A stretch of 35,774 bases of DNA from Candidatus Omnitrophota bacterium (GTDB lineage Bacteria > Omnitrophota > Gorgyraeia > JABMQH01): contig JBAWYO010000002.1 in the NCBI GenBank assembly GCA_037143495.1, forward strand, positions 1 to 35,774. The letters run 5' to 3'. A program made the position numbers and the translations under genes. Of this stretch, positions 1-35,774 are shown in pieces (the stretch's first letter is position 1; every line of letters begins with the position of its first letter). The notes under the pieces are model-generated. The model was not told the origin of the DNA. It searched no databases and was given only the letters and a program-made list of their open reading frames with translations.

Positions 1-119
1 ATTATCATCTGAAAACTGGTTCGTCCTGCAGTAATACCGGTGATCCTGCCGCGCAGTATAACGATAAAGACGGCACACGCAACGATATGGGCGTGTACGG
101 CGGACCGAATTCGATGTAA
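1..119 (+). CDS. 3' end of a CDS cut by the window edge; C-terminus of a probable secreted beta-helix/repeat-type protein
   Basis: Frame 3 is open from the window edge to TAA 117-119: YHLKTGSSCSNTGDPAAQYNDKDGTRNDMGVYGGPNSM*. The GDP..D.DG..R...G.YGG pattern is common at C-termini of parallel beta-helix type proteins. Too short for the ORF track. Confidence 0.35.
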   Translation, partial: YHLKTGSSCSNTGDPAAQYNDKDGTRNDMGVYGGPNSM

Positions 120-158
120 GGAAGGCCTGACAGGTTCAGGGCGGGTGAGAGCGGGTTA

Positions 159-293
159 TTATTTCTGGATTCCCACGGCGCCGACACAGTGCAGATGCTG
201 ATGATGCGCGTTGGCGATACAGCAGATGGTGAGCGCCGATACGATAACCAGCCACATGATGAGCGTTACGCGCCACTTTTGTTGATGTGTCAT
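159..293 (-). CDS. possible 44-aa hydrophobic peptide
   Basis: ATG 293-291, TAA 161-159: MTHQQKWRVTLIMWLVIVSALTICCIANAHHQHLHCVGAVGIQK, with one hydrophobic helix. It starts 2 nt after the stop of the 295-540 gene. Below the ORF-track size cutoff. Confidence 0.25.
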   Translation of the reverse strand: MTHQQKWRVTLIMWLVIVSALTICCIANAHHQHLHCVGAVGIQK

Positions 294-294
294 C

Positions 295-540
295 TTACTT
301 TGTCCTTAGCGTCCTCAGGGCCCAAATAATAAAGCGTATCGAGAGGTACGCCGGGTAGAGGAGGATCGAGGTCGTGTTGATGATGTGGAGCAGATAAGCT
401 TTGTTGAAGAGGCTCGTCCCCGCGAGACACCCGTTGACGAGCGGCAGCGATACGAAGTCGATCGCCGGTATCAGGACCAGGCATCCGAAGAATATAAGAC
501 CTTCCCGCGCAATTATTTTCTTGATGGCTTTATCTATCAT
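295..540 (-). CDS. small membrane protein (81 aa), unknown function
   Basis: Internal ATG at 540 of ORF 295..708 gives MIDKAIKKIIAREGLIFFGCLVLIPAIDF... with 2-3 hydrophobic helices. The part upstream of 540 is an AT-rich promoter region, and a -10 box sits directly in front of this ATG. Confidence 0.45.
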   Translation of the reverse strand: MIDKAIKKIIAREGLIFFGCLVLIPAIDFVSLPLVNGCLAGTSLFNKAYLLHIINTTSILLYPAYLSIRFIIWALRTLRTK

Positions 541-546
541 AGTGAT

Positions 547-574
547 AGTATACCATATATCTTTAAAAAAACAA
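547..574 (-). promoter_or_regulatory. sigma70-like promoter with extended -10, abutting ATG 540
   Basis: Minus strand: TTGTTT (574-569), 16 nt, TGgTATACT (555-547), then 6 nt to ATG 540. No Shine-Dalgarno. Confidence 0.4.
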
Positions 575-580
575 AATAAC

Positions 581-608
581 TTGCAATACCTTTTCACGAT
601 GATATAAT
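581..608 (+). promoter_or_regulatory. sigma70-like promoter with extended -10, abutting ATG 617
   Basis: TTGCAA 581-586, 16-nt spacer, TGaTATAAT 600-608, 8 nt to ATG 617. No Shine-Dalgarno. Confidence 0.5.
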
Positions 609-616
609 AAACCCAG

Positions 617-1258
617 ATGAGCAAGATAGACGGAAACGTAAGCCTCACAAAACTCTCCGCGGAGCTTGATGTCTCTCCCGCCTGGATCAAGAAGATCGAA
701 AAATACATCGGTCTCGACTGGGGGAGCGGGCGGCGGGGGCGTAAAAGTTTTTACAGTCCCTACCAGGTCTATTTTTTCCGCAAGATACTCGTTCTGAAGG
801 CGCTCGGGTTTAACCTGCAGGAGATCAAGACGCTCTATGATAAAGAAGTGGAGATCGGGGAATTCGCCCGTTGCCATTTTAGCCTCGCCTTTATCGTCAA
901 GAGAGAGATCGAGGGATTGAGCGATGAAGAGAAACGGGAAGCGGCGGAGTTTGAGGAAGTGCAGCGGCGCAGCGAGACCGGCGCGATCGGCCACATCCTG
1001 CTCTACTTGAACGGCGACCTGTCAAACGAGCTGCTCGAGTATAACGCGGTTAAATATCAGCGATATAAGAGCGAGGAGCGCACGGAGGCAAAGCGATTTG
1101 AGCGATTGCTCGCGGAGCGCCAGGAACTCGCGAATAAATTTCTCACCTGGATACATAAGAACCTTAAAGCTATCACATCGGCGGTCGAGATTTTCGAGAC
1201 GGTTGCCCGGGGGGATGGCGTCAAGGTCGAGATCGTCGTAAAAAAATGGGATGAGTAA
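617..1258 (+). CDS. MerR-like HTH protein with coiled-coil C-terminal half
   Basis: N-terminus LTKLSAELDVSPAWIKKIEKYIGL...GRKSFYSPYQVYFFRKILVLKALGFNLQEIKTLY fits the MerR HTH plus wing pattern. The remainder is charged and helical. Confidence 0.55.
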   Translation: MSKIDGNVSLTKLSAELDVSPAWIKKIEKYIGLDWGSGRRGRKSFYSPYQVYFFRKILVLKALGFNLQEIKTLYDKEVEIGEFARCHFSLAFIVKREIEGLSDEEKREAAEFEEVQRRSETGAIGHILLYLNGDLSNELLEYNAVKYQRYKSEERTEAKRFERLLAERQELANKFLTWIHKNLKAITSAVEIFETVARGDGVKVEIVVKKWDE

Positions 1259-2423
1259 CATGATCGGGATGCGGAGAGCTGTACCGGCGGCGGCATTCTT
1301 CTTTTTTTTTCTATGCGCGTCAGCTGTCTTCGGGATGACGGTCAAAGGCAGTGAGAAGACGCTCGATATCGCGTCGTACCGTGTGGCGGGGATCGATTAT
1401 CTGCCGCTGCCGCTGCTCTGTGACGCCTATGGTATCCGCTGGGAGTGGGACGCGGTCTCCCGGATCGCCGCGCTGAGCAGGGGTGGTTCGGTCGTGCGGC
1501 TCAAGGTCGACGATTCCCGGGTTTTTATCAATGGGACGGTCAGGAATGAAGGTGCTCCGGTCATTGTTCATAACGGCGCTGTTTGCGTGCCCGACACTTT
1601 TTTACAGACGGTTTTGAGCGGTTTTTCCCCCGTCCAGAAAGTGAACGTTCCCACGGCCGCGCTCCATCCGAACGCGAGTTCTTCCACGGCAGCGCTTCCG
1701 GAAGAAATGGTTTGCCCGATCCCGGTGAATCCGGCTTTTTGCATCAGAAAGATCGTGCTCGACGCCGGCCATGGCGGTTATGATCCGGGCGCGCTCGGCA
1801 GGCGGGGGCTCAGGGAAAAAAATATCGTGCTCGATATTGTGCGTAGCATCAGCGCGCAGCTTGCGGCCGCGGGGATCGAGGTGGTGCTCACCCGGGAGAA
1901 CGATACCTTTGTACCGCTCTGGTCCCGCACCCAGATAGCGAATAACTCGGGCGCTGATCTCTTTGTCAGTATACACGCCAACGCGTCGATCACCCGGCGG
2001 CTTAAAGGGTTTGAGGTCTATTATCTTTCGGAGGCGCTCGACGACGACGCGCGGGCGGTCGCCGCGGCGGAGAATTACACGGTCAGGATAAAAGAAGGAG
2101 CGATCTTAAGTCATACCTATGTGCTCGATACGATCCTGTGGGATCTCGAACTGACGGAGAACAGGCGGGAGGCGATCGAGCTGGCGAAAAGTATCCTCGG
2201 CGAGGTCGACTCGAGCGCGGAACGCCTTAAATGCGCCCGTTTCTATGTCCTGAAGGGCGCGATGATGCCGGCGGTGCTGGTCGAAGTCGGCTATATTACC
2301 AACCTGATCGATAGCAATCACTTGAACGAAAAGGAATACCGGGACCGGATCGCCGGGCAGATCACTCAGGGGATCTTCAATTACAAGAAGAAGTTTGAGA
2401 GTACTAACGGGTTCAGCAGCTAA
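1251..2423 (+). CDS. N-acetylmuramoyl-L-alanine amidase (Amidase_3, AmiA/B/C type) with signal peptide and N-terminal extra domain
   Basis: LDAGHGGYDPGA, FVSIHANA and AVLVEVGYITN are the Zn-amidase_3 motifs. Hydrophobic N-terminus. ATG overlaps the upstream stop by 8 nt. Confidence 0.9.
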   Translation: MSNMIGMRRAVPAAAFFFFFLCASAVFGMTVKGSEKTLDIASYRVAGIDYLPLPLLCDAYGIRWEWDAVSRIAALSRGGSVVRLKVDDSRVFINGTVRNEGAPVIVHNGAVCVPDTFLQTVLSGFSPVQKVNVPTAALHPNASSSTAALPEEMVCPIPVNPAFCIRKIVLDAGHGGYDPGALGRRGLREKNIVLDIVRSISAQLAAAGIEVVLTRENDTFVPLWSRTQIANNSGADLFVSIHANASITRRLKGFEVYYLSEALDDDARAVAAAENYTVRIKEGAILSHTYVLDTILWDLELTENRREAIELAKSILGEVDSSAERLKCARFYVLKGAMMPAVLVEVGYITNLIDSNHLNEKEYRDRIAGQITQGIFNYKKKFESTNGFSS

Positions 2424-2436
2424 GGAAGGGCTCTAC

Positions 2437-3237
2437 ATGGAACGGCCGATCGGGGTATTTGATTCGGGTATCGGGGGGTTGACTGTGGCGCGGGAGATTA
2501 TGCGGCGCCTGCCTCACGAGGAGATCGTCTATTTCGGGGATACCGCGCGTGTTCCGTACGGAACAAAATCGCCGGATACGGTCATTAAGTTCTCGATCGA
2601 AAACACGCTCTTTCTTTTGCGATTCAAAGTTAAAATGATCGTGATCGCCTGCAATACGTCCACGAGCTACAGTATTGAGCTGCTTAAGGGCAATTTTAAG
2701 GTCCCGGTCCTGGGGGTTATTAACCCGGGCGCGGAGCTGGCGACGAAGGTTACGCGCAACCGCCGTGTCGGCGTTATCGGGACCGCCGCGACGATCACCA
2801 GCGGCGCCTATGAGCGCCAGATACGAACGATCGATCCTTCGGTCAAGGTTTTCAGCCAGGCGTGCCCGCTCTTCGTCTCGCTCGTCGAGGAAGGATGGCT
2901 CAGGGAGAAGGTGACCTACGAGATCGCGCAGCGTTATCTTAAGCCGTTGCGCGCCAAAGGCATCGATACGCTGATCTTGGGATGCACGCACTACCCGCTC
3001 TTAAAAGAAGTGATCGCGAGCGTGATGGGAAGATCGGTGACACTCGTTGACAGCGCGCATCAGGTCGCCGCTCACGCCAAAGAAGTGCTGGCATGGGAGA
3101 ACCTGCTTGCGGCCGGCAAGCGCATCCCCCGCCACCGGTTCTATGTCAGCGACGAATCAAAGAGATCGACCGAGATCGCGCGGCGTTTTCTGGGAAGGCC
3201 GATCAGGCTGGTCAAGGCGGAGCACACCTATGTATGA
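2437..3237 (+). CDS. murI: glutamate racemase
   Basis: IGVFDSGIGGLTV, IVIACNTST and LILGCTHYP motifs. Start moved to ATG 2437 (MERPIGVFDSG), which has AAGGAAGGG 7 nt upstream. The 2395 start in the track overlaps the amidase. Confidence 0.9.
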   Translation: MERPIGVFDSGIGGLTVAREIMRRLPHEEIVYFGDTARVPYGTKSPDTVIKFSIENTLFLLRFKVKMIVIACNTSTSYSIELLKGNFKVPVLGVINPGAELATKVTRNRRVGVIGTAATITSGAYERQIRTIDPSVKVFSQACPLFVSLVEEGWLREKVTYEIAQRYLKPLRAKGIDTLILGCTHYPLLKEVIASVMGRSVTLVDSAHQVAAHAKEVLAWENLLAAGKRIPRHRFYVSDESKRSTEIARRFLGRPIRLVKAEHTYV

Positions 3238-3601
3238 GATCAAGGTTCTCGCGGAGTTCAGTTCCGCGCACCACCTGCGCCATTATCAGGGCAAATGCGA
3301 GAACGTACACGGCCATAACTGGAAGATCGAGGTTTCGGTCGCCGCGAGTGCCCTCAACCGGCAGGGACTCGTTATTGACTTTCATGACCTGAAAAAATAC
3401 GTGAATGGTGTGCTCGATGAGCTTGACCACCGAAATCTGAACGATCTCGCTTATTTTAAAAAAGTAAATCCGACGTCGGAGAATATCGCCAAGTATATCC
3501 ACGACCGGTTACGCGGCTTAAAGGCAGCGGCTTTACAGCGCCGGCTGAAAGTGACGGTCTGGGAGAGCGATCGCGCCTGCGCGACCTATTCCCGGGCGTG
3601 A
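3230..3601 (+). CDS. queD: 6-carboxy-5,6,7,8-tetrahydropterin synthase
   Basis: MYEIKVLAEFSSAHHLRHYQGKCENVHGHNWKIEV is a typical QueD/PTPS His/Cys motif set. ATG 3230 overlaps the murI stop by 8 nt. The longer 3047 start is a shadow over murI. Confidence 0.9.
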   Translation: MYEIKVLAEFSSAHHLRHYQGKCENVHGHNWKIEVSVAASALNRQGLVIDFHDLKKYVNGVLDELDHRNLNDLAYFKKVNPTSENIAKYIHDRLRGLKAAALQRRLKVTVWESDRACATYSRA

Positions 3602-3637
3602 GGCGGTTGACGGCGAAGAAACGGAGCCGCAGCAGCT

Positions 3638-4342
3638 ATGAATAAGGCGATCGTACTTCTTTCGGGCGGACTTGATTCGGCGACCGTTCTCTATTATGCC
3701 AGGTCCCGGGGATACCAATGTTCCTGCCTGATCTTCGATTACGGGCAGCGTCACCGCCGGGAGATACGTTCCGCGCAGGCGTTGGCGCGTCGCGCGCGGT
3801 GCGAACAGCGGGTTGTTAAGATCTCGTTCCCCTTGAAGGGGTCGTCCCTCCTGAATACGCGAGCAAAGATCCCCGAAAATTGCGGTACCGCAGCCTGGCG
3901 TCGGCGCGCGGCAATACCGTCTACCTATGTCCCGGCCAGGAACATCATATTTTTAAGTTTTGCGCTCTCATATGCCGAGACCGCCGGGGCCGGAAGTGTT
4001 TTTATCGGCGCGAACGCGGTTGATTATTCCGGGTATCCCGATTGCCGGCCTGAATTTTTCAGGGCTTTCGAACGGGTAATAAGGACCGGGACGAAGGCAG
4101 GGATCACCCGCGGCTATCGGAACAAGATAAAAATAGAGACGCCGCTGATAGATAAGAGTAAAAAAGAGATAGTAGCGCTTGCAATGAAACTCAAGGTGCC
4201 GCTGGAGATGACGTGGTCCTGCTATCAGGGGGGATCGAAAGCCTGCGGCGTTTGTGATTCGTGTGTTTTGCGGGCAAAGGGGTTTTGTGAAGCGGGTTAC
4301 CCTGATCCGGCGGTGAAGAATGGCCAGCGCAAAGATCACTGA
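3638..4342 (+). CDS. queC: 7-cyano-7-deazaguanine (preQ0) synthase
   Basis: N-terminal VLLSGGLDS PP-loop and C-terminal Zn cluster WSCYQGG..CGVCDSCVLR. Confidence 0.9.
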   Translation: MNKAIVLLSGGLDSATVLYYARSRGYQCSCLIFDYGQRHRREIRSAQALARRARCEQRVVKISFPLKGSSLLNTRAKIPENCGTAAWRRRAAIPSTYVPARNIIFLSFALSYAETAGAGSVFIGANAVDYSGYPDCRPEFFRAFERVIRTGTKAGITRGYRNKIKIETPLIDKSKKEIVALAMKLKVPLEMTWSCYQGGSKACGVCDSCVLRAKGFCEAGYPDPAVKNGQRKDH

Positions 4343-5009
4343 AATATTTTCGTCGATACAGGGCGAAGGCCTCTATGTGGGGGAGCCGCAGATATTTGTG
4401 CGTTTCTCCGGTTGCAACCTGGATTGCGCTTTTTGCGATACGGTCAAGAAGGGCGGAAAAGAACACGGCGTTGTTGAGATCCTGAACGCGGTTGATCTGC
4501 TCAGCGGGGCCGACGCGGCCAGGACCGTCGTGCTGACCGGCGGGGAACCGCTCCTGGCGGTAGATTTTCTACGGCAGTTGCTGCCGCAGCTGAAAAAACG
4601 CCATTACCGGATCTACCTCGAAACCAACGGTATGCTGCCGGGAAATCTGGAAAAGGTGTTGGCGATGGTGGATATTATCGCGATGGACATCAAACTACCG
4701 AGCGCGCAGCGCGGGAAGGGATTTTGGACGCTTCATCGCGCCTTTCTTAATCTCGCCAAGAGCAGAAAAGTTTTCGTCAAAGTGGTGGTGACCGACGCGA
4801 CCACCGAGGATGAGATCGGCAAGGCGAGCGCGTTGATCAACGATATTGATTTCAGGATACCGCTTGTCCTTCAGCCGGTCACGCCGGCCAACCGGATACG
4901 CAAAAAAGTACCGGCTGCCAGGCTCCTGCGATTCCAGTCGGCAGCGAAGAAAATTCTTCACGATGTCAGGATCATTCCACAGGTGCATAAACAGCTGGGG
5001 ATGAGATAA
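4320..5009 (+). CDS. queE: 7-carboxy-7-deazaguanine synthase (radical SAM)
   Basis: EIFSSIQGEGLYVGEPQIFVRFSGCNLDCAFCDT is the QueE N-terminal signature with a CxxxCxxC-type cluster. Overlaps queC by 23 nt. Confidence 0.85.
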   Translation: MASAKITEIFSSIQGEGLYVGEPQIFVRFSGCNLDCAFCDTVKKGGKEHGVVEILNAVDLLSGADAARTVVLTGGEPLLAVDFLRQLLPQLKKRHYRIYLETNGMLPGNLEKVLAMVDIIAMDIKLPSAQRGKGFWTLHRAFLNLAKSRKVFVKVVVTDATTEDEIGKASALINDIDFRIPLVLQPVTPANRIRKKVPAARLLRFQSAAKKILHDVRIIPQVHKQLGMR

Positions 5010-5061
5010 AAAATCAAGGACCAAGGACCAAAGATAAAGAGACTAAAGCGAAAGAGCGAAA

Positions 5062-5469
5062 ATGAAAAATAAAAAAACGGAAATAGCGAAGTCCTATGAG
5101 GGGTTACAGGAAAATATACGGCAATTGCGGACGCCCGCGATCGAGGTCTGGGAGAATAAATATCCCGAAAAAGAATATCTTATTACGATGGTGACCCCGG
5201 AATTTACCTGTATCTGCCCTAAGACCGGCTTGCCGGATTTCGCGTCGCTGACGATAGAATACAGCCCCGCCCGCTGGTGCGTGGAATTAAAAGCGTTCAA
5301 GGAGTATCTCCTCTTCTACCGCGGCGTCGGCATTTTTCATGAACACGTGACCAACAGGATCCTTGAAGATTTTGTCAAGGCCTGCAACCCCCGATCGGCG
5401 AGCGTGACCGGTACTTTTAATACGAGGGGCGGGATCGCGACGTCGGTGAAGGCTATTTATAAAAAGTAA
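5062..5469 (+). CDS. queF: NADPH-dependent 7-cyano-7-deazaguanine reductase (type I)
   Basis: EFTCICPKTGLPDFASLTIEY and FKEYLLFYRGVGIFHE are QueF motifs. Confidence 0.9.
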   Translation: MKNKKTEIAKSYEGLQENIRQLRTPAIEVWENKYPEKEYLITMVTPEFTCICPKTGLPDFASLTIEYSPARWCVELKAFKEYLLFYRGVGIFHEHVTNRILEDFVKACNPRSASVTGTFNTRGGIATSVKAIYKK

Positions 5470-5472
5470 ACC

Positions 5473-6324
5473 ATGAGAAACCTGAGCGCCCAAAAGATCA
5501 GTGAAACGGTACGTGACCTCTGCATCGAGGCTAATACTGTCCTGCGCGGCGATGTGCTTGAGGCGCTTACCAGAGCGGCGCGGCGTGAACGAAGTACGAA
5601 AGCCAGAGGCATCCTGAAGATCCTTATCGAGAACGCGGCGGCGGCACGCCGGCAGCGGCTCGCGATCTGCCAGGATACCGGTGTCGCCTGTGTCTACGCC
5701 GAGATAGGGCAAGATGTCCATATTGCCGGCGGCGATCTCGAGAAAGCCATCAACGAAGGTGTGCGGCTCGGGTATCGGCAGGGGTATTTCAGGGATTCGA
5801 TCGTAGATCCGCTGACCAGAAAGAATACCGGGGATAACACCCCGGCGGTTATCCACACCCGGATCGCTGCGGGGGGGAAGGTACGGCTGACGGTGATCCC
5901 GAAGGGGTTCGGTTGCGAAAATAAAAATCAGGTCAAGATGTTCAGGCCTACCGCCGCGCGCGGCGAGGTCATTGATTTTATCGTTGAGGTGGTCAGGGTC
6001 GCGGGTCCTGACGCGTGCCCGCCGTTTGTTATCGGGGTCGGGATCGGCGGGACGATGGAAAAAGCGGTTGAATTAAGCAAGGAAGCGCTGCTGAAGAAGG
6101 TCACCGGTCAAAAACAAAAGAATAAATCTGTTAACCAGATGCGGTTATTAGAAAAAGAGCTGCTGCGCAGGATCAACAAGCTCGGTATCGGACCCTCGGG
6201 CCTGGGCGGGGAGACCACCGCGCTTGCGGTCAACGTCCTGACCCATCCGACGCATATCGCCGGGTTACCGGTGGCGGTCAGTATCGGTTGTCACGCGATG
6301 AGAAGCGCAACAAAGGTGCTATAG
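5473..6324 (+). CDS. Fe-S class I fumarate hydratase / L(+)-tartrate dehydratase, alpha subunit
   Basis: LAICQDTGV motif and overall match to the Fe-S hydro-lyase alpha domain. 3 nt after the queF stop. Confidence 0.85.
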   Translation: MRNLSAQKISETVRDLCIEANTVLRGDVLEALTRAARRERSTKARGILKILIENAAAARRQRLAICQDTGVACVYAEIGQDVHIAGGDLEKAINEGVRLGYRQGYFRDSIVDPLTRKNTGDNTPAVIHTRIAAGGKVRLTVIPKGFGCENKNQVKMFRPTAARGEVIDFIVEVVRVAGPDACPPFVIGVGIGGTMEKAVELSKEALLKKVTGQKQKNKSVNQMRLLEKELLRRINKLGIGPSGLGGETTALAVNVLTHPTHIAGLPVAVSIGCHAMRSATKVL

Positions 6325-6328
6325 ACAC

Positions 6329-6892
6329 ATGGGTCACCAGTCAATGGTTACCAGACACCAGGCAGAGAAAATAAAAAAAATCCAGCTGCCGTTGACAGCC
6401 GATACGGCCAGATCGCTGCGCGCAGGCGATGAAGTGCTTCTCTCGGGCACGATATATACCGCCCGCGACCAGGCGCATCAAAGAATGGTCAGGTTGCTCG
6501 ACGAAGGCAAATCGCTTCCGGTCGATCTGCGCGGCGCGGTTATCTATTATTGCGGGCCGACGAAGACAAAACCCGGGAGCGTTATCGGTTCCTGCGGGCC
6601 GACGACGAGTTCACGCATGGATCCCTTTGCGGTCAGGCTTCTGGAAGAAGGCGTGCGGGGGATGATCGGCAAAGGCGGCCGTTCCGCCGAAGTCCTGCGC
6701 GCCGTGAAAAAAAATACGGCGGTTTATTTTGCGGCGACGGGAGGAGCGGGCGCGTACCTTTCGCAGCGGGTCATGAAGGCGCGCCTGGTAGCATTTCGCG
6801 ATCTCGGAACGGAGGCGATCTACGAGCTCACCGTAAAAGATTTTCCGGTGGTGGTGGCCGGAGATGTCCGGGGGAAGAGTGTATATCGGTAA
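6329..6892 (+). CDS. Fe-S class I fumarate hydratase / tartrate dehydratase, beta subunit
   Basis: LSGTIYTARDQAHQRM, YYCGPT and GPTTSSRMD motifs. The first ~11 codons lie in a dispersed repeat, so the true start may be ATG 6344. Confidence 0.85.
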   Translation: MGHQSMVTRHQAEKIKKIQLPLTADTARSLRAGDEVLLSGTIYTARDQAHQRMVRLLDEGKSLPVDLRGAVIYYCGPTKTKPGSVIGSCGPTTSSRMDPFAVRLLEEGVRGMIGKGGRSAEVLRAVKKNTAVYFAATGGAGAYLSQRVMKARLVAFRDLGTEAIYELTVKDFPVVVAGDVRGKSVYR

Positions 6893-6907
6893 CATGAAAG
6901 GTTCTCT

Positions 6908-7639
6908 ATGAAACGTCAGGACGGGCGCGATGCCCATGAATTAAGAAAGATCAAGATCACCCGGGAGTATCTGCAATATCCCGAAGGTTCATGTCTCGTT
7001 GAGTTCGGAGCTACCAAGGTCATCTGCACCGTTTCCGTCGAGGAAGGGGTTCCGCCGTTCCTGCGGGGCAAGAACGAAGGTTGGATCACTTCGGAATACG
7101 GGATGTTGCCGCGTTCCTGCAAAAGCAGGGTTCCCCGGGAATCGTCAAAAGGCAAGATCGGCGGCCGGACCCATGAGATACAGCGATTGATCGGCAGGTC
7201 ACTGCGTTCCGTTACCGATCTTTCCCGGTTAGGTGAACGGACACTCTGGGTTGATTGTGATGTTATCCAGGCGGACGGCGGTACCAGGACCGCTTCGATC
7301 ACCGGGGCCTTTGTCGCGCTGGTCGATGCGTTGGAAAAACTCCGGTCGCGGAAGCTGATCGATGCGTTGCCGGTAAGCGATCTTGTCGCGGCGGTCAGCG
7401 TCGGCATCGTTGATGGCCGGATGCTCCTTGACCTGGCGTATACGGAGGATTCAAGCGCGCAGGTCGATATGAACCTTGTCATGACCGGTGCCGGGAAGAT
7501 CATCGAGATCCAGGGGACCGCCGAAGGCGATCCGTTCTCGGAGGCTGAGCTGGGCAAGCTGTTGCGTCTGGCAAAGACGGGCATTAAAGAGCTCATTGCG
7601 ATACAAAAACGCGCGCTCGGGAAGATCGAAGGTTTATGA
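6908..7639 (+). CDS. rph: ribonuclease PH
   Basis: [57 protein letters not shown] and [19 protein letters not shown]. Confidence 0.92.
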
Positions 7640-8256
7640 ACGCGCCCTCCCTCTCAAGGTTACCGCGGCGACTTCTGATCGCGACGACCAACCGGAAGAA
7701 AAAGGAAGAGCTCGCGGCGCTTTTAAAAGGGCTCGCGATCGAGATCCTGACTCTTGACGACCTGGCGTACGTGCCGCGGGTACACGAGGACCAGGATACG
7801 TTCGAAGGGAATGCCGTCAAAAAGGCGGTCACGATATCGCGCCGCACGGGCGAAGTTACCCTGGCCGATGATTCAGGGCTCGAGGTTGAGGCGCTCGGAG
7901 GAAGTCCCGGCGTTTATTCCGCGCGCTTTGCCGGCCGCGCCAAGAGCGATGAAGCCAATATCAGAAAACTTTTGCGGTTGCTGGACGGGATGCCTCGCGA
8001 AAAAAGAAAGGCGCGCTTTGTCTGCGCGCTTGCGCTCGCGAGGGATGGCAAGGTCGAGCGGGTATTCACCGGGAAGGTGAGCGGGTATATCGGCCGCGAA
8101 AAACGGGGTACCGGCGGTTTCGGGTACGACCCGGTTTTTTATTATCCGCCGTTTAAAATGACCTTTGCCCAGATCGAGCAAAAACGCAAGAACAGCATTT
8201 CCCACCGCTCCCGGGCGCTCAGGAAGCTGGCAGGATCTTTCCGAAAAGAACGCTGA
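7636..8256 (+). CDS. rdgB: dITP/XTP pyrophosphatase (RdgB/HAM1 family)
   Basis: [43 protein letters not shown] and [14 protein letters not shown] overlap with the rph stop. Confidence 0.9.
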
Positions 8257-10732
8257 GCTTATCTTTTATGATCCTGCCGATCGGCAGGGGGATAAAACGG
8301 TATGCCGGTTTTTTCACCGTGCCGCTTATCTTTACATTGCCGATGAATTGCCCCGCCTCAAAGAGCAGCGAATTGGTGATCTTGGAAAGCTCCGAATTCC
8401 CCCGAACGAATTCCTCTGAAACGCTGGTGGTCAGCTCAAGGTCGAGCGCGCCGTCAAAGTTCGCACCGCCCTCGCCGAAAAGATTGATACTCTTTGAATG
8501 GAGCAGGAGATCCGCGGTCGAGATGCTCTTGTTGGTGATCGTGAAGGTAGTCGATACTTCGTCAAAAACGATCTTCGAGAGGTTGTGGAGGAAGAAGAGG
8601 TCGGCGATGCCCTTTAAGAGGGGCACCGACCAGAGATACGCCCCTCTGATCATCAGGGAACCCTCGCCCTTGACCGTCTCGGCGTTCTTGCCATAGCCGC
8701 GCAGCGCGAGTTTCGCGCGTCCGGTGCCCTTGATCGGTTTGTCGCGCAGGCTCGTATCAAGGGCCAGCTTGCTCAGATCGATCCCCTCAAGAGCAAGTTC
8801 GATCTTGTAAGGAGGGTTCTTCTGCGTCAAGTCTACCTTCATCCGTGAATCAAAGGTGCCGCCATACGGTTTTGCGTTGAATTCATTGACCGTAAAAAGG
8901 CCTTCTTTTAGCTTCATATCGAGGCTCATGGCGTCAAGCTTAAGGTTGGCAACGGTTATCCGGTCAGCGGCCCCCTTCAGGGCGAATTCCATATCCCGCG
9001 GCCGTTTAACGGGTCCCCTCGCGTAGAACCCCACATCGGCCTCGCCTTTGACATCGTAGTGTTCGAGCGACGCGGTCAGGGGAGACGGTATTTTGCGCAG
9101 GTCGGTAAGGTTGACGAGCGCTCTGCCATTGGCGTCGATGACCGGATCCCGGAAGTTCGTGACGGTACCGGCGACGTTGAACGGGGAATGGCGGTAGGTG
9201 CCCGACATTCTCAGGACATGGACCATATCCGGCCCCGTCTTAAAGCGTGTATTGAGCGCGAGTTCGTTGTTGCGGAATTTAAGCAGGACCTCCGGCGCGG
9301 AGAGATCGGTCACTTTCGCGTCGAGCGTGTTGGACCTGCCCGCGTAATTGAACGCGACCCTGAGGAAATAAAATATGTTGTTCTCGAATGAGACGGCGCC
9401 GGTGATCGCGTCGACCGCTCCGGGGAGCTGCGGCATGGTGAGCGTTGCGCCTTTAAGCCTGATGTCGCCTTCGATGCGGCCGGGGTGCGGATCTTTAAGG
9501 TTGGAGGCGTAGCTGATCGTGACCTCAGCAGGACCTTTCAGGCCAATATCCTCGAATTTCTTTTTTATGTGCTTAGGTAAGAAATTTTTATATTCGGCAA
9601 GGTCCATATCCGCTTGAGCCCGGCATCGCAGGCGCAATGTCTTAAAATCGTCGATCTGTCCGCTGAATTTTATCGGGGTTCGGTACGCTTCGGCCCAGAG
9701 GCATTCACTTGAAACTCCGGCATCGGAGAGATTGATCTTGCCGTTAATATTGGAAACGTCGTTCAGGAGTGGGACGCCACTCAACGCGGCGTCCTTAAGA
9801 TCGATCTGGAACCGGTATTTTCCCTCCAGGGTATCTTGCGGACGGATCGTCGCTACGCCGTCGATATCCGCGGCGCCTTTGAGCGTGTAGTGTGAACGCT
9901 GTACCAGCAGTTCGCTGAGCGCGGCATGCAGATCGACCGAAAAGATACCATTATTGAGGACTTTCAGGCTGAACGCGCCATCGGCAAAAGCGCTTCTGAC
10001 CGCGAGCGGTCCGCCGGTTTTAAAGAAATAGGCGTAGGGGCGCGGGAGCGAGAGGTTCTTAACCGTACCTTTTACCAGCAGGATACGTTGCTTCATCGCG
10101 TAGAACCCCGCGAGCGCGATGAAGGTCTTTTCGGGTGAATCGAGATGAGCTGTTGTTTTGAATTCGACATCCCGCGCGGCGGAGAGCATGATCTCACCGT
10201 CCAGCCCGATGAGCCGGTCGGCAAAAGCCGGGGTGCGGGAATTATCTTCAAAATTGACCGTAGCGTTATTAATTTTTATCTTTTGAACAAGGACCGTAAA
10301 ACCCGGCGTCCGCTTCCTGCGCGTGGAGGAGTCGTGTTTTATGAACGGCGGCGTTGCCGCGTTCCAGGTGTTGTCCGGGCGCTTGATGAACGTTACGGTC
10401 GGTGAATCGATAAAGACAGACGGGATAAAGATCCTTTTCTCCGGCAGGAAGGGGATAAAGAGGAGAGATGTCGAGACGCTTTTAATGTGGATAAAGACCT
10501 GCTCCTTGTCGTGTTCATAGATCGTGAGGTTATTCAGGCGGAAGCCGTGGAAGAGGTTGAAGCGAACGCTGCCCAGGGTCACGGGGCGGTCGATCGTCTG
10601 CGAAATATTCTTAAGAAAGAGGTCCTTGAGGATGCGGGGCGCGAGGAATTTATTGATATACCAGGTAGAGGAGACCGTAATGAGGACGACCAGGATGATA
10701 CCGTTCCGCAATATCTTGCGCCGTATACGCAT
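8219..10732 (-). CDS. AsmA-family (AsmA/TamB-like) envelope protein with N-terminal membrane anchor
   Basis: 837 aa. N-terminus is RKILRNGIILVVLITVSSTWYI (TM anchor). The rest is a long beta-rich repetitive body, with an AsmA-C-like tail (KGTGRAKLALRGYG...GEGSLMIRGAYLW). Family call made by eye. Confidence 0.55.
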   Translation of the reverse strand: MRIRRKILRNGIILVVLITVSSTWYINKFLAPRILKDLFLKNISQTIDRPVTLGSVRFNLFHGFRLNNLTIYEHDKEQVFIHIKSVSTSLLFIPFLPEKRIFIPSVFIDSPTVTFIKRPDNTWNAATPPFIKHDSSTRRKRTPGFTVLVQKIKINNATVNFEDNSRTPAFADRLIGLDGEIMLSAARDVEFKTTAHLDSPEKTFIALAGFYAMKQRILLVKGTVKNLSLPRPYAYFFKTGGPLAVRSAFADGAFSLKVLNNGIFSVDLHAALSELLVQRSHYTLKGAADIDGVATIRPQDTLEGKYRFQIDLKDAALSGVPLLNDVSNINGKINLSDAGVSSECLWAEAYRTPIKFSGQIDDFKTLRLRCRAQADMDLAEYKNFLPKHIKKKFEDIGLKGPAEVTISYASNLKDPHPGRIEGDIRLKGATLTMPQLPGAVDAITGAVSFENNIFYFLRVAFNYAGRSNTLDAKVTDLSAPEVLLKFRNNELALNTRFKTGPDMVHVLRMSGTYRHSPFNVAGTVTNFRDPVIDANGRALVNLTDLRKIPSPLTASLEHYDVKGEADVGFYARGPVKRPRDMEFALKGAADRITVANLKLDAMSLDMKLKEGLFTVNEFNAKPYGGTFDSRMKVDLTQKNPPYKIELALEGIDLSKLALDTSLRDKPIKGTGRAKLALRGYGKNAETVKGEGSLMIRGAYLWSVPLLKGIADLFFLHNLSKIVFDEVSTTFTITNKSISTADLLLHSKSINLFGEGGANFDGALDLELTTSVSEEFVRGNSELSKITNSLLFEAGQFIGNVKISGTVKKPAYRFIPLPIGRIIKDKLSVLFGKILPAS

Positions 10733-10738
10733 GCGTAA

Positions 10739-10767
10739 ATTATACTCGAAAGCGGGTACCCTTTCAA
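10739..10767 (-). promoter_or_regulatory. near-consensus sigma70 promoter abutting ATG 10732
   Basis: Minus strand: TTGAAA (10767-10762), 17 nt, TATAAT (10744-10739), 6 nt to ATG. No Shine-Dalgarno. Confidence 0.55.
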
Positions 10768-10770
10768 GGA

Positions 10771-10800
10771 TTGACTTTGGTGCGCTCTATGCTATATAAT
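10771..10800 (+). promoter_or_regulatory. near-consensus sigma70 promoter (divergent from the AsmA-like gene) reading toward tRNA-Pro
   Basis: TTGACT 10771-10776, then TGcTATATAAT. TATATA 10793-10798 gives a 16-nt spacer; TATAAT 10795-10800 gives an 18-nt spacer. Confidence 0.55.
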
Positions 10801-10806
10801 CATTGC

Positions 10807-10957
10807 AACAATAAAGACGGGAAAACAGCGCAAGGGCTTGTCCTTGAGCTTGTTTTACCTATGAGTTCTTTCAAATAGATAGGAGTTTCCTTTAAGGAAG
10901 GATAATTTCTTAAAGAAGGAAACAGCGTTTCCTTCTTTAAGATTGTTCATTTTACAA
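10807..10957 (+). ncRNA. candidate small RNA or structured leader (promoter plus two terminator-like hairpins, no ORF)
   Basis: Predicted TSS is near 10807. Hairpin 10827-10850 (8 bp, 1 mismatch) is followed by TGTTTT. A perfect 15-bp hairpin at 10908-10942 is followed by a T-rich tail. The only ORF is 5 codons. Confidence 0.2.
10908..10942 (+). terminator. perfect 15-bp hairpin (copy 1 of duplicated hairpin module)
   Basis: TCTTAAAGAAGGAAA-cagcg-TTTCCTTCTTTAAGA followed by TTGTTCATTTT. Homologous to 12460-12495. Confidence 0.4.
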
Positions 10958-10993
10958 GAGTGAGGCCGATAATCCGGTGAGGAGGGGGATCCC

Positions 10994-11022
10994 CTAAAGG
11001 GGGAACTTCGTGCCCCCTTTAG
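10994..11022 (+). other. 10-bp stem hairpin
   Basis: CTAAAGGGGG-aacttcgtg-CCCCCTTTAG, preceded by the palindrome GGGGATCCCC (10985-10994). Confidence 0.4.
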
Positions 11023-11047
11023 AAAAAGCCGGACACGTAGTTTTAGT

Positions 11048-11064
11048 CGCGAGAAGAGGCTTTT
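11048..11064 (+). repeat. 17-mer CGCGAGAAGAGGCTTTT immediately upstream of tRNA-Pro (copy 1)
   Basis: Identical 17-mer at 12538-12554, directly abutting tRNA-His. Confidence 0.7.
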
Positions 11065-11069
11065 CCATA

Positions 11070-11143
11070 CGGGGCGTGGCTCAGCTTGGTAGAGCGTCTG
11101 CTTTGGGAGCAGAAAGTCCTCGGTTCAAATCCGAGCGCCCCGA
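11070..11143 (+). tRNA. tRNA-Pro (anticodon UGG)
   Basis: Cloverleaf folded by hand. Acceptor is CGGGGCG/CGCCCCG. D arm is GCTC-AGCTTGGTA-GAGC. Anticodon arm is TCTGC-TTTGGGA-GCAGA. T arm is CTCGG-TTCAAAT-CCGAG. Discriminator A; no encoded CCA. Confidence 0.9.
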
Positions 11144-11145
11144 TT

Positions 11146-11285
11146 TTACCGGTGAAAAATAATGGGTCACTAAGTCACCAGACACTAGCCACCAGTAAGA
11201 GATAAAAAGGATATATAGGCTATTTCTTTTGCTTTTACTGGTGACTGGTGACCACGCGAATTTTTCACCAGCGGTGACTGGTGAC
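11146..11285. repeat. long imperfect inverted repeat / hairpin rich in GGTNACC-type motifs between two tRNA genes
   Basis: Nested pairings are GGTGAAAAAT 11151-60 / ATTTTTCACC 11260-69, GGTCAC 11165-70 / GTGACC 11248-53, and GTCACCAG 11174-81 / CTGGTGAC 11238-45. A 13-nt direct repeat GGTGACTGGTGAC occurs at 11240-52 and 11273-85. Confidence 0.6.
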
Positions 11286-11309
11286 TACATTAGTTTTATA
11301 TGGTAAAAA

Positions 11310-11383
11310 GTCCCTGTAGCTCAGTTGGATAGAGCATCTGCCTTCTAAGCAGAGGGTCGCCCGTTCGAATCGGGCCAGGGACG
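11310..11383 (+). tRNA. tRNA-Arg (anticodon UCU)
   Basis: Acceptor is GTCCCTG/CAGGGAC. Anticodon arm is TCTGC-CTTCTAA-GCAGA. T arm is GCCCG-TTCGAAT-CGGGC. Discriminator G; no encoded CCA. Confidence 0.9.
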
Positions 11384-11417
11384 CGTTTTTAGGCGGACAA
11401 AAGGAGGAAAAGGAGAC

Positions 11418-11819
11418 ATGAAGAAAATAATTATGGGAGTAGTAGTGGCGGTTTGTCTGGGGATGGCAGCTTGCGGATATGGTATTGCCGCCGGTAACGG
11501 GTATGTCGCCAGCAAGGGTTCCGACAAGTATCATCTGGCTGATTGCGGTACCGCAAAAAAGATCGACGCCGCTAACAAGGTAACGTTTGCCACGCCGGAA
11601 GAAGCCATAAAGGCCGGATATAGCCCTTGTAAAGTCTGCAACCCGCCGGTCAAGACGGTGGTTTTTGTCGGCAGCAAGAGCTCCGATAAGTATCACCAGT
11701 CGACCTGCAAAACCGCGGCTAATATCTCCAAGGAGAACCTGGTTACTTTTGCGAGCGAGAATGAGGCCGAAAAAGCCGGCTATTCACCTTGTCAGCTTTG
11801 TTGCAAGAAAAGCAAATAA
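11418..11819 (+). CDS. lipoprotein with two tandem Ada-type Zn-binding-like Cys motifs
   Basis: Signal peptide with lipobox-like LGMAAC. There are two ~48-aa repeats of S(K/S)SDKYH..(D/T)C......I...N.VTFA..(E)EA.KAGYSPC..C. GGAGGAAAAGGAG Shine-Dalgarno upstream. Confidence 0.65.
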   Translation: MKKIIMGVVVAVCLGMAACGYGIAAGNGYVASKGSDKYHLADCGTAKKIDAANKVTFATPEEAIKAGYSPCKVCNPPVKTVVFVGSKSSDKYHQSTCKTAANISKENLVTFASENEAEKAGYSPCQLCCKKSK

Positions 11820-11830
11820 TATGGTATACT
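11801..11830 (+). promoter_or_regulatory. sigma70-like promoter with extended -10, abutting ATG 11838
   Basis: TTGCAA 11801-06, 18 nt, TGgTATACT 11822-30, 7 nt to ATG 11838. The 10-mer ATGGTATACT also occurs in the promoter at 547-556 (minus strand). Confidence 0.4.
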
Positions 11831-11837
11831 TGAGACG

Positions 11838-12371
11838 ATGAAGAGATTGCCCAGTGATGGTATGCGGATAGTTTTGGTAGGCATCGCTTTTCTCTGCCTT
11901 ATGGCCGCTGGTCTTCGCGCCGACGATGGGGCGGCGGGAGAAGCTCTCAGCAAGGATATTAAAGCTCCCGCGAGCGGCGGGGAAGCGTTCTATCCGCGAG
12001 CGGCGTTCTACGAGAATATCGAGCGCATCTTAAAAAAAGAGATCACGGTCGATGAAGATACCGACAACGAGGCGTTCCATCCGAAAGCCTCATATGAGGA
12101 CTTCATCGACGATATGTTTACTCACGGCAGAGCTAATGGCAATTATATCGTGGGATTCATTGAAAAGAGTAAGGGCGGGCTCTCAAAAGTACGCACCTAT
12201 ATCTACGCTGTTCTCGATACGTTGAGCGAAGTAGATAAGGAAGCCTTGCGCAAGATCTATCCGAAGGCAACCTTCGATCAGGTCTCCGAGCAGGTGATCA
12301 CGTATTACAAGGAGAACCCCCTTAAGCGCAAGCGCACCGTCGTAGACGTGGTCTTGTCGGGATGCAAGTAG
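11838..12371 (+). CDS. exported hypothetical protein
   Basis: N-terminal signal-like MRIVLVGIAFLCLMAAGLRA. No recognisable domain. Confidence 0.55.
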   Translation: MKRLPSDGMRIVLVGIAFLCLMAAGLRADDGAAGEALSKDIKAPASGGEAFYPRAAFYENIERILKKEITVDEDTDNEAFHPKASYEDFIDDMFTHGRANGNYIVGFIEKSKGGLSKVRTYIYAVLDTLSEVDKEALRKIYPKATFDQVSEQVITYYKENPLKRKRTVVDVVLSGCK

Positions 12372-12459
12372 CAGGAAACATATTCCTGATAGCGCGCGCG
12401 AGCGTTTCGCTGCACATATTTATTGAATTAAAAGATGCCTCCTTTTAGGAGGGATATTT

Positions 12460-12495
12460 TCTTAAAGAAGGGAACTTCGTTCCCTTCTTTAAGAG
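12460..12495 (+). terminator. perfect 16-bp hairpin with TTCG loop (copy 2 of duplicated hairpin module); likely terminator of 11838-12371
   Basis: TCTTAAAGAAGGGAAC-ttcg-GTTCCCTTCTTTAAGA followed by GAGTTTATTTTT. Confidence 0.55.
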
Positions 12496-12537
12496 AGTTT
12501 ATTTTTCACGCTGTGACTGGTAATCCTCATTTCACAG

Positions 12538-12554
12538 CGCGAGAAGAGGCTTTT
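12538..12554 (+). repeat. 17-mer CGCGAGAAGAGGCTTTT immediately upstream of tRNA-His (copy 2)
   Basis: Identical to 11048-11064. Confidence 0.7.
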
Positions 12555-12633
12555 GGTGGGTGTAGCTCAGCTTGGCTAGAGCACTTGACTGTGGCTCAAG
12601 GTGTCGCGGGTTCAAATCCCGTCACCCACCCCA
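12555..12633 (+). tRNA. tRNA-His (anticodon GUG) with encoded G-1 and CCA
   Basis: G-1 at 12555. Acceptor is GTGGGTG/CACCCAC. Anticodon arm is CTTGA-CTGTGGC-TCAAG. T arm is GCGGG-TTCAAAT-CCCGT. Discriminator C, then CCA at 12631-12633. Confidence 0.9.
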
Positions 12634-12733
12634 TTTTTTGGCTTTATTAGAAAGCAGAGCAATTTGTTTTGCTTTTTTATTGTGAACTAGAAAGTTTGGA
12701 GGTAGTAAAATTAGGCAACATAGTCATTGCGTC

Positions 12734-13210
12734 ATGAATGAAGAGTTCAGTATTTCAAAACTCGATACGGTAACTTTACAACTACAATTTAAAGATCGCT
12801 ACTATACAGACGTCATTTTCAAATTGTCATATAAGAACTATGAGAATCTTTTAAAGTTTTTAAACATCACTACGAATAGAAAATACCTTCCAAAAGATGC
12901 CTGGGGGTATAAAGGGTTTGATGTCGGCAGAAACAAGCTCATTTATTATAAAGATAAAGTGGACAACAAAATATTTAAATTATTTTATTCTGATGAGAAT
13001 GATCCGAGCCTCTCGAAAGACGATAAATGGCAAATCGCGTGTCATAAAAGAGAGATAAAGAATGTTAAAAAACATCATTTATATGGACATATTTTTTTAC
13101 GACAGGGTAGTATTGATGTAGGTATGGAGCGAATAAAATTCGTTAGATTTCGCAGATTTGTTTTGACGGCAGACAAGAAGACAGTGCCTTCTCGCTATTC
13201 CAAAAATTAG
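12734..13210 (+). CDS. hypothetical protein in a very AT-rich segment
   Basis: 158-aa ORF, Lys/Asn/Tyr-rich, with no motif recognised. Its composition is strongly atypical for this window. Confidence 0.45.
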   Translation: MNEEFSISKLDTVTLQLQFKDRYYTDVIFKLSYKNYENLLKFLNITTNRKYLPKDAWGYKGFDVGRNKLIYYKDKVDNKIFKLFYSDENDPSLSKDDKWQIACHKREIKNVKKHHLYGHIFLRQGSIDVGMERIKFVRFRRFVLTADKKTVPSRYSKN

Positions 13211-13303
13211 CCAGGAATTACCTCTCAGAATCGTAGAATTTGGTATATAGTAAGGCAATATCTGTATATAAGTGCCGTGTGCAAGGTAGAGAGATTTCAC
13301 CTC

Positions 13304-13324
13304 GGTTCATACGTCACCCGCCCA
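13304..13324 (+). repeat. degenerate copy of the tRNA-His 3' end (att-like scar)
   Basis: GGTTCATACGTCACCCGCCCA compared with tRNA GGTTCAAATCCCGTCACCCACCCCA (12609-12633). The shared blocks are GGTTCA and CGTCACCC.CCC. Confidence 0.45.
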
Positions 13325-13331
13325 GATTTAT

Positions 13332-13367
13332 AACCCTTTATAAGGCTTTATGGCCTTGTAAAGGGTT
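13332..13367. terminator. 15-bp hairpin between the att-like scar and the 3' end of the 835-aa gene
   Basis: AACCCTTTATAAGGC-tttatg-GCCTTGTAAAGGGTT (one G-U pair) followed by TTGAGTTTT on the plus strand. It lies 27 nt downstream of the minus-strand stop at 13394. Confidence 0.5.
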
Positions 13368-13393
13368 TTGAGTTTTCAGGGTATGGCGAACTG

Positions 13394-15901
13394 CTATATT
13401 GATTCTACGCGCGCGCGTTCTGCTTTCATTACACTCATAAGCAAGGTCTGCGGGATCGCGTCAAAATAATGGGTCGCGCGTCGGTGATAAAAATCACACA
13501 GCTCATAATCTCCACTGGTAGACTCCAGCAAAGATAACTCCTCAAAGGCCAGTCCCAAAATACAAAAAACCTCATCTTTTGATAATGGTGTTTGCCTGCT
13601 GTCGAACCGAGCGAACGAATCAGCGCAAACCTGCGATGTGAGAGTTGGCTCCCTAGCGGCGAGCGCTTCAGCGCTGTTTAATGCCACAGCAGTTTCAGAT
13701 TGCTCGGAGAGCACTTGCTCCACGAGAGAGCGTGCGCTTATGTATCGGCCTTCTTCGAGCGCCTGTTCTATCTGGCAATCGCGAGCCAATAATAATTGCT
13801 CAGACCACTCGGTTTTTTTAGGATCTTTTTTGGCGAGGTGGGCTGTGAGAGCTGCCACTTCTTCCGTACTGACGCGAAGATCGAGCGCCTCGCGCAATTT
13901 TTGTATTGCATCGCGTTCCATGCCGTCTACATCTATCGAGAGTGCTCGCATAATAGGCAATAATCCGTCCTGAGCAAGGTCGGTTATAACATCCTGCGGC
14001 CTGAAAGCTGCGCGGTATATCTTTCCGACAAACCAGGCTACAAAATAAGGATCGCGTTCGCGGTCGATTACGTAATTATTTAGTTTTGTATCCGATATGA
14101 GAGCGCCGGCGCCATAGGGGAGGTACAGATGATTCTCAAGACCAGTATCGAGATCCCGTTGGGCTTCATGAAGATCGAGACCTTTTTTTCTGCGCCGTTC
14201 TACAACGCTCAGTTGGCCCTCATATTGGCTCTTTAAATATATCCGCGCGGCGAGCTGAGTTTTCGGCATATTGGCAAATATTGAAATTATAGACTCAATA
14301 TGAGCATCGATATCTTTTGCTGCCTGTTTAACTTCAGCAACTTTTCGTTGTCGTTGCAATTCTCTTCTATGGAGAACAAGCGCTTCGAGGCGGCTTATAG
14401 CAGCGTCAAGGGTTGCCCGTCTTGCTACAAGCTGTTGCCAATATGCCGCGGAAGAAAAGAGACCTGATTTATTGGCGACATAATCATGCATGAGTGTTGT
14501 TGCATCATCATCAGGTCGGCATAATGAGAGCTGCTTTATTCGTATGCAACGTAATGCTCTGCGGATGTTGACTTCTTTTGTTTGATCGGCCACAGGGTAT
14601 TGCAAGCGTAAGGTGCGGTTTCGATAGTCGTCAAGTGCGCCGTAAGGGTCGAAGATGGAGCCGTTGCCCCATACTCCGACACCATCCATGCGTAGAAAAT
14701 TGTAGGTGCCCATCTCGAAGCGGCCTTCGGCGTGGAAATAAACACCGTCCGTCGTGACATACCCGGCGTAATCAATGCAGCTTCCTTCGAAAACGTTATT
14801 TTTTACGCGTTCAGGGTCCTGGACAATAATACCGTTTTGCGCCAGGTAATCAGCGATGTCGCCTTGTTTGAGCCCGAGTGCCGTTTCGAGACGATTAACT
14901 GCAGGTAAGACATAGCGGCGTTCTTTTTCCAAGTATGAAGAGAAGCGGGTAGAGTTTCTGATTTGTAAGGCGGTACCTTGGAAGGGCTCTTTATCCGCGT
15001 AACGCCTCTGATAGACACTCTCTATTCTAGCATAGGCTTCATTGTCGGACTTAACTGACCCAAGATAAGCCTCTAGCGCTGTGACGTGTTCTCTTATAGT
15101 GGCCAGGTCTGCTTCGCGCAGAATTCGCTGATCTTCAGCTGTCAATTCGCCGTGAGCGAATTGCGCGTATGTCTCGTAGTCGACTCTAAGCAGATCAAGA
15201 GTACTGGCAGGTATTGCTGCCACGATATCCAAGTCGGCGAGTACGCCCTCGCGCCCTGAGAACATATTACGTCCATGGCCTCCGAAGATGATAAAGTCGT
15301 TTTCAAGTCCATGGCGGCGCAGCACGTCCATAAAATGGCGAGTCCTCTGGGTAAGGATATCACTGTCTCGTACCCTTAGGTCATGGCGCGCACCGCTGCG
15401 TATTAGCACTTTTGGATCGCTAAGCGGGAGAGTGAGGGTTAAAGTGACCTCTGTTTGTCCGTCAACCCGTGCCGTCTTATGATAAAAGCGGCAATACATA
15501 TCATCGGCGGTGTCCCGGAACTCCCCGGTGGTTGCAGCCTGTTCCATGCCCGCTTCGTCTACTGTGTTTGCTTCGCAGAAAACCCTGACAAGAGCGCGCT
15601 CACTTCCTGTGCGGACATGGACCCGCAGAGTGTTATGTGACAGAGCGCTATTTTTGAGGGCGACTTGAATGATTTGAGACAAGAGCCTGTCGAGCAAATC
15701 AGGGGGCCACGAGACGTGAGGAGAGTCTCCGGATAGGGTAACTGATATTAGGGGCAAGCCTCCGCGATGCGAATTAATTTGATCTATTGCGCGGCGTATC
15801 GTTGTCTGTAGATCAAGGTCATATCGTTGACAGATGAGGTAATCTTGCTCGGCATGCGAGAGCGGCCGTAGGTAGCGTAGGGGGGGGGCAGGCGTATGCA
15901 A
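13394..15901 (-). CDS. 835-aa multidomain protein: degenerate HATPase_c-like N-terminus + class-II nucleotidyltransferase (CCA-adding/PAP-like) motifs + long helical C-terminus
   Basis: aa 60-160 (DLLDRLLSQIIQVALKNS...TLRVHV...VRVFCEAN...TEVTLTLTLPL) resemble a GHKL/His-kinase ATPase fold without clear G-boxes. aa 204-226 (IIFGGHGRNMFSGREGVLADLDIV) fit GG..R(D/N)...G-x-D.D. aa 416-455 (IFDPYGALDDYRNRTLRL...IRRALRCIRI) fit DPY.G..D..NR.LR...LR.LR..RF. The only in-frame start is TTG 15901, with no SD. Confidence 0.6.
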   Translation of the reverse strand: MHTPAPPLRYLRPLSHAEQDYLICQRYDLDLQTTIRRAIDQINSHRGGLPLISVTLSGDSPHVSWPPDLLDRLLSQIIQVALKNSALSHNTLRVHVRTGSERALVRVFCEANTVDEAGMEQAATTGEFRDTADDMYCRFYHKTARVDGQTEVTLTLTLPLSDPKVLIRSGARHDLRVRDSDILTQRTRHFMDVLRRHGLENDFIIFGGHGRNMFSGREGVLADLDIVAAIPASTLDLLRVDYETYAQFAHGELTAEDQRILREADLATIREHVTALEAYLGSVKSDNEAYARIESVYQRRYADKEPFQGTALQIRNSTRFSSYLEKERRYVLPAVNRLETALGLKQGDIADYLAQNGIIVQDPERVKNNVFEGSCIDYAGYVTTDGVYFHAEGRFEMGTYNFLRMDGVGVWGNGSIFDPYGALDDYRNRTLRLQYPVADQTKEVNIRRALRCIRIKQLSLCRPDDDATTLMHDYVANKSGLFSSAAYWQQLVARRATLDAAISRLEALVLHRRELQRQRKVAEVKQAAKDIDAHIESIISIFANMPKTQLAARIYLKSQYEGQLSVVERRRKKGLDLHEAQRDLDTGLENHLYLPYGAGALISDTKLNNYVIDRERDPYFVAWFVGKIYRAAFRPQDVITDLAQDGLLPIMRALSIDVDGMERDAIQKLREALDLRVSTEEVAALTAHLAKKDPKKTEWSEQLLLARDCQIEQALEEGRYISARSLVEQVLSEQSETAVALNSAEALAAREPTLTSQVCADSFARFDSRQTPLSKDEVFCILGLAFEELSLLESTSGDYELCDFYHRRATHYFDAIPQTLLMSVMKAERARVESI
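15880..15888 (-). repeat. homopolymeric C9 (plus-strand G9) tract at codons 4-8 of the 835-aa gene
   Basis: Nine consecutive G on the plus strand (15880-15888), encoding ..P-A-P-P-L.. on the minus strand. Confidence 0.95.
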
Positions 15902-16138
15902 TGCTTGTCTGCAATAGTAGGAAGCTGATAATCACAAGACTCTTTATCTTATTGTGTAAGCACATAGCACTAATAGTTTATCATAAAATCAATAAAAAGC
16001 AATAGACTTTTTTATAACCTAACAAATTTATTATAATTATCACTGGGGGGACACTTTCTATCAGAGCATTTAGGGGATCGCGACTAATAGGCGCTCGGCA
16101 GGATAAAAGCTATGATGGCGCAGATTCTGTTATTAAGA

Positions 16139-16167
16139 AGGTTCTAACCTGGTTGCACCAGCGACCC
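16139..16167 (+). repeat. 29-bp direct repeat, copy 1 (upstream of the ATPase gene)
   Basis: AGGTTCTAACCTGGTTGCACCAGCGACCC. 27/29 identical to 17407-17435. Confidence 0.85.
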
Positions 16168-16177
16168 GTATTTTTTT

Positions 16178-16213
16178 CCCCTCTGCGATGATAGACCCCG
16201 TAGAGGGGTTTTT
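16178..16213 (+). terminator. hairpin plus T5 (rho-independent terminator-like)
   Basis: CCCCTCT...AGAGGGG, or the inner stem CCCC-gtaga-GGGG, followed by TTTTT at 16209-16213. Confidence 0.45.
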
Positions 16214-16229
16214 CTATGTGCATTTATAC

Positions 16230-16258
16230 TTGCATATAGTTTAACTATATGATATACT
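16230..16258 (+). promoter_or_regulatory. sigma70-like promoter with extended -10, abutting ATG 16265
   Basis: TTGCAT 16230-35, 17 nt, TGaTATACT 16250-58, 6 nt to ATG 16265. Confidence 0.5.
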
Positions 16259-16264
16259 TTGATC

Positions 16265-17404
16265 ATGAAGAACAGGCCATTCTGGAAAGCCGCCGTCGAG
16301 GAGAGGTTTAAGGAAAAGTCGATCATATGGTTGACCGGCGTACGGCGTGTCGGTAAGACGTTCCTGTGCAAGAGTTTTGATGGGGTCGATTATTTTGATT
16401 GCGAGCTCCCGAGCGTACGGCGCATGCTGGAGGACCCCGAGCAATTTCTGGAAAGCGTGCGCGGACGGCGGATCGTGTTGGACGAGATCCATCGGCTGCC
16501 AAATCCTTCAGAAATATTGAAAATAGCCGCTGACCACTACCCTGATATACAGGTCATAGCGACAGGATCTTCCGTTCTCAGCGCTTCGGCAAAATTCAAG
16601 GATACTCTGACCGACAGAAAAAGAGAGTTATGGCTTACCCCCATGATAGCGTCGGACGGAGGGTCTTTCGGCAATAACGATCTGAAGCACAGATTTTTAT
16701 ACGGCGGGCTGCCCCCTTTTTTCGCTTACGCCAAGTACCCGCAGCGGAATTTTCAAGACTGGATAGACGCTTTTTGGGCGAAAGATATCCAGGAGCTATT
16801 CAGGCTCGAACGGCGTTATTCTTTCCAGAAATTCTTTGAGCTTATTATGACTCAAAGCGGAGGCATATTTGAAGCCAATAGCTTTGCCGCCCCCTGTGGG
16901 GTGAGCCGGACCACCATCGCGAACTACTTAAAAGTGATGGAAGCAACTTTTACCGCGCATATTATCCGTCCCTTCAGCTCACACCGGCAGAACGAGATCA
17001 CCGCTGCGCCGAAAGTCTATGGTTTTGATACGGGGTTTGTTTGTTATTATCGAGGTTGGCATGAACTCAGAAATGACGACATGGGGTATTTGTGGGAACA
17101 TTTTGTTTTAAATGAACTGTTTGCCCATCTCCAGGAGCGGAATATAAGTTATTGGAGAGATAAACAGGCCCATGAGATCGATTTTGTGATCAGCAGGCGT
17201 GGGCACCCTTTGGTGGCGCTTGAATGTAAATGGCGCGACAAAGATTTTGATCCGGCGAATGCGAGATTATTCGCGCGGCATTATGATAAGACGAGAGTTT
17301 ATGTGGTATCTTCTAATGTGAACCGGCCCTATAGCCGCACCTACGGTGATCTCACTGTTAAATTTGTCGGCCTTGCGGATATTAAAGACATCTTAATGCA
17401 TTAA
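16265..17404 (+). CDS. AAA+ ATPase (AAA_14 + DUF4143 architecture) with PD-(D/E)xK-like C-terminal motif
   Basis: Walker A is LTGVRRVGKTFL and Walker B is RIVLDEIH. C-terminal EIDFVISRRGHPLVALECKW fits D-x13-E-x-K. Start set at ATG 16265; the track's 16259 is a TTG inside the promoter-to-ATG spacer. Confidence 0.75.
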   Translation: MKNRPFWKAAVEERFKEKSIIWLTGVRRVGKTFLCKSFDGVDYFDCELPSVRRMLEDPEQFLESVRGRRIVLDEIHRLPNPSEILKIAADHYPDIQVIATGSSVLSASAKFKDTLTDRKRELWLTPMIASDGGSFGNNDLKHRFLYGGLPPFFAYAKYPQRNFQDWIDAFWAKDIQELFRLERRYSFQKFFELIMTQSGGIFEANSFAAPCGVSRTTIANYLKVMEATFTAHIIRPFSSHRQNEITAAPKVYGFDTGFVCYYRGWHELRNDDMGYLWEHFVLNELFAHLQERNISYWRDKQAHEIDFVISRRGHPLVALECKWRDKDFDPANARLFARHYDKTRVYVVSSNVNRPYSRTYGDLTVKFVGLADIKDILMH

Positions 17405-17406
17405 AC

Positions 17407-17435
17407 AGGTTCTAACCTGATGGCACCAGCGACCC
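17407..17435 (+). repeat. 29-bp direct repeat, copy 2 (3 nt after the ATPase stop)
   Basis: AGGTTCTAACCTGATGGCACCAGCGACCC. Confidence 0.85.
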
Positions 17436-17479
17436 CAGAATTTTTATAGCTCATTACAGAGCTATCAGCTTGTAAAAAC

Positions 17480-17511
17480 CACCGGCATAGGTAGTTGTCG
17501 GTGATTTTTTT
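17480..17511 (+). terminator. weak hairpin plus T7
   Basis: CACCG-14 nt-CGGTG followed by ATTTTTTT. Confidence 0.35.
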
Positions 17512-17586
17512 GAGATCGTTACGTATATCATCAGATCTTGCCGGGTATTGCGAAGTTATCTAAGTGTGCGACAGGGGAGCGCGAAC

Positions 17587-18033
17587 ATGTCAGAGAGACG
17601 TAGACCGCTTGCTAAAACACCGGATGAAATATTAGAAAATGTCTTTGCGGGGCATCGTGAAGCATTGCTTGGCGGGAGCGAGAACGGGAAGCGGTATCTG
17701 CAGAATTATTTCGAAAAGTTCGACTCGATCCCTAATGCAGTAAAGTTTTTTATCTATGATCTTTTGGCGGAAGACGCCTATCAAGCCGATGATCTTGCCG
17801 TATGCCGACAAGCGGTAGATCTTGCCGGCCGGTACCTGGAGGAGGCGCGGGAAAAAAATAGTCGACAATTAGTCGAATACCTGCCCTCACTCCGCTTTGT
17901 CGAACGGGGAATATCGATCATGGTCGAAGCGGGTGAATTTGAAAAAGCCCTTTCTCTTTGCGACATAGCCATTAGAAGCGGTTTGGGGAAAGCGTACGCC
18001 GCTAAAAAGGCTTCTATAGAACAAATGCTGTAG
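17587..18033 (+). CDS. hypothetical helical (TPR-like?) protein
   Basis: ATG 17587 with AGGGGAG 7 nt upstream. Predicted all-helical (..AYQADDLAVCRQAVDLAGRYLEEA..AGEFEKALSLCDIAIRSG..). Confidence 0.5.
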   Translation: MSERRRPLAKTPDEILENVFAGHREALLGGSENGKRYLQNYFEKFDSIPNAVKFFIYDLLAEDAYQADDLAVCRQAVDLAGRYLEEAREKNSRQLVEYLPSLRFVERGISIMVEAGEFEKALSLCDIAIRSGLGKAYAAKKASIEQML

Positions 18034-18134
18034 TGATACCGTTAAGACAAGAAAACCTATTCGACGCGAGAACAACTGGTAATGCATGAGTATGTTGATG
18101 GCGTTCTGAATTCTAAAAACAAGGGGGCGGTCAC

Positions 18135-18506
18135 ATGGTACCGGAGAAATTGTTGGAGATTATGAAAGAAGATGGAGTCGCTGCCATTGCGACAGTGGGG
18201 AGCGACGGGCCACATATGGTCAATACTTGGAATAGTTATATCAAGATATCACCAGATGGGCGGTTGTTCATCCCCGCGGGTTACATGCACAAAACAGAGG
18301 CTAATATTGCCCATAACCCCAATGTGCTCATTACGATGGGAAGCAGCAAGGTTAAAGGCTTGCATGGAGCAGGGGCTGGATTTTTGATTAAGGGGAAAGC
18401 GACCTTTATCACATCCGGTCCTGATTATGATTTCTTGAAAGCAACATACAGTTGGTTGCGAGCCAATGTGGCTGTTACCATCGATTCTGCTCTTCAGACC
18501 TGGTGA
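18135..18506 (+). CDS. pyridoxamine 5'-phosphate oxidase-like FMN-binding split-barrel protein
   Basis: 123 aa. The pattern LLEIMKEDGVAAIATVGSDGPHMVNTW...HKTEANIAHNPNVLITMG is typical of small PNPOx-family proteins. AAGGGGG SD. Confidence 0.6.
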   Translation: MVPEKLLEIMKEDGVAAIATVGSDGPHMVNTWNSYIKISPDGRLFIPAGYMHKTEANIAHNPNVLITMGSSKVKGLHGAGAGFLIKGKATFITSGPDYDFLKATYSWLRANVAVTIDSALQTW

Positions 18507-18512
18507 GCAACC

Positions 18513-18542
18513 AGGTTTTGACTTCAGCCAGCCAACGACCCC
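18513..18542 (+). repeat. degenerate third copy of the 29-bp island repeat
   Basis: AGGTTTTGACTTCAGCCAGCCAACGACCCC. It shares AGGTT.T.AC.T and CCA.CGACCCC with the copies at 16139 and 17407 (about 20/32 ungapped, by eye). It begins 7 nt after the PNPOx-like stop. Confidence 0.4.
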
Positions 18543-18673
18543 GGCAATAGCACTCTCCTTACATCCTGGGAGCGGTTATCGGCTATGATCAGCACGTCGA
18601 TCATAACTGCTTCTATCCGGCGATGTCCGCAGGGGTTATGGCATGGCCATCAATAGGCATATTAAAAATATCC

Positions 18674-18702
18674 TTGATAATCACCATACTTATCTTTACA
18701 AT
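18674..18702 (+). promoter_or_regulatory. sigma70-like promoter for gltA
   Basis: TTGATA 18674-79, 17 nt, TACAAT 18697-702. This gives a leader of about 100 nt before ATG 18809. Confidence 0.5.
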
Positions 18703-18808
18703 ATGTGGTGGGTTGAGTTAGTAGGTTCTGTTGTCTTTGCTTAACTGGCAATTGGTGGACCGCACAGCGCGGGAAGAGCATCGATACCATACGAAAGGAA
18801 AGTCACTG

Positions 18809-20107
18809 ATGGATACGTCCGCATCGAAACAACCAAATGACACCGCTCAGATCATCATAGGCGATACGACTCTCTCATGTCCGATCATCACGGGCGTTGA
18901 GAACGAGAAGGCTTTCGACATATCGGAATTGAGGAGCAAGACCGGTTTTGTGACATATGATGAGGGGTATGCCAATACCGCCGCCTGCGTAAGCCGTATC
19001 ACCTTTATAGACGGCGAGAAGGGGATCCTGCGCTATCGCGGTATTCCCGTTGAAGAGCTTGCCGAGAAGCGCAGTTTCATCGAAGTAGCGCACCTGTTGA
19101 TCTACGGACACCTGCCCTCAGTAACCGAGAGAAACGAATTCTCGAAATTGCTGACGAGCAATTGTATGGTCCACGACAACATGGTGAAGCTCTTCGACAA
19201 CCTGCCCGGCTCGAGTCATCCGATGGCGACGCTCTCGGCGATGGTGGTCACGCTCTCCGCTTATTACCCCGAGCTCTCGGATCCCGAGACCGATGCCGCG
19301 CAGCTCAACAAGATCATCGCCGAGCTGCTGGCCAAGATCAGGACGCTCGCGGCCTACTCCTACAAGAAGTCGATCGGTGAGCCGGTCATCTACCCGAAAC
19401 GCAAGTACAAATATGTCGAGAATTTCCTCCACATGATGTTCTCGACCCCCGTGGACGAGTATCCGCTGGATAAGGACGTCGTCGACGCGATGGAGAAGAT
19501 ACTCATCCTCCATGCTGATCATGAACAGAATTGCAGCACCTCGACGGTGCGTCTCGTCGGCAGTTCGCAGGCAAATCTTTTTGCCTCCATCGCGTCGGGT
19601 ATATGCGCGCTCTGGGGGCCGTTGCACGGCGGCGCCAACCAGGCCGTGATCGAGATGCTCGAAGAGGTCGTCAAGAACGGGGGGGACGCGAAGACCGTGA
19701 TCGCGAAGGCCAAGGATAAGAACAGCAACTTCCGGCTCATGGGTTTCGGCCACCGTATCTACAAGAATTACGATCCGCGCGCGCGTATCATCAAGGAGAT
19801 CTGCGATAAGCTGCTCGCGAAGCTCGGGATCAACGACCCGTGCCTCGAAGTCGCCAAGAAGATCGAAGAAGCGGCGCTTAAAGACGAGTTCTTCATCCAG
19901 CGTAAGCTCTATCCCAATGTCGATTTTTACAGCGGGATCATCCTGCGCGCGATCGGTATTCCGACGAATATGTTCACCGTCATCTTCGCGATGGGCAGGC
20001 TCCCCGGATGGGTCGCGCACTGGAAAGAGCAGTACGAATCGCCGAAGAAGAAGATCGGGCGGCCGCGCCAGGTATATATCGGTGCCCCGCTGACGCATAT
20101 TACTTAG
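18809..20107 (+). CDS. gltA: citrate synthase
   Basis: LILHADHEQNCSTST and MGFGHRIYKNYDPRA signatures. Start set at ATG 18809 (GAAAGGAAAG SD); the track's 18731 is a TTG. Confidence 0.92.
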   Translation: MDTSASKQPNDTAQIIIGDTTLSCPIITGVENEKAFDISELRSKTGFVTYDEGYANTAACVSRITFIDGEKGILRYRGIPVEELAEKRSFIEVAHLLIYGHLPSVTERNEFSKLLTSNCMVHDNMVKLFDNLPGSSHPMATLSAMVVTLSAYYPELSDPETDAAQLNKIIAELLAKIRTLAAYSYKKSIGEPVIYPKRKYKYVENFLHMMFSTPVDEYPLDKDVVDAMEKILILHADHEQNCSTSTVRLVGSSQANLFASIASGICALWGPLHGGANQAVIEMLEEVVKNGGDAKTVIAKAKDKNSNFRLMGFGHRIYKNYDPRARIIKEICDKLLAKLGINDPCLEVAKKIEEAALKDEFFIQRKLYPNVDFYSGIILRAIGIPTNMFTVIFAMGRLPGWVAHWKEQYESPKKKIGRPRQVYIGAPLTHIT

Positions 20108-20142
20108 AAAACCGTAAACGCGCGAGCGTATTGTCGCGTAGA

Positions 20143-20179
20143 AAGCGCCGGTCCGTTCAAGGGGCCGGCGCTTCTTTGT
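20143..20179 (+). terminator. GC-rich hairpin after gltA
   Basis: AAGCGCCGG-13 nt-CCGGCGCTT followed by CTTTGT (weak U tract). Confidence 0.45.
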
Positions 20180-20368
20180 AACGGATCATAAAGGGCCTGC
20201 GATGCGGCGCAGCGCAGCGAGGGGCTCTCCACAATGAGAAGAACGGCTATTGATCTATAAACGTTTTTGATTGACTTTATGTAGCCATATGATGACCTGC
20301 TTCTATAAGCAGCGCGTGCGTTATTCAACTACTAACAGTAAACCTGTTGTTACGAGAATGGATGGGGA

Positions 20369-21040
20369 GTGCCAGAAAAGATCGTGATACCAATAAGAGG
20401 TCAGAGTAGTAACGTACGATTGCTGATTTCTATTGTTTTGATCGTCTTTATTATATCTGTTGTAATGTTTTTAAGTCCGGCAGCGGCAAAAGAACAAAAA
20501 ACAAAAAATCAGGAAGCTCTTTCCGCTCAGACCAGCGCGCCGCAGCCTCCGCCTCAAACCCAGCAAGCTCAGCAACCTCCACAACCCGCGCAATCCCCGC
20601 AATCCTTTGTTTCCGCCGTCAGCCCTATTACGCAAGCAGCCGTTAACGCGGGAGTTCTTTCCTGCGTGAGCCGAATTAACCAGGTCATCACCTACCTGAC
20701 CGCCGATACGCAAAATAGCGCGTACCTCTTTCTTCCCCGGCAAGCACCCGACCGGAGTATTTTTTCCGCATCCCTCGAGATAGAGGTCCCGAACGCGGGG
20801 CCCGTCTATGCCAGCGCCAGCTTTGCGCCGCTCTCAGGCGGCCAGGCGGGCGCGGTCTATGATACGGTCGAATACGTCGCTCAGACGCCTGATAACGTCG
20901 AAAAGAATTTTTTTAAAGGTTTGAAACGCGTGGGAGTTATCAGGAAAGATATTGTCGTTTTAGACGGGGGAGCGGTTAAAGTTTTTCTCATGCCCGCGGG
21001 AAGCGGGTGTGTTGTCGTTAAAAAGGAGATCGTCCAGTAG
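20369..21040 (+). CDS. membrane-anchored/exported protein with PQ-rich linker; candidate partner of the downstream adhesin
   Basis: TM/signal anchor LLISIVLIVFIISVVMFL, low-complexity SAPQPPPQTQQAQQPPQPAQSPQS, then a ~140-aa globular part. The GTG start is uncertain. The stop lies 33 nt before the adhesin start used here (ATG 21074) and 3 nt before the alternative ATG 21044. Confidence 0.5.
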   Translation: MPEKIVIPIRGQSSNVRLLISIVLIVFIISVVMFLSPAAAKEQKTKNQEALSAQTSAPQPPPQTQQAQQPPQPAQSPQSFVSAVSPITQAAVNAGVLSCVSRINQVITYLTADTQNSAYLFLPRQAPDRSIFSASLEIEVPNAGPVYASASFAPLSGGQAGAVYDTVEYVAQTPDNVEKNFFKGLKRVGVIRKDIVVLDGGAVKVFLMPAGSGCVVVKKEIVQ

Positions 21041-21073
21041 TGCATGAATGAAACAAAAAAAGGAGGGCGGGAG

Positions 21074-23815
21074 ATGATCAATTGGTGCAAGCGAAAAAAA
21101 GGCCTTATTACTGCTGTTGTATGTGCGATCGTTCTGGTAGCGTCTGCGCCGGCGTGGGCATCTGATATTTCCAAGATCGACAATGTACAGATCGTGGCTG
21201 ATAACGACGGCAGAAATCCCGGGCATACCGCAAGCGGGGAATATATAGAGCTGCTTGTTTCGGGTCCGGTGGTCGACGGCTCCGATCATTATATAAACAC
21301 GCGTTTTTTCTCGGATTATACCCATATCTACGTTGCTACGCAGATGGATAGCACTTTAAATGTTAGCGGTACGATTACCGGTAATTTAACCGGCAATGTC
21401 ACGGGCAACGCATCGACCGCCACCAACGCTACGTACGCCACTACCGCGGGCGCGGTTGATGCCGGCAACTTGACCGGCACGACGTTGGCCAGCAATGTTG
21501 TTAATTCCAGTTTAACGTCGGTCGGGAATCTGACCGGTTTGGATGTTGACGGAACGACCACACTGACGAGCGCGTTAAACGGGCACAGCATTACGGTCAG
21601 CAACGCGGGAACGACGGTCGCGGGCGGCCTGACGGTCAGCAGCAGCGGAGCATCGATCACGGGTGGGATCGATAATAACACGGGCGGCATCACCAATGCC
21701 GGCGCAATATCGGGAGCTACGTCAGCGGTGATCGATAATATTCATATCAGCGACGCGACGAGCGGAGAGAACAATATCAGCGGCGTCACGACCTATTACG
21801 CGACGGATGGAACGAGGAATACGATCACCATGGACGGGACGACCGGCAATATCACCGCCGGCAATACCGGGAACGCCGGCGCTATCTATGTCAAAGACGC
21901 TTCGAATCACAGTAATGTAACCCTTGATGGCGTTGGCGGGACCTCGTCGGGCGGGCAGGTGACCGTCGCCAACGGCAGCGGGACGACGCAGATCACCCTT
22001 GATGGCGGTAACGGGAATATGACATCGGTGGGCGGCGTGATCCAGACCGGCACTGGCGCGGCTGCGATCTCTCTGGATGGGTCGAACGGGAACGCTTCGA
22101 TCGGCGGGAATCTGGATATGACCAACGGGAGCGTTAATAATGTGGCTACGCTCAACGCCTACAACGGCACACGCAATACGGTCGTCGTTAACGGGAATAA
22201 TACCGGCAACGGCCTTATTACCGTCGGGAATACAACGGGCAACAGCGAATCGGGCGCGATCAATCTCACCGACGGGTCGAACAACAGTATTACGTTAGCG
22301 GGGTCGACGGGTATCGCCACGATCGGCAACGCCGCCCACAGCGGGACCATTAAGGTTGTCGATGCTTCGGGCACGACCGGTGTGCAGCTGACCGGCGCCG
22401 GCGCGGGGACCTTCGGCAATCTCACCGATACCGCGGGATCGATCAATGTCACCAACGGAGCCACCGGGTACAACACGGTTACCTTAAATGGTACGGGCGG
22501 TACCGTTGCCAATAGCGGGCTGATGACCGTCCAGAGCGCCGCGGGTACGACCACGGTCAAGATCGACAGTTCCGGCAGTTCCGGCGGCGGTCAGATCAGC
22601 GTCGATAACAGCGCAGGCTATACCAACGCGCAGATCAACGGCGCCGGCACTATGACGCTTGGTAATACCAGCAACGCCGGGCACTACGTGAGCGGCGCGC
22701 TCAGCCTGGCGAATGGGACGGCGGGTAATAACGGCATTGTCCTTAACGGCGCCGGCGGCACCAATCCGAATACCGGCCTCTTGCAGGTCAATAACAGCTC
22801 GGGGAACGCCATCGCGTCCCTCAACGGCAGCGGGAGTTCGGTCATCGCCAACGGGTTTGCGGCGTATAGCGCCGGGACCGCCGCCTCGCACAGCGGCAGT
22901 AATGGTATTATCGTTACCGGCTCCGGCAACAGCAACACGTTGACGGTCGGTAATACGGCGGATACCGTCATGTCATTTACTGACGACACCGCGGCGCACA
23001 CGGTCTTTAACAGGACCGTTACCAACGGGTCAAGCATTACGGGAGGCGCTTCGATTTATGCGGGCGCCGGCGCGGTTTCTGATAACAGCATTTCCGTCAC
23101 GACGACCAAAAGCACGACCGTCAACGGCAATACGGTCAATTATGGGACGTATGTCAACGGTGGTATGCTTGTTGACGGTTCTTTAGGCGTCAACGGTAAC
23201 ATCTATACACTCAAGAGCGACGCCAACGCGTCGATCAATGTCGCCAACAATGGCTTAAATATCGCGGGCGCCACGAATGACGTTACGCTGACCTCAGATA
23301 ACAACGGCGCGCCTAGCGACGGCCGCGCTCAGCTGAACCTGACGCCGACGACTGGTTCGATGTTGGTTACGAATACAGGCACCGGGCATACGGAGGGTAT
23401 CAGTATCGGGCAGACCGAGACGGTCGTTTCCGGCGGTACTCATTCCACGAGCGTGACGTATAACGATTGGGGCGCGACATTCAAGAACGACGAGACGGGC
23501 GGGCCGGCGCGCGTGACCGGTATCGCCGACGGAAGTGAAGATTATGACGCGGTCAACTATCGCCAGTTAAAGGATATCAGGAACGCCGCCTACGCAGGAT
23601 CGGCCAACGCCGCGGCCCTGGCGGCCATTCCGCCGGTCGCTCCGGGGAAGACATTTTCGCTTGGAGCAGGATATGGTAATTATAAAGGCATGAACGCAAT
23701 CGCGACCGGGGTTAAGGTGGTCGTCGGTTCTAAGAAAGATATTATACTCTCCGGTGGTGTCAGCCACTGCGATCGCGAGATCAGCTCGAACGCGGGTTTA
23801 GGGTATAGCTGGTAA
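21074..23815 (+). CDS. trimeric autotransporter adhesin (YadA-like C-terminal anchor) with G/T/N/S-rich repetitive passenger
   Basis: C-terminus DAVNYRQLKD...AALAAIP...GKTFSLGAGYGNYKGMNAIATGVKV...LSGGVSH...NAGLGYSW matches a YadA-type 4-strand anchor. Signal peptide is MINWCKRKKGLITAVVCAIVLVASAPAWA. Start set at ATG 21074 (AGGAGG 21061-66, 7-nt spacing); ATG 21044 is the alternative. Confidence 0.8.
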   Translation: MINWCKRKKGLITAVVCAIVLVASAPAWASDISKIDNVQIVADNDGRNPGHTASGEYIELLVSGPVVDGSDHYINTRFFSDYTHIYVATQMDSTLNVSGTITGNLTGNVTGNASTATNATYATTAGAVDAGNLTGTTLASNVVNSSLTSVGNLTGLDVDGTTTLTSALNGHSITVSNAGTTVAGGLTVSSSGASITGGIDNNTGGITNAGAISGATSAVIDNIHISDATSGENNISGVTTYYATDGTRNTITMDGTTGNITAGNTGNAGAIYVKDASNHSNVTLDGVGGTSSGGQVTVANGSGTTQITLDGGNGNMTSVGGVIQTGTGAAAISLDGSNGNASIGGNLDMTNGSVNNVATLNAYNGTRNTVVVNGNNTGNGLITVGNTTGNSESGAINLTDGSNNSITLAGSTGIATIGNAAHSGTIKVVDASGTTGVQLTGAGAGTFGNLTDTAGSINVTNGATGYNTVTLNGTGGTVANSGLMTVQSAAGTTTVKIDSSGSSGGGQISVDNSAGYTNAQINGAGTMTLGNTSNAGHYVSGALSLANGTAGNNGIVLNGAGGTNPNTGLLQVNNSSGNAIASLNGSGSSVIANGFAAYSAGTAASHSGSNGIIVTGSGNSNTLTVGNTADTVMSFTDDTAAHTVFNRTVTNGSSITGGASIYAGAGAVSDNSISVTTTKSTTVNGNTVNYGTYVNGGMLVDGSLGVNGNIYTLKSDANASINVANNGLNIAGATNDVTLTSDNNGAPSDGRAQLNLTPTTGSMLVTNTGTGHTEGISIGQTETVVSGGTHSTSVTYNDWGATFKNDETGGPARVTGIADGSEDYDAVNYRQLKDIRNAAYAGSANAAALAAIPPVAPGKTFSLGAGYGNYKGMNAIATGVKVVVGSKKDIILSGGVSHCDREISSNAGLGYSW

Positions 23816-23908
23816 GGATCGGCTAGTACATAGTTTGCGGGAATGTAGGGTGAGCCGATTTTAGCGTCTATGTAATTTTACCGTTATCTCATAGTTTTTG
23901 AGAGAAGA

Positions 23909-23947
23909 AAATGGCCATGATCAATCATCGTGATCATGGCCATTTTA
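23909..23947. terminator. perfect 16-bp palindromic hairpin between adhesin and MFS genes
   Basis: AAAATGGCCATGATCA-atcatcg-TGATCATGGCCATTTT. Confidence 0.5.
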
Positions 23948-24030
23948 TGGGAAGAATCTGACCATGAAATTGACGTATCGTCTGCCAGGGGAAATAAAAC
24001 CGGTGATTTCGAAAAGATGAGTGGCAACGA

Positions 24031-24059
24031 TAGTAAATTTTTGCGGACGGTGGTATAAT
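24031..24059 (+). promoter_or_regulatory. extended -10 promoter for the MFS gene
   Basis: TGgTATAAT 24051-59 with a weak -35 TAGTAA 24031-36. The GAGGGGG SD lies before TTG 24077. Confidence 0.4.
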
Positions 24060-24076
24060 CGCGCAGAGGGGGAACC

Positions 24077-25495
24077 TTGTCGCAGAATGTCGTGAAGCAT
24101 CCCGTATCCGATACTTCTTCCGCCGTGTCACACCGGCGCATCGTCATTGCCAGCATGGTCGGCACGACCATCGAGTTCTACGACTTCTACATCTATGCAA
24201 CGGCTGCTGTTTCCGTCTTTCCGATCCTTTTCTTCCCCAGGAGCGATGCGGGCGCGGCGCTCCTGGCCTCGATGGCGACCTTCGGGGTCGCCTTTGTGGC
24301 GCGACCCATCGGCTCCGTTCTTTTCGGACATTTCGGGGATCGGATCGGGCGCAAGGCTACCCTGGTCAGTTCGCTCCTGACGATGGGGATCGCGACGTTC
24401 CTGATCGGTCTTCTCCCGACGTTCATGCAGATCGGCCTGCTGGCGCCCGTTCTCCTGACGGTTTTGCGCTTCTCCCAGGGGTTGGGTCTCGGCGGCGAGT
24501 GGTCGGGGGCGGCTCTCCTGGCGACCGAGACGGCCGTCAAAGGGAAGCGGGCCCGGGCCGCAATGTGGCCGCAGTTGGGGGCGCCGTTCGGATTTATTCT
24601 CGCCAACGGTTTCTTCCTGTTACTCACGATGTTATTCCACTACAATTCCACGCAGGATCGGTCGCAGGGTGATTTTCTTGCCTGGGGATGGCGTATCCCG
24701 TTTCTGGCATCGTGCGTCATGGTAGCGGTGGGGTTGTACGTGCGGGTTAAGCTCAACGAGACGCCGGTCTTCGCGAGGGCCGTGGCACGCGGAGAGAAGC
24801 TCAAACAGCCCGTAACCGTTGTATTCCAGAAACATCGAAAGGAACTCGTCCTCGGCACCTTCATCATGCTTGCCACCTACGGGGTCTTCTATTTGATGAC
24901 GACCTGGATACTTTCGTATGCGATCGGCAAAGCGGAGCTGGGTTTTCTGGGGATCGGCTACAGCCGTTTCCTGGTCTTACAACTTATTTCCGTGCTTTTC
25001 TTCGCGGGGATGGTCCCGGTTGCCGGCGCTCTTGCGGACAAGTATGGCCGCCGCAGCTTCCTGATGGTGGTGACGACCGCCATCATCCTCTTCGGTTTTT
25101 CATTCGGTTTTTTTCTTGATCCTGCGGTCATGGGGGTGGGAGCGCAGGTCAGCGCAGGGCTCATGTTGCTGTTCCTTTGCATCGGTATGGCGCTGATGGG
25201 GCTGTCGTTCGGGCCGATGTCAGCCGTCCTGCCGGAGCTCTTCTCGACGAACGTGCGGTACACCGGTTCCGGGATCGCCTACAACGTTTCCTCGATCCTC
25301 GGTGCCGCCCTGACCCCGTTCGTCGCTGTCTGGCTCGCGAAGAACCACGGGGTCGGTTCCGTCGGGATCTATCTCTCCGTTCTGGGCGTACTGACGTTCG
25401 CGGCGCTCTGGTTCTCTAAAGAGACAAAGCATACCGATCTTGATACACTCGAGGATGCGAAGGCGACGGTTGGCATTGAAACGACATCGCCGTAG
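24077..25495 (+). CDS. MFS transporter, metabolite:H+ symporter-type
   Basis: MVGTTIEFYDFYIY and LFGHFGDRIGRK motifs with about 12 hydrophobic segments. TTG start. Confidence 0.8.
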   Translation: MSQNVVKHPVSDTSSAVSHRRIVIASMVGTTIEFYDFYIYATAAVSVFPILFFPRSDAGAALLASMATFGVAFVARPIGSVLFGHFGDRIGRKATLVSSLLTMGIATFLIGLLPTFMQIGLLAPVLLTVLRFSQGLGLGGEWSGAALLATETAVKGKRARAAMWPQLGAPFGFILANGFFLLLTMLFHYNSTQDRSQGDFLAWGWRIPFLASCVMVAVGLYVRVKLNETPVFARAVARGEKLKQPVTVVFQKHRKELVLGTFIMLATYGVFYLMTTWILSYAIGKAELGFLGIGYSRFLVLQLISVLFFAGMVPVAGALADKYGRRSFLMVVTTAIILFGFSFGFFLDPAVMGVGAQVSAGLMLLFLCIGMALMGLSFGPMSAVLPELFSTNVRYTGSGIAYNVSSILGAALTPFVAVWLAKNHGVGSVGIYLSVLGVLTFAALWFSKETKHTDLDTLEDAKATVGIETTSP

Positions 25496-25582
25496 CGCAG
25501 CTGCTATAGTTTGCGGCAGAGAGTCAGTTTATATGCCGCGTATCACAGTAGCACTGATGAAAAGCAGTAAAAAGGGGCAGCT

Positions 25583-25948
25583 ATGAGTAAAAGCGCTATG
25601 AGCGTATTTGTGCATGGGGTCTACATAGTTTTTTTGGGAGTATTATTTTTATTTTTCCCAAACTCCTGCTTAGGGCTTCTGGGCATGAAGACAACCGGAG
25701 AAGTGTGGATCCGTGTCGCGGCCTGGTTCGTGCTCTGGCTGGGGGTCTATTATATCGTTGCCGCCCGCAGCGGATCGAAAGCATCTATTTATTTGACCTT
25801 GTACAGCCGCCCGGCATTTTTTCTTTTTCTGGCGACCCTGGCCGGCCTTAAGATGATAGAGCCCGTTTTTATGATCCTTGGCGCGGGAGATGTAGCGTCA
25901 GCGATCTGGACAGCCGCCGCACTGCGTTCTGAAAAAACTACCGCATGA
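25583..25948 (+). CDS. small integral membrane protein
   Basis: 121 aa with 4 hydrophobic segments. AAAGGGG SD. ATGA overlap with the next gene. Confidence 0.6.
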   Translation: MSKSAMSVFVHGVYIVFLGVLFLFFPNSCLGLLGMKTTGEVWIRVAAWFVLWLGVYYIVAARSGSKASIYLTLYSRPAFFLFLATLAGLKMIEPVFMILGAGDVASAIWTAAALRSEKTTA

Positions 25949-26655
25949 ATTTAATTGATTTCGGTTTTCAAAAATCAAACCTCTTCCAGCATATGCCGCT
26001 CTTTGACGAGATCCTCTATGTTGGGCATACCCAGGAGAAGGTGCGCCAGTATACCGCGATTCACGAGAACCGGACCTGCACCATCCTGTCGCTTAATTTT
26101 ATCCGCAATGATGAAAAGATCCTCTGGGACGCGGTAGAGGATTTTGTGAAAAGAGGCACCGCCAAAGCAGCCTCCAGCGTGCGCGGCAATCATATCTTCG
26201 ATCTCCTGACGATTGACATCCATAAAGAGATCGAGACGTTTAATTATAACGATCTTGCCGCCGTTATTATTGCCGCGGCGAGTCGCCTGGCCCCCGGAGG
26301 CGTCAGGATGATCAAGTACTCTTCCGCCTATGCGCTTATTCACAAAACGACCGCCGACGATTGGGGAAAGATAACCTTTAAGACCGCGGTAGATGTCTTC
26401 AGGCCCAAGCCCGATTATTTAGATATGCTTATCGCGATGCTTTTAAAGGATTATCTCTTTCCGCGCGATCCGGTCATTCTTTTGCTCAACGATTTGAGCC
26501 AGAATCCTGTTTTTGATCTCCAGAACGAGACGCAGCAAAAGAGGATCAAAAAAGTCATGGGAGAGCTTATTCCTACCTCCGTTGAATTTGTCCCCGAGGT
26601 CTATATCCAGGATAAGAACGGGGCGAGAGAACTGCTTTCGGGGTCTGCATTATAG
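25945..26655 (+). CDS. hypothetical protein (possibly degenerate class I methyltransferase-like fold)
   Basis: EILYVGHT, FDLLTIDIH and RLAPGGV loosely follow MTase motifs I, II and post-II, but the Gly-rich loop is absent. Confidence 0.4.
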   Translation: MNLIDFGFQKSNLFQHMPLFDEILYVGHTQEKVRQYTAIHENRTCTILSLNFIRNDEKILWDAVEDFVKRGTAKAASSVRGNHIFDLLTIDIHKEIETFNYNDLAAVIIAAASRLAPGGVRMIKYSSAYALIHKTTADDWGKITFKTAVDVFRPKPDYLDMLIAMLLKDYLFPRDPVILLLNDLSQNPVFDLQNETQQKRIKKVMGELIPTSVEFVPEVYIQDKNGARELLSGSAL

Positions 26656-26677
26656 TTATTCAAAATGAGAAACAGGG

Positions 26678-26911
26678 GTGGCTCTCGTGGTTTTCCGCTT
26701 GAAAACTGAATTTATAGAACTGGATAATCTGCTGAAGGCCGCTAATCTCGTTGAAAACGGTGCGCGGGCCAAAGAGTATATTTTGTCGGACGCCGTTTTC
26801 GTGAACGGGCAGGTTGAAAGACGCATCCGACGGAAGCTGCGGCCGGGAGATAGCGTCGTGCTCGGCGCGCAGACGGTCGATATCATCGCGCAGGGAGGCG
26901 AGCATGCCTGA
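26678..26911 (+). CDS. S4-domain RNA-binding protein (YbcJ-like)
   Basis: ELDNLLKAANLVENGARAKEYILSDAVFVNGQVERRIRRKLRPGDSVVL fits the small S4/YbcJ family. GTG start (26678 or 26687). Confidence 0.65.
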   Translation: MALVVFRLKTEFIELDNLLKAANLVENGARAKEYILSDAVFVNGQVERRIRRKLRPGDSVVLGAQTVDIIAQGGEHA

Positions 26912-27140
26912 CCGGGGTGAACGTGACCTGGGTCCGCAACCGGTCGCCGGGCTCATGGCTGAACACGGGTTAAAATCTCATGACCTGGTAGAGCATTCGA
27001 CCCGACAACTGACGCATAAGATGGTCAGTCGCGCGGTCAAGGGGAGGCGACTGACACCGAATATCCAGCGCAAGATCATGGACGCTTTGAATAAAGCCGC
27101 GGGAAAAGAGTACGGGTTGAAGGAGCTCTTTAACTATTAG
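26904..27140 (+). CDS. small hypothetical protein
   Basis: ATG 26904 with GGGAGG 5 nt upstream; overlaps the S4 gene's stop by 8 nt. 78 aa and basic. Confidence 0.45.
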   Translation: MPDRGERDLGPQPVAGLMAEHGLKSHDLVEHSTRQLTHKMVSRAVKGRRLTPNIQRKIMDALNKAAGKEYGLKELFNY

Positions 27141-27206
27141 CGATTTTCATATTTTTTTAAAGATGGAAGGCGATGCGAGCGGGCGGAGGAGGGTCCTGCT
27201 TGCTAA

Positions 27207-27238
27207 TAAAACCCTTCATATTTTTTTCGAAGGGTTTT
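27207..27238. terminator. 10-bp hairpin between convergent genes
   Basis: AAAACCCTTC-12 nt-GAAGGGTTTT. Confidence 0.5.
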
Positions 27239-27261
27239 ATTAGTGGTCGATTTCTCGAAAA

Positions 27262-27324
27262 CTATTTCTTTTTGGACGTCTTTTTCTTAGCTGTTTTCTT
27301 GGCTGCTTTCTTCTTTGCCGGCAT
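27262..27324 (-). CDS. candidate 20-aa lysine-rich microprotein
   Basis: Minus strand: AAGGGGG, 7 nt, ATG 27324, then MPAKKKAAKKTAKKKTSKKK and TAG at 27264-27262. An extended -10 TGcTATGAT lies at 27376-27368, and the hairpin at 27207-27238 is downstream. Confidence 0.35.
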   Translation of the reverse strand: MPAKKKAAKKTAKKKTSKKK

Positions 27325-27501
27325 TTTAACACCCCCTTTGCAGATCAATTTTACTTCTAGTACCTACATCATAGCACACTGTTACACAAAAAGGTTAAAC
27401 TATTTAAAAAAATAATTCCCCTCTATGCAAAGGGCTTTGTTTAGGGTACAATGATGCATCATTTTTCCGATCTTATTAATCGATAAAAGGATACGTTAAA
27501 A

Positions 27502-29388
27502 ATGGCTCTGATAAGCTTACAGGAGATCACGCTGGCGTTCGGCGGTCCGCGTATTTTCGATCACCTGAACCTGCAGCTTGAAACCGGCGAGCGTATCGCC
27601 CTGCTGGGGCGTAACGGCACCGGAAAGACGACCCTGATGAAGGTGATGGCGCTCCGGCAGTCGGTCGACACCGGGAACGTTATTGTGCAAAAAGGGATCC
27701 AGGTCGGCCACCTGCCGCAGGAGGTCGATGCCGATATTTCCGGGACCGTTTTTGATGTTGTCCTCTCGGGGCTCGGCGCGCGCGCGGAACTTTTGAGTCG
27801 CTACCACCATCTTGCCCACCGGATGCAGACGGGGCATGCCCCGGAACTGATGCGTGAGCTCGGCGAGTTACAGGAGAAGCTCGATCACACCGGGGGTTGG
27901 GACCTGGACTATCAGGTCGAAGAGGTGATTACCAGGATGAAGCTCGACCCGGAGAGTGACTTTACGCTGCTCTCGGGCGGGCAAAAGCGTCGGGCGCTTC
28001 TGGCCCGGGCGCTCGTGCTTAAACCTGAAGTTCTCCTGCTCGACGAACCAACGAACCATCTCGATATCGATTCCATGCTCTGGCTCGAGGGGTTTTTACT
28101 CAAGTATCCGGGTACTGTTCTCTTTGTGACGCACGACCGTATGTTCATGGGCCGGGTAGCGACCAGGATCCTTGAGCTCGATCGCGGAAAGATCTTCGGC
28201 TGGTCGTGCGATTATAAGACTTTTCTTGAGCGCAAACAGGCCGCGCTTGATAACGAAGAGGCCCGCTGGGATCGTCTCGACAAGAGGTTGGCAGAAGAAG
28301 AGATCTGGATCCGCAAAGGCGTCAAGGCGCGCACCTGTCGCAGTGAAGGGCGTGTCAAAGCGCTTGAGCGCTTACGGGAAGAGAAGAAGGCCCAGCGCCA
28401 GGCGATCGGCCAGGTACGCATGCACGCGCAGAAGGCGGCTCCTTCGGGCCACCGGATCGCGAAGATCACGCACCTTACCTTCGGGTACGGCGAAAAACCG
28501 CTCGTCAGGGACCTGACGACCCAGATCATGCGCGGCGACAGGATCGGTGTTATCGGGCCCAACGGCAGCGGCAAGACGACCCTGTTGCGGCTCCTGCTGG
28601 GCACGCTCACGCCCCAGAGCGGTACCGTCAGCCTGGGAACGGACCTGAAGATCGCGTATTACGATCAGCTTCGCGCGCAGCTGGACGAGGAGAAGAATGT
28701 CGCCCAGAATGTCAATGAAGGTTCCGACACGATCGTTATCAACGGTAAGCCGCGGCATATTCTCGGCTATCTGCAGGATTTTCTCTTTACCCCCGATCGA
28801 TCACGCACGCCGGTTAAAGTCCTCTCGGGCGGGGAACGTAACCGGCTCTTTCTCGCGCGGCTCTTTTCAAAACCATCGAATGTTCTGGTGATGGACGAAC
28901 CCACTAATGATCTGGACATCGAGACGCTCGAGCTTCTGGAAGAATTACTCCTCGAATATCCCGGGACGATCCTGCTCGTCAGCCATGATCGGGCGTTTCT
29001 CAACAATGTCGTGACCTCGACGATGGTCCTTGAGGGGGAGGGCGTGATCAACGAGTATCCCGGCGGGTATGATGATTGGCTCAGCCAGCGTAAGCAGGCC
29101 GCGCCGGCGCCGGCAAAATCAAAACCGGCGCCCGAGGTGGTCCGGCCGAAAAAAGAACCCGCCGCGCGCAAGCTCTCGATCAAGGAAGGGCAGGAACGGG
29201 ATGGTCTCCCGGCGCTGATCGAGAAGCTGGAAGCCGAGCAGCAAGAGATCTTCGCCCGTCTCGCTGATCATCATTTTTACCAGGGTGATCCCGCCCAGGT
29301 CGAGCAGGCCAGGGCGCGGTCAGCGGCCCTGGCGCAGGAGCTTGAGCGGGCGTATCAGCGCTGGGAATATCTGGGCGAATTTCCTTGA
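27502..29388 (+). CDS. uup: ABC-F family ATPase (Uup-like)
   Basis: Two ABC cassettes (GRNGTGKTT and GPNGSGKTT Walker A, LSGGQKRR and LSGGERNR signatures), no TM domain, and a charged coiled-coil C-terminal tail. Confidence 0.85.
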   Translation: MALISLQEITLAFGGPRIFDHLNLQLETGERIALLGRNGTGKTTLMKVMALRQSVDTGNVIVQKGIQVGHLPQEVDADISGTVFDVVLSGLGARAELLSRYHHLAHRMQTGHAPELMRELGELQEKLDHTGGWDLDYQVEEVITRMKLDPESDFTLLSGGQKRRALLARALVLKPEVLLLDEPTNHLDIDSMLWLEGFLLKYPGTVLFVTHDRMFMGRVATRILELDRGKIFGWSCDYKTFLERKQAALDNEEARWDRLDKRLAEEEIWIRKGVKARTCRSEGRVKALERLREEKKAQRQAIGQVRMHAQKAAPSGHRIAKITHLTFGYGEKPLVRDLTTQIMRGDRIGVIGPNGSGKTTLLRLLLGTLTPQSGTVSLGTDLKIAYYDQLRAQLDEEKNVAQNVNEGSDTIVINGKPRHILGYLQDFLFTPDRSRTPVKVLSGGERNRLFLARLFSKPSNVLVMDEPTNDLDIETLELLEELLLEYPGTILLVSHDRAFLNNVVTSTMVLEGEGVINEYPGGYDDWLSQRKQAAPAPAKSKPAPEVVRPKKEPAARKLSIKEGQERDGLPALIEKLEAEQQEIFARLADHHFYQGDPAQVEQARARSAALAQELERAYQRWEYLGEFP

Positions 29389-29412
29389 TATAGGCGGCAG
29401 ATCCGCTATAAT
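29385..29412 (+). promoter_or_regulatory. near-consensus sigma70 promoter overlapping the uup stop
   Basis: TTGATA 29385-90, 16 nt, TATAAT 29407-12. Confidence 0.5.
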
Positions 29413-29703
29413 AGGATCGTGAAGGCTTAGGACGGTTCTACCCCTACCCCGGCATGTTCTCCCCCCGAGAGAGGATGTCCGTGCATACCGGAGATCTCCA
29501 AGGAGCGCGCGCCTCATCAAAAAGATAAAACGGTCTTCCAGGACCCGGAAATGCAAATTCCTCAATTGTAAACAGATCCTGAGCATTTACAATCACGCGG
29601 GATATTGCCACGTGCATTTGCGGTGCGTTGAAAAAAAATAATAACGAGAGAACTATGGCGATCGACCCGGCAAGAGATTTTCCGGCAAAAAGAAAGAGGA
29701 GCT

Positions 29704-30123
29704 ATGAGCGAACACGTGCATGACGATGATTCTTCGGTGCCGGCGGCGACGGAGCAGGATCTGGCGGCTCTCATACGAAAGATGCAGCAGCAGTTAACGT
29801 TTTTGGAGAAGAAGATAGATATCCTGATCAACCAGTCGGCGGCAAACGCGCCACGAGAGAATCATTTTTCGAAACCGTTCCGGCCGACGGCGCGGCCGCC
29901 GCGGGAGGGCAACTTCTCGAAACCGTTCCGGCCCTTCGAGCGTTCACACCGCCCGTTCGAGCGGACGCACGGAAAACCCTCAGGAGAAAAGAGCTTCGAC
30001 CGACATCCGCAAGAGAGCGGCTTCGGCCAGGGGCGTCCGTATAAGAAACGCTACGAAGGCGAAAAGAGGGGATTTGACCAGAAGAAGAAGCCGTTCCATT
30101 TTGCGCGGAAAGAGCGCGGATAA
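29704..30123 (+). CDS. basic low-complexity protein with coiled-coil N-terminus and FSKPFRP repeats
   Basis: GAGGAG SD. N-terminus DLAALIRKMQQQLTFLEKKIDILINQ, then NHFSKPFRPTARPPREGNFSKPFRPFERSHRPFERTHGKP. Confidence 0.6.
   Translation: MSEHVHDDDSSVPAATEQDLAALIRKMQQQLTFLEKKIDILINQSAANAPRENHFSKPFRPTARPPREGNFSKPFRPFERSHRPFERTHGKPSGEKSFDRHPQESGFGQGRPYKKRYEGEKRGFDQKKKPFHFARKERG
29866..29933 (+). repeat. intragenic 20-nt direct repeat with 48-nt period
   Basis: TTTTCGAAACCGTTCCGGCC (29866-85) and TTCTCGAAACCGTTCCGGCC (29914-33). Confidence 0.85.
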
Positions 30124-30179
30124 GAACAGATAGCGTATTCAGGACGGCCGGTAAAAAAAGACGGTCACGCGAAGATTAG

Positions 30180-30217
30180 GGGCTATTGATCGAAGTTCGG
30201 TCAATAGCCCTTTTTTT
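30180..30217 (+). terminator. rho-independent terminator
   Basis: GGGCTATTGA-11 nt-TCAATAGCCC followed by T7 at 30211-30217. Confidence 0.75.
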
Positions 30218-30265
30218 GCCGGCGCCGCCCCGGACGGGCAGGTATGGTCCGCGACAGAGTAAAAA

Positions 30266-30294
30266 CTGATTTTTTACAGGTAATATGCTATACT
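30266..30294 (+). promoter_or_regulatory. extended -10 promoter
   Basis: CTGATT 30266-71, 17 nt, TGcTATACT 30286-94. Confidence 0.4.
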
Positions 30295-30349
30295 AGAAGT
30301 GTGATTCAGCTGACTTAATTCTGATCTGGGCACCAGCGAGGTGACCACA

Positions 30350-30400
30350 ATGTACATGCTAAGCAATGGCAGTTACCAACGAAGCCGATCAAAGACGTGA
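30350..30400 (+). CDS. candidate 16-aa leader peptide
   Basis: GAGGTG 30338-43, 6 nt, then ATG and MYMLSNGSYQRSRSKT*. The stop codon lies inside the 3' arm of the terminator hairpin at 30383-30411. Confidence 0.3.
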   Translation: MYMLSNGSYQRSRSKT

Positions 30401-30411
30401 TCGGCTTTTTT
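30383..30411 (+). terminator. rho-independent terminator / attenuator upstream of the PocR kinase
   Basis: AGCCGATCA-aagacg-TGATCGGCT followed by TTTTT. Confidence 0.65.
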
Positions 30412-30463
30412 ATGTTCTGAAAACGATTTCGCGCGCAGGTGACGCAGGTAAGGAGAAGATTCC

Positions 30464-32809
30464 ATGACCGGACCGGAAAGATCACCGCAGGAGCACGATG
30501 CGACGTTGGTTGACGGTAAGTATTCGATCAGAGACCTGGTCGACATTGATCAACTACTGGTGATCTTTGAAAAATTTACCCGGGCTACCGGGTTCACGAT
30601 CGGATTTCTGGACCATCCCGGGTTGAATATACTTATTGGGACCGGCTGGAAAGATATCTGTACAAAGTTCCACCGGTCCTGCCCGGCCTCATTAGACAAT
30701 TGCGCGAAGAGCAACCGGCATCTGTTGGATCAATTGACTAAGCCTGGAAAATTGGTTATTGAAGCATGCGAGAACGGCCTCGTCGATTGCGCGACGCCGA
30801 TCATTATTAAAGGGGTGCACGTCGCGAGTCTTGCCACCGGCCAGCTTTTGCTTGAGAAACCCGATATCAAGCGATTTAAGCGGCAAGCGCTGACATTTGG
30901 GTATGATGAACGCGGTTATCTGAAGGCGCTCAAAGATGTTCAGGTGGTCTCCCCGGAAAAACTTAAGAATATTACGTCGTTCCTGGGAGAGCTCGCGGTC
31001 GTCATCTCGGAATTGGGATATGCAAACCTGAATAGTAAGGAAGAGGCCATAGCGCTCGAGAAGGAGATAGGCGAGCGCAAGCGTTCAGAATCACATCTGC
31101 GTCTTTCGTCGGAAGTCCTGAATATCCTCAATGAGGAGCTCGCTTTATTCGATACGATCACCCGCATCCTGGCGGTGATCAAGGACGAACTTAGATTTGA
31201 CGCGGTCGGGTTCCGCTTAAAAGATGGTTACGATTTTCCGTATTTTGTACAGAATGGTTTCTCGAGCGATTTTTTGCTGACGGAAAATACGCTGCTCGCC
31301 CGCGATGAACGCGACGGCGTCTGCAGGGACAGCCACGGCAATATCTCTCTCGAGTGCACCTGCGGCCTGATCCTTACCGGCCAGACGGATCCCGCAAACC
31401 CTCTTTTTACGAAAGAAGGAAGCGCGTGGACGAATGATTCATCCCTGCTTCTGGACCTTCCGCCCGATCATGATCCTCGGCTGCACCCCCGGAACCGGTG
31501 CATACATGACGGATACCGTTCGATCGCGTTGATCCCGATCCGCGCCGACCAGAAGATCGTCGGCCTTTTGCAGCTCAATGATCGCGGGAAAGGCCGCCTT
31601 ACCTTGGACGATATACATCTGCTGGAGGGCATCAGCGCGATCATCGGAGTAGCCCTCGCGCGTAAAAAAGCTCAGGACCAGATGCGCGAGAGCGAAGATC
31701 GGTTGCGTTTTGCCCTTGAGGCCAGTGATACCGGAGCCTGGGAGCTTGATCTCGTTGACAACACCGTTGTCCGAAGCCTTGAGTATGACCGGATATTCGG
31801 TTATCGAGAGCCGCTGCCGGTATGGACATATGAAATATTCCTTGAGCATGTGGTGCCCGAAGATCGCGCTATTGCCGAGAGCGCTTTGCGGTACGCGATA
31901 ACCAATAAGATGGTCCTGAGTTTTGAATGCCGCATCCGTCGTACGGACGGGCAGACGCGCTGGATCTGGGTCATCGGGCGGTCTCCGGGTGACGCGGCGG
32001 GGGATGTACGACGGATGGTGGGGATCGTGCAGGATATCACCGAACGGAAAAAGGTGCAGGAGGAACTCGCGAAGTACCGTTATCACCTGGAAGAACTCGT
32101 TAAAGAACGTACGAATAAACTGGAAGAAGCCAATAAAGAGCTCGATGCCTTCAGCTACTCTGTTTCACACGATCTTAAGGCGCCATTACGGGCGCTTGAC
32201 AGTTTTTCCCATATCCTGGATGAGGAGTATGGCGACAAATTCGACGCGCAGGGGAAGCATATCCTGGGGGTGATCAGCTCGAGCGCCCGGCGCATGGGAG
32301 TGCTTATCGACGACCTCCTGCGGTTCGCGCGCTTGAATCGCCAGGAAATCCAGGTTTCGCGTATCGATATGCGGGAACTCGCGCAATTCGTTCTCCTTGA
32401 GCTCAAAGAGACGATCCCGGCGGGCCGCGATATCGATGTCGAACTGCGGGATCTTCCCGCGACGAACGGGGATACGACGATGATACGACAGGTATGGATC
32501 AATCTCCTTTCGAACGCGATCAAATTCACCGGGCTCGCCGCGTCCGCGCGTATCGAGATCGGTTTCGTGGACGCGCGGGAGGAAAAGATCTATTATGTGA
32601 AGGACAACGGCGTTGGTTTTGATATGGAGTATGTCGATAAGCTTTTCGGCGTTTTTCAGCGGTTGCACGCGAAGTCAGAATTCGAAGGTACCGGCGTAGG
32701 GCTCGCGATCGTTCAGCGGGTCATTCAGAAGCACGGGGGCAGGGTATGGGCGGAAGGAAAGGTTAGCGGGGGCGCTACTTTTTATTTTGCGTTACCAGGC
32801 GGAGGATGA
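30464..32809 (+). CDS. sensor histidine kinase: PocR-like sensor + GAF + PAS + HisKA + HATPase_c (cytoplasmic)
   Basis: N-terminal Cys-containing PocR-like region ([13 protein letters not shown]...CTKFHRSCP...CAKSN...[17 protein letters not shown]). H-box [15 protein letters not shown]-boxes DNGVGFD and GTGVGLAIV. Confidence 0.8.
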
Positions 32810-32810
32810 T

Positions 32811-33251
32811 ATGGCGGAGAATAAGCAGATAGAAATTCTTTTAGTTGAAGATGACCCTAACGATGTTGAGCTCACGCTGCGGGCGCTCAATCGGCATAAA
32901 CTTGCCAATAAGGTGCATGTGGTCAAAGACGGAGCTGAAGCCCTTGAGTTCATATTCTGCAGAGGCGCCTATGCGGGGCGTCCGGATTGCGAAAATCTAA
33001 AGTTGATATTGCTTGATCTGAAACTTCCCAAAGTGAACGGGCTCGAGGTATTGCGCGCGGTGAAAACCGATGAAAAAAAGAAGATCATTCCCGTGGTCGT
33101 CCTGACTTCTTCGCAGGAAGAGAGCGACCTGATAAAAAGCTATCATCTCGGAGCGAACAGTTATATCGTGAAACCCGTCGATTTCCCCAAATTTATCGAA
33201 GCGGTTTCACAACTCGGATACTATTGGCTCCTCTTAAACCATACCCTATGA
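32811..33251 (+). CDS. single-domain response regulator (REC only)
   Basis: [10 protein letters not shown]...[12 protein letters not shown]...VVVLTSS...[12 protein letters not shown] lies 1 nt after the kinase stop. Confidence 0.85.
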
Positions 33252-33290
33252 CGCTGCGCGATAACGCGTACCCGGAGAAAAGGGCAACGT

Positions 33291-34784
33291 ATGGATCAAA
33301 AAGAACGCCGCATCCTCATCGTTGAAGATGTCAGCGCCGACGCGGAATTGACGGAGCGTGAATTGCGCAGGCAGGGAGTTCTTTTCAAAGCGCTGTGCGT
33401 CAAGACCAAAGACGATTTTGTGAAAGCGCTCGCCGAATTCCTCCCGGACATCATCCTCTGCGATTTTAAACTTCCCTCATTCGACGGTTATGCCGCTCTT
33501 GCTCTCAAGAACGCCGTATGCCCCAGTTTGCCGCTGATCATCGTCTCCGGCGCGATAGGGGAAGAGTCGGCGGTTGACCTTCTGAAGCGGGGCGCGGCCG
33601 ACTATGTTCTTAAAGACAGGCTCTTCCGGCTCGGCGCCGCGGTCACGAGAGCGCTCGAAGACGCCGAAAACAAGATCATGCGTGAAAAAGCCGAGGAAGC
33701 GCTGAGGCGCTCGGAGGCGGCTTATCGGACTATCTTTGAATCGGCAAATGACGCTATGGTTATTGAGGACCTGAGCACGTACGATATCGTTGACGCCAAC
33801 GGAAAAGCGAGCGAGATGTTCGGTTATTCCCGCAGTGAGATCGCCGGGTTGCCGCTGGCCTCCCTGAACGCGGCTCAGACGCGGGAGTCCCTTAAAAAGA
33901 TCAAAGAGTATTACGCTCAAGCGTCGCGCGGCGACCCGCAGCTCTTTGAATGGCTCGTCAAGGATAAAGAGGGGAGAGAATTCTGGGTCGAGATACATAT
34001 AAAACGGGCGATGATCGGGGGTAAGGAATGCGTCCTGTCGACGGCACGCGATATCACCGAGCGCAGAAAACTTCTGGCGCAAAAGGATAATTTTCTCGAT
34101 ATGGTTTCCCACGAGCTGAGGACGCCGCTCTGCATCGTTAAAGAGGGGGTTGCGCTGATTTCGGACGGCGGGATCGTGCCGCTGGATGAGAGCGGGAAAG
34201 AGATCATCCAGATAACGAAAAAGAACATCGACCGGCTCGCCCGGTTTATCGATGAAGTGCTTGAGTTGCAGCGGCTCAACGCCGGCAAGTCTCAGGTGCG
34301 GCTTATCAGGAACGATATGAATGCCCTGATCAAGGACGTCTGCCGGGATATGACGCCCCTGGCGGCAAAGAAAGGACTACGGTTGATCTATACGCTTGCC
34401 GATGACCTGCCGAAAATAACGTTCGACAAGGATAAAATAGTTCACGTCCTGACCAACCTGGTCGGCAACGCGATCAAGTTCACCGAGAAAGGGACGCTTC
34501 TGATAACGTCGCAGCGGGGAGAAAATTTTGTCCGGGTCGCGGTCAGCGACACGGGAGCGGGGATCAAGGCCGGCGATATGACCCAGCTTTTTCAGCGTTT
34601 CTCGCAGGTAGGAAAAAAAACGGGAGGCTCGGGGTTGGGTCTGGCGATAGCTAAAGAGTTTATCGAGATGCACCGGGGGAAGATCGGTGCAGAATCTGAA
34701 TTCGGCAAAGGTTCGACGTTTTTTTTCATCCTGCCGATCAAGGAGCGGAGAGTCTCATTGATCAAAAAAGGACCTGCCAGTTGA
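33291..34784 (+). CDS. hybrid REC-PAS-HisKA-HATPase_c histidine kinase
   Basis: REC (ILIVEDVSAD...ILCDFKLPSFDG), a PAS region, H-box MVSHELRTPL, and DTGAGI and GSGLGLAIAKE. Confidence 0.85.
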   Translation: MDQKERRILIVEDVSADAELTERELRRQGVLFKALCVKTKDDFVKALAEFLPDIILCDFKLPSFDGYAALALKNAVCPSLPLIIVSGAIGEESAVDLLKRGAADYVLKDRLFRLGAAVTRALEDAENKIMREKAEEALRRSEAAYRTIFESANDAMVIEDLSTYDIVDANGKASEMFGYSRSEIAGLPLASLNAAQTRESLKKIKEYYAQASRGDPQLFEWLVKDKEGREFWVEIHIKRAMIGGKECVLSTARDITERRKLLAQKDNFLDMVSHELRTPLCIVKEGVALISDGGIVPLDESGKEIIQITKKNIDRLARFIDEVLELQRLNAGKSQVRLIRNDMNALIKDVCRDMTPLAAKKGLRLIYTLADDLPKITFDKDKIVHVLTNLVGNAIKFTEKGTLLITSQRGENFVRVAVSDTGAGIKAGDMTQLFQRFSQVGKKTGGSGLGLAIAKEFIEMHRGKIGAESEFGKGSTFFFILPIKERRVSLIKKGPAS

Positions 34785-34872
34785 GTACCGCGTAAAATCT
34801 TTTTCCAGCCCCGCGCAGCCGGCGCATAAAGCAATAAAATTCGAAAAACGAAAACTATATTTCGAAAATCAC

Positions 34873-34901
34873 TTGACAAAATTTGAGCGATATGTTACAT
34901 A
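34873..34901 (+). promoter_or_regulatory. sigma70-like promoter abutting ATG 34909
   Basis: TTGACA 34873-78, 17 nt, TACATA 34896-901, 7 nt to ATG. No SD. Confidence 0.4.
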
Positions 34902-34908
34902 GAAAGAA

Positions 34909-35217
34909 ATGAAAAAGAGATCAACCATCACCATCAATGATGAAGCTTTCGAATTCAGTCTCGATGAACCGGTCTTCCCGACCGGTGTTGTCTGCCGGTT
35001 ATTGCAGATGCCGATCTGGGCGCTGAAGCAGGTTGACCGCGAAAAGCTCATCTCCCCGCCGCGCAAAGGACGTACGGCGCGGCTCTATTCGGTCAATGAG
35101 ATGAAACGGTTAAAGCATGTCTGGTACCTCATGAAACGGCGCAAGGTCAAGATCGACGGCGTTAAAGTCATCCTGGAAATGGAAATAAAGATGAAAAACA
35201 AGGAGGCGAAGGTATGA
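34909..35217 (+). CDS. small MerR-like HTH protein
   Basis: [67 protein letters not shown] fits the MerR/HspR-type HTH-wing pattern. ATGA overlap with moxR. Confidence 0.55.
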
Positions 35218-35774
35218 ATTACACGGGCGTGAGCGCGATCAATGAAAAAGTCAAGCAGGAGAGCGGTTTCGTCATCAGCCTGAAACAGGAGATAGAAAGG
35301 GTCATTGTCGGGCAGAAGTACTTGATCGAACGGCTCCTGGTCGGACTTCTCGCGAACGGACATATTCTGGTCGAGGGGGTGCCCGGGCTCGCGAAGACGC
35401 TCTCGATCAAGACGCTGGCGCAGGCGATCGCTACAAAATTCCAGCGGATCCAATTCACCCCGGACCTCCTGCCGGCGGACCTGATCGGTACCCTCGTCTA
35501 TAATCCTAAGGAAGGGATCTTCACGACGAAGAAGGGCCCGATCTTCTCGAATATCATCCTGGCCGACGAGATCAACCGCGCGCCGGCGAAAGTATAAAGC
35601 GCCCTCCTTGAGGCGATGCAGGAGCGCCAGGTAACGATCGGCGAGAATACCTTTAAGCTCGATGAACCGTTCCTGGTCATGGCGACGCAGAACCCGATAG
35701 AGCAGGAGGGGACCTATCCGCTTCCGGAGGCGCAGCTCGACAGGTTCATGTTCATGATCGAGATAGGGTACCCG
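35214..35774 (+). pseudogene. moxR: MoxR-family AAA+ ATPase interrupted by an in-frame TAA (35595-35597); continues in frame to the window edge
   Basis: [33 protein letters not shown] (Walker A) and [49 protein letters not shown]. Homologues read ..RAP.K.QSALLEAM.E.., so the stop replaces Gln. Confidence 0.8.

Follow-up and report, generated by a model that had tools for sequence, protein, structure and literature searches.

A candidate highly divergent derivative of class II nucleotidyltransferases with a novel C-terminal domain, encoded in a low-GC island of an Omnitrophota bacterium

CCA-adding enzymes and poly(A) polymerases of class II are, as a rule, conserved proteins with housekeeping roles. 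The motifs that define them include motif D, in which the EDxxR amino-acid template is followed by LRAxRF (PMC11784652), and where they are known to have entered conflict biology, it is as phage-encoded copies involved in tRNA repair (PMC7824862). The AbiEii/MenT nucleotidyltransferases (NTases; DUF1814, PF08843), for their part, belong to type IV/VII toxin-antitoxin and abortive infection systems; among these NTase toxins, MenT3 is reported to modify tRNA acceptor ends (PMC7450476). Here, a gene from a Candidatus Omnitrophota bacterium is compared with these systems. Overall, we consider with moderate confidence that its product derives, with high divergence, from class II NTases and carries a novel C-terminal domain.

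The gene occupies positions 13394..15901 on the minus strand of the window, i.e. the whole stretch of 35,774 nucleotides that was analyzed, and forms an ORF of 835 aa with a TTG start and its stop codon at 13394-13396. It is monocistronic, orf158 being convergent and an ATPase gene divergent. Both this ORF and all the motif strings quoted in the initial annotation are present at the positions given there. The choice of the start codon is uncertain: the TTG yields 835 aa, whereas the public gene call begins at the ATG of M119 (15545..15547, minus strand) and gives a 717-aa product, P0001. No convincing Shine-Dalgarno sequence was detected 5' of either candidate start. The 128 codons 5' of M119 stay open in frame, which is matched by 0.7% of shuffles, and codon scoring supports the frame of the 835-aa ORF from approximately codon 51 onward. 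The GC1/GC2/GC3 values of the ORF (0.61/0.41/0.48) are coding-like, the GC3 of the host being 0.69, and GC3 falls to 0.30-0.37 at codons 451-550, where the NTase-like part joins the part shared with the protein P0002 described below. A contig from a MAG of the same strain is 99.99% identical, neither of its two differences lying within the target gene. The overall picture, in which we place intermediate confidence, is that 13394..15901 encodes a real, horizontally acquired, and lineage-restricted multidomain protein.

Regarding the genomic context, the low-GC island and the adjoining ATPase noticed beforehand are both confirmed. The GC content of 12634-18134 is 46.4%, and that of 12634-13393 is 34.9%, compared to 54% in the flanks, and the left border of this lower-GC stretch is a tRNA-His (12556..12633, plus strand). 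The divergent neighbor (16259..17404, plus strand) is an AAA_14 + DUF4143 ATPase which, in a search with the PADLOC-DB v2 defence models, alone matches the single-gene candidate PDC-S01, while none of these models matches the target. On either side of it lie direct repeats of 36 nt (16132-16167 and 17400-17435), for which no match was found across 185k genomes, and it is probably an independent cassette bracketed by repeats of its own. The island is heterogeneous in composition and contains no integrase; the window contains no second copy of the tRNA-His 3' end that could mark an att site, an Rfam scan of the island returned tRNAs and no other RNA elements, and no antitoxin-like partner gene lies beside the target. 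Citrate synthase, taken as a marker of synteny and of an empty site, led to nearest genomes that are only 60% identical and phylogenetically scattered. Since the host lineage is sparsely sampled, as reflected by this best citrate synthase match of 60%, and since further ORFs of the window likewise have no Pfam match, orphan status in itself is unremarkable here.

The similarity to class II enzymes is found in a segment spanning aa 399-455 (14537..14707, minus strand), homologous to the tail of motif B (TxN), motif C (DPxGxLxD..N[RK]xxR), and the motif D region (RxLRxxRh), and including IFDPYGALDDYRNRTLRL at aa 416-433 and NIRRALRCIRIKQL at aa 445-458. BLASTP aligns aa 413-473 of the target with residues 103-162 of E. 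coli Cca (E 1e-4), and the Smith-Waterman score against the same protein is 69, compared to 33.5 +/- 5.2 for shuffled sequences, none of which reaches it (0/1000; z ~6.8). Against five class II heads, hhalign returns probabilities of 85-94% with E 1e-7 to 6e-6 for aa 399-455; its score of 46.8 is reached by 0/200 shuffles (11.8 +/- 2.4), and of 259 natural ORFs the target alone is an outlier (47.6 vs 21.8). In an unbiased phmmer search of aa 390-480 against 177,635 PDB sequences, the only match was the Aquifex class II A-adding enzyme (1vfg, 4wbz, and 4wby, deposited as 'poly A polymerase'), at the homologous position but with an E of 0.17. The parallel with CCA enzymes that had been drawn for aa 416-455 is thus more than chance, on the basis of the Smith-Waterman and hhalign shuffles alike, and the stretch of E. 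coli Cca quoted there is essentially verbatim when set against the real protein. The second comparator, E. coli PcnB, shows no similarity to the target. More precisely, the motif C hinge (DPxGGxxDL) is present as FDPYGALDDYRNRTLR at aa 417-432, at the core of the significant alignments. Motif B (RRDFTxNA) is aligned with FEMGTYNF, in which T399 and N401 are kept while the RRD is absent. As for motif D, the helix RRALRCIRI aligns, but the Asp of EDxxR is conserved in neither register, the template reading E443-(V)-N445-x-x-R448 in the hhalign register and T441-K442-x-x-N445 in the ungapped phmmer register.

Upstream of this segment, a motif A-like stretch, IIFGGHGRNMFSGREGVLADLDIV (aa 204-227; 15221..15292, minus strand), displays the elements GGHGRNMFSG...DLD, i.e. 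G207, G208, R211, N212, G216, and the putative metal-binding residues D223 and D225. Its assignment to class II motif A in the initial annotation fits as regards register and order, hhalign placing it in register with YLVGGAVRDLLLGK..D.D (E 0.048), but on its own the stretch is not significant, this score being reached by 11/200 shuffles. The generic pattern hG[GS]x9-14Dh[DE]h is present in as few as 2.2% of shuffles. An unbiased PDB search with the motif A fragment returned no NTase and an equally weak match to an unrelated hydrolase. The spacing from GG to D, of 14 residues in the target against 12 in class II motif A, is likewise generic. Motifs A and C are approximately 188 aa apart. Both low-confidence AlphaFold models (full length and aa 170-480) predict helices after motif A/helix B and ahead of the strands that come next in the head, as an insert of about 130 aa (aa ~240-370; 14792..15184, minus strand); the long helical insert between motifs about 190 aa apart and the missing RRD, both noted at the outset, are borne out, the length of the insert being that of a low-confidence model. 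When the insert is excised, the hhalign alignment spans head columns 1-164, while the score only rises from 46.5 to 51.5, so that almost nothing is gained beyond aa 399-455. A candidate third catalytic carboxylate, D377, was picked by eye, against alignments that included the greedy hhalign one, within CIDYAGYVTT (aa 375-384; 14750..14779, minus strand). The portion IDYAGYVTT resembles by eye the hEhTTFR strand of class II enzymes and adds no score, and the stretch between D377 and TxN is around 16 aa shorter than in real enzymes.

Searches with curated models returned no NTase family. Neither the whole protein nor aa 171-480 matches Pfam or NCBIfam, even at E <= 10 for Pfam, and two insert-excised constructs and an unspliced aa 366-480 fragment also give no Pfam match at E <= 10; PolyA_pol (PF01743), named in the initial annotation, is accordingly not matched at that threshold with the insert either removed or kept. 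At E <= 1, no Pfam, NCBIfam, or PADLOC family is detected, which includes the AbiEii models of Pfam and PADLOC, and the sole PHROG match (phrog_36661, aa 514-556, E 0.068) is at chance level. AlphaFold2 run without an alignment gave a pLDDT of 35.8 for the full length and of 34.2 for aa 170-480.

The protein had also been called an orphan, and this is essentially the case: when 1.84 billion representative proteins were scanned exhaustively with HMMER, the target itself and P0002 were the only ones returned, and no NTase appeared at E <= 1e-3. No further relative came from word-indexed searches with the protein, the C-terminal profile, or aa 371-480, nor from pattern scans of genomes, viruses, and metagenomes, and a PDB profile search with the shared C-terminal domain gave no additional members, leaving a family of two. 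P0002 is an uncharacterised 432-aa protein from Candidatus Aadella gelida (Omnitrophota; loci L002-L010 and L093). Its similarity to the target (phmmer E 1.6e-26, 30% identity across 268 aa) is confined to aa 481-748 (13658..14461, minus strand), a helical domain common to these two proteins only, with invariant blocks such as RDPxxVAWF..K.YRAA.RP...GLLP, the best conserved being RDPYFVAWFVGKIYRAAFRP...GLLP at aa 616-649. In contrast to the target, P0002 stands alone, with neither NTase-like nor N-terminal part (its ORF can be extended by at most 10 codons upstream); it has its own C-terminal tail and is preceded by a group II intron fragment. The tail of the target (aa 749-835; 13397..13657, minus strand) is predicted as helical and has no counterpart in P0002, and aa 470-835 as a whole may be all-helical, as judged from low-confidence AlphaFold secondary structure. 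The P0002 locus, with AbiEii, an HTH protein, and group II intron remnants, is a hotspot of mobile elements and toxin-antitoxin genes. P0002 lies two genes from the AbiEii gene, and itself shows a faint PADLOC AbiEii match (E 0.0076). The idea, of the Rosetta-stone type, that the AbiEii and HTH proteins next to P0002 correspond to the N-terminal parts of the target was rejected, as BLASTP revealed no similarity and hhalign was insignificant.

Given the similarity in the motif B-tail/C/D segment, the order and register of motif A, and the position of the target as sole outlier among the 259 ORFs, the center of the protein (aa ~200-460) likely descends, with high divergence, from the head and neck of a class II NTase. 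That it acts as a catalyst on RNA 3' ends is a more tentative proposal, which we regard as possible while leaning against it. In such a scheme, G207/G208, D223, and D225, perhaps together with D377, would bind a nucleotide triphosphate, and the protein would transfer nucleotides to an RNA 3' end without a template; since the canonical Asp/Arg template is lost, a specificity other than CCA would be expected. The helical insert and the C-terminal domain might supply substrate binding or regulation. As the gene is single and patchy and is located in a low-GC island near tRNA-His with a candidate defence ATPase alongside, its role is probably accessory, in inter-genome conflict or RNA repair, rather than housekeeping, a defence or toxin role being a proposal read from the gene context. 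The most elaborate version of this proposal, namely that the target is the founder of an undescribed and extremely rare family of class II-derived NTases, with the CCA template replaced, a head insert of ~130 aa, and a new targeting C-terminal domain, and serving, as a one-gene system, either as a conflict effector or in repair by adding nucleotides other than CCA to the 3' ends of tRNA or other RNAs, is unlikely when taken as a whole and is put forward as speculation.

Other explanations have to be weighed against descent from an active class II enzyme. The protein could be an NTase-derived pseudoenzyme, i.e. a scaffold binding RNA or nucleotides without transfer, whose function would reside in the C-terminal domain shared with P0002. 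The loss of the RRD and the unconserved EDxxR, the insert breaking the head, the shortened region of the motif B helix, and the failure of Pfam to recognise the domain all point in this direction, as does the fact that evolutionary conservation is confined to the C-terminal domain, which in P0002 occurs without any NTase part. Catalytic-type residues usually decay in pseudoenzymes, whereas G207-G208, D223, and D225 are intact and in register here and the motif C hinge is well conserved, and we hold this reading as rather unlikely. A more radical view is that the protein is not an NTase at all, the match of ~57 residues in the C/D region having arisen by convergence or as a captured fragment, the GG...DxD by chance, and the fold being unrelated. 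It is consistent with the silence of the curated HMMs and the weak E value in the PDB, with the unrelated hydrolase that the motif A fragment matches just as weakly, with the small hhalign gain outside aa 399-455, and with the dissimilarity of PcnB. This view appears improbable, since the hhalign score lies well beyond both null distributions (the 200 shuffles and the 259 natural ORFs), the PDB matches are solely to the family predicted beforehand and at the homologous position, and GG..DxD, TxN, DPxG..D, and RxLRxxR follow each other in class II order.

The ORF could also be a decaying mosaic on a degraded island, made of an NTase piece and a P0002-like piece that are not kept for function. 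An island of uneven composition and devoid of integrase, the GC3 drop at the junction, the lack of a clear ribosome-binding site, and the occurrence in a single strain would all fit; yet 835 uninterrupted codons are very unlikely unless there is selection or the ORF arose very recently, the C-terminal domain still shares 30% identity and long invariant blocks with P0002, and the catalytic-type residues are kept, so that we deem this origin very unlikely. Finally, the full architecture proposed in the initial annotation, in which an NTase effector is fused to, and regulated by, a degenerate histidine-kinase/GHKL domain (aa 10-160), concerns the N-terminal region (aa 1-169; 15395..15901, minus strand), where PLSHAEQDYL (aa 13-22), LLSQIIQVALKNS (aa 73-85), and TEVTLTLTLPL (aa 150-160) had been taken for H-box, N-box, and terminal strand. 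When aligned with real CA domains, the N-box-like helix does fall in the N-box register, the order of helix, strands, helix, and strands predicted at low confidence fits a lid-less GHKL fold, and from about codon 51 onward the reading frame is uninterrupted and resembles coding sequence. The kinase-type likeness is nevertheless not above chance: with five real CA domains, hhalign yields E 0.098 and a probability of 0.6%, 17/200 shuffles scoring equally well or better, and with two CA domains E 0.12, the probability being about 0.5% across both comparisons, while HATPase_c (PF02518) is not matched even at E <= 10 and no PDB entry is matched. V80 occupies the position of the N-box Asn, the G1 (DxGxG) and G2 boxes are absent, and M119, at which the public gene call begins, lies within the proposed domain. 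The likeness to GHKL proteins amounts to a helix superposable on the N-box, plus a terminal strand that is hydrophobic and ends in LPL, the spacing between H-box and N-box being ~60 aa compared to ~100 aa in the kinases of the window itself. Such a fusion therefore seems most unlikely.

With a family of two members, the present value of this observation is that of a lead rather than a finding. If the target were indeed active, island-borne, and endowed with a rewritten template and new domains, it would widen the repertoire of RNA 3'-end effectors beyond AbiEii/MenT, and would serve as a natural test case for the way in which specificity is set by the motif D template. With AbiEii/MenT proteins, the target shares a putative pol-beta-type GG...DxD of similar spacing (the distance from GG to D in the AbiEii of locus L002 is 14 residues) and an accessory lifestyle on mobile islands. 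It differs from them in having no adjoining antitoxin gene and in its significant similarity to class II enzymes instead; with the L002 AbiEii, BLAST detects no similarity, and hhalign gives an insignificant result for the domain that the target has in common with P0002. Compared to class II enzymes (PF01743 PolyA_pol + PF12627 PolyA_pol_RNAbd; E. coli Cca, Geobacillus CCA 1MIV, Aquifex 1VFG), the target remains under every curated HMM threshold, has lost the RRD, and presents E(V)NxxR or TKxxN in place of EDxxR; besides, it has a predicted helical insert of ~130 aa in the head, a shortened motif B region, 170 additional N-terminal residues, and 355 C-terminal aa without sequence kinship to known body/tail or HD domains, and its context is not that of a housekeeping gene. 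Its elements are nonetheless co-linear with those of class II enzymes, with which it has in common a putative GGxxR[DN]xxxG...DxD, TxN, DPxG[GA]LxDxxN[RK]xxR, and RxLRxxR[FI].

The minus-strand open reading frame at 13394..15901, the target of this report, is present as the initial annotation had claimed, encoding 835 aa from a TTG start, and all the motif strings quoted there were found in place in its translation: PLSHAEQDYL at aa 13-22, LLSQIIQVALKNS at aa 73-85, TEVTLTLTLPL at aa 150-160, IIFGGHGRNMFSGREGVLADLDIV at aa 204-227 (including G207, G208, D223 and D225), IFDPYGALDDYRNRTLRL at aa 416-433 and NIRRALRCIRIKQL at aa 445-458. The GC1/GC2/GC3 values of 0.61/0.41/0.48 follow a coding-type pattern, with a GC3 well under the 0.69 of nearby well-annotated genes. 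The sole public gene call, P0001, comprises 717 aa and begins at M119, and no convincing Shine-Dalgarno sequence was found before either TTG1 or ATG119. Since 128 codons upstream of M119 are free of in-frame stops, which only 0.7% of composition-matched shuffles manage, and since codon scoring prefers the target frame from about codon 51 on, we think that the N-terminal extension is probably translated for the most part.

Regarding the nucleotidyltransferase (NTase) motifs, the E. coli Cca stretch cited in the initial annotation proved accurate when set against the real E. coli cca gene, and in BLASTP target aa 413-473 pair with residues 103-162 of Cca (E 1e-4). The Smith-Waterman score of the two proteins is 69, compared to 33.5 +/- 5.2 for 1000 shuffles, none of which (0/1000) reaches 69, and the alignment runs back to TYNFLRMD in the target over TINALAQD in Cca. 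In the same line, hhalign against a class II head alignment, composed of E. coli Cca and PcnB together with 1MIV, 1VFG and 6IBP from a PDB search, places target aa 399-455 on TxNA, motif C and the motif D helix with a probability of 85-94% and an E of 1e-7 to 6e-6, the score being 46.8 against 11.8 +/- 2.4 (maximum 21.4) for shuffles. The target is the sole outlier (47.6, runner-up 21.8) in a set of 259 natural ORFs, taken stop-to-stop from the window and four other loci. Besides, the only matches (E <= 10) of aa 390-480 in an unbiased phmmer search of all 177,635 distinct PDB sequences are to the Aquifex class II A-adding enzyme, at the homologous position and with an E of 0.17, in three PDB sequence entries deposited as 'poly A polymerase'. 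Taken together, these BLASTP, Smith-Waterman, hhalign, natural-ORF and PDB results indicate that aa 399-455 likely descend from a class II NTase.

Of the CCA-enzyme-like motifs proposed in the initial annotation, those of the motif C/D segment are the better supported, the remainder of the head domain being weaker. In the correct register, IIFGGHGRNMFSGREGVLADLD-IVAAIPAST over YLVGGAVRDLLLGK--xDxDxVxxAxPxEV, hhalign gives the motif A stretch an E of 0.048, with a score equalled by 11/200 shuffles; its sole match in an unbiased PDB search is an unrelated hydrolase at an E of 0.18, so that an E of about 0.2 alone means little. The generic pol-beta pattern hG[GS]x9-14Dh[DE]h is present in 2.2% of target shuffles, and the 14-residue motif A spacing of the target is compatible with AbiEii-type motifs as well as with class II. 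When aa ~251-365 are excised, hhalign covers head columns 1-164, the score rising only from ~46.5 to 51.5, and Pfam still returns no match for the shortened sequence; pairwise comparison of E. coli PcnB with the target shows no similarity. With class II motif definitions taken from PMC11784652, the motif B RRD is missing, as had been noted, and FEMGTYNF stands at the aligned place. At the EDxxR template, the hhalign register puts E443-(V)-N445-x-x-R448 and the ungapped one T441-K442-x-x-N445, and the template's Asp, essential in the human enzyme, is kept in neither. D377, in IDYAGYVTT, is a candidate third carboxylate matched by eye only. Both AlphaFold2 models of the target are of low confidence, with pLDDT values of 35.8 and 34.2.

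The kinase-type ATPase-like N-terminus that had been proposed to precede these motifs was not borne out. No HATPase_c was detected in the target by Pfam at E <= 10, and the N-terminus has no match in the PDB. By hhalign, it reaches an E of 0.12 against two genuine histidine kinases encoded in the window, and an E of 0.098 with a probability of 0.6% against five CA domains, three of which are PDB sequences, 17/200 shuffles being as good. The short alignment covers the N-box, whose conserved Asn is V80 in the target, and the glycine boxes are absent.

The whole target gives zero matches at E <= 1 in Pfam, NCBIfam and PADLOC, and its sole PHROG match (phrog_36661, aa 514-556, E 0.068) is at chance level. 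When three pieces were searched separately against Pfam with a cut-off of E <= 10, nothing was obtained for aa 1-170 and aa 171-480, and the two matches of aa 481-835, PF17765 (E 0.082) and PF25399 (E 1.1), are both chance-level. A word-indexed search of 5.8 billion clusters returned nothing beyond the target itself. The orphan status is real: an exhaustive phmmer search of 1.84 billion representatives recovered the target and a single relative, P0002, a protein of 432 aa from Candidatus Aadella gelida (phylum Omnitrophota), with an E of 1.6e-26 and 30% identity confined to target aa 481-748. A profile of this shared domain found no further members in the protein index, the PDB, IMG/VR or the JGI metagenomes, and none in 185,579 species genomes except in P0002's own genome. 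A second target-bearing contig, from MAG GCA_964655305.1, is 99.99% identical across 17.4 kb and therefore represents the same strain, both differences falling outside the target gene. Sampling of the host lineage is poor: the citrate synthase has at most 60% identity to any species representative, with matches spread over several phyla. Several further window ORFs are also without a Pfam match. On both counts, this orphan status is less surprising here than in a well-sampled clade, and the genome overall is rich in unannotatable proteins, consistent with a poorly sampled lineage. ORFs of 923, 236 and 223 aa, at 21044-23815, 25945-26655 and 20369-21040, match no Pfam family at E <= 0.001; the 223-aa one contains a Q/P-rich stretch.

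P0002 is a stand-alone protein whose frame is extendable by at most 10 codons upstream. Upstream of P0002 in the longest contigs, a coiled-coil fragment at the edge is followed by genes for an AbiEii NTase toxin and an HTH_3 (HipB/Xre-like) protein, and then by a 47-aa ORF. In several assemblies the sequence breaks directly upstream of P0002, and in one of these the AbiEii-HTH pair is replaced by a group II intron D5/D6. In all of these assemblies, a D1-D4 fragment of a group II intron (RF01999, 111 bits, on P0002's strand) is located 143 nt before the start of P0002; the intron elements map to 1726-1842 of one P0002-bearing contig (L002) and to 29-104 and 132-248 of another (L005). Such AbiEii, HTH and group II intron neighbours place P0002 in a hotspot of mobile elements and toxin-antitoxin genes, a context that weakly suggests an accessory or conflict role for the shared domain. 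P0002 begins where an intron-encoded protein would, yet carries no reverse-transcriptase signature and is not followed by a D5/D6; in the other assembly, the D5/D6 element is 28 nt ahead of the same D1-D4 fragment. A link of the N-terminal parts of the target to the P0002-adjacent AbiEii and HTH proteins was rejected, as they share no sequence similarity. P0002 aa 157-233 (target aa ~637-713) weakly match the short PADLOC AbiEii model PDLC02320, at an E of 0.0076. When the shared domain is compared by hhalign with the AbiEii encoded nearby, the same GLLP-containing stretch comes up at an E of 0.16, leaving this match unconfirmed; the resemblance may be noise or may reflect a faint relationship with the helical portion of AbiEii toxins.

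The target lies in a region (12634-18134) of 46.4% GC, compared to 54% on both sides, that starts directly after tRNA-His (12556-12633); neither an integrase nor a second copy of the tRNA-His 3' end, as an att-like repeat, was found in the window. The stretch 12556-13393 resembles the border of a degraded island targeted to a tRNA. Directly after tRNA-His, it comprises the lowest-GC sequence of the window (34.9%) and holds orf158, a 158-aa ORF at 12734-13210, convergent with the target and of 35% GC, whose best match is a chance-level PHROG (E 0.049). Between orf158 and the target stop codon, the plus strand has a 16-bp imperfect hairpin and a T-rich tail (13332-13367), likely the terminator of orf158 and possibly a bidirectional one. 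Divergent from the target, an AAA_14 and DUF4143 ATPase (16259..17404) strongly matches the PADLOC single-gene candidate PDC-S01 and also has weak restriction-endonuclease-like matches. On either side of its gene, at 16132-16167 and 17400-17435, stands a copy of a 36-nt direct repeat (ATTAAGAAGGTTCTAACCTGGTTGCACCAGCGACCC), the two sharing 89% identity; the repeat core has two copies in the window and zero in the 185k species genomes. This bracketing suggests an independently inserted cassette rather than an operon partner of the target. The target is monocistronic, no antitoxin-like partner was found at the locus, and a nearby 161-aa ORF has no informative match in Pfam, PADLOC, NCBIfam or PHROG. 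Further out, a secreted-looking protein of 133 aa with two Ada_Zn_binding-like repeats (11418-11819) lies between tRNA-Arg and a 177-aa ORF, within a cluster in which genes for three tRNAs (Pro, Arg and His) alternate with small genes.

The best-supported reading is that of a real, horizontally acquired near-orphan in which ~170 residues precede the head/neck of a class II NTase that has diverged strongly, with a motif A-like GG/DxD and the hinge motif kept, RRD and canonical template lost and a large insert predicted to be helical; next comes a novel helical domain, for which a single relative is known. At the junction of these last two parts, in codons 451-550 (window 14252-14551), GC3 drops to 0.30-0.37, compared to 0.45-0.58 in the rest of the target, which hints at differing origins. 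As to mechanism, the protein would most likely transfer nucleotides to an RNA 3' end with a specificity other than CCA, the main rival being an inactive NTase-derived scaffold. The target stands apart from PF01743, HATPase_c, AbiEii and every PADLOC system, being assignable to none of them, and its C-terminal domain defines a family of two members.
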